Shown in pieces: positions 1-41,647 of a stretch of DNA of 41,647 nt. This stretch comes from a virus. The notes under the pieces are model-generated. The model was given only the letters and a program-made list of their open reading frames with translations, searched no databases and was not told where the DNA came from. The DNA lies in the IMG/VR virus record IMGVR_UViG_3300011240_000001, positions 1 through 41,647 of that record; one strand, written 5' to 3'. The position numbers and the translations under genes are program-made. The stretch's first letter is position 1; each line of letters begins with the position of its first letter.

Positions 1-78
1 AGACAGCGCGTGAACAATGGTACTGGCGTGATTCTTGAGATTAATAGCAATGCTGATCTGTATTACCACATGCTGTCA
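1..78. repeat. Terminal overlap, identical to 41570-41647
   Basis: Direct comparison of the first 78 bases with the last 78 bases shows identity. Confidence 0.95.
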
Positions 79-138
79 TCATATATCGCAAAGTTTGATC
101 AGTATGGCGTGGTGAAGAGTTTGGGAGAGGTGTCGTGA
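1..138 (+). CDS. C-terminal part of the hypothetical protein that starts at 41393 (wraps the circle)
   Basis: Frame 1 is open from base 1 to TGA at 136-138 and is continuous with the ORF that runs off the right end. GTGA overlap with the next gene at 135. Confidence 0.75.
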   Translation, partial: RQRVNNGTGVILEINSNADLYYHMLSSYIAKFDQYGVVKSLGEVS

Positions 139-446
139 GTCTAATTGAACAGTTGGGTGGGTATGAAGCAGCAAAAGCTCAAGGAGAGGAATGGGGCTTT
201 GATGACTTCCTGAATAATCAGCTTCTTGAATACCGCCGCCAGCACAATATTTTTGAAAGAAATGACTATGTAGTAAATAGAGACATTAAGTATTCGGATG
301 AATTAAACATTGTATCTAGCTCAAATGATAAGGCTTTATGGTTCTTTGGAAAGATTTATGGTGGTTTTGTTAAATCTCAATTCAGACACGCCACTGATGC
401 AGAAATCAAAGCAGGTAAAAGATTGGAGGTGAATGATGCAAGTTGA
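135..446 (+). CDS. Hypothetical protein
   Basis: 103-codon ORF with a GTG start. It is preceded by GGGAGAGG and overlaps the upstream stop. Confidence 0.65.
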   Translation: MSLIEQLGGYEAAKAQGEEWGFDDFLNNQLLEYRRQHNIFERNDYVVNRDIKYSDELNIVSSSNDKALWFFGKIYGGFVKSQFRHATDAEIKAGKRLEVNDAS

Positions 447-708
447 AGTGCAATCAACTGACTTACTCCAGGCGATCTTTGATGAGATGCAGGAGCTCAA
501 ACGAGCAATGGCCCATCAAGATGAACGCCGGGTAAGCATCAAGGAATTTGCCAAGCGCATGAACATGAGTGAGCCAACTTTGTATGACCGGATTAAAAAG
601 GGAGAAATTGAACAACCTCACAAAGATGGTCCACGAAGTTACTACCTTAATAGTTATGTGAATGAAGTTGTCACAAGGCATTGTAAAAGTGCTAAAGTAG
701 CCGCTTGA
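433..708 (+). CDS. xis: Excisionase-like / AlpA-type helix-turn-helix DNA-binding protein
   Basis: The segment VSIKEFAKRMNMSEPTLYDRIKKGEI looks like an HTH. It is a small protein placed last before attP and int, with SD GGAGGTG before the ATG. Confidence 0.6.
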   Translation: MMQVEVQSTDLLQAIFDEMQELKRAMAHQDERRVSIKEFAKRMNMSEPTLYDRIKKGEIEQPHKDGPRSYYLNSYVNEVVTRHCKSAKVAA

Positions 709-722
709 TTGAGCGGCTTTTT
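699..722 (+). terminator. Rho-independent terminator ending the early-left operon
   Basis: AGCCGCT-TGATTG-AGCGGCT hairpin followed by TTTT. It overlaps the xis-like stop codon. Confidence 0.75.
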
Positions 723-753
723 AATGCCCTTAAAATCAATCACTTTATGCAAA

Positions 754-774
754 GTGAGTAACATTGTGAGTAAC
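754..774. promoter_or_regulatory. attP arm: two direct GTGAGTAAC 9-mers (putative integrase arm-type sites)
   Basis: GTGAGTAAC at 754-762 and 766-774. Confidence 0.55.
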
Positions 775-962
775 GTAATTTTGCAATGTTAAGTAATATA
801 CGAAAATTCAAGAGGTTAGGCTCAATATGCTTCTCATGATCGAAAATAATCACAATAATTAAATACTATAAAATGCTATTAAATCTTTTTCCTCACCTCT
901 TTTAAATTAAGCCATCCAGCTTAAATACCCTAAAATAGAATTAAATTGTATTAATCGCTTTT

Positions 963-1009
963 GTGAGTAATATAGTGAGTAACGATTTAATATTTTCCAT
1001 GTTACTCAC
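963..1009. promoter_or_regulatory. attP arm: GTGAGTAAT, GTGAGTAAC and inverted GTTACTCAC abutting the int start codon
   Basis: 9-mers at 963-971 and 975-983, with the inverted copy at 1001-1009 immediately before ATG 1010. Confidence 0.55.
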
Positions 1010-2224
1010 ATGCTCAACGATACAAAGATAAAAAAACTAAAACCAATGGAAAAAGCATACCGTATTGCTGATCAAGGCGGGCTATGTATTGAGGTTCGTT
1101 CAACAGGTACAAAGTTGTGGCGCGTTCGATATCGTTTTGCTGGGAAAGCATCAATGATCAGTCTGGGTGAATACCCTATTGTTGGTCTTGCTGAAGCGCG
1201 TCAAAAGCAGGAAGAAATAAAAGCACTACTTGCCAACAATATTGATCCTGCCGCACATCGCCAGCAAGAAAAAGCTGCACTGCTTTGTGATGAAAATAGT
1301 TTTGAAGCTATCGCAAAAGAGTATGTGGCTAACCGCCTGCAAGATAAATCCCAGACATATATAGATGCTTTTCATCGAGCAATGGAAAAGGATATCTATA
1401 AAGTCATTGGTCGTAAAAATATTAAAGATGTGACCTCTGCTGATGTTTTAAAGATCATGCAAAACACCGTGAAGCGCGTTAAGGGTCAAGATAATCGTGG
1501 TTCTGGTGAAGTCACTGCGATTGAAAACAGAAAGAAGATTGGTTCTGTGATGCGTTATGCAATCGCCACATTGAGAGCTGAGAACGACCCAACTTATGCG
1601 GTGCGTGAAGTAATAGCACGTCCAGAGGTAGAGCATGCACGACCTTTAAGTCTAACTGAACGTAAAATATTTAGAGCGCGGATCGATAGCTATGGTGGTG
1701 CCGAGTCAACGATCAATTCTATTTTATTTTTATTCTATACAATGCTTCGCACAATTGAGGTACGCCGACTCCAATGGTCATTTATTGATTTTAAAGAAAG
1801 AACTATTACTTTTGAAAAGCAGACACGCGAACAGCTCAAAAAGGGTATGCGTCTAACCAAGAAAAATAGAACGCATGTAGTTCCAATGTCTGAGCAGGTT
1901 TATCAACTTCTACTCAAGCAAAAGAAGCTTACTGGCCGAAAAAAATATGTTTTTGAGGGTGTCTATAATGGCGGGATGATGCCAGCAACAACAATAAATA
2001 GAGCCTTGCAGTACATTATGCAGAATGTCACAGCACATGATTTCCGGGCTACTGCATCAACCTTGCTAAATGAATTGGGGTATGAAGAAAAATGGATTGA
2101 AACACAGTTAGCACATGCGGATGAGAATAAAACCCGTGCGTCGTATAACCACGCCAAGTATCTAGCGGACCGTAAAAAAATGATGCAGGATTGGGCTGAT
2201 ATTGTGGATAGCTGGAAGGAATAA
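1010..2224 (+). CDS. int: Tyrosine integrase, P4-like (N-terminal arm-binding DUF4102-type domain)
   Basis: The N-terminus KIKKLKP..YRIADQGGLCIEVRSTGTKLWRVRYRFAGK is typical of P4-type integrases. The C-terminal catalytic pattern is present: LRTIEVRRL, HDFRATAST, LAHAD, SYNH. Confidence 0.92.
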   Translation: MLNDTKIKKLKPMEKAYRIADQGGLCIEVRSTGTKLWRVRYRFAGKASMISLGEYPIVGLAEARQKQEEIKALLANNIDPAAHRQQEKAALLCDENSFEAIAKEYVANRLQDKSQTYIDAFHRAMEKDIYKVIGRKNIKDVTSADVLKIMQNTVKRVKGQDNRGSGEVTAIENRKKIGSVMRYAIATLRAENDPTYAVREVIARPEVEHARPLSLTERKIFRARIDSYGGAESTINSILFLFYTMLRTIEVRRLQWSFIDFKERTITFEKQTREQLKKGMRLTKKNRTHVVPMSEQVYQLLLKQKKLTGRKKYVFEGVYNGGMMPATTINRALQYIMQNVTAHDFRATASTLLNELGYEEKWIETQLAHADENKTRASYNHAKYLADRKKMMQDWADIVDSWKE

Positions 2225-2859
2225 TGAATATTTCAAAATTAGCATCTACGGTAATTTTAGCCACCGCATTTTCAACAATATTTCTTTTTGCGATTATTTT
2301 TTATTTGTTGTATGACGGTAGCGTTGATAATTTAAAGGATGCTTTATCAGTAACCGCTAGTTTCTTTGGGGGAATTACTACGTTGGTGGCTGCATATATT
2401 GCTGCCCAACTGTTTAATGATTGGAGAGATGAAAAAAATCACGAACTTACGTCTAGTTTAGCCATGGAGTGCGTAAGAGATTATTTAAAAGCTAAAGATA
2501 TGTTTTTCTTTTATATTTTCCAATACGAGTACGGTATAGAGAGTATAGCATTCAAGGACCTTGATAATCATTTCACAAGTACGCATAGCAAGCTAACTAT
2601 CCTTAATAAAATTCTAAATAAAACTAAATCCGGGGTACTTGAGAAGAACGTGATTGATCTGCTCTTTACTAATAATTATCAAAATCTTTATAGGGAAATA
2701 AATAGTGAATCTAAACTAAGAGCCGCTGATGTTCAGCGCCTTCAGGCCATAAATAAGGAGTTCTTGGATAAATTAAAGGTCGATGAAAAGGAGGTTTTAG
2801 CCGAGAGGCTTATTGAGTTATTAATATCTTTAAAATCCCCACATTCACATTCGTTGTAA
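2224..2859 (+). CDS. Membrane protein of unknown function (two N-terminal TM helices plus a helical domain), translationally coupled to int
   Basis: TAATG overlap with the int stop. Hydrophobic segments are VILATAFSTIFLFAIIFYLL and FFGGITTLVAAYIAAQLF. The gene is visibly AT-rich. Confidence 0.7.
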   Translation: MNISKLASTVILATAFSTIFLFAIIFYLLYDGSVDNLKDALSVTASFFGGITTLVAAYIAAQLFNDWRDEKNHELTSSLAMECVRDYLKAKDMFFFYIFQYEYGIESIAFKDLDNHFTSTHSKLTILNKILNKTKSGVLEKNVIDLLFTNNYQNLYREINSESKLRAADVQRLQAINKEFLDKLKVDEKEVLAERLIELLISLKSPHSHSL

Positions 2860-2903
2860 TTGAATGAGCCGTGCAACCCGATAGAAGGATGCACAGCATT
2901 AAA

Positions 2904-3671
2904 CTAATTATCTTGAGCTGCATATTTAAGGTTATCCGCAACACGATTGACCCACCCTTTGCCCCATGTCGGCCATGTTTTTAATGACGTATAGAACCTT
3001 AACCGCTCAGCAGTCAAAGTTAGAATCACATCATTCAGATCATGTGCATTCACAGCTTCCATGGTTTTAGGCCCAATGATGCCATCTGCAGTTACGCCAA
3101 CTGCTTGTTGTAATTCCTGAATCGCACGTTTCTTGCCGGCATTAATTGCAAAATCCCAGAGCTGGAATGTGATAGCTGAATGCAGACCATTACCGCCCAA
3201 TTTATCCCACCAGTCTTTTTTGTAGATCTCTTTGGCTTGGGCAAGTGATAGGTTTTTAATGTCCAGATTTGGGTAGGTATTTGCAGCAATACCGTATTTA
3301 GTACCCTTTAATACACCTACCCCTACCTTACCACCAGTCCAGTTACCCGGGTCGCGTTTATCATTGGTATACCCGCCCTCATGACCGATCAAGCGCCGGA
3401 ATGCTTCATCAAAGGTAATTGAATTAGCAGGCAGCTTTGCAAAGCCTAAAATTGTTGGCTCGGGATGTAGCTCTGGCTGATATTTCTTTTTACCAAAGTA
3501 AGCCAGCGCAGGCAGTACGATGGTTAAAATCAATGAATGGTATTCAGCCGGAATGAGCTGTGTATTGATTCCTTCCTGCAGTAAAACAGGAATAACGCCC
3601 AATAAAAAAGCCCCAATTAGAGGCCATTTGACGCTGGTATATTTCAGCGCATTTTCTTGTAAAAAATTCAT
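2904..3671 (-). CDS. Endolysin: GH108-type muramidase plus peptidoglycan-binding domain, with an N-terminal double-TM extension
   Basis: The GHEGGYTNDKRDPGNWTGG motif is the GH108 hallmark. The C-terminal segment ADGIIGPKT..RLRFY is like PG_binding_3. The first ~65 aa hold two hydrophobic helices. ATGA overlap with the upstream gene. Confidence 0.85.
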   Translation of the reverse strand: MNFLQENALKYTSVKWPLIGAFLLGVIPVLLQEGINTQLIPAEYHSLILTIVLPALAYFGKKKYQPELHPEPTILGFAKLPANSITFDEAFRRLIGHEGGYTNDKRDPGNWTGGKVGVGVLKGTKYGIAANTYPNLDIKNLSLAQAKEIYKKDWWDKLGGNGLHSAITFQLWDFAINAGKKRAIQELQQAVGVTADGIIGPKTMEAVNAHDLNDVILTLTAERLRFYTSLKTWPTWGKGWVNRVADNLKYAAQDN

Positions 3672-4261
3672 TTCGTTTCACTCATATAGTTGCGTTCATA
3701 AAGTTTGTTGCGGATTTCATCTAGGAGGCGAATTGTCTGATCAGACTGCTTTTCAAGGACCTGGATTTTCTGGGTATTTTCATCAGTCTTTCGCTGGCTT
3801 TCTTCAACATCGTTTGACAGTGCTACCCATGAGCCAACAATCGCAGAAATCAGCCCAATACCACCCCATTTAAAATATTCACCTAAGGCAGTCACGCGAG
3901 TTTTACTTTCATTTAAAATGCGCAACTCGACTTCAGTTTCTCTTTTGGTGGTCCGAATATCCTCGGTGATGTTATTAATTTTGAGATCTGATTCTTGCCG
4001 AACCTGCTTAATCTCGCTTTTAAAGTTTGACTTAGCCCGATCCAGATCATCTTGCAAATTATCCCGGGTTTGACTTAAGTCATTCCGGGTTTGCTGATGC
4101 TCCTTATTTACTTGCTCCAGCTGCATATTCATACGGTCAAGCTTTTGAGGTAGTTCAGCCAACTTATCCATACTTTTTCCAAGATCGTTAATCTTGTCTG
4201 ATATAGCAAGAAGCTGACCTGCTGTTGCTACTGGTGGGTCAGATGAGTAGTCATTTGACAT
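3668..4261 (-). CDS. Coiled-coil protein with a single TM helix; holin-like by position only
   Basis: Long heptad-like Q/E/K/D-rich sequence with one hydrophobic helix (WGGIGLISAIVGSWVAL). It sits immediately upstream of the endolysin and is coupled to it. Confidence 0.5.
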   Translation of the reverse strand: MSNDYSSDPPVATAGQLLAISDKINDLGKSMDKLAELPQKLDRMNMQLEQVNKEHQQTRNDLSQTRDNLQDDLDRAKSNFKSEIKQVRQESDLKINNITEDIRTTKRETEVELRILNESKTRVTALGEYFKWGGIGLISAIVGSWVALSNDVEESQRKTDENTQKIQVLEKQSDQTIRLLDEIRNKLYERNYMSETK

Positions 4262-4284
4262 TGCGCCCCCTAAATTTTGGTAAT

Positions 4285-4316
4285 AAAAAACCCCAATCTA
4301 ATTAAAGATCAGGGTT
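4285..4316 (-). terminator. Strand-specific rho-independent terminator immediately upstream of the lysis genes
   Basis: Minus-strand RNA AACCCUGAUCU-UUAAUU-AGAUUGGGGUU followed by UUUUUU. It forms 11 bp only if two G-U pairs are allowed; the plus-strand version has two mismatches. Confidence 0.7.
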
Positions 4317-4469
4317 GGTGATGGTTTGTTGGGTGTTAGGTGGTATAAGCTTTAATAATGGTATGGCGTGCCGAGCCATGTTAAGGCTTCAGTAATAGCT
4401 GCTAAATTTTTCGGCATTAGTCAATCATTTCCTTTATCATTCGCACATTACATTTATCTATCTCGAACT

Positions 4470-5591
4470 ATGTCAAAAATTAATTCTGCTGAAAGCATTA
4501 GGGGGCTAGCTTGTATAGCTGTCGTTTTTTCCCATTTAGCATTAGTTTTCTATCCATCTCTTCATGACTACGATCAATCCGGATTACCAAAATATAATTT
4601 TTTTGATTATCTATATAATTCACCCCTAGCTTTTATATATTCGGGCAATGCAGCAGTTTATGTTTTTTTTGTTTTAAGTGGATTTGTTCTGAGTTATGCC
4701 ATACTAAATAAACAAAAAGATATAAATAAAAAAATTCTATCTATGTCTATAAAACGGTACCCTAGATTGGCGATACCAGCAATTTTTTCAGTTCTATTAT
4801 ATTGGTTTGCATTTCAACTAAATTTAAATATGACTAATGCAAGTGATTGGATTACACGCCTTGGATCGCAATCAGGCTCTATATTCGATGCTGTTTACGA
4901 TGGCTCTATAAGATCTTTCATTTTTGGTGAATCTAATTACAATTGGGTCCTTTGGACAATGCAGGTTGAGTTAATTGGGTCATTCGTAATCTTTATCTTG
5001 GCATATCTACAGTTAAAACAAAAAATCTTGGCCTTAGCCTTCTCTGCTTTATCAATCCTACTTTCAGCCACTATTGTTTCAATAAACTTTGCTTTTGGTA
5101 TTATGTGTTTTGTTATAGGTATGGCATTTTACCTTTTTGGAAAAAGAATAAATTTCATTACCTCATTAATAATGCTTTTAGTAGGCCTATACCTAGCTGG
5201 CATTCATAACACAAGCTATTCTTATCAATGGATATACAATGTTCTTGGGGATAAGTCATACAAACTAGTCACCATTTTATCCGCTCCATTTATCGTTTAT
5301 AGTATTTTAATGAATGAAAAAATGTCTAATTTTCTTGATAAAAAGTCACTAGTTTTTTTAGGAAAACTATCATTTTCAATTTATTTACTACATTTTTTAG
5401 TTATCTATCTGGTAGCGATGCCTCTTTACAACGCATTACTTAATAATCTTGGTTTTTTAGCCAGCTCAATTATTGCTTGTATTTCAACACTAGTTGTTAC
5501 CATCTTAATTTCTATACCATACAGTAATTATATTGATGATTTGTCTATCAATGTAGGTAAAAAAATCGAAAATTTTCTAATGAAAAGATGA
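4470..5591 (+). CDS. Acyltransferase family 3 integral membrane protein (surface-polysaccharide O-acyl/acetyltransferase type)
   Basis: The N-terminus SIRGLACIAVVFSHL is typical of acyltransferase_3. The protein has about 10 hydrophobic helices. The gene is opposite in orientation to its neighbours and visibly AT-rich. I preferred the ATG at 4470 over the GTG at 4368. Confidence 0.8.
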   Translation: MSKINSAESIRGLACIAVVFSHLALVFYPSLHDYDQSGLPKYNFFDYLYNSPLAFIYSGNAAVYVFFVLSGFVLSYAILNKQKDINKKILSMSIKRYPRLAIPAIFSVLLYWFAFQLNLNMTNASDWITRLGSQSGSIFDAVYDGSIRSFIFGESNYNWVLWTMQVELIGSFVIFILAYLQLKQKILALAFSALSILLSATIVSINFAFGIMCFVIGMAFYLFGKRINFITSLIMLLVGLYLAGIHNTSYSYQWIYNVLGDKSYKLVTILSAPFIVYSILMNEKMSNFLDKKSLVFLGKLSFSIYLLHFLVIYLVAMPLYNALLNNLGFLASSIIACISTLVVTILISIPYSNYIDDLSINVGKKIENFLMKR

Positions 5592-5605
5592 GGAAAATGA
5601 AAGAA

Positions 5606-5629
5606 ATGAGCACTGTTAACAGTGCTCAT
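5606..5629. terminator. Bidirectional terminator between convergent genes
   Basis: Perfect 24-bp palindrome ATGAGCACTGTTAACAGTGCTCAT with T-rich runs on both sides. Confidence 0.8.
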
Positions 5630-5635
5630 TTAATT

Positions 5636-6775
5636 TTAAAGCCAAGAATTAGTAAGTTCAGTAATTTCTGATTGCGTTAAAACTCGATCATAAACTACTA
5701 ATTTAGTCACGATACCCCTCAAACCGTTTCGAGCAATTGGACTGTTATATCCATAACCAAATGTTATATCAGTTACAGTAAACGGATTTTCAATTGCCAA
5801 TGCACCCTCTGCAACACCGTTAAATGCACCACGAATCCCCCCATTATTGATCGCAATAGCGTTGTTGTATGGGTGGAAGCGATTGGTTGGCGAATATGAG
5901 CCAGAAATTACAGCTGTGTTGTTTGTCGGTGTACTGCCAACATATTGAATAGTGTAACCATGATATTGGTCTTGATTCGCCAAACCGCCCATTTTTAAAA
6001 GTTTCAAATTTGAACCAGCTTCTAAGCCTAATCGATTCACAACATGATTCGATTGATTCACAGTCCCGTTGAAATCTATTGTTTGAACTAAGACTGTAAA
6101 AGCACTTTTGTTTTGAATAATTGAGTTGAATAATGATTGCTTAACTTTGACCAGTTCCCGTGCTCGAATTGCCGAAGTTGAAGTAGTTTTCACTTTGCTA
6201 GTTGCAGTTTGAGCACCAGTTGCGAGTTCAATTTGAGCATGTGTAAGCGTTCCGCTGACAGCAATATTTAAGTTACATGCTGTAGTAGCACTTAAGCGTT
6301 CCAATGTTTTTGGAGTATCAGCTGTCACTGTAATTGGAGCACCAACAATATCGCCCGTAATCGTTAACGATCCTGTACCCTCACAAGATGCAACAATTTT
6401 TGTAGCAGCGGCTGTCATAACAATAGTTTGTGTGGCAGGGGCTGAACTATTCAAGAAAAAGTTTTCATTCACGTCTTCAGCAAGTAGTCCGAAACGACCA
6501 TTTTTTAATAAGGCTGTACGAATTTCTGTTGTTGATGTAACAAACTTTTCAGTACCATCTTTTGAAATAGAAATTGGAGCACCGTTTAGATTTTGACGTG
6601 TCGCTTCAACAACATCAGTAAGCTTGTAATCTTGTTTTAAAAGACCTGCTTGTTTTGTCGCATAAAGCTCGTTTTCAAAATCAAAGAACATAGCCCAATC
6701 TTGTGGCCCATTAATGCCATTGACGTTGCCCATGCTCACAGTTGCTTTTTTGTCAGATTTAATAATTACAGTCAT
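5636..6775 (-). CDS. Tail fibre-associated protein (possible LamG/ConA-like lectin C-terminus)
   Basis: ATGA overlap with the upstream fibre gene. The protein is Thr/Ser/Gly/Asn-rich and beta-like. The C-terminal segment VVYDRVLTQSEITELTNSW resembles the end of LamG-type domains. Confidence 0.55.
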   Translation of the reverse strand: MTVIIKSDKKATVSMGNVNGINGPQDWAMFFDFENELYATKQAGLLKQDYKLTDVVEATRQNLNGAPISISKDGTEKFVTSTTEIRTALLKNGRFGLLAEDVNENFFLNSSAPATQTIVMTAAATKIVASCEGTGSLTITGDIVGAPITVTADTPKTLERLSATTACNLNIAVSGTLTHAQIELATGAQTATSKVKTTSTSAIRARELVKVKQSLFNSIIQNKSAFTVLVQTIDFNGTVNQSNHVVNRLGLEAGSNLKLLKMGGLANQDQYHGYTIQYVGSTPTNNTAVISGSYSPTNRFHPYNNAIAINNGGIRGAFNGVAEGALAIENPFTVTDITFGYGYNSPIARNGLRGIVTKLVVYDRVLTQSEITELTNSWL

Positions 6776-8811
6776 TAGCGTAGCTCCAAGCTTACATTCG
6801 TAAAATTAGTTTGATGCATATACATGCGCCACTTTTCAGATGCTTCAGATGGTGAAGCATCAGTTGAGTAAAGAATTTTTAAAGCCATTTGGTTTTGGTC
6901 GTTGAATTCAGGGACAAAACTCGCTTTATACGCGTTGTTTTCCAGCAACAAGTTTTGTGTCCACTCGAAATTTAAAAAGTCGTCAGAAATACCAAAGTAA
7001 ATTGTGTTATCTGGTGGATAGCAGTACACCAACATGCAGACTTTGTTCCCAACAATCTTTATATCCTGGTGCCATGGCTTAAAAGGTAAAACCAAAGTCC
7101 CTGCATATTCCCAAGCATCCTCATGAAGATGCTTTGCTTTAAACAAACGCATTGCGTCAGTGGTTAAACTTAATGTTGTCAGATACATGTGCCAGTAGCC
7201 ACTCGCAACGTCATAGACAATTGCTGGTGATCCTGCACCACCAGCAAGCGCATGATCAGTATTTTTAAAAATGCGCTCTCGTGCTGTCCAGTTGTAACCA
7301 TCCTTCGTTTTACGCATCCATAAAGCATCTACACGTACACCATCGTTATTTGGATTGCGCAATGTTTGTCGCCAAATGCAAATTAGCTCACCAGTGCGCG
7401 GATCGTACGCGAGCACATTGTCCGAGTTATGGCCATTGCTGAATTCTGGAGTTGGTCGCACATCAAGTGGCTGATCAAATCCATCAAGCAAATCAAAATT
7501 GATTAAATCATTTGATCCGTAAATGCATGGATTTTCCTCTGCTTCATTTGTCAAATGATATGGAGTGATAGCAATAATATATCGATAGCCACGGAACCCG
7601 TTGTAAAACTCTAAAATGTGAGGATGACAAGCCCCGTCGTCATCACGATACGGACTGTTGATCTCAAGCCGTGTTGAGTTAGCACGACCAAATTGATTAA
7701 TATCATTTATCCATGTTTTGTTGATCGTGTAATTCTGTGGAAAGTAATGCAGCGGTGCAGGTGCTTTCGCTCCTGTTTGTGCGTACATTAATGTATTAAG
7801 AACTGTCTGAACTTGTGGCGTAACTGTATCTTTATATGATCGATTTTCAGCAATAGAAGTATCTTTGATTGATTCACTTTTACGATTAATTTCATCTCGC
7901 ACAGATTCAAATTCAGTTGCAATATCATTTGAAAGACCGACAATATAATAGCGACCATCCTCTTTAATTCTTGCGACAATATTGCCATCTAGATCAGTGA
8001 CAAGATAAAGATCATCTGTACCATAATTTTGTCGATTGATAGATTCTGTCACTGTGCCTACTTTCAAATTTAAAGTTGAAAACTCCATTTGAATTGGGGT
8101 ATCAAGACCTACAACATATAACTCACCATGTGAAGTTATTCTTGCAACAATATTTCCCTCAATATCAGTAAATACATGTAAATCATCTTGATCAGTTAAA
8201 ACATTAATCGATTCTCGAATCTCATTAACAGTTTCATCAACCGCCTGCATAACCTCTTGTTGCTGAGCACTAAATTGAAGTTGTATTGGGTTATCAAGTC
8301 CAACAACATGAAACATGCCTTTCCGATCAATACGTGCAACAATGTTGCCTTCCACATCTGCAAATTGATGTAAATCGTCATCTAAACTGACATAAAGTTT
8401 CCGAGCAACGAAATTCTTTAGCTCTTCAGCACGCTCGGATGTGTAATTCATCGAACGATCTAAGTCACTCAAACCAGTGTCAGTCCAGGTGCCCGCGACA
8501 GGAGTTACACCTTCAGCACTGGTACGAGTCCAACGATATATTTTACGGGTATCGTCGGCACGCGCACGCATTTCAGCCACAGCAGGCTTGTCAGCTAAAA
8601 GCAAAGCCTCAGTTGTATAGCCCTTGTAAAACCCTTGAGCCACTACCTGGTCAGCTTTTTGCTGCAAGTCTTGAATGACTTGAGGTGCGGTCTTGTATGG
8701 ATTTCCATAACGCGGATTTACAGTGCCTAGTTCATTTGCTGCTTTACCAAGATTGTCTACATCAATATCAGCATTAATTAACTTTTCTCTCGTAACTGGT
8801 TGATCAGCCAT
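6775..8811 (-). CDS. Tail fibre / tailspike with three tandem repeats and a putative enzymatic C-terminal domain
   Basis: The position after the J-like gene supports a fibre call. SD GGAGAG lies before ATG 8811. The repeat is DDLHxFxDxEGNIVARIxxxGxxxVVGLDxPIQxEFS x3. The C-terminal half has W/Y/D-rich blade-like segments. Confidence 0.8.
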   Translation of the reverse strand: MADQPVTREKLINADIDVDNLGKAANELGTVNPRYGNPYKTAPQVIQDLQQKADQVVAQGFYKGYTTEALLLADKPAVAEMRARADDTRKIYRWTRTSAEGVTPVAGTWTDTGLSDLDRSMNYTSERAEELKNFVARKLYVSLDDDLHQFADVEGNIVARIDRKGMFHVVGLDNPIQLQFSAQQQEVMQAVDETVNEIRESINVLTDQDDLHVFTDIEGNIVARITSHGELYVVGLDTPIQMEFSTLNLKVGTVTESINRQNYGTDDLYLVTDLDGNIVARIKEDGRYYIVGLSNDIATEFESVRDEINRKSESIKDTSIAENRSYKDTVTPQVQTVLNTLMYAQTGAKAPAPLHYFPQNYTINKTWINDINQFGRANSTRLEINSPYRDDDGACHPHILEFYNGFRGYRYIIAITPYHLTNEAEENPCIYGSNDLINFDLLDGFDQPLDVRPTPEFSNGHNSDNVLAYDPRTGELICIWRQTLRNPNNDGVRVDALWMRKTKDGYNWTARERIFKNTDHALAGGAGSPAIVYDVASGYWHMYLTTLSLTTDAMRLFKAKHLHEDAWEYAGTLVLPFKPWHQDIKIVGNKVCMLVYCYPPDNTIYFGISDDFLNFEWTQNLLLENNAYKASFVPEFNDQNQMALKILYSTDASPSEASEKWRMYMHQTNFTNVSLELR
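7903..8382 (-). repeat. Three in-frame coding repeats (~38 aa cores) inside the fibre gene
   Basis: Cores at about residues 150-187, 214-251 and 271-309, numbered from the 8829 start of the ORF track. All three share (E/D)GNIVARI; VVGLDxPIQxxFS is shared by the first two and is divergent (IVGLSNDIATEFES) in the third. Confidence 0.85.
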
Positions 8812-8826
8812 GTTTCTCTCCGGCAT

Positions 8827-8847
8827 CAAAAAACCACCCGAGGGTGG
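8827..8847 (-). terminator. Rho-independent terminator after the J-like gene
   Basis: Minus-strand hairpin CCACC-CUCG-GGUGG followed by UUUUUUU. Confidence 0.65.
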
Positions 8848-8850
8848 CTG

Positions 8851-11682
8851 TTAAATCAAATTGTTTATGTGGTCTTTGTCGTTGCTGTAGTAGCGAGCAT
8901 CGTAGTTAATTGCAGTGACTTCGCTTTCGAATGGTCCAGAGTGGGATTTTTCGGTAATCAGAAATGCTTCTGAATCTTTCTCTGTGGAGAGAGTAATAGA
9001 ATATTTTGCATATTCTTCATACTCACTTTTAACTACTAAAGGCAAGATCGGTAAGCGCTCTAAAACTAGATGATATTCATCCTCGCCTTGGGTTACAGCC
9101 ATCACTTCAACGCTCCGGTTGATATGCTGCAGATGAATTAGGTAGCTCTTGGCTGGATCAAGGTTAGTGGGTTGTGAAACACCTATTATCTGACCATCCC
9201 AAAACTCAATATCCCCAGAAGGAACACCATTACCCAGCATTACTATGGATGAAATAGTGTCATCCGTCACAGCAATCCGGTCATTCAGAGAAACCAAATC
9301 TGCTTCACCATACCCGGTGAATTTCACTGTTTCACGCTGATACTGGATCTTATTCCAGGCGCGATGAGCCAAGAAGTGCGCTTGATACTTATTGGTTACA
9401 CCGGCAAGCTCAAGCTTTTTCGGATTTGTAATGAAATCATTTGGCAACCGAATGATTGATTCAACCCATCCATCTGCAGGATCAATCCAGGTTACTTCCA
9501 CTCCATCGTATTCACGGTCTATTCCGTATTTCTCAGATCGAGTTTCTGAGAAAGGTCGCTTATTCCGGTGATTAAACAGGATGCTTGAGTTTGGATTTTC
9601 CTTTTCAAACTGGAAGTAAATCTGTGATCCTTCACGCCTTGCATTCGATCCCACACAGCTTGCAATCTGAGCCAAAGATTCCTCATAAGACTGAGAGCCT
9701 TGATCAAATGTGTAATTGAAATGCGCAGCTAATGGAGTGCCAAAGTAGCTCTTAATTTCATTTGAGGTGGTATAAATACCGGTAACATCAATATCGTTCA
9801 GCGTACGACGACCAATCAGTGGATCAAGCGTAATTGCAACCACGATATCGGCAAAGTCATTCGTTGGCTGCTTACTGAGTGATTGAGCGCCAGATGCATA
9901 TGTGTAAAGCTTTTGTGTTGCAATGCAATTCCACTGGCGCTCTTTTACCGATAAAGCTCCATCGGTCGCCACCGTTTCAGAGCGAACCATAGTGACTTTT
10001 GGGTAAACCAGTTTTTTAAGATAAGAGCAGGCATAGACAGACTTAAGTTTGATCTCATCATAAACAGCAGAGCGAGCATAGGTGTTTTGCGAAGTCTTGC
10101 GAACTCGTACACGCACACCTTCAGCAAAAGCTACTGGCAACTCTATACTTTCCGACACACCAAAAGATGACTGCCTTTGATGAAGCATGTAGTTATCCAA
10201 GGTAAGCACTGGACCAACCGGCGAATTCCCTTCAATTTCCTGATATTCAATTTCATAAGAAGCATGCATTTGTGCATTTTTCCCATCAGTACGGACCGAA
10301 AACAAACCTTTAGGAAAATAGAAATTGAATAGAAGTTTTTCAACATCAGTAGTATTGATGTAGAGCCAACCTAGCCAGTTATCTGTATATTTGCGAAGCT
10401 CAATATTCGCACTATTAACTGTAATGCCGTTAAGTTTATCCCATTCTGATTGAAGCTCTACAGGGATATCCAATTCAATAAAATCTGATGTAACGCTGGT
10501 GATATTTGCGTAACTACCAGAGATATTGATTGACTTACTGTTACTGGTCAGAATATTGGAACTGTTGGCCAGATTATCTGTAGTCATCAAAGCCCAGTTT
10601 GGGTTTACCGCTACTGGGTTTCCTAAAGTTATCTCATATGCATATGATCCACTTTTGGATATAGATGAAACAGTATATCGACCAGATAAATCTAGAATTC
10701 CATTCACGGCATCTTCAATCAGAAGCGTATCAATCTGAATTCCTTTAAAATCATTTGGACTTTCAACATTCACTGGTGAGCCAATCGTGATTACACCTGT
10801 TCGCTCCACATTGGTTGATCCAGATAATTGAATATCCTTAACCCCGATCTGCTCTGCACGAATTACCACAGATTCACCAGTATTAAAGGTTGCATCCAAA
10901 CCACCACCAACCAAATACAGGCGGTTCGGCCACTGTGGATACATTGTACCTTCAACAGCCGTGTCAATGACTGGCTCAGTTGGATCTGGCAAGGTTTGAC
11001 CAGTAATAGCTGAGCTCTTTTTCCCAATCAAAGGTGCTTCAGTGAATGATCTGCCAATCTGAATTTGAGGTGTGCTGGTCAGATTTATACCGGGCGCATA
11101 AACTGATGTTGAAAAACCATCAATCGTTGAGCCAAAGGTATCACCATCTTTAATGTCTGATATTTCAAACTCACCACGACCAAGGCACATCAGACATTCT
11201 TCAACCTCCACCCCATCTTCTTTGTAATAAAGAATTGGCTGTGCAACCAGATCTGGTATAGATTTTACGGTTCCATAAATATCAGGTACTCGCCCCTTTA
11301 TTCGCTCACGGTTATTTCGATTTGATAGCTCGTTATTTCCAGACTTTTGATCCATTTGTGGAACGTCTGGCATGTTGAGATAGGTGTAAATCGCAAGACC
11401 GGCAGACAGAACTGCAGTAGCCACAAGGAAGATTGTTAGAGGCTCACCCGCTTCACACACAATATCAAAGTCATTCGTTTTGGCCAGCATTTGCAAGGAC
11501 GCAGCATCTATGTGATTAGATGGCGTTACATCGTTTTGCTGACATGCTGGACGTAAAAAAACCCGCGCTTGCGGGCTTTTCTTTTTTACTTCGATAAAGG
11601 TTTCAAGAACCTTGTCTGTTCTTATGTGAAGAACTTCATCGCCCTCATCAACCGGGTTCCTGAAAATACGTAATCGGCTCAT
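8851..11682 (-). CDS. Central tail fibre / host-specificity protein (J-like) with a gpI-like N-terminal region
   Basis: 943 aa, located after the K-like gene. The N-terminal ~170 aa hold a hydrophobic helix (PLTIFLVATAVLSAGLAIYTY) followed by RVPDIYGTVK, which parallels lambda gpI. Confidence 0.75.
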   Translation of the reverse strand: MSRLRIFRNPVDEGDEVLHIRTDKVLETFIEVKKKSPQARVFLRPACQQNDVTPSNHIDAASLQMLAKTNDFDIVCEAGEPLTIFLVATAVLSAGLAIYTYLNMPDVPQMDQKSGNNELSNRNNRERIKGRVPDIYGTVKSIPDLVAQPILYYKEDGVEVEECLMCLGRGEFEISDIKDGDTFGSTIDGFSTSVYAPGINLTSTPQIQIGRSFTEAPLIGKKSSAITGQTLPDPTEPVIDTAVEGTMYPQWPNRLYLVGGGLDATFNTGESVVIRAEQIGVKDIQLSGSTNVERTGVITIGSPVNVESPNDFKGIQIDTLLIEDAVNGILDLSGRYTVSSISKSGSYAYEITLGNPVAVNPNWALMTTDNLANSSNILTSNSKSINISGSYANITSVTSDFIELDIPVELQSEWDKLNGITVNSANIELRKYTDNWLGWLYINTTDVEKLLFNFYFPKGLFSVRTDGKNAQMHASYEIEYQEIEGNSPVGPVLTLDNYMLHQRQSSFGVSESIELPVAFAEGVRVRVRKTSQNTYARSAVYDEIKLKSVYACSYLKKLVYPKVTMVRSETVATDGALSVKERQWNCIATQKLYTYASGAQSLSKQPTNDFADIVVAITLDPLIGRRTLNDIDVTGIYTTSNEIKSYFGTPLAAHFNYTFDQGSQSYEESLAQIASCVGSNARREGSQIYFQFEKENPNSSILFNHRNKRPFSETRSEKYGIDREYDGVEVTWIDPADGWVESIIRLPNDFITNPKKLELAGVTNKYQAHFLAHRAWNKIQYQRETVKFTGYGEADLVSLNDRIAVTDDTISSIVMLGNGVPSGDIEFWDGQIIGVSQPTNLDPAKSYLIHLQHINRSVEVMAVTQGEDEYHLVLERLPILPLVVKSEYEEYAKYSITLSTEKDSEAFLITEKSHSGPFESEVTAINYDARYYSNDKDHINNLI

Positions 11683-12031
11683 AGTATCGAATCCGTTTGT
11701 AAAAGCGTTGTATGGTGATGAGTGGTAAGAAATGAGTACCCATTTCAGTCAAATGCAAAACCTTGCCACAATAAAAAAGCCCCACATGGGAGCTTTGATT
11801 TATATTGGTCATCAGGACAATGGTGCCGTCTACTGGCTCCTTGATTTGCCTGTTGCGTGTGGCTGTATGTCTTGATGTTCGCAAAGTTTCATGCAATGAA
11901 GATGTGAGCCCAATAAAGCTGTCTGAGTAATCTTGGTTAAAAAGATATTGAGCTGCCTCAATCAAAAAGTGCACACAGTGGTATTTCTCTGGGTCGTATT
12001 TGCGATCCAGTAAAGCATCAATACTCTTCAT
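11648..12031 (-). CDS. Tail tip assembly protein, NlpC/P60 (C40) fold, lambda K-like position
   Basis: Cys in KYHCVHF and His in SSHVGLF fit an NlpC/P60 pattern. The gene lies between the L-like and J-like genes. Confidence 0.6.
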   Translation of the reverse strand: MKSIDALLDRKYDPEKYHCVHFLIEAAQYLFNQDYSDSFIGLTSSLHETLRTSRHTATRNRQIKEPVDGTIVLMTNINQSSHVGLFYCGKVLHLTEMGTHFLPLITIQRFYKRIRYYEPITYFQEPG

Positions 12032-12528
12032 TAGAAAAACGACCTTAAACTTGGAAACTCATCAACCGTATAAAACAACCCTGAGCCGGTAGAGTTAGCC
12101 CGCTTGGTTGCTGCATTGAATGTTGTGGCCTGATGATCAGTATTCCGTTCTTCTACCTCATAACCTCGCGTTACCTGTACAGGTGACTCAAGATTAGTGG
12201 ACGAATAGGCGCGATAGATAATCTTAGGCCGCTCAAAATTATTCGCATCACGGATAATCTTAAGCAGTTGCGGCACCACCTGACCCAAATCACCTACAGT
12301 CACCTTAATGTTTTGGTCTAAATCGTCAGAGGTTGTGCCTTTATTGATCTGCACCGGCATAAACTCATAGTTGTATACCATTCCATTTTCGTGCTTTACG
12401 GTCACACCATCTGCATGATTGGTTACATAGCGCAGTGGCTTTGGCCAGAGTGGATGACTGATCTCTATCAGCTCAAGCATGGCCGCGCTTGGTGTTGCAT
12501 CCAAATGGAATTTATCTAAATCACTCAT
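12031..12528 (-). CDS. Minor tail protein, lambda L-like (DUF1833-type)
   Basis: The N-terminal segment AMLELIEISHP and the gene's position and size fit the family. TAATG-type overlap with its neighbours. Confidence 0.65.
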   Translation of the reverse strand: MSDLDKFHLDATPSAAMLELIEISHPLWPKPLRYVTNHADGVTVKHENGMVYNYEFMPVQINKGTTSDDLDQNIKVTVGDLGQVVPQLLKIIRDANNFERPKIIYRAYSSTNLESPVQVTRGYEVEERNTDHQATTFNAATKRANSTGSGLFYTVDEFPSLRSFF

Positions 12529-13004
12529 GAGACCCCCAAAGCATTCGGCATTGTTTCGTTCACTAATTTTTCAAGTAAATTCAGCATCTCAAGTGGATTG
12601 CCCGATTCCCACAGGTCCACAATCTGCTGATCGAAGGTCAAATCACCATTGTTTAACGGTTTACAGCGCACCTGGAATGACACGGAATAAATCACACCGC
12701 TACGCTCACCGACTGACAGAGAATCAGCGACGAACTGGCAGGTATGATCCTGTGCTTCAGCTGAGTCAGTTATCAGTCGCCATAAAAATGGCTTTGGATC
12801 GAGCGTATGCAATCGCCAAAATGCCCAGAAATACTGAGCATGGGTTTTGGTTTTAAGCAGTACAGATACATTGGCCACATGCACGTTATTTACAAACATT
12901 CTTCGCTGACGGGCGAACCCGCCAGGAAGTTGCTGCTCCAACATATTGTTGCCAGGTGAAAAGGAATACCCGGCTTGTAACGGGCATAACGCAAAACTAT
13001 TCAT
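12525..13004 (-). CDS. Minor/distal tail protein (lambda M position)
   Basis: Immediately downstream of the tape measure gene, with a TAATG overlap. Confidence 0.6.
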   Translation of the reverse strand: MNSFALCPLQAGYSFSPGNNMLEQQLPGGFARQRRMFVNNVHVANVSVLLKTKTHAQYFWAFWRLHTLDPKPFLWRLITDSAEAQDHTCQFVADSLSVGERSGVIYSVSFQVRCKPLNNGDLTFDQQIVDLWESGNPLEMLNLLEKLVNETMPNALGVS

Positions 13005-15910
13005 TATCGCTTAACTCCCGCTGTGGTGTTGCGCTGCACCTGCTTTGATTCAAACGAGTTTGGATTCGCCAAATTAGACCAAGATTGCTTGATTTTCTTT
13101 TCCACAATATCAATGGTTACAGCCCCATCAGCACCGCGACTTTGCTCAGCCGTGTACCCAGGAGGAACATTGATATTGATTTGAGGTCCATTGTTGCTCT
13201 GATTGGCAATCATGTTTTTCAAATCGGCATTCGTCCGACTATCGACAACACGTTCGCCTTTATCCAAGAGCCATGTGCCTTCTTTCGGAATATTGTCGAT
13301 ACCGTCGTGGGCCATGCCTGCAATGGTTTGGCCGGCGATGATACCTGCGCTCATGTATCCATTGATCTTGATCAAGGATGAAAGTGGAGCACCAGCAACC
13401 GGCCCTAAACCAATAGGAGGTGGTGCCAACGCTGCCGCAGAAGCAACATTGGCATAGATAATTGCTTGGGCTGCTGCCATTGACTGTTGAATCAAAAACA
13501 TTGCCTTGAAAGCGCTAGACTGCTCACCTTGGCTGTCTTTGACAAGTTGGGTCATGTTGCCCCAAATCGAACTGACTTGAGATAACATTTCACCATACAG
13601 GTTCATTTTATTGTTGTATTGCTGAAACTCTAACTCCCACTCTTGGCTTGCATACTCTTCCGTTAGAGCTTTTTTAGCGTCCAGATAGGTTTTATACGCA
13701 TCATTGAGTCGCGCATATTTTTCTGTTTCACTTAAAAACTCATCATCTTCAATAGCTGCACGAGCAGAATAAAGACTATCAGCAAGCTGAGAATAACCAT
13801 CTTGCTGGTTGTTATTAATGCTCCATTGGTCATACTGGCTGGAACTTAGAGATGCTTTTGCTCTGGCATTTACACCAATACCCACCATATCGCTGATCGG
13901 ATTGTTTATTGCGCTGAATGCGGCTTGCTTTTTTGCATCCTGAGCTTTTTTAAACTCGGCGATATCTTTTTCATAAACCAGTCTTTGAAGCTTTAAATAC
14001 TTCTCACGGCTTGGATCATTTTCTGCAAAAGCCTCCTTGATTTCTTGAATAGAAACGGCATTTTCATACTCAATCTTTTCCTGCCCAGAAAGAAACTCTT
14101 TAGCAATAGCATGCTGCTTTCTTAAAGCTTCCTCTCTCAGTTTTTGAGTATCCTCATTAGCCTTTGCAACAATTGACACCTCTGCCTGAGCGTCCTTGAG
14201 TATCTCACTCGTTCCTTTATAGCCAAGAACAGAGACATGCACGTGCCCACCAGTAGATCGCCCAGATGGATTCGCATATTCATTAATTGCCTTAATGGTA
14301 AAGCCGTATTTTTTGGCTACTTCTTGTAGTCGCTTAATTGAGGCATTGGCTTCACTTTCATCCTTAACAGTAAAGTCAAAAGCCTGACCAACTGCATGTT
14401 TGCTATTAGTACCTTTATGATAGCTGTCATTAAAAGCTGTAAAACGATTAAGCTGAGAACCTAAAGCATCTTGAGCCAGTTTGGCAAATTCTGCTGTATA
14501 ACCTCTTACCTTGCCGCCAGCAACAGATTCACTAGACTTAATACGCAATCCATTTAATGCTGAAGCACCAACAAGGCCATTAAGTTTTTCCTGTTCTTTT
14601 GCTGCTTTGGCTGAAGCTGCTGCGGCCTTTTCCTTAGCTTTAGCATTCTCATCCGCAGCCTTAGTATCTATCTTTAATCCGGTTGCAGACTTGGTAGAAG
14701 CTGAATTGACAGCCAGAATAGCATTTACCAAATTGTTAGATGATGTGCTTGCAGTTGAACTGGATTCACTTAGGGAATTTATACGAGTTCCATAATCATC
14801 AAGAGTGGCAGCAATATCATCAAACATAATATTGATAGTATTGATTTTCTCACCCTTAAGAGCAGCAATCGCAGCAGCCACACCGCCAATCAATTTGCCG
14901 GCTATGCTAAAAGCTGCTGAAACTCCAAGCGCAACTTTGGTTACTGTTCTTAATACAGAACCAATGCCCTCACCAACCTGTTGAAGCTGAATACCATTTT
15001 TCGATGTACCAAAAATTGCATTTGCTACATCCACGATTGCTGGCATAAAGCCAGATACCAGCTGGTTTTTCCAGCCTTGAAATTGAAGGTTAACAGCCTG
15101 TGTTTGTGCTGCCAGAAGTTGAGATTGCTTGATAGCTTCTTCTGTTTTGAGTATCCCGGCATCTTCCAACGCCCTGCCGTAGTCGTCCAGAAGTTTTCCA
15201 TTTTCTGCGAATAACGGTGCAAGATTCCCTAGATCTGATGCCAAGCTTTCAAATACAAAGCGACGTTCTTGCGAGGTAACACCAAGCTCATCCAATTTAT
15301 CATTAAGCATTTGGATTGCTTCAATACCATCCTTGCCCTGAAGTGTTTTGGCGAATGACTTGATCTGATCTTCAGATAGTTTTGTATTATTCTTTAGGGC
15401 ATCAAAGAAGTCGGCAGCCCCACCACCCTGAGTTGCACTAAATTCACCCAGTTTTTCTTGTGTATCAGCCAGAATAGAACCCAGTTGATCTTGTGACACG
15501 CCCAAACCTTGGGATGCATACTCCAAGATCTGAAAACTTTTTACGCTTGTATTTGCTCGGTTTGCCAAAACCTGTAATTGACTATCTGCCTTTGCTGTTT
15601 CAATTGCTAGATGAGTTAGCCCACCAACAGCAGCCGTTATACCTCCAACCGCCATACCAGCCAGTGCTGCGCCCGCAACAAGAACCCCGCCTTTTAGCGA
15701 TGCCATTTTGGTATTAAATGAATCAACAAGCGATCCTAATTGCGTTCCATCTAATGCATCTGCAACTTGATCTTTAAATCCAGCAAATGCCTTATTCATG
15801 CCATCAGTGGTTTGTTTAGTCTTGCGCTCTGCCTGTGACATACCCTGTTCAAATGAACCGAGTTTTACTGCCAAATCTAGGGTCAATCGACCAAGGGATG
15901 CTGCTGCCAT
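13004..15910 (-). CDS. Tail tape measure protein with an embedded M15/LAS-type metallopeptidase motif
   Basis: 968 aa, Ala/Gly/Gln-rich and helical, with hydrophobic glycine-rich blocks. It contains the internal motifs SKHAVGQAFDF and GGHVHVS. Confidence 0.9.
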   Translation of the reverse strand: MAAASLGRLTLDLAVKLGSFEQGMSQAERKTKQTTDGMNKAFAGFKDQVADALDGTQLGSLVDSFNTKMASLKGGVLVAGAALAGMAVGGITAAVGGLTHLAIETAKADSQLQVLANRANTSVKSFQILEYASQGLGVSQDQLGSILADTQEKLGEFSATQGGGAADFFDALKNNTKLSEDQIKSFAKTLQGKDGIEAIQMLNDKLDELGVTSQERRFVFESLASDLGNLAPLFAENGKLLDDYGRALEDAGILKTEEAIKQSQLLAAQTQAVNLQFQGWKNQLVSGFMPAIVDVANAIFGTSKNGIQLQQVGEGIGSVLRTVTKVALGVSAAFSIAGKLIGGVAAAIAALKGEKINTINIMFDDIAATLDDYGTRINSLSESSSTASTSSNNLVNAILAVNSASTKSATGLKIDTKAADENAKAKEKAAAASAKAAKEQEKLNGLVGASALNGLRIKSSESVAGGKVRGYTAEFAKLAQDALGSQLNRFTAFNDSYHKGTNSKHAVGQAFDFTVKDESEANASIKRLQEVAKKYGFTIKAINEYANPSGRSTGGHVHVSVLGYKGTSEILKDAQAEVSIVAKANEDTQKLREEALRKQHAIAKEFLSGQEKIEYENAVSIQEIKEAFAENDPSREKYLKLQRLVYEKDIAEFKKAQDAKKQAAFSAINNPISDMVGIGVNARAKASLSSSQYDQWSINNNQQDGYSQLADSLYSARAAIEDDEFLSETEKYARLNDAYKTYLDAKKALTEEYASQEWELEFQQYNNKMNLYGEMLSQVSSIWGNMTQLVKDSQGEQSSAFKAMFLIQQSMAAAQAIIYANVASAAALAPPPIGLGPVAGAPLSSLIKINGYMSAGIIAGQTIAGMAHDGIDNIPKEGTWLLDKGERVVDSRTNADLKNMIANQSNNGPQININVPPGYTAEQSRGADGAVTIDIVEKKIKQSWSNLANPNSFESKQVQRNTTAGVKR

Positions 15911-15928
15911 AACTTTTCCTCAGGCAAT

Positions 15929-15951
15929 AAAAAAGCGCCCTTTCGGACGCT
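15929..15951 (-). terminator. Rho-independent terminator closing the moron cassette, just before the tape-measure SD
   Basis: Minus-strand AGCGUCC-GAAA-GGGCGCU (one G-U pair) followed by UUUUUU. GAGGAAAAGTTATG of the tape measure gene follows. Confidence 0.75.
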
Positions 15952-15970
15952 CTAGAACCATTAAATACTT

Positions 15971-16378
15971 CTATAGATTTTTTTCACAATAAGGTGATGC
16001 ATTAGTTAATCGCGGATCAGGCTTATAATTAAATGTGGCAGATCCTAAATAGTTAACTTTCAGTGTAAGCTCTTCATTAGTGTTTTTAGTAATGGTTTGT
16101 TTTAATCCATTCTGCATATACATCACACCGTCAGCAATTTTAAGCTTTTCTAATGTATTTGAATCACCATAACTTGAACACATCAATCCGGTTCCATCAC
16201 CATTGAATTTAAATGTCACTAGATAAGGGCCATTGTTGCCAGACCAGTATCCATTTAATGAATTGTCATTAGGTAGAATGGTGGTGAAATTATTTTTCAG
16301 CATATCGCTGGTTGGGCTAGCGCATCCAATCAAACCCAGACATGCAAACCCTGCAAATAGTATTTTTTTCATACCCAT
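15971..16378 (-). CDS. Lipoprotein of unknown function
   Basis: Signal peptide MKKILFAGFACLGLIGC with lipobox LIGC. The gene starts 3 nt after the upstream stop. Confidence 0.8.
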   Translation of the reverse strand: MGMKKILFAGFACLGLIGCASPTSDMLKNNFTTILPNDNSLNGYWSGNNGPYLVTFKFNGDGTGLMCSSYGDSNTLEKLKIADGVMYMQNGLKQTITKNTNEELTLKVNYLGSATFNYKPDPRLTNASPYCEKNL

Positions 16379-16381
16379 TCC

Positions 16382-16825
16382 TTAAAGCAAATTATTGGTG
16401 TTTGTAATAGCTAGCTTTACACCATAACTACCCTCACCATCATCGTCAAGCCAACCGCCATCGATAACTGCTGGAACTGTTTTATTTATTACTCTTCCAG
16501 CTAATTTAGCTACCTCAACCTTACTTATATAACCAACGATCAAGCCATTAATCTCAACTTTAATTGCATTTTTGTCATATTGGTTAAATGGATCTGATGA
16601 AACTTTTGCATAACATTCAAAAAACTTTGATTCTTCCTCTTTTGGTCCTGCTATTTTTTTTAAATTATTTTGATATGCTTGCTCACCCACAATGTTGTAC
16701 GCGTATGAAATGTTGTTTGGGTTTGGATTTATACTTGTTTCACTTGCTGCCTTTTTAGCTTTCAAAACATACCAAATAATCACACCAACAATTACTGCTA
16801 TTACTATTTCCACACCCCACCCCAA
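16382..16825 (-). CDS. Membrane-anchored HIRAN-domain protein
   Basis: N-terminal TM helix VEIVIAVIVGVIIWYVL. The segment VGEQAY...DPFNQYDKNAIKVEINGLIVGYISK matches the HIRAN core (compare human HLTF NPYDKNAIKV). The frame has no ATG, so the start is TTG 16825 or GTG 16813. Confidence 0.75.
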   Translation of the reverse strand: MGWGVEIVIAVIVGVIIWYVLKAKKAASETSINPNPNNISYAYNIVGEQAYQNNLKKIAGPKEEESKFFECYAKVSSDPFNQYDKNAIKVEINGLIVGYISKVEVAKLAGRVINKTVPAVIDGGWLDDDGEGSYGVKLAITNTNNLL

Positions 16826-16877
16826 ATATTTGTTATTCAGGACAAGATACTAATTATTAGGTGAAAAAGAAACCAAG

Positions 16878-17518
16878 CTAACCTGATTTCTTCTTAATAG
16901 CCTGCATGCGCTGCTCTTCAAAGGACATTTCTGGTTCATCCTCGTGAGGCATGTAATCATACGGATTGACTTCAACCTCTGGCCCAACATTATGTTGTCT
17001 ATATTGAGCCATTAAAGCCCCGATACTTTGCTCAATCCTACGCCCTGTGAAAAATGAGCCGCGCTTATTTCTAAGAGCAGCCCATTTCGAAACTTCAGCA
17101 TTAGTCATATTTAACTTGGCTTCAGCAATCGTGCGACCACCAACCCCATTCAAAACCAGTTCACACCAGAATTCATCATCCAGTGTTAGTCTGACTTTCC
17201 CTCTTCATCTAGAGGCGCTTTTTCAATACCAAGAATCGCATTGAAAATTGCCGAAGCCAGTGATTGAGTGAAGTTGGCTGCAACTTGTTTTTTGGTTAAA
17301 TAAGCCTTGCCGTTTTCATCAACCAAAGCAGCAGAAATCCATTCAGCAACCACATCTTCCCCTTTATTCAAGCGAGTAAATAGTGGCTCTGTCACAGCAT
17401 AAGGCAATTGTTTGATAGAGATTTCGACAGTTTCTTTTTTGCCGAAATGCTTAAATTCAACAGTCTTGTTATGGGTTTCACTTACAAGTGAGCCTTGAAT
17501 GATTTCATTTAACTTCAC
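16878..17518 (-). CDS. Tail assembly chaperone frameshift product (GT analogue)
   Basis: The -1 frame is open from 17204 to 16878. The only candidate start in that frame is TTG, which fits expression by frameshifting. Confidence 0.8.
17186..17518 (-). CDS. Tail assembly chaperone (lambda G analogue)
   Basis: Located between the major tail protein and tape measure genes. It ends with a slippery site and an overlapping -1 frame. Confidence 0.85.
   Translation of the reverse strand: MKLNEIIQGSLVSETHNKTVEFKHFGKKETVEISIKQLPYAVTEPLFTRLNKGEDVVAEWISAALVDENGKAYLTKKQVAANFTQSLASAIFNAILGIEKAPLDEEGKSD
17195..17201 (-). promoter_or_regulatory. Programmed -1 ribosomal frameshift heptamer G GGA AAG
   Basis: Minus-strand GGGAAAG in X XXY YYZ register, five codons before the G stop. 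It is the same heptamer as the lambda G/GT site. Confidence 0.85.
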
Positions 17519-17997
17519 GGAGCCACCACCTTAAATTCATCAGTTACTTCAGTTTGGCGTTTCATTGGAATGGTGTGATTTACCAGCGCATCAGCATCAA
17601 ATACCGGTGAGCCTTTGCGCAGAATTGCACGGAAAGATGACCATGTGCGATCTTCTGGGAGTGTCACGGTATTTCCGGAAACTGTTGGTACAGCATCGCC
17701 ATCAGACCAGCCTACATACACGCCCACTTCCGCACGCTCAGCCGCAAGCTGCAATAAAGTCATGTGAGTTGCGTTTTTGGGATCAGTATCAATCTGGATT
17801 GAACCTTCACCCGGTGTAGTTAAACCCCAATCCGAAGTTGCTGTGGTTTCTTCTTCCAGACAGGTTGTATTGATTTCTGTGGTACTGTCATCGCCAAGCA
17901 CTAGAGCTTTGATGCAGTTCATTTTTGTTAATGTTGGAGTATCGCCATGTAAAATCCATACATGCGTACCCTGAGATAAAACACCTTTCTTCGCCAT
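17515..17997 (-). CDS. Major tail (tube) protein
   Basis: 160 aa, directly upstream of the G/GT chaperone with an ATGA-type overlap. A terminator and strong SD context are present. Confidence 0.75.
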   Translation of the reverse strand: MAKKGVLSQGTHVWILHGDTPTLTKMNCIKALVLGDDSTTEINTTCLEEETTATSDWGLTTPGEGSIQIDTDPKNATHMTLLQLAAERAEVGVYVGWSDGDAVPTVSGNTVTLPEDRTWSSFRAILRKGSPVFDADALVNHTIPMKRQTEVTDEFKVVAP

Positions 17998-18024
17998 GAG
18001 TAGCTACTCCTCAATTTTAGGCAT

Positions 18025-18047
18025 AAAAAAAGCCACCGAGTGGTGGC
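18025..18047 (-). terminator. Rho-independent terminator downstream of the Rha cassette
   Basis: Minus-strand GCCACC-ACUC-GGUGGC followed by UUUUUUU. Confidence 0.8.
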
Positions 18048-18068
18048 ATTGGTTTGGAAATAATTTGG

Positions 18069-18578
18069 TTATTCAAATAGACATGGCTGCATAAGTCGCT
18101 CGACTTCCGTGATTGCAGTCATTAATAAATCTCGTTTCTTGCGATAGCTTCCTAAAACACTACCTGCAAGGCTTGCATCTGATTTCGCCAGATCAAGCTG
18201 AAGTGATAATTTGTTGTGAATATTGTTATAGCTTTGATCTTGTGAGCGAATGAATTCTCGCGTTTCAAAGAATGCTTTCACCAAAGCCTTCTTAAACTCA
18301 ATTACTCGCGGGCTGTTTCGCATGAGCGTCATTAGGAAAGTGGCTTGTTGTTCATTTAATGGGACAAATTTACGCTCTTGAGTACCACCATTTGTCTCAA
18401 AGGATTGGATTTTAAATCTAACCCTTCCAAATTCTTGGAAGTCAGGCATGTAAGTTCTAACCAACTTAATAACTGTTGCATGCTGGATACCTAAGCCAAG
18501 CGCTATCTGCAAAGTGGTCGTCATGGGTTCGCCATTTTCGACTTTAACAATTGCGATTGGTTTTAACATAGCATTCAT
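18069..18578 (-). CDS. Rha-family phage regulatory protein (moron within the tail module)
   Basis: TTLQIALGLGIQHATVIKLVR fits the Phage_pRha N-terminal pattern. AAGGAGT lies 7 nt before ATG 18578. The gene is flanked by terminators. Confidence 0.75.
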   Translation of the reverse strand: MNAMLKPIAIVKVENGEPMTTTLQIALGLGIQHATVIKLVRTYMPDFQEFGRVRFKIQSFETNGGTQERKFVPLNEQQATFLMTLMRNSPRVIEFKKALVKAFFETREFIRSQDQSYNNIHNKLSLQLDLAKSDASLAGSVLGSYRKKRDLLMTAITEVERLMQPCLFE

Positions 18579-18640
18579 AATTAACTCCTTTTGAGTTGTG
18601 ATGAGCCTGAATGCTGAACGCATATAAAACACTCAGGCAT

Positions 18641-18663
18641 AAAAAAAGCACCCGTTTGGGTGC
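18641..18663 (-). terminator. Rho-independent terminator upstream of the Rha cassette
   Basis: Minus-strand GCACCC-AAAC-GGGUGC followed by UUUUUUU. Confidence 0.8.
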
Positions 18664-18682
18664 CATGTGTAAAGCTTAAAAA

Positions 18683-19054
18683 TTATCGATCCAAAAACCA
18701 ATTCGCATCAAAGCCGCGTCCGAAAATGTTGGTGTCAGCTATACGCTCAAAATGGTTTGGGTGAATGTTGGTGACATAACAGTGTGGCTCTAAAGCCTTA
18801 CGAATTGCTTCTCGAATCTCTGACGCTCTTTTCTGTTGAGTGTCATAAACCACAATCTGGAATGACACATGATCAGTGTTTGGCGGGCAATCTAAATTGT
18901 TTTCAGGATTTGCCGTGACTACCGACCAGACTGCATAAGGGTATGCTGTGCCACTTGGCGCAATATCTTCCCAGACTTTTAAAGGATTGGTACCGAGCAA
19001 TGCCGTGACTTCAGGGCTGGCTTTCAATGCCGGAACTACAGGTAAAATGTTCAT
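18683..19054 (-). CDS. Tail completion / tail terminator-like protein (DUF3168-type)
   Basis: AYPYAVWSVV and the size and position after the gp10-like gene fit this family. Confidence 0.6.
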   Translation of the reverse strand: MNILPVVPALKASPEVTALLGTNPLKVWEDIAPSGTAYPYAVWSVVTANPENNLDCPPNTDHVSFQIVVYDTQQKRASEIREAIRKALEPHCYVTNIHPNHFERIADTNIFGRGFDANWFLDR

Positions 19055-19509
19055 AATTTTGCGAGTTCCTTGTCGATTTCTTTATTGAAGTTTTCAGCAA
19101 AGCTATTGGTTACGGCTTGGATGTTGTTTTGTAAGGCTGGGCGCATGAATGGAGTACCTGGACCATAGATCGTGGGGTACTCTTTAAAGCGCCAATGTCT
19201 AGTGTCACCACCTGGTGTGTTAGGTGGATTTGGATTAGAGAATGACGCACCACCACGCACACCGACACGCATCACCACTTCGCTTGGATTTCGGGTTTTA
19301 CCGGCAGCAATCGCAATATTTTTCCAGATCTTTTCGGCTGTTTCAGGATCATCCAGAGCCTTTGCATTGGCTCTTGCCGCATCACGGACAATCGCCATAG
19401 CTTTACGAGCTGAACGTCGAGCAGCATTTTTGATTAAGCGAGGATTGCCAAGTCTTTTAAGTTTCTCTTGAACTGACTCCAAGCCTTCAATCTTTACTTC
19501 TACTGACAT
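19051..19509 (-). CDS. HK97 gp10-family head-tail joining protein
   Basis: The N-terminus VKIEGLESVQEKLKRLG..AARRSARKA is typical of the HK97 gp10-like family. Confidence 0.7.
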   Translation of the reverse strand: MSVEVKIEGLESVQEKLKRLGNPRLIKNAARRSARKAMAIVRDAARANAKALDDPETAEKIWKNIAIAAGKTRNPSEVVMRVGVRGGASFSNPNPPNTPGGDTRHWRFKEYPTIYGPGTPFMRPALQNNIQAVTNSFAENFNKEIDKELAKL

Positions 19510-19512
19510 GGC

Positions 19513-19842
19513 TTACCCCACTAATGACAACTCCAATGTCATGTAAATACGACCGTTCTCATTGTCTGGTTTAGGTGGTGAAACGATCTGAAAGGTCTGA
19601 CCATCAAATAAAACGCGCATGCCTGAATCAATATCATCACGCTTGCGCAGTTTTAGCCGAGCTGTGGTTTCTGATCCGGCGGCTTTCGCTGTTAGAGAAT
19701 CTTTTACTGAAAGGAATTCAATTTTCGACCAAAGCTTTTTGTATTCAATCCAAGCTTCGGTTTCATAGTTGTATTCATCATAGGTCGTGGTTTTATGCTG
19801 AATCGTCACACGGTGGCATAGTTCGCCGGCACGTTGGGCCAT
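19513..19842 (-). CDS. Head closure / head-tail adaptor protein
   Basis: The pattern RVTIQ...W..LWSKIE...RLKLR..DI....RVLFDGQTFQIVS is typical of the head-tail joining family. Confidence 0.7.
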   Translation of the reverse strand: MAQRAGELCHRVTIQHKTTTYDEYNYETEAWIEYKKLWSKIEFLSVKDSLTAKAAGSETTARLKLRKRDDIDSGMRVLFDGQTFQIVSPPKPDNENGRIYMTLELSLVG

Positions 19843-19850
19843 ACAACCTC

Positions 19851-20141
19851 CTAAATCGCTGTAGGCTTGCGATATGGATAAAGCAGGCTCTGCACCGGCA
19901 TCGGCAGAAAGTTGCCATTCACCGGCATTTCCTGCTCAGCATTGCGGTACTGGTCCCAATATCCACACAGCAATAAAATTGCCTGATGAATCGCTTTAGG
20001 GTAATCAGGTCCAAGTTCATCAGTGATGTAACTCAACACCACCGAATCTGCTGCATCCAAATAACCCTGAAGCATCGTGTCATTTGAATCATCGTCATAG
20101 CGCAAATGCTCCTTTAGGGTCTCAAGACTCACAATACTCAT
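19851..20141 (-). CDS. gp6-like head-tail connector protein
   Basis: LETLKEHLRYDDDSNDTMLQGYLDAA is the usual N-terminus of this family. ATGA overlap with the portal gene. Confidence 0.7.
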   Translation of the reverse strand: MSIVSLETLKEHLRYDDDSNDTMLQGYLDAADSVVLSYITDELGPDYPKAIHQAILLLCGYWDQYRNAEQEMPVNGNFLPMPVQSLLYPYRKPTAI

Positions 20142-21577
20142 TCTTCACCCCATTTTTTCTGCGCTAATTTGAAGTTTTCATGGCTAAACTCGCCTGAATG
20201 ATCCTTTTCACAGTGCCATAACGAGCCCTTATGCGTCACAAACTGGCCTGATTTATACTGGTTTTCAGCCTTAAAAATGCCTTGATATTGGCCTTTTTGG
20301 TCTGAATTTTCGGTATTTTGCGGTGTATTTGGTGTGGATTTTCCGAAAGGATCATCTTTCTGGTCACGCTTAGACAGCGCCTCAAGAGAATAGTTCTGCT
20401 GTTGCATGTAAACCGTGTCACCACCAACCAAAGGCTCTAAATTGAACTGCTGACGCGCTTCATTTGGAGTGAAGATTGAAGCCTTAACACCGCGCTCCTG
20501 AATACCCATTTTTGTTTCTTTATCCATACGGAGTAGAGAATCAACATTAAGGAATATTTCAAGGCCGCGTGCTTTTAAATCAAATGCATCATCAAGCAAG
20601 TTTTCAATAGCCTCTACAGGACTTTGAAGACAGTCAGAGAAATAGATTTCATTCAGATCGCCAACCTTCTGACCCGCAGGAATCGTTCCATAGCCCACCT
20701 TAAAGGCTGGCACATGCAACACTGAGCAAATAATCTGATTCGTCATTTCCAGCTGTTCAATAGTCTGAGTGTCTGAAGCTGTCATGCTGATTGGCTGATA
20801 CTTCAAATCATCACCCAGTACCGCAGTTTTACCGATGTTTTGGCCTGTGTAATTCGCATTCCATGCCGCACCGATGGCGCGAGCTTTATCTTCTGAAATA
20901 GCACCAGGAGCAACCAAAATACCGCTTGGTCGGCTCATGTTCCCAAAAGAGGTTTTAGAATTTTTCAGAATGTTTAAGCCAAGTCCTGCTGAAATTCCAT
21001 ACGCAGTGATGGCAGGAATGCCAACCAATGGATGGTAAAGGCAGTTTTCACGATCATGGATAATCTCAGAGGCCGGAACAACAACGGATTCTGTCCCATT
21101 CAGCCGATCAACTCCCAGCTGGTAAAATACTTGACCATCATCACTGATCAACGGCTTTGTCTGATCTGGATTCAAAATAACAATTTTAACTACCTGTCCA
21201 AATACATCACGCACCTTAAATCCGTATGCATTACCGCGTAATTTTCGGCAGACCATCCAGAACTCTAAAAACTGCTGCCAGTTTTGGTAATGGTTTGGAC
21301 GTTTAAGAACAACCAAGTCATCAGGAATGGGGGCATCAACTAAAATTCCGCCTTTCTGCTTTTTAAGCAAAACACCCATTTTTCCAATATCTTGAGAGAT
21401 CAGGGAAATACATGAGAAAACTGCAGGATGTGCTGCCAGATCCTCCCGGGTCAGCTCATCGTTCTTTTGCCAAGCACCAGAATAAGGCTCGTGTACAAAT
21501 AAAGAAGTCCACCCTTGGTTTGAATGGACTCCTTGGAGGGATTTCTTTTTGCCAAATAAATTTCCGAAAAAGCCCAT
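20138..21577 (-). CDS. Portal protein (HK97 family) with a C-terminal extension
   Basis: 479 aa with portal-like conserved segments (RPSGILVAPG, LEMTNQIICSVLHVP, GGDTVYMQQQN). It has an extra ~55-aa tail with an aromatic/Gly pattern. Confidence 0.85.
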   Translation of the reverse strand: MGFFGNLFGKKKSLQGVHSNQGWTSLFVHEPYSGAWQKNDELTREDLAAHPAVFSCISLISQDIGKMGVLLKKQKGGILVDAPIPDDLVVLKRPNHYQNWQQFLEFWMVCRKLRGNAYGFKVRDVFGQVVKIVILNPDQTKPLISDDGQVFYQLGVDRLNGTESVVVPASEIIHDRENCLYHPLVGIPAITAYGISAGLGLNILKNSKTSFGNMSRPSGILVAPGAISEDKARAIGAAWNANYTGQNIGKTAVLGDDLKYQPISMTASDTQTIEQLEMTNQIICSVLHVPAFKVGYGTIPAGQKVGDLNEIYFSDCLQSPVEAIENLLDDAFDLKARGLEIFLNVDSLLRMDKETKMGIQERGVKASIFTPNEARQQFNLEPLVGGDTVYMQQQNYSLEALSKRDQKDDPFGKSTPNTPQNTENSDQKGQYQGIFKAENQYKSGQFVTHKGSLWHCEKDHSGEFSHENFKLAQKKWGEE

Positions 21578-21587
21578 TCTTTACATC

Positions 21588-21755
21588 CTATTCTTTGGTT
21601 TTATCTTCTTTTTTCGCTTTTGGTGCTGCCTTTTTAGGCTCAACATAGGCCTCTGCAACACCAATTTTGAGCAGTACATTTGCCTGAAAATCAGGAATTT
21701 CTTTTACATCCCCGACATTGGAATCGTGGGTCATCTTTAAATATTTAATCTTCAT
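21588..21755 (-). CDS. Small hypothetical protein (55 aa), not in the ORF track
   Basis: ATG 21755 is preceded by AGGA. It translates as MKIKYLKMTHDSNVGDVKEIPDFQANVLLKIGVAEAYVEPKKAAPKAKKEDKTKE and fills the capsid-portal gap. Confidence 0.45.
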   Translation of the reverse strand: MKIKYLKMTHDSNVGDVKEIPDFQANVLLKIGVAEAYVEPKKAAPKAKKEDKTKE

Positions 21756-21795
21756 AGACTGTTCCTATAGCTAAACAATTGTGATGCTTAGATAT

Positions 21796-21825
21796 AAAAA
21801 CAGCCCCGACTAAGGAGCTGTTTTT
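21796..21825 (-). terminator. Rho-independent terminator after the major capsid gene
   Basis: Minus-strand CAGCUCC-UUAGUC-GGGGCUG (one G-U pair) followed by UUUUU. Confidence 0.7.
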
Positions 21826-21838
21826 GGGCATTTAAAGA

Positions 21839-23170
21839 TTACGGTGTGCTGTAATCAAGGAATGCCGCTGCGATCGGACGACGTTTTGCCCAAGTGATGA
21901 ATTTCTCAACACGTACAGCAAATTTGTTTTCTTGCCATAAGTGATGAGTCGTACCACCATCAACCAAGGTTGCTTGATCAGAGTAAGACACATCCACACC
22001 GCCATCCTGGGCAAGCAGGATTTCAGAAGTTTTCACAAGAATGATCTTGTCGCCGACTGTTTGTGATGTGATTACCGGAATACCCATCAATGTACGAGTA
22101 CCGCGAAGTGCCATGCCTTGGAAGTAGGTATTTCCTAGCGCATCACGAAGCAAGCTGATTTGAGCCGCGCGTGTTTCCGACATTACGAAGTATGAGCCAT
22201 CCAATGAAAGGTTGGCCGTCACAAAGCTATTCACTAGAGCCAGTAAATCAGCTTCATAATCTGCTGCTGTAGTGCCTGTATTTGGAGTGGCTGTTACCCC
22301 ATTTAAAACACCCGCAGGACGAACCGCAGTAGCAGCACCAGCATCAAGGAACGTGTTATCGATTAAAGTTTTTGATGCTTCAATCAAATCATCACGAACC
22401 AAAATATCTACAGCTGGATCAGAGCGGCGCATTAATTCCTGTGTATAGACAGTAATCGCAGCAAGCTTGTGCTCTTTGATTTCCACTTCACCATAGGTTG
22501 GGTTTGTTAATGGCTTTGGAGCACCTTCACCTACCCATGAAGCGGTACCGCCGGTTAACTGGCTTGGGATTTTCGAGTTGAACGGCACATTACGGAAACC
22601 TGTAAGTTGATCAAATACAGTTGCAGCGCGAAGCATGTCAACAAATTCACCAACTAAGCGGTTTTCAGTAACCAGTGATGCTGCAAATCCGGCATCGGTA
22701 GTGGTACCCAAGGTTGCCTTTGTCACAAGGTCCTGAACCTCGTCACCAAAGCCGCGCTCTTTCGCAATATCAAGTGCGGACTTATAGTTACCTTCTTTGG
22801 CCGCTAACTGTGACAAAATTTTTGCTCGGGCGTATTGAGCAAAACCGACACCTTTAGCGAGAGGCATGATTTCAACTTTGGTTTTTTTACCAGGGTCTGG
22901 ATCACCTTCAGCTGATTTTTTTGCACCTTCTTCGCTTTGACCATCAACAGGAGTTGCAGTTTTTGCAGCAGCTTCAGCAGCAGCGATTTGTTTTTTAACG
23001 CGAGCAATATTCTTTTCAATTTGCTCAATTTCGGCTTCAACTGCTTGAATAGACTTTTCAGCTTCTTCATCCGGTGTTTGTCCAGCATCTAAAGATTTGG
23101 TCATGTGACCTTGAAGCTCTAAGTTTTTAGCAGCAAGAGCATCAAGCAATTGTTTTAAATATTTGTTCAT
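21839..23170 (-). CDS. Major capsid protein, HK97 fold, with an N-terminal delta (scaffold-like) domain
   Basis: 443 aa. The first ~100 aa are coiled-coil and rich in A/E/K. The body has typical HK97-family segments. ATGA overlap with the protease gene. Confidence 0.9.
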   Translation of the reverse strand: MNKYLKQLLDALAAKNLELQGHMTKSLDAGQTPDEEAEKSIQAVEAEIEQIEKNIARVKKQIAAAEAAAKTATPVDGQSEEGAKKSAEGDPDPGKKTKVEIMPLAKGVGFAQYARAKILSQLAAKEGNYKSALDIAKERGFGDEVQDLVTKATLGTTTDAGFAASLVTENRLVGEFVDMLRAATVFDQLTGFRNVPFNSKIPSQLTGGTASWVGEGAPKPLTNPTYGEVEIKEHKLAAITVYTQELMRRSDPAVDILVRDDLIEASKTLIDNTFLDAGAATAVRPAGVLNGVTATPNTGTTAADYEADLLALVNSFVTANLSLDGSYFVMSETRAAQISLLRDALGNTYFQGMALRGTRTLMGIPVITSQTVGDKIILVKTSEILLAQDGGVDVSYSDQATLVDGGTTHHLWQENKFAVRVEKFITWAKRRPIAAAFLDYSTP

Positions 23171-23760
23171 ACTAATTTCACTCCACCCTTTGTTGGGCTA
23201 TTAAGTTTTACGACAACGTGTTTTTGTTCAGGTGAAGCGCCACCTGGAACGTCTTGAGGTTTTTTGCCCAACGCGGCTTTGTGTTCCTCAAATGCTTTGG
23301 TGTAATCAATTTGACTTTCTCGATTACATGGAACAGTCACAAGGCTCAGTTCGTACCATTCCCATTTCTTAAATTTCACCCCACCACCAGGCAGCATCTC
23401 CGCTTCATCCCAATCAGGAATAAAACCAATAGACATACCCTTAATGAGTTTGTATTTGATGCTATGCAGTGCCTTATCAACGATCTTCTTAACTTCACCC
23501 TCTTCAACTACTTTCGGTAACTGGCACTTCACACGGATTTGATTAGGTGAAATTACTGCGACCTGAACTTCACCACACGGCTCTTCTAGCTTGTGATGTA
23601 GGCACAGTGGTACTGGCAGTGTATAGACCGCGCCCTCTGGCACCACAATGTCCTTAACTCGGTCTGAATTGATTGTTGTTGCAACGCCTGTAAATGTCCG
23701 ATTTTCTTCGTCAAATTCTTCAAGCTCGAAATTTTCAAACGCCTTTCTAAGAATAGACAT
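23167..23760 (-). CDS. Prohead maturation protease (HK97 family)
   Basis: RTFTGVATT..DRVKDIV and GMSIGF are typical of HK97-type prohead proteases. GGAGAG SD lies before ATG 23760. Confidence 0.85.
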   Translation of the reverse strand: MSILRKAFENFELEEFDEENRTFTGVATTINSDRVKDIVVPEGAVYTLPVPLCLHHKLEEPCGEVQVAVISPNQIRVKCQLPKVVEEGEVKKIVDKALHSIKYKLIKGMSIGFIPDWDEAEMLPGGGVKFKKWEWYELSLVTVPCNRESQIDYTKAFEEHKAALGKKPQDVPGGASPEQKHVVVKLNSPTKGGVKLV

Positions 23761-23773
23761 AAGGCTCTCCCAA

Positions 23774-23800
23774 TAAAAAAAGCCCGCGTAATGCGAGCTT
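23774..23800 (-). terminator. Rho-independent terminator after the endonuclease-like gene
   Basis: Minus-strand GCUCGC-AUUAC-GCGGGC (one G-U pair) followed by UUUUUUU. Confidence 0.7.
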
Positions 23801-23815
23801 TGGAAAGTGAATAAA

Positions 23816-24775
23816 TTATGCAATTAACTGCAATTGATTTGTTTTATTAAACCTATCAAGCAACATATAGACCTCTTTGGGAATTTCTGAGAAGCATTCA
23901 GTATGCCCATCAAATTCTACCTTAGGTTTGTATTTGAATTTTCTAAGCAATCTATGTACTTGCTTTTCCATATCCCAGATAAAGCCTGCATTCGATCTAA
24001 TTAGCTCAACTTCTTCAATATTGTAAGGTGTATTGGAACCCCTGAATCGATGTGAGGTTGTATGGTTGCTTATGCCCACCTTGTAAAAGACCTCGTTATC
24101 TTTCGAGAGTCTTACAATGTAAAGATTGGAGTTGCCATCATGGTAAGTTGTGGAAAGCTTAATAAAGTCGCTTCTTCTCCATCCAGATAATTGTTTGCCA
24201 CATTTTAAACATCCGCTTTTTAGGTGATTCGCTGCTTTTTGCTTAAAAACCCCATGCTCAGGACAAATAATAATTAACTCATCTCTATTTGTTCTGTATT
24301 TGGCAAGGCTGTAATTATACTTATCACCATGTTTATCAAAACACTTTTTAAAAAACTGATCAGCGTGGGTTCTTTTTTTCTGACCTGTAGCCTTTTTAGC
24401 GCATTTAAAACAACCTTTTCCAGCCTTGTGATCAGAGATAGCTTGATCAAAAACACCATGCTCAGAGCATTCTATAGAGATCTTATCTTTGTTATTTTTG
24501 TAAGAGGTAAAAGGATACTGATATTTCCCCCCATGAACCGCACTTAAAATAACCTTTAGCTCATCTACTGGGATTTTTATATTCTTTGCACATTTTGGGC
24601 AGCCAGAACCACCGTAATGAACATTTGCCTGTTGTTGAAAAGCGCCATGTTCGGGACATATGATGTCAACCTTATCTGTAGCTGTTCCAATAACAGTATT
24701 TGAGTAATCGTATTTCGTGCCGTGAATCAACTTTGCTTTACTTAAAAAATCTTCTAATGTTAGTTTTTTAGACAT
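23816..24775 (-). CDS. Free-standing homing-endonuclease-like protein: three tandem zinc-ribbon repeats plus a GIY-YIG/T5orf172-type nuclease domain
   Basis: The unit HG.KY.Y......I.CPEHG.F.Q....H..G.GC.KC is repeated three times. The C-terminus carries LYIVRL..FYKVGIS..RF...E...FDGHTECF. The gene is visibly AT-rich. Confidence 0.65.
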   Translation of the reverse strand: MSKKLTLEDFLSKAKLIHGTKYDYSNTVIGTATDKVDIICPEHGAFQQQANVHYGGSGCPKCAKNIKIPVDELKVILSAVHGGKYQYPFTSYKNNKDKISIECSEHGVFDQAISDHKAGKGCFKCAKKATGQKKRTHADQFFKKCFDKHGDKYNYSLAKYRTNRDELIIICPEHGVFKQKAANHLKSGCLKCGKQLSGWRRSDFIKLSTTYHDGNSNLYIVRLSKDNEVFYKVGISNHTTSHRFRGSNTPYNIEEVELIRSNAGFIWDMEKQVHRLLRKFKYKPKVEFDGHTECFSEIPKEVYMLLDRFNKTNQLQLIA

Positions 24776-24881
24776 TTTGATACCTCTATCAAAATCACCT
24801 AATGAGGATTGATAGAAGGGGGTCAGGTTAACCCCTTTTCAAACCGTCGCTCTATCTATCTATTTAATTATAAACCAATTT

Positions 24882-26561
24882 TCATATGAAAAATACATTA
24901 TATTCCTTTTCTGAAACATCCGGTGCAAGGCTCATAAGTGCAACGGCATTAAACGTCGCAATCAATGGGTCAATTTTCCCGACACCTGATTCCTGTTTGG
25001 TGATCATCATGCCATTACCCTTCATTACTGCACGTGCATTACCAACACACCAAGTCATTAATCCCTGTCCAGCATGGTAGAGATTGCCTTCGGCAAGTTT
25101 TCGTTCTGTAGTGAGGATATAGCCCATCAACTTAAAGCCCTGCTGGACCGCAATAAGCTTATCTTCAGGAATGTCAGCACTAAGCAGGCCATCCAGTAGA
25201 CCGCCAAGCCCTTGTGGATCTAGGCCGATTTTGTCAAGCTTGCCAGAATCAAAAATCTTCTTAGCAATGGCCGCCAACTGATCAATGTCATCACCCACAC
25301 GCTCAACAATCGTCAAACTACCTTCTTTTTCGTAGTCAGCGTACTTTGGAGCATTCTCTTTACGTCTCTCGACTGCAGTCTTATTACACCAAGCATGATT
25401 CCAGAGCCACCAGATTCGAGAATTTCCTTTTAGCCTGCCTAAGGCGCTAAACCCCAAGAGATCATCTAACCCACCTCCATCCACACCTAGTGTGATTAAC
25501 TCTGATTTCTCAATCAGTCGATCCAGCGTGATAGTGTCTCTAGCCTGTTGAAGCCAATATTCAGCACCGGCCCAGCGGTTTGCGCGTAGGTTTAGGCCAA
25601 TTGGTACGTTTAAGTGTTTTGCGAGAAAGTCACGCAGCGATTCTTCACCAGCATCCTTAACCTTCTCAAATTCGTTAATCAGGTAATCAAGATCAACCGA
25701 TGCACCTAAGTTTGGGTTGGTGACATAAAAGTTTTCAGGCTTTAAGTGTTCACCTGCCTCAAGCATCCACTCAGGAAACTCGTAGATTAGCGGCAAGAAC
25801 TGAGGATTGACCTTTACACCATCCCGAATATCACGAGCATAGTCCAGCAACTGCTTAAATACACCGCATGGCGTTTCATCTGACATGGTGGACAGGTAAA
25901 TCACACAGCCTTCAGGCCGTGATGCCAGACCACCTTTCGCCTCACGAAACATTGATTCAGCGTTTGATCTTTTACCAAAAAGCCAAACCTCATCGATCAG
26001 GATAATTGAAGCCTTTTTGCCTGCTGCAGCATTACTTTCCGCAGCAATCACTTTTAAGGTCGCATTTGTACCCAAGTGAGTGACTGTTTTGGTGTGCTCG
26101 GAGACATTGAACATTTCCTGAAGCTCAGGATCTGCTCGAATGAAGTCTCGAATTGGATTAAAACTATTGTCCGCGACCTCTTTTGTGGGCGCCAACAGAA
26201 TAAGCTCAGCCGACATACGATCATTTAAGATCAAGGCCACCATCATGATTCCAGCTGCAATTGTCGACTTGGTGTTTTTCTTGGAGATCAGCAGGAAGAA
26301 TTCACGAATCAAACGCTTCTTCTGCTCTGGATCGTAGGCACCAAAGATTGCCCGGACAAATTCAATTACCCATGGCAATGTGACTTCGCCCATTTTTGGG
26401 CTACCCATCACATCGACCAAGATTAATTCTTTAAAAATCCGCTCTGCCACATCAGCCACTTCTGGAAAAAGCGGCTCACACGGCATCATGGATTCTTTGT
26501 TGACAATGCGTAACGCCCAATCTGGGCACGCTGTTGTCCAGGTTGGGAGCATTGCTGACAT
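24882..26561 (-). CDS. terL: Terminase large subunit
   Basis: 559 aa. The N-terminus ACPDWALRIVNKESMMP is typical of Terminase_1. A Walker A-like segment is in LLISKKNTKST and a Walker B-like segment in ASIILIDEV. Confidence 0.92.
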   Translation of the reverse strand: MSAMLPTWTTACPDWALRIVNKESMMPCEPLFPEVADVAERIFKELILVDVMGSPKMGEVTLPWVIEFVRAIFGAYDPEQKKRLIREFFLLISKKNTKSTIAAGIMMVALILNDRMSAELILLAPTKEVADNSFNPIRDFIRADPELQEMFNVSEHTKTVTHLGTNATLKVIAAESNAAAGKKASIILIDEVWLFGKRSNAESMFREAKGGLASRPEGCVIYLSTMSDETPCGVFKQLLDYARDIRDGVKVNPQFLPLIYEFPEWMLEAGEHLKPENFYVTNPNLGASVDLDYLINEFEKVKDAGEESLRDFLAKHLNVPIGLNLRANRWAGAEYWLQQARDTITLDRLIEKSELITLGVDGGGLDDLLGFSALGRLKGNSRIWWLWNHAWCNKTAVERRKENAPKYADYEKEGSLTIVERVGDDIDQLAAIAKKIFDSGKLDKIGLDPQGLGGLLDGLLSADIPEDKLIAVQQGFKLMGYILTTERKLAEGNLYHAGQGLMTWCVGNARAVMKGNGMMITKQESGVGKIDPLIATFNAVALMSLAPDVSEKEYNVFFI

Positions 26562-26732
26562 AAGTTACCTATTAAACTTGGATGGCAAGTTGCGAACCCT
26601 TGCTTGTATGGCTGAGATAAGCCGATGTTTAGTGGTACATTCGAAAACCTGGCTACGCATCCCCATACTGGTTCAGGACATTGCTTTCTCTCTCACCGTA
26701 TCGCCTACGGATTCATCCAAAACTGGTGCATT

Positions 26733-26756
26733 AAAAAACCGCCTCGATGGGCGGCT
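26733..26756 (-). terminator. Rho-independent terminator between the terS-side genes and terL
   Basis: Minus-strand CCGCC-CAUCGA-GGCGG followed by UUUUUU. Confidence 0.7.
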
Positions 26757-26781
26757 TATTTGTGCATAAACTTCTATTTAT

Positions 26782-26970
26782 TTAGGGTTTGTCGATGAAA
26801 TCACGGATATCCCGCCCTCTGCCTTTACAGGTAACTTCATCCGCTACCAGATATTCTTCATTTTGCTGATTATTAATCAACTCAAATTCAAACATTCTAG
26901 GAAAGTTAGCCTTTGCAAATCTTTCTGCAAATTTTTCTACATTAAAATCTGGGTGGTCCATTGTGTTCAT
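26782..26970 (-). CDS. Hypothetical protein (62 aa)
   Basis: ORF between terS and terL, followed by its own terminator. Confidence 0.55.
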   Translation of the reverse strand: MNTMDHPDFNVEKFAERFAKANFPRMFEFELINNQQNEEYLVADEVTCKGRGRDIRDFIDKP

Positions 26971-27006
26971 AGTTTTTATCCAGAAGTTTTGATTCTATAT
27001 TATACA

Positions 27007-27474
27007 TCAACTTCTCAATTGTGAACCCAGTGTTCCAAACTTCCCGCCTTGAGTGGCTTTTTTGGCTTCATCGGCTTTAGTTTCTTTCTTGCCTTTTTCA
27101 GCAACCTTGCCGTGTACATAAGGCAAAGCAGCTTTTGCGGCATTGAAACGCAAGAACATATCGTCACTCTTATTCATGACATCAATCAGGAATTGCAGTG
27201 GATCATCCTTTGCATAATCCTCATCATCCAAAGGGTTGTCATCTTCATGAGTGCTGATCGTTTTAACTTTCGGTTTTTCAGAAGTTAAACTTCGGCCTTC
27301 TTTATCAGCCTTTAACTTTTCAATGTAGACAATAATCTCAGGATCTTTTCTTAGTTTTGACCCTGCCTGTGATGCTGTCTTTTCTGCATAACCTGCTGAA
27401 ATTGCAGCTTCTTTGTTGCTTAAGCCGTCAACAACGGCCTGAGCAAACTTTTTCATTTTTTCGCTTAGTGCCAT
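27007..27474 (-). CDS. terS: Terminase small subunit
   Basis: KKFAQAVVDGLSNKEAAISAGYAEKTASQAGSKLRKDPEI is the HTH N-terminus typical of the P27/Terminase_2 family. Confidence 0.8.
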   Translation of the reverse strand: MALSEKMKKFAQAVVDGLSNKEAAISAGYAEKTASQAGSKLRKDPEIIVYIEKLKADKEGRSLTSEKPKVKTISTHEDDNPLDDEDYAKDDPLQFLIDVMNKSDDMFLRFNAAKAALPYVHGKVAEKGKKETKADEAKKATQGGKFGTLGSQLRS

Positions 27475-27588
27475 TGGTTAACCTTTAACTTTTCGCTTTA
27501 ACTTTTGCTGAAATGGGAAATTTTTTTATGCGTGGGATGGGCGGCGGTGTCCGCTGGCTCAGGGTTTCAAACTTTTTGACTCCCCCCC
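27475..27588. other. Candidate cos/packaging-recognition region
   Basis: Non-coding gap between the HNH-side genes and terS. It holds a C8/G8 run at 27582-27589, a locally GC-rich segment, and the direct repeat CTTTAACTTTT at 27482-27492 and 27495-27505. Confidence 0.35.
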
Positions 27589-27768
27589 CTACCATCTGCG
27601 ACGACGATCATCTTCCTGAACATCTCTCTGCACAACCTTCGCCACACCTTTTAACTGGGCTGCCATCTTGCAGTAATTCTCTATATCTTCGCGCTGAATG
27701 ACCTTGCCGGCCTGTAATGATGCGACAAGATAGTCATGCGCCATATCTTCAATAGTTTTCTCAGTCAT
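27589..27768 (-). CDS. Small hypothetical protein (59 aa), not in the ORF track
   Basis: ATGA overlap with the HNH stop. It translates as MTEKTIEDMAHDYLVASLQAGKVIQREDIENYCKMAAQLKGVAKVVQRDVQEDDRRRRW. Confidence 0.55.
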   Translation of the reverse strand: MTEKTIEDMAHDYLVASLQAGKVIQREDIENYCKMAAQLKGVAKVVQRDVQEDDRRRRW

Positions 27769-28055
27769 ACTCGACTCTCCTTGCTCGTCTTCTTCTTATG
27801 ACATGGCACACACAACGACTGAAGGTTAGCTTCATCATCCGTACCGCCTTGAGCCACATTAACGATATGGTCCAACTCAAGCTCCATAGTCACACGACCA
27901 CATGAACAGCAGGTCCACTCATCACGTGTATGAATCTTCTGCTTAAGTCTGCGCCACGGTCTACCACCACGACCTTGACCCCAATTATTCTTAGGTGGTC
28001 TCGGTGCCTTCGGTGTCATCGCCTGTAGTTTGCTTTGCAGTCTGGGTAGTTTCAT
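27765..28055 (-). CDS. HNH endonuclease (terminase-associated type)
   Basis: CCSCG....LELDHIVNVAQGGTDDEANLQSLCVPCHKKKT is an H-N-H motif with flanking Cys pairs. The gene lies just upstream of terS. Confidence 0.9.
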   Translation of the reverse strand: MKLPRLQSKLQAMTPKAPRPPKNNWGQGRGGRPWRRLKQKIHTRDEWTCCSCGRVTMELELDHIVNVAQGGTDDEANLQSLCVPCHKKKTSKESRV

Positions 28056-28058
28056 ATC

Positions 28059-28259
28059 CTACCCATCCAAATACTGTGACTTCGGCTTCTCATCATCACC
28101 ACTTTCCAACTGAATCAATAGCTCATTGATCTGAGCATTCTGTTCATTGTTGATCTGGATGACTTGGGCCACTTGGTTTATTAGTTGGTTGTTCTGCTCG
28201 ATTAGCTTTAGAAGTAAGTCGTTCGATACACAACCGCATTCGTTCTTTTGCTCGTTCAC
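28059..28259 (-). CDS. Hypothetical Q/N-rich coiled-coil protein
   Basis: GTG start preceded by AAGGAAG. The gene ends 3 nt before the HNH start. Confidence 0.5.
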   Translation of the reverse strand: MNEQKNECGCVSNDLLLKLIEQNNQLINQVAQVIQINNEQNAQINELLIQLESGDDEKPKSQYLDG

Positions 28260-28312
28260 TTTGCTTCCTTATCCATTCACGTCTTGCTTCACAGCCTTGG
28301 CATGTCATTAAC

Positions 28313-28801
28313 CTACTCCTGATAACACCACTTCAAATCATCCGGCACAGTCAAATGCACATGCAACTGAGTCACAGCAAAGTCATGCACATAATTCAAA
28401 TACTCGGTCATTTGCTTAACTGTCGCCTTGGTTGTACTGCAAAGCCTGATGACCTGTTCACCGATAGCCTTATACTCATCTGGTTCGGTTTGCTTTACCT
28501 TAGCAATGGCATGACACATTTCAGCAAACTGCTGGTCATCTCGACGGTAGATATAAATCAGGAATTTCTTCTTGAACTCGTAATGGAGTGAGTTTTCATC
28601 CTGACCAGTCTTTCTTCTAATCTCACCGATCCATTTCCAGTAAAGTCTGTTCTGCGCTGCCGATCTTTCATCTGGTGTTTGATTAATCCTCACCACCAAC
28701 GGCTTACCCTCATTAATCGCTTGAGTGTAATTGGTATGCATGTAGTTAATGGCTTTGGTGATGTCAGCATGCGACTGGATAGGAAACACGGCTTTTTGCA
28801 T
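28313..28801 (-). CDS. NinB/Orf-like recombination protein (putative)
   Basis: KPLVVRINQTPDERSAAQNRLYWKWIGEI parallels lambda NinB KPIVVTIQERNRSLDQNRKLWACLGDV. Confidence 0.5.
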   Translation of the reverse strand: MQKAVFPIQSHADITKAINYMHTNYTQAINEGKPLVVRINQTPDERSAAQNRLYWKWIGEIRRKTGQDENSLHYEFKKKFLIYIYRRDDQQFAEMCHAIAKVKQTEPDEYKAIGEQVIRLCSTTKATVKQMTEYLNYVHDFAVTQLHVHLTVPDDLKWCYQE

Positions 28802-28820
28802 TTCCTATCCACCCTTAAAA

Positions 28821-29222
28821 TTACTTCACGATTTCTACTGTTGCGCCATATCGATTGGTCACATACAGCTGATCGCCTTTGTATAAAAACAACTTGGCAA
28901 AGCCAAAACCATCACTTCCTTTTTCTGGAATAGCTGGAGCGATCTGACAAGTCTCATTGAGACAAAGAATGCCAATGCATTGCTCTTTTGCAACACCACT
29001 CACACCCTCACGATCAACAACATTGGTGTATTCATTCATCAACTTATTGTCTTGTGGATCTGGTGTGCAATAACACTCGATTAAGTCAGGCGCCTCGCTG
29101 TTATAAGCTTTAGCCATATCCCAATCTTCATCCCATGATTCCGAACCCTGTCGAGCAATCACGATATCTTTTAACTCGGTTACCGAAGTAACACCATTTT
29201 GGATAAGTTTTACTGTAAACAT
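28821..29222 (-). CDS. Hypothetical protein
   Basis: AGGAG lies 8 nt before ATG 29222. The upstream part of the tracked ORF overlaps a terminator. Confidence 0.6.
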   Translation of the reverse strand: MFTVKLIQNGVTSVTELKDIVIARQGSESWDEDWDMAKAYNSEAPDLIECYCTPDPQDNKLMNEYTNVVDREGVSGVAKEQCIGILCLNETCQIAPAIPEKGSDGFGFAKLFLYKGDQLYVTNRYGATVEIVK

Positions 29223-29250
29223 TTCTGTTTCTCCTGTTTCTACTTGCAAT

Positions 29251-29275
29251 AAAAAAGAGCGCCTTAGCGCCCTTT
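29251..29275 (-). terminator. Rho-independent terminator
   Basis: Minus-strand GGGCGC-UAAG-GCGCUC (one G-U pair) followed by UUUUUU. Confidence 0.7.
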
Positions 29276-29279
29276 CGGT

Positions 29280-29555
29280 TTAAAAAATCTCTTTGTCTGT
29301 TTGATTCAACATTCGATTCACTTTCACCAACCACTGATCAAACATGGCTTCACTCTCTGTCCGATTACCTAATTGAAAGGTATCGAACCTGAAGTGACAG
29401 GAATGACATAGCGGTACTGTGAACTCATCACTAGCCTTAATCGATCTACCCTTACCATGCTTGGCACTATTTGAATGAGCAGCCTGGCTATTAGGATTAC
29501 CACACCGAATGCATGGCAGCTTTCTGATTTCTGCGAGTCTTTTGGGGTTGCGCAT
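29280..29555 (-). CDS. YbcO/DUF1364-like putative nuclease
   Basis: LPCIRCGNPNSQAAHSNSAKHGKGRSIKASDEFTVPLCHSCH matches the Cys/His pattern of lambdoid YbcO-family proteins. Confidence 0.6.
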   Translation of the reverse strand: MRNPKRLAEIRKLPCIRCGNPNSQAAHSNSAKHGKGRSIKASDEFTVPLCHSCHFRFDTFQLGNRTESEAMFDQWLVKVNRMLNQTDKEIF

Positions 29556-29718
29556 TTAACTGTTCTTCTATGCCTGCAATCTGCTTATTCACTTTGCGAA
29601 GTTCAGCACCACACATTTCTTTAAATGCATAGCTTGAATACAAATGGTTGTAATTCATTAATCGACTGCGGTTTCTTTCGAGTACTTCTAAATTCCGTTT
29701 TGCTTCTACTGTATCCAT
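29497..29718 (-). CDS. Hypothetical coiled-coil protein
   Basis: I preferred the ATG at 29718 (MDTVEAKRN...). The gene overlaps the next gene by 59 nt. Confidence 0.5.
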   Translation of the reverse strand: MDTVEAKRNLEVLERNRSRLMNYNHLYSSYAFKEMCGAELRKVNKQIAGIEEQLNAQPQKTRRNQKAAMHSVW

Positions 29719-29779
29719 AACCCATCCCAACCTTCAGATATTGCAGCCTTCATTCACATTCACCACCAATAAGAAAAGA

Positions 29780-29813
29780 AAAACCCCTTAACATCTAGAA
29801 TGCGAGGGGTTTT
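29780..29813 (-). terminator. Hairpin terminator (9-bp stem), T-rich on both sides
   Basis: AAAACCCCT-N16-AGGGGTTTT. The minus strand continues UUUUUCUUUUCUU. Confidence 0.55.
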
Positions 29814-29904
29814 GTTTAACGTAATATGTTCGAAAAAATAACACTTTGTTAATGTAATGTTAACAATATCACTTTAAAGTTAATTCAATTATTACTTTAA
29901 TGCG

Positions 29905-30093
29905 ATGCAAGTCATGAAATACATTTTTTTACTGGTACTCTCTGTATTATTACTTGCTGCAGGTGTTATTGCTTTTGGAGTTGGGTTTTATACCGGAGAT
30001 GCATTTTTCATAGTAATTGGAGTATTGCTACTTGTAGCCTCGACTTTAGCTTACCTTGAAGCAAAGAAAACAAAACACGATCCATTCTCATGA
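29905..30093 (+). CDS. Small two-TM membrane protein, oriented against the late operon
   Basis: MKYIFLLVLSVLLLAAGVIAFGVGFY and FFIVIGVLLLVASTLAYL form two hydrophobic helices with a basic tail. The start is ATG 29905 or 29914. Confidence 0.6.
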   Translation: MQVMKYIFLLVLSVLLLAAGVIAFGVGFYTGDAFFIVIGVLLLVASTLAYLEAKKTKHDPFS

Positions 30094-30213
30094 GTGATCC
30101 TGCTTCACTTCTTTCAAACAATCACGACACACCTTGATTTCTTCATCATCAATTGTGTAGTCAACCTTAGTCGCACCGTGGAAGCCGAATAAACACATCA
30201 GTAATCTAAGCAT
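30088..30213 (-). CDS. Small Cys/His protein (41 aa), not in the ORF track
   Basis: AGGAG lies 7 nt before ATG 30213. It translates as MLRLLMCLFGFHGATKVDYTIDDEEIKVCRDCLKEVKQDHS. Its stop overlaps the stop of the convergent gene within TCATGA. Confidence 0.5.
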   Translation of the reverse strand: MLRLLMCLFGFHGATKVDYTIDDEEIKVCRDCLKEVKQDHS

Positions 30214-30401
30214 AATTTTACTCCTGGACAATCAAGCAATCATGTCGCAAGAAATATCAGTTATTTTCACTTATGAAACATAAATTTATAATATTCATTG
30301 CTGAAATAATGTCATTAACTTTGTCGAACTAAGCAAGATTCCTTCCTGGTTAATTAAGCATTTTAATTTGATATGATTACACTAATATTTCTCAGGGCAA
30401 T

Positions 30402-30428
30402 AAAAAAGCCCACCATTTGGCGAGCTTT
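30402..30428 (-). terminator. Second copy of the duplicated late-leader terminator
   Basis: Minus-strand GCUCGCC-AAAU-GGUGGGC (two G-U pairs, so strand-specific) followed by UUUUUU. Confidence 0.75.
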
Positions 30429-30447
30429 GATGTATGTAAAATCTGGG

Positions 30448-30493
30448 TGGCGGCATTAATTTAAAAACCATTAGAAATTAATAGGAACCGCCA
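30448..30493 (-). other. Extended hairpin between the two identical terminators
   Basis: TGGCGG pairs with CCGCCA and ATTAATTT pairs with AAATTAAT, around a 12-nt loop. Confidence 0.5.
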
Positions 30494-30499
30494 TAATGC

Positions 30500-30526
30500 A
30501 AAAAGCCCACCATTTGGCGAGCTTTT
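30500..30526 (-). terminator. First copy of the duplicated late-leader terminator
   Basis: It shares the same 26-nt string AAAAAGCCCACCATTTGGCGAGCTTT (plus strand) with 30403-30428. Confidence 0.75.
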
Positions 30527-30560
30527 AAATCAATCTAGTGCTTTAACGTACACTTCGATC

Positions 30561-30600
30561 ACTATAACAGAAATATGCCATATCCTGTCCGGACAGTCAA
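30561..30600 (-). promoter_or_regulatory. Candidate late promoter (PR'-like) with palindrome and a downstream -10-like element
   Basis: Minus-strand TTGACT (30600-30595), a 17-nt spacer containing TGTCCGGACA, CATATT (30577-30572), then TGTTATAGT (30569-30561). Confidence 0.5.
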
Positions 30601-30608
30601 ATACTTAA

Positions 30609-31049
30609 TCAATCTAATTTCAAGCGCTTATCATGGCCTGCTAAATAGAATTTTCCAGCATATACCATCCCTTCAATCGAAGTCTTGCCCATGCCTCGTT
30701 CATGTGCCAACTGACGCAACGACATCCCACGTACGCATTTATCAATAAAGATCTCAACCGCTACCTTTGCCGAAGCACAAACCGAACTCGACTTATTAAA
30801 ATCCACAATCAACTTCCGCACCTGCTCAGCCTCAAAATCATTAATCTGGCAAATAACCTGATCCTTACGTGGTGCCACCCCTTTGTTATTTTCAAGAATC
30901 AGCCAGTAAATCTGATTTACCCCAAGTGAGTCCGGCTCATGACCTGACTTCATACGTGAAATCTGGATGTATGCCCCATACTGCTTAAGCCAATCTTCAA
31001 TACTAAAACGATCCCAATCCATCACTTCCGCCTTAACCATCGCATTCAT
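30609..31049 (-). CDS. Antitermination protein Q-like (phage 82/21 type)
   Basis: The C-terminal segment VCASAKVAVEIFIDKCVRGMSLRQLAHERGMGKTSIEGMVYAGKFYLAG parallels the QuuD-type sequence LLVDYYVVGMTFMSLAGK....IGKRLQKAEGIIEGML. The gene is followed by a promoter plus terminators. Confidence 0.6.
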   Translation of the reverse strand: MNAMVKAEVMDWDRFSIEDWLKQYGAYIQISRMKSGHEPDSLGVNQIYWLILENNKGVAPRKDQVICQINDFEAEQVRKLIVDFNKSSSVCASAKVAVEIFIDKCVRGMSLRQLAHERGMGKTSIEGMVYAGKFYLAGHDKRLKLD

Positions 31050-31061
31050 CCCTATTCCCTC

Positions 31062-31526
31062 TTAAATCTTTTCGAAATCGAAGCCATCGCGGCTGGTGTA
31101 AATTTTTGCTATATGTCGCAGTGCTTCTTCTTCGGTATCAAACATCATTGAAAATGTTTTGAATTGGATCTTTTTTCCATTTGATAAAACCCTGTGCTTG
31201 AAAGTGTAATTATCAAAGTCTTGTCCAGTGCCCTCTCGAAATCCCATCAAGAAGTGACTTAGCTTTTCTCCTACCCACCAAATTTGATTTTCAGGAATAA
31301 ATCGCAACCGATCCCGAACAAGCTCACGGCAAAATGGATGACGGACATGCTGATGATCTGCTTCAATTATCCAGTGTCGATCTGGTAGGCGCTGAAGGTA
31401 TTCAATTAAATCCTTAATCAATTCCACATGAAGTTTTTCCTTAACTTCAACAATTGGCGTCCAATATGCTGTTGGTACATCAACCCAATTAAAATCAGGC
31501 ACATCTATTTCTAATTTAAGTTTCAT
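31062..31526 (-). CDS. Hypothetical protein
   Basis: 154-codon ORF in the nin-like region. Confidence 0.6.
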   Translation of the reverse strand: MKLKLEIDVPDFNWVDVPTAYWTPIVEVKEKLHVELIKDLIEYLQRLPDRHWIIEADHQHVRHPFCRELVRDRLRFIPENQIWWVGEKLSHFLMGFREGTGQDFDNYTFKHRVLSNGKKIQFKTFSMMFDTEEEALRHIAKIYTSRDGFDFEKI

Positions 31527-31536
31527 GGCTCACCCC

Positions 31537-32049
31537 TCAAACCCTTAACTTTTCAACTTGAATAATCAGCTTCCCGCCTTTTTCTGATGGCAACCGCTTC
31601 ACGAGCAATTCATCCACCTGGGAATCATCCAGAATCAACCCACCTTTCGACAAAGCATCAAAGTAAGGCTTAACGATGTTATCGATGTCGCGTATTTTCG
31701 CATCAGGTGGCGCGTATTCGATCTTTACGCGAACTCTGCCCTGATACCCTGCCGGCTCAATAAAACGCTTCATAACGTCAATAAAGTGGATTGCACGCTT
31801 ACTTAATCGATTGGTCTTGTTGGCCCCACGAATCCAATAGTGATTTACCGAAGGAGGTGTGATTAAAACCTCACACCAGAGCAATTCATCATTCATCACA
31901 CCAAATCCTTTCCCTTCGACCAGATGAGCCGGAACCTTTGGCATTGGATCTGGATTGGATTTCTTCTTCCCCGACTTGGCTGTTACACCAAATCGAGGGC
32001 CAATACCGGCTTTTCGTGCCTGCGCTGCGGTGATACGGAGATTAGTCAT
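31537..32049 (-). CDS. rusA: RusA-family Holliday junction resolvase with an N-terminal basic extension
   Basis: ITPPSVNHYW ... IRDIDNIVKPYFDALSKGGLILDDSQV ... KGGKLIIQVEKL aligns by eye with E. coli RusA. The ATG at 32049 lies within the junction GCCAATGACTAA. Confidence 0.8.
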   Translation of the reverse strand: MTNLRITAAQARKAGIGPRFGVTAKSGKKKSNPDPMPKVPAHLVEGKGFGVMNDELLWCEVLITPPSVNHYWIRGANKTNRLSKRAIHFIDVMKRFIEPAGYQGRVRVKIEYAPPDAKIRDIDNIVKPYFDALSKGGLILDDSQVDELLVKRLPSEKGGKLIIQVEKLRV

Positions 32050-32491
32050 TGGCACCCCGCAGAATCTCTTTCACCTCATTATTGAAACGAAGTGCTGCAC
32101 CAAATGTCGGCAACTTCTTTTGAGCTGCTACCGAAATTTTCCGAAGCATGTTTTCAGCAAGGTTTCTTTGCTCAACCAGACTCTTGATACACCGAGATTT
32201 ACCCTGCAACTCCTCAACCTCCTTCTTCTTCTCGATATAACAAGCCTCCATGTTGTTGAGCTGCTCTTTCAGCCCCTCAATCTGCTTCTCATACTTCCGC
32301 AAGTCAGCATCCTGAAGCTTGATTACTTCATCCATTTCCTGAATGGCCGCTTCTTTGGTTTGCTGGCCAGCCAGATATGCGTCATGCATGTTTCTTGTAG
32401 GTTTGTGGGTGTATCGATCACCTTCTTTTTCACACATATCCAAACCAGCAATTGGATAGTTTTCTTCTAGCCACTTTTCAAATTCACTCAT
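32042..32491 (-). CDS. Hypothetical coiled-coil protein
   Basis: 149-codon ORF with an ATGA overlap to its upstream neighbour. Confidence 0.6.
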   Translation of the reverse strand: MSEFEKWLEENYPIAGLDMCEKEGDRYTHKPTRNMHDAYLAGQQTKEAAIQEMDEVIKLQDADLRKYEKQIEGLKEQLNNMEACYIEKKKEVEELQGKSRCIKSLVEQRNLAENMLRKISVAAQKKLPTFGAALRFNNEVKEILRGAND

Positions 32492-32928
32492 CTCTCAATC
32501 ACCACTGTAGTTGGGCTGATATGATTCTTGATATCAGTCACGTAGTCGGCCCCATCATCATCAAACACAGATTGAATTCGCTCTCGAACCTTACTGAAAT
32601 CCCCGATCAGCATTGCGCCACCTTCAATTTTTTCCTGGCTCAGCTCTGCATAGGCAGCCAATTCTTCCGCTTCGCTGCGACCGTAATAGTGATGGTCAAT
32701 TTCAGATTTAAGATCGGTCAGTTTGATTGCCACATCCATCGGATCGCACTTACCCCAATATTCAAGCCACTTTTGATAGCCGTCACTGTATCGAAACCAC
32801 TTACCATCCTCTCTTTGAGCGAAATACATTTCACCATCTGCGCAAGGAACTACTGCGTATGAATGCTCAGGCGCCCCATCCACAATCTGCTTACACTTTT
32901 CCAATCCCAATTTTTCGATTAAATTCAT
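32488..32928 (-). CDS. Hypothetical protein
   Basis: 146-codon ORF with an ATGA overlap to its upstream neighbour. Confidence 0.6.
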   Translation of the reverse strand: MNLIEKLGLEKCKQIVDGAPEHSYAVVPCADGEMYFAQREDGKWFRYSDGYQKWLEYWGKCDPMDVAIKLTDLKSEIDHHYYGRSEAEELAAYAELSQEKIEGGAMLIGDFSKVRERIQSVFDDDGADYVTDIKNHISPTTVVIER

Positions 32929-33188
32929 GCTGCTGCTCCCTGCGCCATATCTTTGATAAATTCTTCTGCATGAAGTGTGAGAGAGAATCCCTTTGGATGT
33001 GCTCCATCACATTTGACCAATCCCCAAAATTCCAGCCGGTTCATGTATCGCTGAACACTGCGAATTGAGATACCCATTTTCGGCTCAATGGAGTCATGAA
33101 TTTGCTGGATCGAAACGCGGCCTCTGGTGGTGGCCAAAGTGCGCATAATCATTAAATTAATGTATGTACGGTCTGCTTCTTTTCTCAC
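32925..33188 (-). CDS. Winged-helix DNA-binding protein (putative)
   Basis: VSIQQIHDSIEPKMGISIRSVQRYMNRLEFWGLV has an HTH-like pattern. Confidence 0.5.
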   Translation of the reverse strand: MRKEADRTYINLMIMRTLATTRGRVSIQQIHDSIEPKMGISIRSVQRYMNRLEFWGLVKCDGAHPKGFSLTLHAEEFIKDMAQGAAA

Positions 33189-34018
33189 GCTGCACCCCCG
33201 AATAAATCACCTTGTTTTTCTGCCTGAGGATTGATCCAAAGTATTTCCTCACGTGTCACACCACCATTAGCACCTGAAGCCTGTGTAAACTTGGTAAGCT
33301 TTTTCCAGCTTTTTAATTTCAAGTCATATAGATCGCTGTGGTACCCACATAAAATCACCTTGCCCTTTAATGAGAGAATGAGATCCAATAGCTGAATATG
33401 CTGCTCATCTGTTAAATCATGGCGATATGCCTTGGTACCAGAATCACGAGTACTGCAGAGGTATGGTGGATCTATAAAAAATAGGGTTTCTGGTGAGTCG
33501 TATTGCTGGATAATTCGCAATGCATCATCATTTTCGATATATACAGACTTAAGTCTTTTAGCTGCCTGAATAAGTCTTAATGGGTATTCATCCCAAAGCT
33601 TAGACTCATAGGGTTTGTCTCTACCGCCAGTTGCCCTAAAGCCTGTTTTACCCTTAGTAGCTCCCGCAGATCCAAAGCCCATCTGTGCACGAATTACTAA
33701 TCTTCTAGCTTTTTCAATTTCACATTCAGTGTGGCCATAAGCATCAACAAATTCATTCCTTGCATATGGGGTTAATTCAAGTTGCTCAATTAACTTCATT
33801 CGCTTTGATTCACACCGAAGCACCTTAAAGAAATTCACCACTTCAGAATCAAGGTCGTTATAAATCTCGGTACCACTCGGCATTTTGCTAAGCAAGATTG
33901 AAGCACCACCACCAAAAGGCTCTACATAGGTTTCATGTTTAGGAAAGTGGCTAATAATCCAATCAGCTAAACGAAACTTTCCACCGTGGTACCGGATAAG
34001 AGGATGATTCATTTTCAC
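33185..34018 (-). CDS. DNA N6-adenine methyltransferase (Dam/D12 class), orphan
   Basis: RYHGGK, EPFGGGASI (motif I) and FFIDPPY (motif IV) are present. No adjacent restriction gene is seen. Confidence 0.85.
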   Translation of the reverse strand: MKMNHPLIRYHGGKFRLADWIISHFPKHETYVEPFGGGASILLSKMPSGTEIYNDLDSEVVNFFKVLRCESKRMKLIEQLELTPYARNEFVDAYGHTECEIEKARRLVIRAQMGFGSAGATKGKTGFRATGGRDKPYESKLWDEYPLRLIQAAKRLKSVYIENDDALRIIQQYDSPETLFFIDPPYLCSTRDSGTKAYRHDLTDEQHIQLLDLILSLKGKVILCGYHSDLYDLKLKSWKKLTKFTQASGANGGVTREEILWINPQAEKQGDLFGGAA

Positions 34019-34614
34019 GCCGCACCCCCTGCGCTTTTACCAACACGCTTAACCATCGCAGCCAATTCAGGCGGACACGGCACACCAGCTCTCGGTGCAT
34101 AGTTATGACCAATCGCTTTAACTTCCGGCTTTTTCCAAAACTCCTGGGTACGCCCTTGATCTTTCGCTTTTTGCAGATAGTCCTCGTAAATGTCCTTAAA
34201 TGCTCTGTGAGCCGCTTTTTGCCCCTCCACATCCAAGATATGGCGAACTTCATCTAAAGCGCATTTAGCAAGAGCTGTGATCGGTTTTGATGGGTCTGCT
34301 TCAAAGTTCATTGCTTTTGCCCAAGCCTGATCAGCAGTCCACCAGTCAGCCGCAATACACCAGCTACGGAATTCTGGTAGCGATGGACACCATTTCTCAG
34401 TTAACATGCGATCCAAACCGCGCTTAATATCTTTAGGCGTAAGACCATTCAAAACAGTGCAAGTGGTTTGCTGTAATTGAACTGGATCAATGGATCCAAA
34501 CTTCTTGTCAAACTCAGCACCGTAAAGTTGCTGTATACGACCCAATACCTGATCCGCCACTTCAACTGGAAAATCCACAGCGAAGGCATTTTGAAATAAC
34601 TGAATACTGTTCAT
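34015..34614 (-). CDS. Replication protein P-like (helicase loader)
   Basis: WCPSLPEFRSWC parallels lambda P PFLPSPGQFVAWC. TAATG overlap with the O-like gene. Confidence 0.65.
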   Translation of the reverse strand: MNSIQLFQNAFAVDFPVEVADQVLGRIQQLYGAEFDKKFGSIDPVQLQQTTCTVLNGLTPKDIKRGLDRMLTEKWCPSLPEFRSWCIAADWWTADQAWAKAMNFEADPSKPITALAKCALDEVRHILDVEGQKAAHRAFKDIYEDYLQKAKDQGRTQEFWKKPEVKAIGHNYAPRAGVPCPPELAAMVKRVGKSAGGAA

Positions 34615-35348
34615 TAGTTCACATCCTTCATTTGTGGCTGAGCAAAGCCTTGTCCAAAGCGATGAGGTTTGTTTTGTTGAGCAGGTTGGTTTTGAGTTTT
34701 CACCCACTCCGCCTTAAATCCCTTCCACGAGTTCACAACACAGTGTTCAAGGACCTGATTTAAAGTGAGACCAGATTTTTGTTGTTCAGAGATAAGAGAC
34801 TTGAATGCTGTTTCTGAATTAACAGCTTTCTTCGCTTTGCGAACTTCCATGTATTCAGAGATAAGCTTTTGGTCTGCTCCTTGAGAAACCAGAGCGTTAG
34901 CAAAGTTGAATTTCTCCTTATATATATTTGCTTTTGTAATAGTTGTTTTTGAGTTGTTATTGTGGGTCGATATTTCCGACTGCGTGCCGTCGATATTTCC
35001 GACTCCCCCGTCGATATTTCCGCCTGCGGTTTTTCCGCAGTCGATATTTCCGACTGCAAAAATACTGTCAGTTAAAACATATTTTGCAGGTTGGTTTGCG
35101 AAGGATTTGCGCTCAATAACACCCATTTCAACAAGCTTGTCCACACCAGATAAAACCGCATCCCTACCATACCCAGTGCCACTAACAAGTTGAGACAAAC
35201 TGATACTGTCGTCAGCCTTATTCCACCCACGAGTTTTACGGACAATGAAGATATAACAAGCCAATGCTGGGCCTTTCATAAGAGCCATATAACCTTTGTC
35301 GATCAGGTCATTAGGGAGCATGAAGGCGTTAGAGATAAAACTACTCAT
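34614..35348 (-). CDS. Replication initiator, lambda O-like, containing the origin iterons
   Basis: ACYIFIVRKTRGWNKADDSISLSQL parallels lambda O LLAILRKTYGWNKPMDRITDSQL. The gene has internal iterons and an AT-rich tract. Confidence 0.8.
   Translation of the reverse strand: MSSFISNAFMLPNDLIDKGYMALMKGPALACYIFIVRKTRGWNKADDSISLSQLVSGTGYGRDAVLSGVDKLVEMGVIERKSFANQPAKYVLTDSIFAVGNIDCGKTAGGNIDGGVGNIDGTQSEISTHNNNSKTTITKANIYKEKFNFANALVSQGADQKLISEYMEVRKAKKAVNSETAFKSLISEQQKSGLTLNQVLEHCVVNSWKGFKAEWVKTQNQPAQQNKPHRFGQGFAQPQMKDVN
34966..35054. repeat. Origin iterons: four copies of GTCGATATTTCCG(A/C)C
   Basis: Copies at 34966-34980, 34989-35003, 35010-35024 and 35040-35054. The palindrome CTGCGGTTTTTCCGCAG lies between copies 3 and 4, and an AT-rich tract lies at 34905-34965. 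Confidence 0.85.
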
Positions 35349-35686
35349 GCTGCACCTCCGCTCAACCAGTGGCACTCAATCTCAAAGTCTTCAAAATCTT
35401 TAAACAGGGTTTTAGCAAATGTGGTTTTCAGATACGGTGAAATACCATCGACCCATGTTTTATTATTCTTCAGGTTCAAAGCATTAGTAACCTTAAGAAA
35501 CTCCTGCTCCCACTTATCAAAATCAATATGCTTCTCGGTAAAGAATTTTTTCTGCTCATCACTCAGCATATTTTTTTTGATTAATTCAATAAAGCGCTCA
35601 AACTGCCCTAATCGAAATACACCAAGAATCTCAACCCAATCAATTTCATAATCACCATGTGTGACTAGAATGGTAAAAATTTTCAT
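35345..35686 (-). CDS. Hypothetical protein
   Basis: 113-codon ORF with ATGA overlaps at both ends. Confidence 0.6.
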   Translation of the reverse strand: MKIFTILVTHGDYEIDWVEILGVFRLGQFERFIELIKKNMLSDEQKKFFTEKHIDFDKWEQEFLKVTNALNLKNNKTWVDGISPYLKTTFAKTLFKDFEDFEIECHWLSGGAA

Positions 35687-36366
35687 GCCACCACCCCCTC
35701 ACTCACAAGCTGCTCAATTACCCACTGTTCACCTTTGTTGGTGAATTTGGATTGTGGGTAGCCTTGTTCTGTTTGCTTGACTTCGCCATAACCTTTGTCG
35801 ATAAACCACTGGGCAAAGGTGCGCCCAGCGATACGACGGTCATAAACGCCCATATCAGCAAGGTATTGATTGAGTTTTACGGCCGACATGCCGACCTTTT
35901 TACCCACCTGAGAGGCATTTAAAAGATTTTTAGTGTCGGCAACACGGTCAAAGTACTGAACTTTAGGTGCTGCAAGCTCTAATTGACGCGCCTGATCTGC
36001 TGCCAGCTGAAGGGCTTCTGCAAAAGTTTGGGGAAGTTGTACAGCGTTTTGGTTTTCTAGTTCATACCAGCGCTTTACCAGTGCTGCGGTAAACTCTGGG
36101 CAGAGTTGAGCGACCACAGTGATTGAATCTAATTTGCCTTGTTCGCCAGAGAAAACATAAACCTCAACATCGTAAATTCGGTTATTAGCCTCCTTTTGCA
36201 CAACCACACTGTGTGGGCATGCTATTACAGCTTCACGTTTTTCTGTTTTGGCAGACAAAATCTCGATAGTGCGCTTAACACTGTCATGACGTTTTTGACA
36301 AAGCTCTGAAATATCAAGGCTTGTCATGCTCTGTTGATTATGATTAAATTGTGTCATCATATTCAT
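35683..36366 (-). CDS. Antirepressor: Rha N-terminal domain plus KilAC/ANT C-terminal domain
   Basis: SLDISELCQKRHDSVKRTIEIL is Rha-like. The C-terminal segment QVGKKVGMSAVKLNQYLADMGVY...FTNKGEQWV is KilAC-like. Confidence 0.75.
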   Translation of the reverse strand: MNMMTQFNHNQQSMTSLDISELCQKRHDSVKRTIEILSAKTEKREAVIACPHSVVVQKEANNRIYDVEVYVFSGEQGKLDSITVVAQLCPEFTAALVKRWYELENQNAVQLPQTFAEALQLAADQARQLELAAPKVQYFDRVADTKNLLNASQVGKKVGMSAVKLNQYLADMGVYDRRIAGRTFAQWFIDKGYGEVKQTEQGYPQSKFTNKGEQWVIEQLVSEGVVA

Positions 36367-36391
36367 GTTTGAATCTCCTAGGATTTAGACA

Positions 36392-36423
36392 CAAAAGCCC
36401 TAGCTATTTGCGGTAGCTGGGGC
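36392..36423 (-). terminator. tR1-like terminator overlapping the cro-like stop codon
   Basis: Minus-strand GCCCCAGCUA-CCGCAAA-UAGCUAGGGC (one mismatch) followed by UUUUGUGU. Confidence 0.6.
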
Positions 36424-36618
36424 TTTCTCGTTTCTGGTGGTTTCAACTTCATGGATTACACAAAGAGAAATAAGCTTCTGCCCTGTTTCATAATCCACAT
36501 TCTTTCGCTGACCAGATGACAGCAAAGAAATAAACGGCTGAGAACAGCCAGCCAAAGCCGCTAATTCCTTTTGGGTCATCTTTTCCAACAGTTGATTAAT
36601 AATCGATTCCCAATTCAT
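36400..36618 (-). CDS. cro: Cro-like HTH regulator
   Basis: MTQKELAALAGCSQPFISLLSSGQRK is an HTH. The protein is small and the gene is divergent from the repressor gene. Confidence 0.75.
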   Translation of the reverse strand: MNWESIINQLLEKMTQKELAALAGCSQPFISLLSSGQRKNVDYETGQKLISLCVIHEVETTRNEKAPATANS

Positions 36619-36631
36619 AGAACGACCTTCC

Positions 36632-36693
36632 TTATAACTTAGGTTATAATTTATAACTTTTGTTTTGACAAGTCAATAATCCATGTTATTTTA
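36632..36693. promoter_or_regulatory. Right operator/promoter region with divergent, overlapping promoters
   Basis: Operator TTATAAC-TTAG-GTTATAA at 36632-36649 and a weaker site TTATAAC-TTTT-GTTTTGA at 36651-36668. TTGACA (36665-36670, plus strand) abuts AGTCAA (TTGACT on the minus strand). Candidate -10 elements are TATTTT (36687-36692, plus) and TAAATT (36653-36648, minus). Confidence 0.6.
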
Positions 36694-36729
36694 AATTACG
36701 TTAAATTATTACACAGGTAATTATTTGTT

Positions 36730-37452
36730 ATGAGTCTTCTTATGGTTGGTTTAACTTGTGGTGATCGTGTTAGAGAAGCGCGCACTAGATTGGGATTGTC
36801 ACAATCGGCACTAGCTAAAAAGTCAGAGGTGTCGCAAGCCGCTATCTCTAAAATTGAGAATAATGAGACTGATAACTCAAAATATATTGCTCAGGTAGCG
36901 AAGGCTTTAAATACCTCAGTGGATTACCTGATCTATGGGAAAGAATATATAAAGAAACAATCTGGAAGCCTTAATGACTTTGTTATAGTCGGTGGTGAAA
37001 ATCCAGGTGAAAAGCCAAGCGTTGATGAATATGTCCTTGTTCCTCAATTTGATATTTATGGCTCATGTGGTGGCGGTTCTATCATAGATAGCGTGGAAGT
37101 TAAGGGTGGTCTGGTATTTAGCCGACAGTGGATCAGAGAGCAAGGCTTGCCTAACCCAGACGATCTGCGTGTAATCTATGCGAAAGGCGAAAGTATGTAC
37201 CCTTCTATTGAGGATGGTCAGGTGCTTTTAGTTAATCCTCATGACAACATACCGAAATCGAATAAGGTTTATTTCCTATGTATTGATGAGCAATATTATG
37301 TGAAGCGCCTTATTAATATGGTGACGCACTGGGTAATCAGATCGGACAATCCAGACAAGGTTCAGTATCCAGACATCATACTTTCACTAGAAGAAATTAA
37401 AGAAAAAATAGAAATTGAGGGTCGCATCTGCTGGAAAGGCGGATCAATGTAA
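36730..37452 (+). CDS. cI: CI-like repressor: XRE HTH plus S24 (LexA-like) autopeptidase domain
   Basis: LGLSQSALAKKSEVSQAAISKIENN is an HTH. GESMYPSI supplies the catalytic Ser and YYVKRL the Lys. Confidence 0.9.
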   Translation: MSLLMVGLTCGDRVREARTRLGLSQSALAKKSEVSQAAISKIENNETDNSKYIAQVAKALNTSVDYLIYGKEYIKKQSGSLNDFVIVGGENPGEKPSVDEYVLVPQFDIYGSCGGGSIIDSVEVKGGLVFSRQWIREQGLPNPDDLRVIYAKGESMYPSIEDGQVLLVNPHDNIPKSNKVYFLCIDEQYYVKRLINMVTHWVIRSDNPDKVQYPDIILSLEEIKEKIEIEGRICWKGGSM

Positions 37453-37466
37453 ACACCTTAAATTAT

Positions 37467-37493
37467 AAAGGCGCTCATGTAGCGCCTTTTTTA
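37467..37493 (+). terminator. Rho-independent terminator after the repressor gene
   Basis: AAAGGCGCT-CATGT-AGCGCCTTT followed by TTTT. Confidence 0.8.
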
Positions 37494-37502
37494 TTACAAC
37501 TG

Positions 37503-37568
37503 TTATAACAAATATTATAAATAATATTCTCTATGTTATTGACACTTCTTTATAACTTAAGTTATATT
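37503..37568 (+). promoter_or_regulatory. Left operator/promoter region (PL-like)
   Basis: TTGACA at 37539-37544, a 17/18-nt spacer, then TTATAT/TATATT at 37562-37568. Operator TTATAAC-TTAA-GTTATAT lies at 37550-37567 and a second site TTATAAC-AAAT-ATTATAA at 37503-37520. A separate palindrome AATATTAT-AA-ATAATATT lies at 37511-37528. Confidence 0.65.
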
Positions 37569-37619
37569 AATTTCATCGAAACAAAGAAAAGCCCCAACGT
37601 AGCTGGAACTACTTGAGGC

Positions 37620-38006
37620 ATGACCCACAACCAACCTGTGAGTGAGATAAGTATGACAACTAAATTCAATATTCTCAAGTCTGCATTCATTGCAGCATCA
37701 ATCAGCGCGGGGATAGCAGTAGCTTACGCTTTCCAACCAGCTAAAACTGCTGATGAATTAGCAGATCCGCAAATCAATATCGCTGCAAAGCAATACGAAG
37801 TTCAAAGCGTGAATTGCAATCAGATCTGTGTTGCTACTGTCAAAGCTGATGATTACAGCATCTATGTCGAGTATGCACTGGATGATGGCTCAGTCGAGTT
37901 CCTAGACATTCTCAATGTCGTACGTCATGAGGAAGCGGTTAATGCCTATGTTGATCGTTATGAGATTGAAAAGATTAATACTGCGATTGCTGGGGGTGTG
38001 AAGTGA
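37620..38006 (+). CDS. Exported or membrane-anchored protein of unknown function
   Basis: A signal-like segment FNILKSAFIAASISAGIAVAYA follows the alternative start at ATG 37653. This is the first gene of the PL-like operon. Confidence 0.6.
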   Translation: MTHNQPVSEISMTTKFNILKSAFIAASISAGIAVAYAFQPAKTADELADPQINIAAKQYEVQSVNCNQICVATVKADDYSIYVEYALDDGSVEFLDILNVVRHEEAVNAYVDRYEIEKINTAIAGGVK

Positions 38007-38338
38007 GCTTCGAATATATCAACAAATCCTATGGCGTAAATGCTTGTGTTGGCCGTCGAGTGATTATTGATGGTGAGCCTGGAGTTATTGTTGGCACTCA
38101 TGGCGCTTACATTGTTGTGAATCCTGATCATTTAAAACCTTACCAGACAGCTAATTACCATCCAACATGGCGTGTTGAATATCAAGGTATAGGCAAGGTT
38201 CGCAAAATGACTGCAGGTCAAAAGCGCTATCAAGAATACCTTGATGCGGATACTTGTTGCACGTTCGCGGAATGGCTTGGTGTGGATAAAGCATCAAAAG
38301 AACGTCGTGAACAATATAAGAACTGGGGGCTTGCATGA
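38003..38338 (+). CDS. Hypothetical protein
   Basis: GTGA overlap with the upstream gene; 111 codons. Confidence 0.6.
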   Translation: MSFEYINKSYGVNACVGRRVIIDGEPGVIVGTHGAYIVVNPDHLKPYQTANYHPTWRVEYQGIGKVRKMTAGQKRYQEYLDADTCCTFAEWLGVDKASKERREQYKNWGLA

Positions 38339-38841
38339 ACACTTACGCTCAATTCTGTGGATGTGGTGCGGCAATGCGTCCTATCAACCACATCGGCAAC
38401 CAGTCTTTATTCCTGTGCCGTGATGGTCATAGCACCCGAGTAACTGACTGCAAGGTAAATGAAGATTTCACCCGTGATTTGTACTTTTCAGACCTGCCGA
38501 GCTTTCAGGTGGATCTGGATATTTCGATTGAAGATAACGTGCTGACGTTTGGTTTATATCGCCAGATTGGTGAAAACCTGTGGGCAACGGCTGATTGTTC
38601 AATGGTTGTATTACCTCACACGATGACGCAAATGCGTAGCTCGAATGGTGATATGCGATATGCCGAGCCAGTAGATATTGATTCTTGGCTGGTGGTGAAG
38701 GATACGCCTGTGACCTTGCTGGATGTTTGGAACTTTGAAGCTGAGGAAGGTCAGACATTTGCGCTGACGGATGAGCAGATTAAAGAATTACAGCGTCTTG
38801 TGAATGAGTACGCGGAACAACTATTTGAAGAGGTGGTTTGA
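38335..38841 (+). CDS. Hypothetical protein with an N-terminal Cys/His cluster
   Basis: ATGA overlap with the upstream gene. The N-terminus FCGCG...LCRDGH could bind metal. Confidence 0.6.
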   Translation: MNTYAQFCGCGAAMRPINHIGNQSLFLCRDGHSTRVTDCKVNEDFTRDLYFSDLPSFQVDLDISIEDNVLTFGLYRQIGENLWATADCSMVVLPHTMTQMRSSNGDMRYAEPVDIDSWLVVKDTPVTLLDVWNFEAEEGQTFALTDEQIKELQRLVNEYAEQLFEEVV

Positions 38842-38842
38842 G

Positions 38843-39682
38843 ATGAATGCACCAGTACAACATGCGCCAGCGCTGCCAGTAAATGCGCAAACATCGAATC
38901 TTGTTTTAGATCCAGCTGCAATGCAAAACATGGTCGCCTTTGCTGACTTCATGTGTAAGGCCGTTATCACTGTACCAAAGCACCTGCAAGGCAATTCAGG
39001 TGACTGCTTGGCGGTAACCATGCAGGCCATGCAATGGGGCATGAACCCGTTTGCTGTGGCTCAAAAAACTCACTTGGTAAATGGTAATCTGGGTTATGAA
39101 GCTCAACTTGTAAATGCAGTAATCATTGCCAAAGCCCCTATTGTTGGTCGTCCTAATTTTGATTGGTATGGCGACTGGTCGAAGGTAAATGGCAAAGAAT
39201 GTAAAGCACATGATATTGGTGTTCGGGTTTGGGTGACCATCAAAGGTGAATCAGAGCCACGTGTACTTGATGTTTCGTTTGCTCAGGTTGGTACTGTGCG
39301 CAATTCACCTTTATGGGTGAACGATCCGAAGCAGCAAATCGCATATTTGGCAACTAAGAAGCTGGCCCGACTGCACTTCCCTGATGTGATTCTGGGCGTG
39401 TATACGGAAGATGAGTTACTGGATCACGCGCCAATGATGGATGTAAGTCCTGCTGAAAATAATGCTGATTACCTGGCTTTTGAGGCCGAGCATTTACCTA
39501 GCTTCCAGAATGAAGCGCAGTATGGATCTGAGCGATTGCAAGCGGTGTATGCAAGCCTACCTAAGAGTGAACATAAACGTATTTTCTGGACCACTCATTC
39601 AGTTGCTTTAAAACAAGTTGCTGAACTTGCAGATCAAGCCTTATCACGCCAAGGAGAAACCTATGACCATTCACCAGCGTAG
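38843..39682 (+). CDS. recT: RecT-family single-strand annealing recombinase
   Basis: SD GAAGAGGTGG lies before ATG 38843. GDCLAVTMQAMQWGMNPFAVAQKTHLVNGNLGYEAQL is RecT-like. The gene is paired with a YqaJ-type exonuclease. Confidence 0.7.
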   Translation: MNAPVQHAPALPVNAQTSNLVLDPAAMQNMVAFADFMCKAVITVPKHLQGNSGDCLAVTMQAMQWGMNPFAVAQKTHLVNGNLGYEAQLVNAVIIAKAPIVGRPNFDWYGDWSKVNGKECKAHDIGVRVWVTIKGESEPRVLDVSFAQVGTVRNSPLWVNDPKQQIAYLATKKLARLHFPDVILGVYTEDELLDHAPMMDVSPAENNADYLAFEAEHLPSFQNEAQYGSERLQAVYASLPKSEHKRIFWTTHSVALKQVAELADQALSRQGETYDHSPA

Positions 39683-40280
39683 TGAAGACTGGCATGCAGA
39701 CCGGTGCGGAAAAATCACTGCAAGCCGAATCAAGGATATTGATGCCAAACCCATGAAAGGCAAAGCACACAATGCCCTAACCTTAACTATTCTGACTGAG
39801 CGCCTTACTGGCGTTCAGGAGGAAACTAAAACCACAAGCCTAATGCAATGGGGTATTGATCAAGAGCCTTATGCGATTGCTGCCTATGAAAATGAAACCG
39901 GTAATTTTGTAGTTGGAACAGGTCTGATTGATCACCCGGTTATCAAAATGAGTGGTGCTAGTCCTGATGGGTTGGTGGGTAAAGATGGGCAAATCGAGGC
40001 TAAATGTCCAAGCTCGCAAACTCACTTAAATACTATTTTGACTAAAGAAGTACCTGCTGAATATGTGCCACAGATCACCTGGCAATTGGCTTGTACTCGT
40101 CGCAAGTGGTGTGACTTTGTGAGCTATGACCCTCGCCTGCCTGAGCATTTGCAACTGGTGGTTATTCGGGTGAATGCAGAGGACTTGGATATCGCAGGTA
40201 TTGAGCAGTCAGTGATTCGGTTTAATCAAAAAATTGATCAGATCATTGCTGAATTGGATCTGCAGAAGGTGGCAGCATGA
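39663..40280 (+). CDS. YqaJ-type (lambda Exo-like, PD-(D/E)XK) recombination exonuclease
   Basis: QRSEDWHADRCGKITASR, ASPDG and QIEAKCP motifs are present. AAGGAG lies before ATG 39663. Confidence 0.8.
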   Translation: MTIHQRSEDWHADRCGKITASRIKDIDAKPMKGKAHNALTLTILTERLTGVQEETKTTSLMQWGIDQEPYAIAAYENETGNFVVGTGLIDHPVIKMSGASPDGLVGKDGQIEAKCPSSQTHLNTILTKEVPAEYVPQITWQLACTRRKWCDFVSYDPRLPEHLQLVVIRVNAEDLDIAGIEQSVIRFNQKIDQIIAELDLQKVAA

Positions 40281-40573
40281 AAATTAAAGAAGGTGGTGTG
40301 ATGGAAGATAACAAATTATGGGCAGTCAATATTCCTGAAGAACCTGATTCAGAAGAAATTTTATACCCTGTTCCATCAAAAGAATTGGGTGAGCAAGTTG
40401 TTCAGCGCTTGCGTAAAGAGGCTATTGAGGCATTTGAAACAGTTGGTGAATGCATTGCTGAAGCGGTCACTCTTGAGGAATGGGATCTTTCTGCTGATGA
40501 ACATTCTAAATACTTGCAAGAAAACCCTAATTGGTGGGATGAAACTACCTTTTTAGATGATGAGGTGGCGTGA
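40277..40573 (+). CDS. Highly acidic hypothetical protein
   Basis: ATGA overlap with the upstream gene. The sequence is rich in E and D throughout. Confidence 0.6.
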   Translation: MKIKEGGVMEDNKLWAVNIPEEPDSEEILYPVPSKELGEQVVQRLRKEAIEAFETVGECIAEAVTLEEWDLSADEHSKYLQENPNWWDETTFLDDEVA

Positions 40574-41067
40574 TGGATATTCAAAAAGAAAGAGAAGTTT
40601 TTGAGGCTTGGGTTGGTTCAAATGGTAGAAGCATAGAGCGTTTTTCTGATGGCTCATATAAGTCAATGACTTTGGATAAAGAATGGGAAGCATGGCAAGC
40701 AGCCAAAGCCCAAGCGGTGCCGGACCTAGGTGAGCTGCAAGAAAGGATTGCAGGACACCAGTATTACCATGATGAACATGGCCACATGATTGTAGATATG
40801 GATGATGTGGTTAAGGAGATCAGCGGATTTGATAGTTGGAAAGCCCAAGCGGTGCCGGAAGGGTTTGTTTTGGTTAAGAAAGAGTTGCCTGAGCAGATTG
40901 CGGAAAAAATGGCGATTGATCGCATCGATAAGCCAAGACACGAGAATGATCCGGTTTGGAGTGAAATTGCGGAGCAATCATATAAGGATCAGGTCAAATC
41001 TAAAAAGTGGGAATTTTGGCGTGATTATAAAGCCATGATTGAAGCACAGGAGCCAGCCAATGACTGA
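40570..41067 (+). CDS. Hypothetical protein with an internal in-frame duplication
   Basis: The 20-mer AAAGCCCAAGCGGTGCCGGA occurs at 40705-40724 and 40840-40859. Both copies encode KAQAVP. Confidence 0.6.
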   Translation: MMDIQKEREVFEAWVGSNGRSIERFSDGSYKSMTLDKEWEAWQAAKAQAVPDLGELQERIAGHQYYHDEHGHMIVDMDDVVKEISGFDSWKAQAVPEGFVLVKKELPEQIAEKMAIDRIDKPRHENDPVWSEIAEQSYKDQVKSKKWEFWRDYKAMIEAQEPAND

Positions 41068-41296
41068 TAAATGCGTAAATACAGGGAACTGGCTAAATAT
41101 GTGCGATGCCTTAAGTGAAGTCACTCGCAATGAATATGGTGATATTCAAGCACAGCGCATGAGTCATCGTGAAATAAATTCTGTCCGACTTCAAATTGTT
41201 GCAGGTCGATTTAAGAAAAACCGTGTGGTTTTGAATCACTGCCCTTTTTGTGGTGTTGATATTCGCACTGAACATAAGGAGCAAGCCAATGACTGA
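41060..41296 (+). CDS. Hypothetical Cys-rich protein
   Basis: The ATG lies within the junction GCCAATGACTGA. HCPFCG suggests a zinc ribbon. Confidence 0.55.
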   Translation: MTDKCVNTGNWLNMCDALSEVTRNEYGDIQAQRMSHREINSVRLQIVAGRFKKNRVVLNHCPFCGVDIRTEHKEQAND

Positions 41297-41396
41297 GAAC
41301 ATATTCTTTATTTTACTAGGTTTATTTTTATTGGTTTTCTGCTTATTTCCTCATCTGTACTTGTTGTGGTTGTTCAGTGTTGGAGGTGAGGAATGA
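41289..41396 (+). CDS. 35-aa hydrophobic peptide, not in the ORF track
   Basis: The ATG lies within the second GCCAATGACTGA junction. It translates as MTENIFFILLGLFLLVFCLFPHLYLLWLFSVGGEE and has an ATGA overlap with the next gene. Confidence 0.5.
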   Translation: MTENIFFILLGLFLLVFCLFPHLYLLWLFSVGGEE

Positions 41397-41647
41397 CTGA
41401 AATTCAACAAACAAACATTGCTGTGGCCAACTTCATCATTGATCAGCTGTATAAAGAGAAGCCTTTCAATTTGGTTTTGGATGCAGGTCAGACCGGATCT
41501 TTATACAACATCGCGAGTGAGTCACATCACTTGCACAGTGATTTTGTTCGCAAGCTGGAAGCAACTTTAAGACAGCGCGTGAACAATGGTACTGGCGTGA
41601 TTCTTGAGATTAATAGCAATGCTGATCTGTATTACCACATGCTGTCA
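41393..41647 (+). CDS. N-terminal part of the hypothetical protein that continues at bases 79-138 after circular closure
   Basis: SD GGAGGTGAGG lies before ATG 41393. The frame is open to the window end and continuous with 1-138. Confidence 0.75.
   Translation, partial: MTEIQQTNIAVANFIIDQLYKEKPFNLVLDAGQTGSLYNIASESHHLHSDFVRKLEATLRQRVNNGTGVILEINSNADLYYHMLS
41570..41647. repeat. Terminal overlap, identical to 1-78
   Basis: Direct comparison shows identity. Confidence 0.95.

Follow-up and report, generated by a model that had tools for sequence, protein, structure and literature searches.

Two independent cargo genes, for a membrane-anchored HIRAN protein and an LptY-like lipoprotein, in the chaperone–tape measure moron slot of an Acinetobacter prophage

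In an Acinetobacter prophage, that of an HK97-like cos siphophage, a moron slot lies between the chaperone (G/GT) and tape measure genes. Its two cargo genes arrived independently of each other and are also exchanged separately. The first encodes a membrane-anchored protein related to the HIRAN superfamily, and the second a lipoprotein with a predicted, remote relation to LptY/YedD. We tentatively read them, at slightly under an even chance, as two independent lysogen-protecting genes acting at two layers of the cell envelope. At the chaperone–tape measure position, morons are the textbook case of a prophage gene that serves its host, and the mechanism is known for few of them. The analysis covers a stretch of viral DNA of 41,647 nucleotides (IMG/VR record IMGVR_UViG_3300011240_000001), hereafter called the window.

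A moron slot between the chaperone and tape measure genes

On the minus strand, the gene order is G/GT chaperone, TM-HIRAN gene, lipoprotein gene, strong terminator and tape measure gene. The features of the region are the following:

17515–17997, minus strand: major tail tube protein gene (Pfam Phage_TTP_11, 6.4e-44), given as context
17186–17518, minus strand: tail assembly chaperone G (Pfam Phage_TAC_13, 4.5e-24; phrog_1749)
17195–17201, minus strand: slippery heptamer G GGA AAG for the GT fusion by −1 frameshift, read from the sequence
16878–17153, minus strand: T part of the GT chaperone (phrog_5297, 2.7e-20; Pfam Phage_tail_T, 0.0011, below cut-off)
16864–16895, minus strand: A/U-rich 14-pair hairpin with T-tract, weak and terminator-like (RNA fold), overlapping the T stop codon
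16842–16853, minus strand: conserved 12-nt motif TTAGTATCTTGT leading the cassette, with the −10-like hexamers TAGTAT and TATCTT
16382–16813, minus strand: TM-HIRAN gene, 143 aa from GTG 16813, with a single-pass anchor and a divergent HIRAN domain
15971–16372, minus strand: lipoprotein gene of the J517_1871 family (NCBIfam NF045606), 133 aa from ATG 16372, with lipobox LIGC
15923–15953, minus strand: intrinsic terminator with a 9-pair stem (15953–15932), GAAA loop and T-run, directly before the tape measure ribosome-binding site
13004–15910, minus strand: tape measure protein (TMP) gene, 968 aa, assigned by length and position; homologous to the TMPs of related loci

Direct reading of the sequence places the −1 frame after the slippery heptamer (17201–17195) in phase with the T ORF. 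The tape measure protein contains an internal LAS-type metallopeptidase motif, and its VanY and Peptidase_M15_4 matches are weak. Elsewhere in the prophage, an HNH endonuclease gene adjoins TerS, which is the HK97-type cos packaging arrangement. The same prophage also carries a surface-modification-type gene (Acyl_transf_3).

A preliminary description of this DNA had recognised an accessory cassette, or moron, that splits GT from the tape measure gene, and the comparison with related loci bears this out. The GC content of the cassette is 34.5–35.3%, against 39–46% in the flanking tail genes, and the same gene order was found again in 41 fetched loci; for these two reasons we regard the arrangement as more than chance. 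The two cargo genes are separate, sharply bounded indels: the HIRAN gene lies within a 469-bp insertion (16373–16841) relative to a close relative of the window (L150), and the lipoprotein gene in a swapped 470-bp segment (15935–16404) relative to four other loci (L017, L013, L003 and L014). Extra DNA of different base composition and a terminator of its own mark a moron in the sense of Juhala and Hendrix, and the cassette has both. A nucleotide search of cultured phages with the cassette gave no match.

It had further been stated that the GT and tape measure genes are normally contiguous. Contiguity is indeed the usual state, but a cassette at this position is not unusual, since gp15 of HK97 occupies exactly this site, the prototype moron site. 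The HK97 layout is that of the window: GT, a 57-nt gap, gp15, a terminator and TMP.

Expression signals of the cassette

The strand-specific terminator described ahead of the tape measure Shine–Dalgarno (SD) sequence was recovered by the terminator scan, in which the hairpin at 15953–15932, with its 9-pair stem and T-run, was present on the minus strand only. An equivalent hairpin followed by a T-run was found in 28 of the 29 distinct gaps between the slot's downstream exported-protein gene and TMP. The scan did not call the hairpin at 16864–16895, in place of which relatives carry stronger GC hairpins of unrelated sequence. A leader hairpin that would sequester the SD sequence is unproven, because no compensatory changes were found in it. 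Upstream of the cassette, a consensus scan called no sigma-70 promoter, and an Rfam scan of the region gave no match.

The leading motif TTAGTATCTTGT is unique in the window. Exact copies were found on the plus strand in 33 of the 159 fetched loci, and nearly all of these loci have the motif ahead of the HIRAN gene. It precedes the lipoprotein gene in L150 and, as two copies, both cargo genes in another locus (L001); the gap between motif and cargo gene was 23–28 nt in the five copies checked. The motif is a candidate promoter or recombination junction. Together with the terminators, it suggests a simple modular grammar for cargo swaps in the slot.

A membrane-anchored HIRAN protein

The maximal ORF of the first cargo gene (16382–16825) runs from TTG 16825 and has neither an ATG, as noted before, nor an internal methionine. 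In relatives of the protein, which are 143 aa long, an ATG or GTG start codon takes the place of GTG 16813 in the window, which points to this codon as the start. The single N-terminal transmembrane helix noted in the preliminary description was confirmed as a hydrophobic helix at residues 3–26 of the AF2 model (KD 2.78). No positive charge precedes the helix, and about 2.8 K/R fall within the 15 residues after it. On the basis of this charge distribution, the HIRAN domain most likely lies in the cytoplasm and not in the envelope lumen, with the short N-terminus outside; the envelope-located function inferred earlier is to that extent not supported.

The identification as HIRAN holds at the level of the family, whereas the single sequence falls short of it: alone, the window protein matched Pfam PF08797 with an E-value of 0.025 and 14.8 bits, below the cut-off of 24.7. 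The same Pfam model was matched by 86 of 90 relatives (best 1.6e-11), and the family profile matched the HIRAN domain of HLTF at 2.6e-8 and that of lp_0118 at 6.3e-5. In the alignment, the string YDKNAIKV is identical to HLTF. The 3'-OH pocket of HLTF (NPYD; N91, Y93 and D94) is matched in the alignment by residues N81, Y83 and D84; across the family, N81 is invariant, D84 is conserved in at least 90%, and position 83 is Y, F or H. The equivalents of HLTF R71 and Y72 are presumably not conserved, judging from our own alignment with HLTF. An α-helix (48–59) stands where HLTF has its RYY region. The domain is slightly acidic, with 12 K+R against 14 D+E.

Structure prediction had been suggested earlier as a check. 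For the AF2 model (mean pLDDT 87), the top Foldseek matches in the PDB were all HIRAN structures, but weak ones (E 0.011–0.18; TM 0.2–0.42). The top match among viral structures was also a HIRAN protein (E 9.5e-6). The likeness to the HIRAN domains of human HLTF and bacterial lp_0118 (4XZF, 4S0N and 2MZN; 3K2Y) thus comprises the core match, the YDKNAIKV string, the pocket residues and the top structural matches. Unlike HLTF, the window protein is membrane-anchored and stands alone, outside any SNF2 translocase, and the TM-scores are low. Taken at family level, the evidence supports a membrane-anchored member of the HIRAN superfamily.

A lipoprotein resembling LptY

The second cargo gene has a maximal ORF of 15971–16378, and its homologues use the second ATG (16372), from which the protein begins MKK. 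The earlier identification as a lipoprotein with lipobox LIGC was upheld by a full-length match to NCBIfam NF045606 (J517_1871; 2.1e-44, 150.7 bits against a cut-off of 60). The protein also matched phrog_4487 (4.7e-39). It is probably sorted to the outer membrane.

The AF2 model shows an 8-strand barrel, a helix at residues 23–27 and a C-terminal helix at 129–134, and Cys67 and Cys131 are invariant among the homologues. Every feature of the published description of LptY that we compared, namely lipobox, 8-strand barrel, C-terminal helix and Cys pair, is present in the lipoprotein. The two proteins are alike in length (137 aa for LptY, 133 aa here), in the lipocalin-like barrel and in the short N-terminal and C-terminal helices, and in both of them one Cys lies in strand 3 and the other in the C-terminal helix. 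LptY is reportedly restricted to Enterobacterales, whereas the window lipoprotein is phage-borne and found in Acinetobacter.

Foldseek matched the model to YedD in the LptDE–YedD structure (9fz5_C), and hhalign gave a probability of 90% against E. coli YedD (E 1.4e-6, over 64 N-terminal columns), a score to which the signal peptide contributes. A precomputed match to PF13987 (LptY/YedD) was found in all 46 lipoprotein homologues. The current Pfam copy gave no YedD match for the lipoprotein, only a weak one to DUF5640, and a profile search of PDB sequences did not find YedD. Based on the model, we regard the protein as a probable LptY/YedD-like lipocalin barrel of remote relation.

The two cargo genes occur independently

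The preliminary description had treated the two genes as a dedicated pair and had named their independent occurrence as a ground for rejecting this. A check of co-occurrence and synteny showed that the genes do occur separately and that the gene downstream of HIRAN varies; because each is found without the other, the reading as a dedicated pair fails. Downstream of the HIRAN gene, other Acinetobacter prophages encode at least 11 unrelated exported proteins, counted as sequence clusters. Lipoprotein genes that lack a HIRAN neighbour were seen in L150, in prophages of A. baumannii and in 17 records of cultured Acinetobacter phages. In the window's closest relatives the downstream gene is a different one, and homology to them breaks exactly at 16405 and 15934.

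Some observations would fit one obligate two-component envelope system, as first modelled. The genes are adjacent, 3–9 nt apart and co-oriented, and an exported protein is encoded after HIRAN in 40 of 41 loci. In three loci (L027–L029), moreover, a diverged HIRAN gene (60% identical) is followed by a diverged lipoprotein gene of the J517 type (35% identical). Against these stand the exchange of the downstream gene, the lipoprotein genes without HIRAN and the predicted compartments of the two proteins, which differ by charge pattern and lipobox. An obligate system is accordingly very improbable.

A role of the exported protein as a periplasmic inhibitor matched to the muralytic domain of TMP was considered and rejected, as the type of protein does not track the type of TMP. 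Downstream proteins of type X2 tend to go with TMPs of about 970 aa, but the window combines an X3 protein with an X2-type TMP, and X3 proteins accompany TMPs of four different types. Nothing significant was returned when ten representative downstream proteins were scanned with Pfam.

Possible roles of the cargo genes

The closest functional precedent at this site is gp15 of HK97, which, according to the summary of Cumby et al., 2012 in PMC3594210, is an inner-membrane superinfection-exclusion protein that the prophage expresses and that keeps the genome from entering. Like the window HIRAN protein, gp15 is small, with a transmembrane helix from residue 3 and basic residues after it. However, gp15 has 62 aa, is related to YebO and lacks HIRAN, and the slot of the window holds two cargo genes. 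BLASTP of the window protein against gp15 gave no alignment at E ≤ 100; the resemblance is one of position and architecture only.

For the lipoprotein, there are precedents in Llp of T5, which binds FhuA, and Rtp45, which binds LptDE. Both are small phage-encoded lipoproteins, as is the window protein, and both block superinfection from the periplasmic side via an outer-membrane protein. Their genes adjoin receptor-binding genes, whereas the lipoprotein gene of the window adjoins the tape measure gene.

A part in exclusion or defence directed at the ends of entering DNA, as first suggested, is plausible. In a lysogen, both cargo genes would be transcribed from the prophage as a single short unit, with its end at the strong terminator. 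The first product would be a 143-aa single-pass inner-membrane protein with HIRAN on the cytoplasmic face, and the second a 133-aa J517_1871 lipoprotein at the outer membrane. The target of the lipoprotein would be a component of the outer membrane, and the analogy with LptY and Rtp45 makes LptD a possible candidate. Linear DNA emerging at the inner membrane, such as that of a related cos phage with its cohesive end, would be caught at its 3'-OH end by the tethered HIRAN domain and so be kept from circularising or becoming established. Cos ends of the HK97 type carry 3' overhangs. Links to 3' ends and to conflict systems that favour this reading are the HNH endonuclease gene next to TerS and, among the HIRAN proteins described below, an exonuclease fusion in one relative, the PDC-M03B matches and thaL. 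If true, capture of 3' ends by a tethered HIRAN domain would be a new exclusion mechanism, acting after membrane passage and not at the receptor or the channel. Acinetobacter is a priority pathogen for phage therapy, and exclusion by prophages would narrow the range of hosts open to therapeutic phages.

HIRAN could instead serve the lytic cycle, as a late protein that tethers or protects cos or replication 3' ends at the membrane, or hides ends from host nucleases or sensors. Its gene lies co-oriented inside the late tail operon, a consensus promoter is not evident, and in the ATCC 17978 prophages lipoprotein genes at the equivalent site rise with the late genes on mitomycin C. On the other hand, the HIRAN gene appears dispensable for growth, because it is absent from the near-identical tail module of L150 and from all cultured Acinetobacter phages searched. 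Its foreign GC content and flanking hairpins also argue against a lytic function, and end protection needs no membrane anchor. We consider a lytic role unlikely.

The position between the chaperone and tape measure genes, and the combination of a membrane helix with a domain of the DNA-end-binding type, might also suit a component of the virion or an ejection protein that guides the end of the DNA into the cell. Against this, the HIRAN gene is absent from close relatives with the same tail genes and is a sharp low-GC indel, and its product has no PHROG structural annotation. A pilot function is therefore extremely unlikely.

The lipoprotein, for its part, might be a lysogenic-conversion factor that, in place of excluding phages, alters the outer membrane or LOS transport, with effects for instance on barrier function or resistance. 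This fits the LptY-like fold and Cys pattern, as LptY stabilises the β-taco domain of LptD and, in a dsbA background, is important for the integrity of the outer membrane, and it fits the Acyl_transf_3 gene of the prophage. Yet the homology to LptY is remote, and the family almost always adjoins the tape measure gene in phages, which fits a phage-directed role or hot-spot linkage. A conversion factor seems to us improbable. Under the lysogen-protection reading, the LptY-like lipoprotein would add Acinetobacter to the hosts in which phages target the LPS translocon.

Spread and contexts of the HIRAN family

The family of the window HIRAN protein comprises more than 1,200 clusters at 50% identity. 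Its relatives were seen in many genera, including Acinetobacter, Neisseria and Streptococcus, although the Streptococcus matches are weak. In cultured phages, tblastn found a single Nostoc phage and no Acinetobacter phage.

The characterised ligand of HIRAN is a 3'-OH single-stranded DNA end, and HIRAN has been the subject of published speculation as a sensor of invading DNA ends. Like the window, pneumococcal prophages encode a membrane protein that contains a HIRAN domain; its gene, in their lysogeny modules, has been named thaL in a paper on the conflict between prophages and transformation. The gene of the window differs from thaL in lying in a tail module, and the thaL host is Gram-positive.

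These observations raise the alternative that TM-HIRAN blocks natural transformation and not phage entry, by trapping the leading 3' single-stranded end and so protecting the prophage from deletion by recombination. The ligand would suit this role, the predicted topology places the domain where imported DNA emerges, and Acinetobacter, Neisseria and Streptococcus are naturally competent genera. However, the pneumococcal paper only names thaL and reports no functional test of it, and the family also occurs in many genera that are not known to be competent. The 3'-first polarity of DNA uptake comes from Gram-positive work and not from Acinetobacter. A block of transformation alone is distinctly unlikely.

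A broader proposal would join both targets: membrane-tethered stand-alone HIRAN proteins, possibly including thaL, would be widespread prophage DNA-end traps and, separately, an LptY mimic of Acinetobacter phages would target the LPS translocon. Such a trap, at the cytoplasmic face of the inner membrane, would seize the 3'-OH end of incoming DNA, be it the cohesive end of an entering phage or transforming single-stranded DNA, and would block superinfection, the curing of prophages by transformation, or both. We regard this generalisation as rather unlikely; if 3' DNA ends are indeed captured, the many stand-alone HIRAN proteins of bacteria and phages would gain their first known function.

Predicted defence contexts of HIRAN, namely HipN/HipL and the PADLOC candidate models PDC-M03B, have the HIRAN domain in common with the window protein at domain level only. 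The HipN/HipL contexts differ in that no HipA kinase or partner gene is present at the window locus. The PDC-M03B models were matched, again at domain level, by 58 of 90 family members and by the window protein over the HIRAN core with an E-value of 0.0072. The PADLOC scan of the neighbouring lipoprotein gave no match. With this E-value and no partner component, membership of the candidate system PDC-M03 was rejected.

Among about 20 long relatives scanned for domain fusions, one carries a zinc ribbon. In another (P0133), TM-HIRAN is fused to an RNase_T-type exonuclease (Pfam PF00929) and BRCT. Exonucleases of the RNase_T-type family have 3'–5' polarity.

Gene content and order of the prophage

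The window comprises the complete genome of a temperate siphophage, whose genes include TerS, TerL, portal, HK97-type capsid and a J-like tip protein, and the closest protein relatives come from Acinetobacter in every case. The features that had been described between the chaperone and tape-measure genes are real and follow one another on the minus strand in the order chaperone, two cargo ORFs, terminator, tape measure:

1010-2224, integrase
36730-37452, CI-like S24 repressor
17515-17997, minus strand, tail tube gene
17186-17518, minus strand, chaperone G
17201-17195, minus strand, slippery heptamer G GGA AAG at the end of G, read from the sequence
16878-17153, minus strand, T ORF
16382-16825, minus strand, first cargo ORF (HIRAN-like), 147 codons
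15971-16378, minus strand, second cargo ORF (lipoprotein), 135 codons
15953-15932, minus strand only, terminator hairpin of 9 pairs with a T-run, just before the tape-measure RBS
13004-15910, minus strand, tape-measure gene, 968 aa

The G/GT assignment is sound, because the heptamer is canonical and a -1 slip there enters the T ORF in phase. As the preliminary description had noted, the terminator is strand-specific and the first cargo ORF has no ATG. Its HIRAN relatives are 143 aa long and start with ATG or GTG exactly at the position of the window's GTG 16813, which is therefore the likely start. The lipoprotein begins at ATG 16372, since its relatives are 133 aa long and begin MKK.

The tail slot carries exchangeable cargo

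The view that an accessory cassette splits GT from the tape-measure gene was borne out by sharp indel borders, a GC content of about 35% (39-46% in the neighbours) and a downstream terminator of its own. In the related loci that we fetched (L-numbers), each cargo unit consists of a hairpin with a T-tract, about 12-14 AT-rich bases, the 12-mer TTAGTATCTTGT, a 23-28 nt leader with a Shine-Dalgarno (SD) sequence, and the gene. The leading hairpin differs in sequence between loci, the window's being weak and A/U-rich (16864-16895); downstream, a GC hairpin with a T-run and then the conserved tape-measure RBS are found in 28 of 29 distinct gaps. The 12-mer occurs once in the window and lies on the coding strand in 33 fetched loci, where it precedes the HIRAN gene in most, the lipoprotein gene in L150 and both cargo genes in L001. 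Within it are two -10-like hexamers, TAGTAT and TATCTT; TATCCT or TATGAT is seen at the same distance in diverged lineages. The search for a -35 element gave no acceptable candidate and a consensus scan calls no promoter; the 12-mer is a candidate for either a promoter or a junction favouring cassette exchange.

In L001 the 12-mer is present at 5201-5212, before a 227-aa lipoprotein gene, and at 5961-5972, ahead of the HIRAN gene. In its leader and signal-peptide region, this 227-aa lipoprotein gene is homologous to the gene of the unrelated J517 lipoprotein in L150, which suggests that cargo is exchanged by recombination within shared leaders. The window's pyrimidine-rich leader UAUCUUGUCCUGAAUA can pair with the G-rich SD/start region UAUUUGGGGUGGGGUG (16811-16850, minus strand; fold z-score -2.2), in what would be an SD-sequestering hairpin. 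Among 12 related leaders no compensatory changes were seen, and the pairing is kept only by one-sided G-U/G-C changes.

The two cargo genes are independent occupants

The two genes had been taken for a dedicated pair. In 41 of the 159 loci fetched, a HIRAN gene is followed by a small co-oriented gene (X) and a tape-measure-sized ORF, many with a chaperone or tail-tube homologue upstream; in some of them the HIRAN protein has as little as 33-45% identity to that of the window. Nearly every X protein is exported (signal peptide or lipobox), yet together they form at least 11 clusters unrelated in sequence. Among these, X3, the type in the window, accompanies HIRAN elsewhere only in L027-L029. 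The nearest relatives (L017, L013, L003 and L014; HIRAN 85-95% identical) have a two-Cys periplasmic protein at the lipoprotein position. Nucleotide homology with them ends at about 16405 and restarts at 15934, so the lipoprotein gene and terminator stem form a discrete swapped segment.

Conversely, L150, a close relative of the entire tail module, has an 86% identical lipoprotein directly after GT and no HIRAN gene; the window differs from it by a 469-bp insertion (16373-16841). Members of the lipoprotein family also immediately precede the tape-measure gene, with no HIRAN gene present, in A. baumannii prophages, where they follow HicAB, YdcA and DUF4236 genes, and in cultured phages such as phi1_092021 and vB_AbaS_TRS1, the latter with annotated flanking terminators. 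Ab11510-phi has the lipoprotein gene, with unannotated neighbours and no HIRAN gene. Altogether, 17 cultured phage records contain the lipoprotein, including duplicate accessions for the same phage; the HIRAN protein matched none of the cultured Acinetobacter phages searched. Two ATCC 17978 prophages carry an annotated "putative lipoprotein" immediately before the tape-measure gene, and in the metagenomic locus L151 the lipoprotein gene directly follows it. TM-HIRAN genes, in turn, also occur outside tail genes, in chromosomal Acinetobacter loci and in other phyla. This independent occurrence contradicts an obligate pair: the slot is a hot spot in which cargo is exchanged, and each of the two genes occupies it independently.

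The absence of the HIRAN gene from near-identical tail modules also makes a role in the virion unlikely. A late, phage-serving role would suit the late operon position and the lack of a clear promoter, but fits poorly with the dispensability and foreign composition of the gene.

The two commonest occupants just before the tape-measure gene, X1 and X2, are small periplasmic proteins (105-136 aa, signal peptide) found at L001 6446-6796, L003 6446-6769, L005 6438-6794 and 26 further loci. Members inspected have two Cys, one near each end, and no significant Pfam match. The A. baumannii prophages L152-L155 (about 2160-4400) and phi1_092021 (L147), with HicA/HicB, YdcA, DUF4236 and a 177-aa gene before the lipoprotein, show how much cargo the slot can hold. 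The chromosomal TM-HIRAN copies (L095 5890-6351, L096 5989-6438, L099 5887-6318) lie outside any tail module; their neighbours are small membrane proteins and a Cys-rich protein resembling a four-helix bundle. In L099 the VGE and GGW motifs have been lost, and this copy is possibly in decay.

The first cargo protein is probably a divergent HIRAN protein with a membrane tether

The HIRAN assignment held at the level of the family and not of the single protein, which matches Pfam HIRAN below threshold (E 0.025; 14.8 bits, cut-off 24.7) and only across residues 77-106. An exhaustive search gathered 1,268 cluster representatives at E <= 0.001, mostly of 130-200 aa, with the common pattern IVGE-YQ...EP-N-YD-NA-V-I-G-VGY...GGW...G-YGV-L; some are labelled "HIRAN domain-containing protein" by NCBI. 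Of 90 aligned members, 86 match Pfam HIRAN at E <= 0.01 (best 1.6e-11), and the family profile matches the HIRAN domain of HLTF, whose structure is solved (2.6e-8), and lp_0118, a bacterial HIRAN protein (6.3e-5). Invariant N81, together with Y83 and D84, aligns to the HLTF NPYD motif in the profile alignment, and the YDKNAIKV string reported earlier is indeed identical in HLTF. The AlphaFold model (pLDDT 87) has HIRAN structures as its top PDB matches, which are weak (E 0.011 and up, TM 0.2-0.4), and viral HIRAN proteins as its top BFVD matches (E 9.5e-6). In our own alignment helix 48-59 takes the place of the RYY segment of HLTF, which means that the contacts by R71 and Y72 are not conserved. 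We conclude from these comparisons that the protein is probably a divergent HIRAN superfamily member that keeps the 3'-OH pocket motif.

The N-terminal anchor was likewise upheld, and the proposed action in the envelope was not. The hydrophobic helix begins at residue 3-5, with no basic residues before it and KAKK after it. Such a helix is present in 50 of 90 relatives; on average, the residues ahead of it carry a net charge of -0.16, and the 15 residues after it include 2.8 K/R. By the positive-inside rule, this charge distribution predicts a cytoplasmic HIRAN domain tethered to the inner membrane, which therefore would not act in the envelope lumen.

Long variants of 300-350 aa (L040 5992-6969, L050 5785-6771, L056 624-1667, L062 5797-6702, L066 5764-6789), four of the five from this tail slot, have a conserved domain of about 130 aa at the C-terminus (...YEFWsDkDELd-F-IkKPSK...NPdLEK), for which Pfam gave no match.

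The second cargo protein remotely resembles LptY

A score of 150.7 bits (cut-off 60) with the curated NCBIfam model "J517_1871 family lipoprotein" confirmed that the second gene encodes a lipoprotein; the protein also matches phrog_4487. Its AlphaFold model (pLDDT 85.7) is an eight-stranded barrel with a short N-terminal and a C-terminal helix, and Cys67 (strand 3) and Cys131 (C-terminal helix) are invariant in the family. Barrel, helices and Cys layout correspond to those published for E. coli LptY (earlier name YedD), a 137-aa protein with an eight-strand lipocalin-like barrel and a C67-C123 disulfide, which binds the periplasmic beta-taco domain of LptD. In the Foldseek ranking, the LptDE-YedD complex (9fz5_C, E 0.026, TMt 0.55) came second to a lipocalin lipoprotein from pneumococcus (5cyb, TMt 0.77). 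Hhalign of the family against YedD gave 90% probability over the first 64 columns, signal peptide included, and homologues carry precomputed PF13987 (YedD) matches; the current Pfam copy gave DUF5640 only, weakly, and a profile search of PDB sequences with the family missed YedD. We treat the protein as a remote LptY-like protein rather than an established YedD family member.

Precedents and possible functions

The slot has the same arrangement as in HK97, in which GT is followed by a 57-nt gap, gp15 (the first moron ever named), a terminator and the tape-measure gene. This is the best precedent, and it is a positional one: the gp15 protein, which acts in superinfection exclusion, has an N-terminal layout like that of the window's HIRAN protein and shares no sequence with it. 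We propose that the tethered HIRAN domain would bind the 3'-OH end of incoming linear DNA at the cytoplasmic face, a step related to, but distinct from, that of gp15. Several hints point this way. The pocket motif is kept; a 634-aa relative, P0133, joins, in this order, TM, HIRAN, an RNase_T-type exonuclease (a family with 3'-5' polarity) and BRCT; and a PADLOC candidate defence protein shares the HIRAN core. An HNH endonuclease (27765-28055, minus strand; C-x2-C ... H-N-H ... C-x2-C; PDB HNH matches 1.4e-5) lies immediately upstream of TerS (27007-27474) and marks an HK97-type cos packaging arrangement; HK97 cohesive ends are 3' overhangs. Bacterial HIRAN domains have been suggested to sense invading DNA ends, and thaL is located in pneumococcal lysogeny modules. 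The proposal is weakened by the poor fold match, the slightly acidic HIRAN domain and the exonuclease fusion being a single case among relatives. An anti-transformation role, suggested by analogy, would also fit the ligand and the hosts.

For the lipoprotein, two small phage lipoproteins offer an analogy: Llp, acting on FhuA, and Rtp45, acting on LptDE, both prevent superinfection from the periplasmic side. Combined with the LptY-like fold, this analogy makes LptD a plausible candidate as target; a role in outer-membrane conversion is just as plausible.

The moron slot, exclusion by small membrane proteins and lipoproteins, and the HIRAN label on relatives are already known. Stand-alone HIRAN proteins have reportedly been noted in prophages since the domain's description by Iyer, Babu and Aravind in 2006. 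We found no literature description of a recurrent module of TM-HIRAN, exported protein, terminator and tape measure in Acinetobacter prophages, of a function for membrane-tethered HIRAN proteins, or of a phage-borne LptY-like lipoprotein.

Other observations on the prophage

What looks like a second moron slot lies between the tail-completion and tail-tube genes, where a Rha-family regulator gene (18069-18632, minus strand; Pfam Phage_pRha 2.2e-16; phrog_518) has a terminator-like hairpin on either side (18664-18647 and 18047-18032); P22_AR_N antirepressor-like genes occupy its position in relatives. Residues ~500-540 of the tape-measure protein (14291-14413, minus strand) carry a zinc-peptidase motif of the LAS type (H-x6-D ... 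H-x-H), and VanY and Peptidase_M15_4 match weakly. The related tape-measure proteins of L001, L005 and L150 have an SLT lytic transglycosylase domain instead, so the muralytic module itself has been swapped. Near the integrase end, on the strand opposite to the tail genes, an Acyl_transf_3 membrane acyltransferase (4368-5591, plus strand; 5.7e-33) is likely to be a lysogenic-conversion gene that modifies surface polysaccharide.
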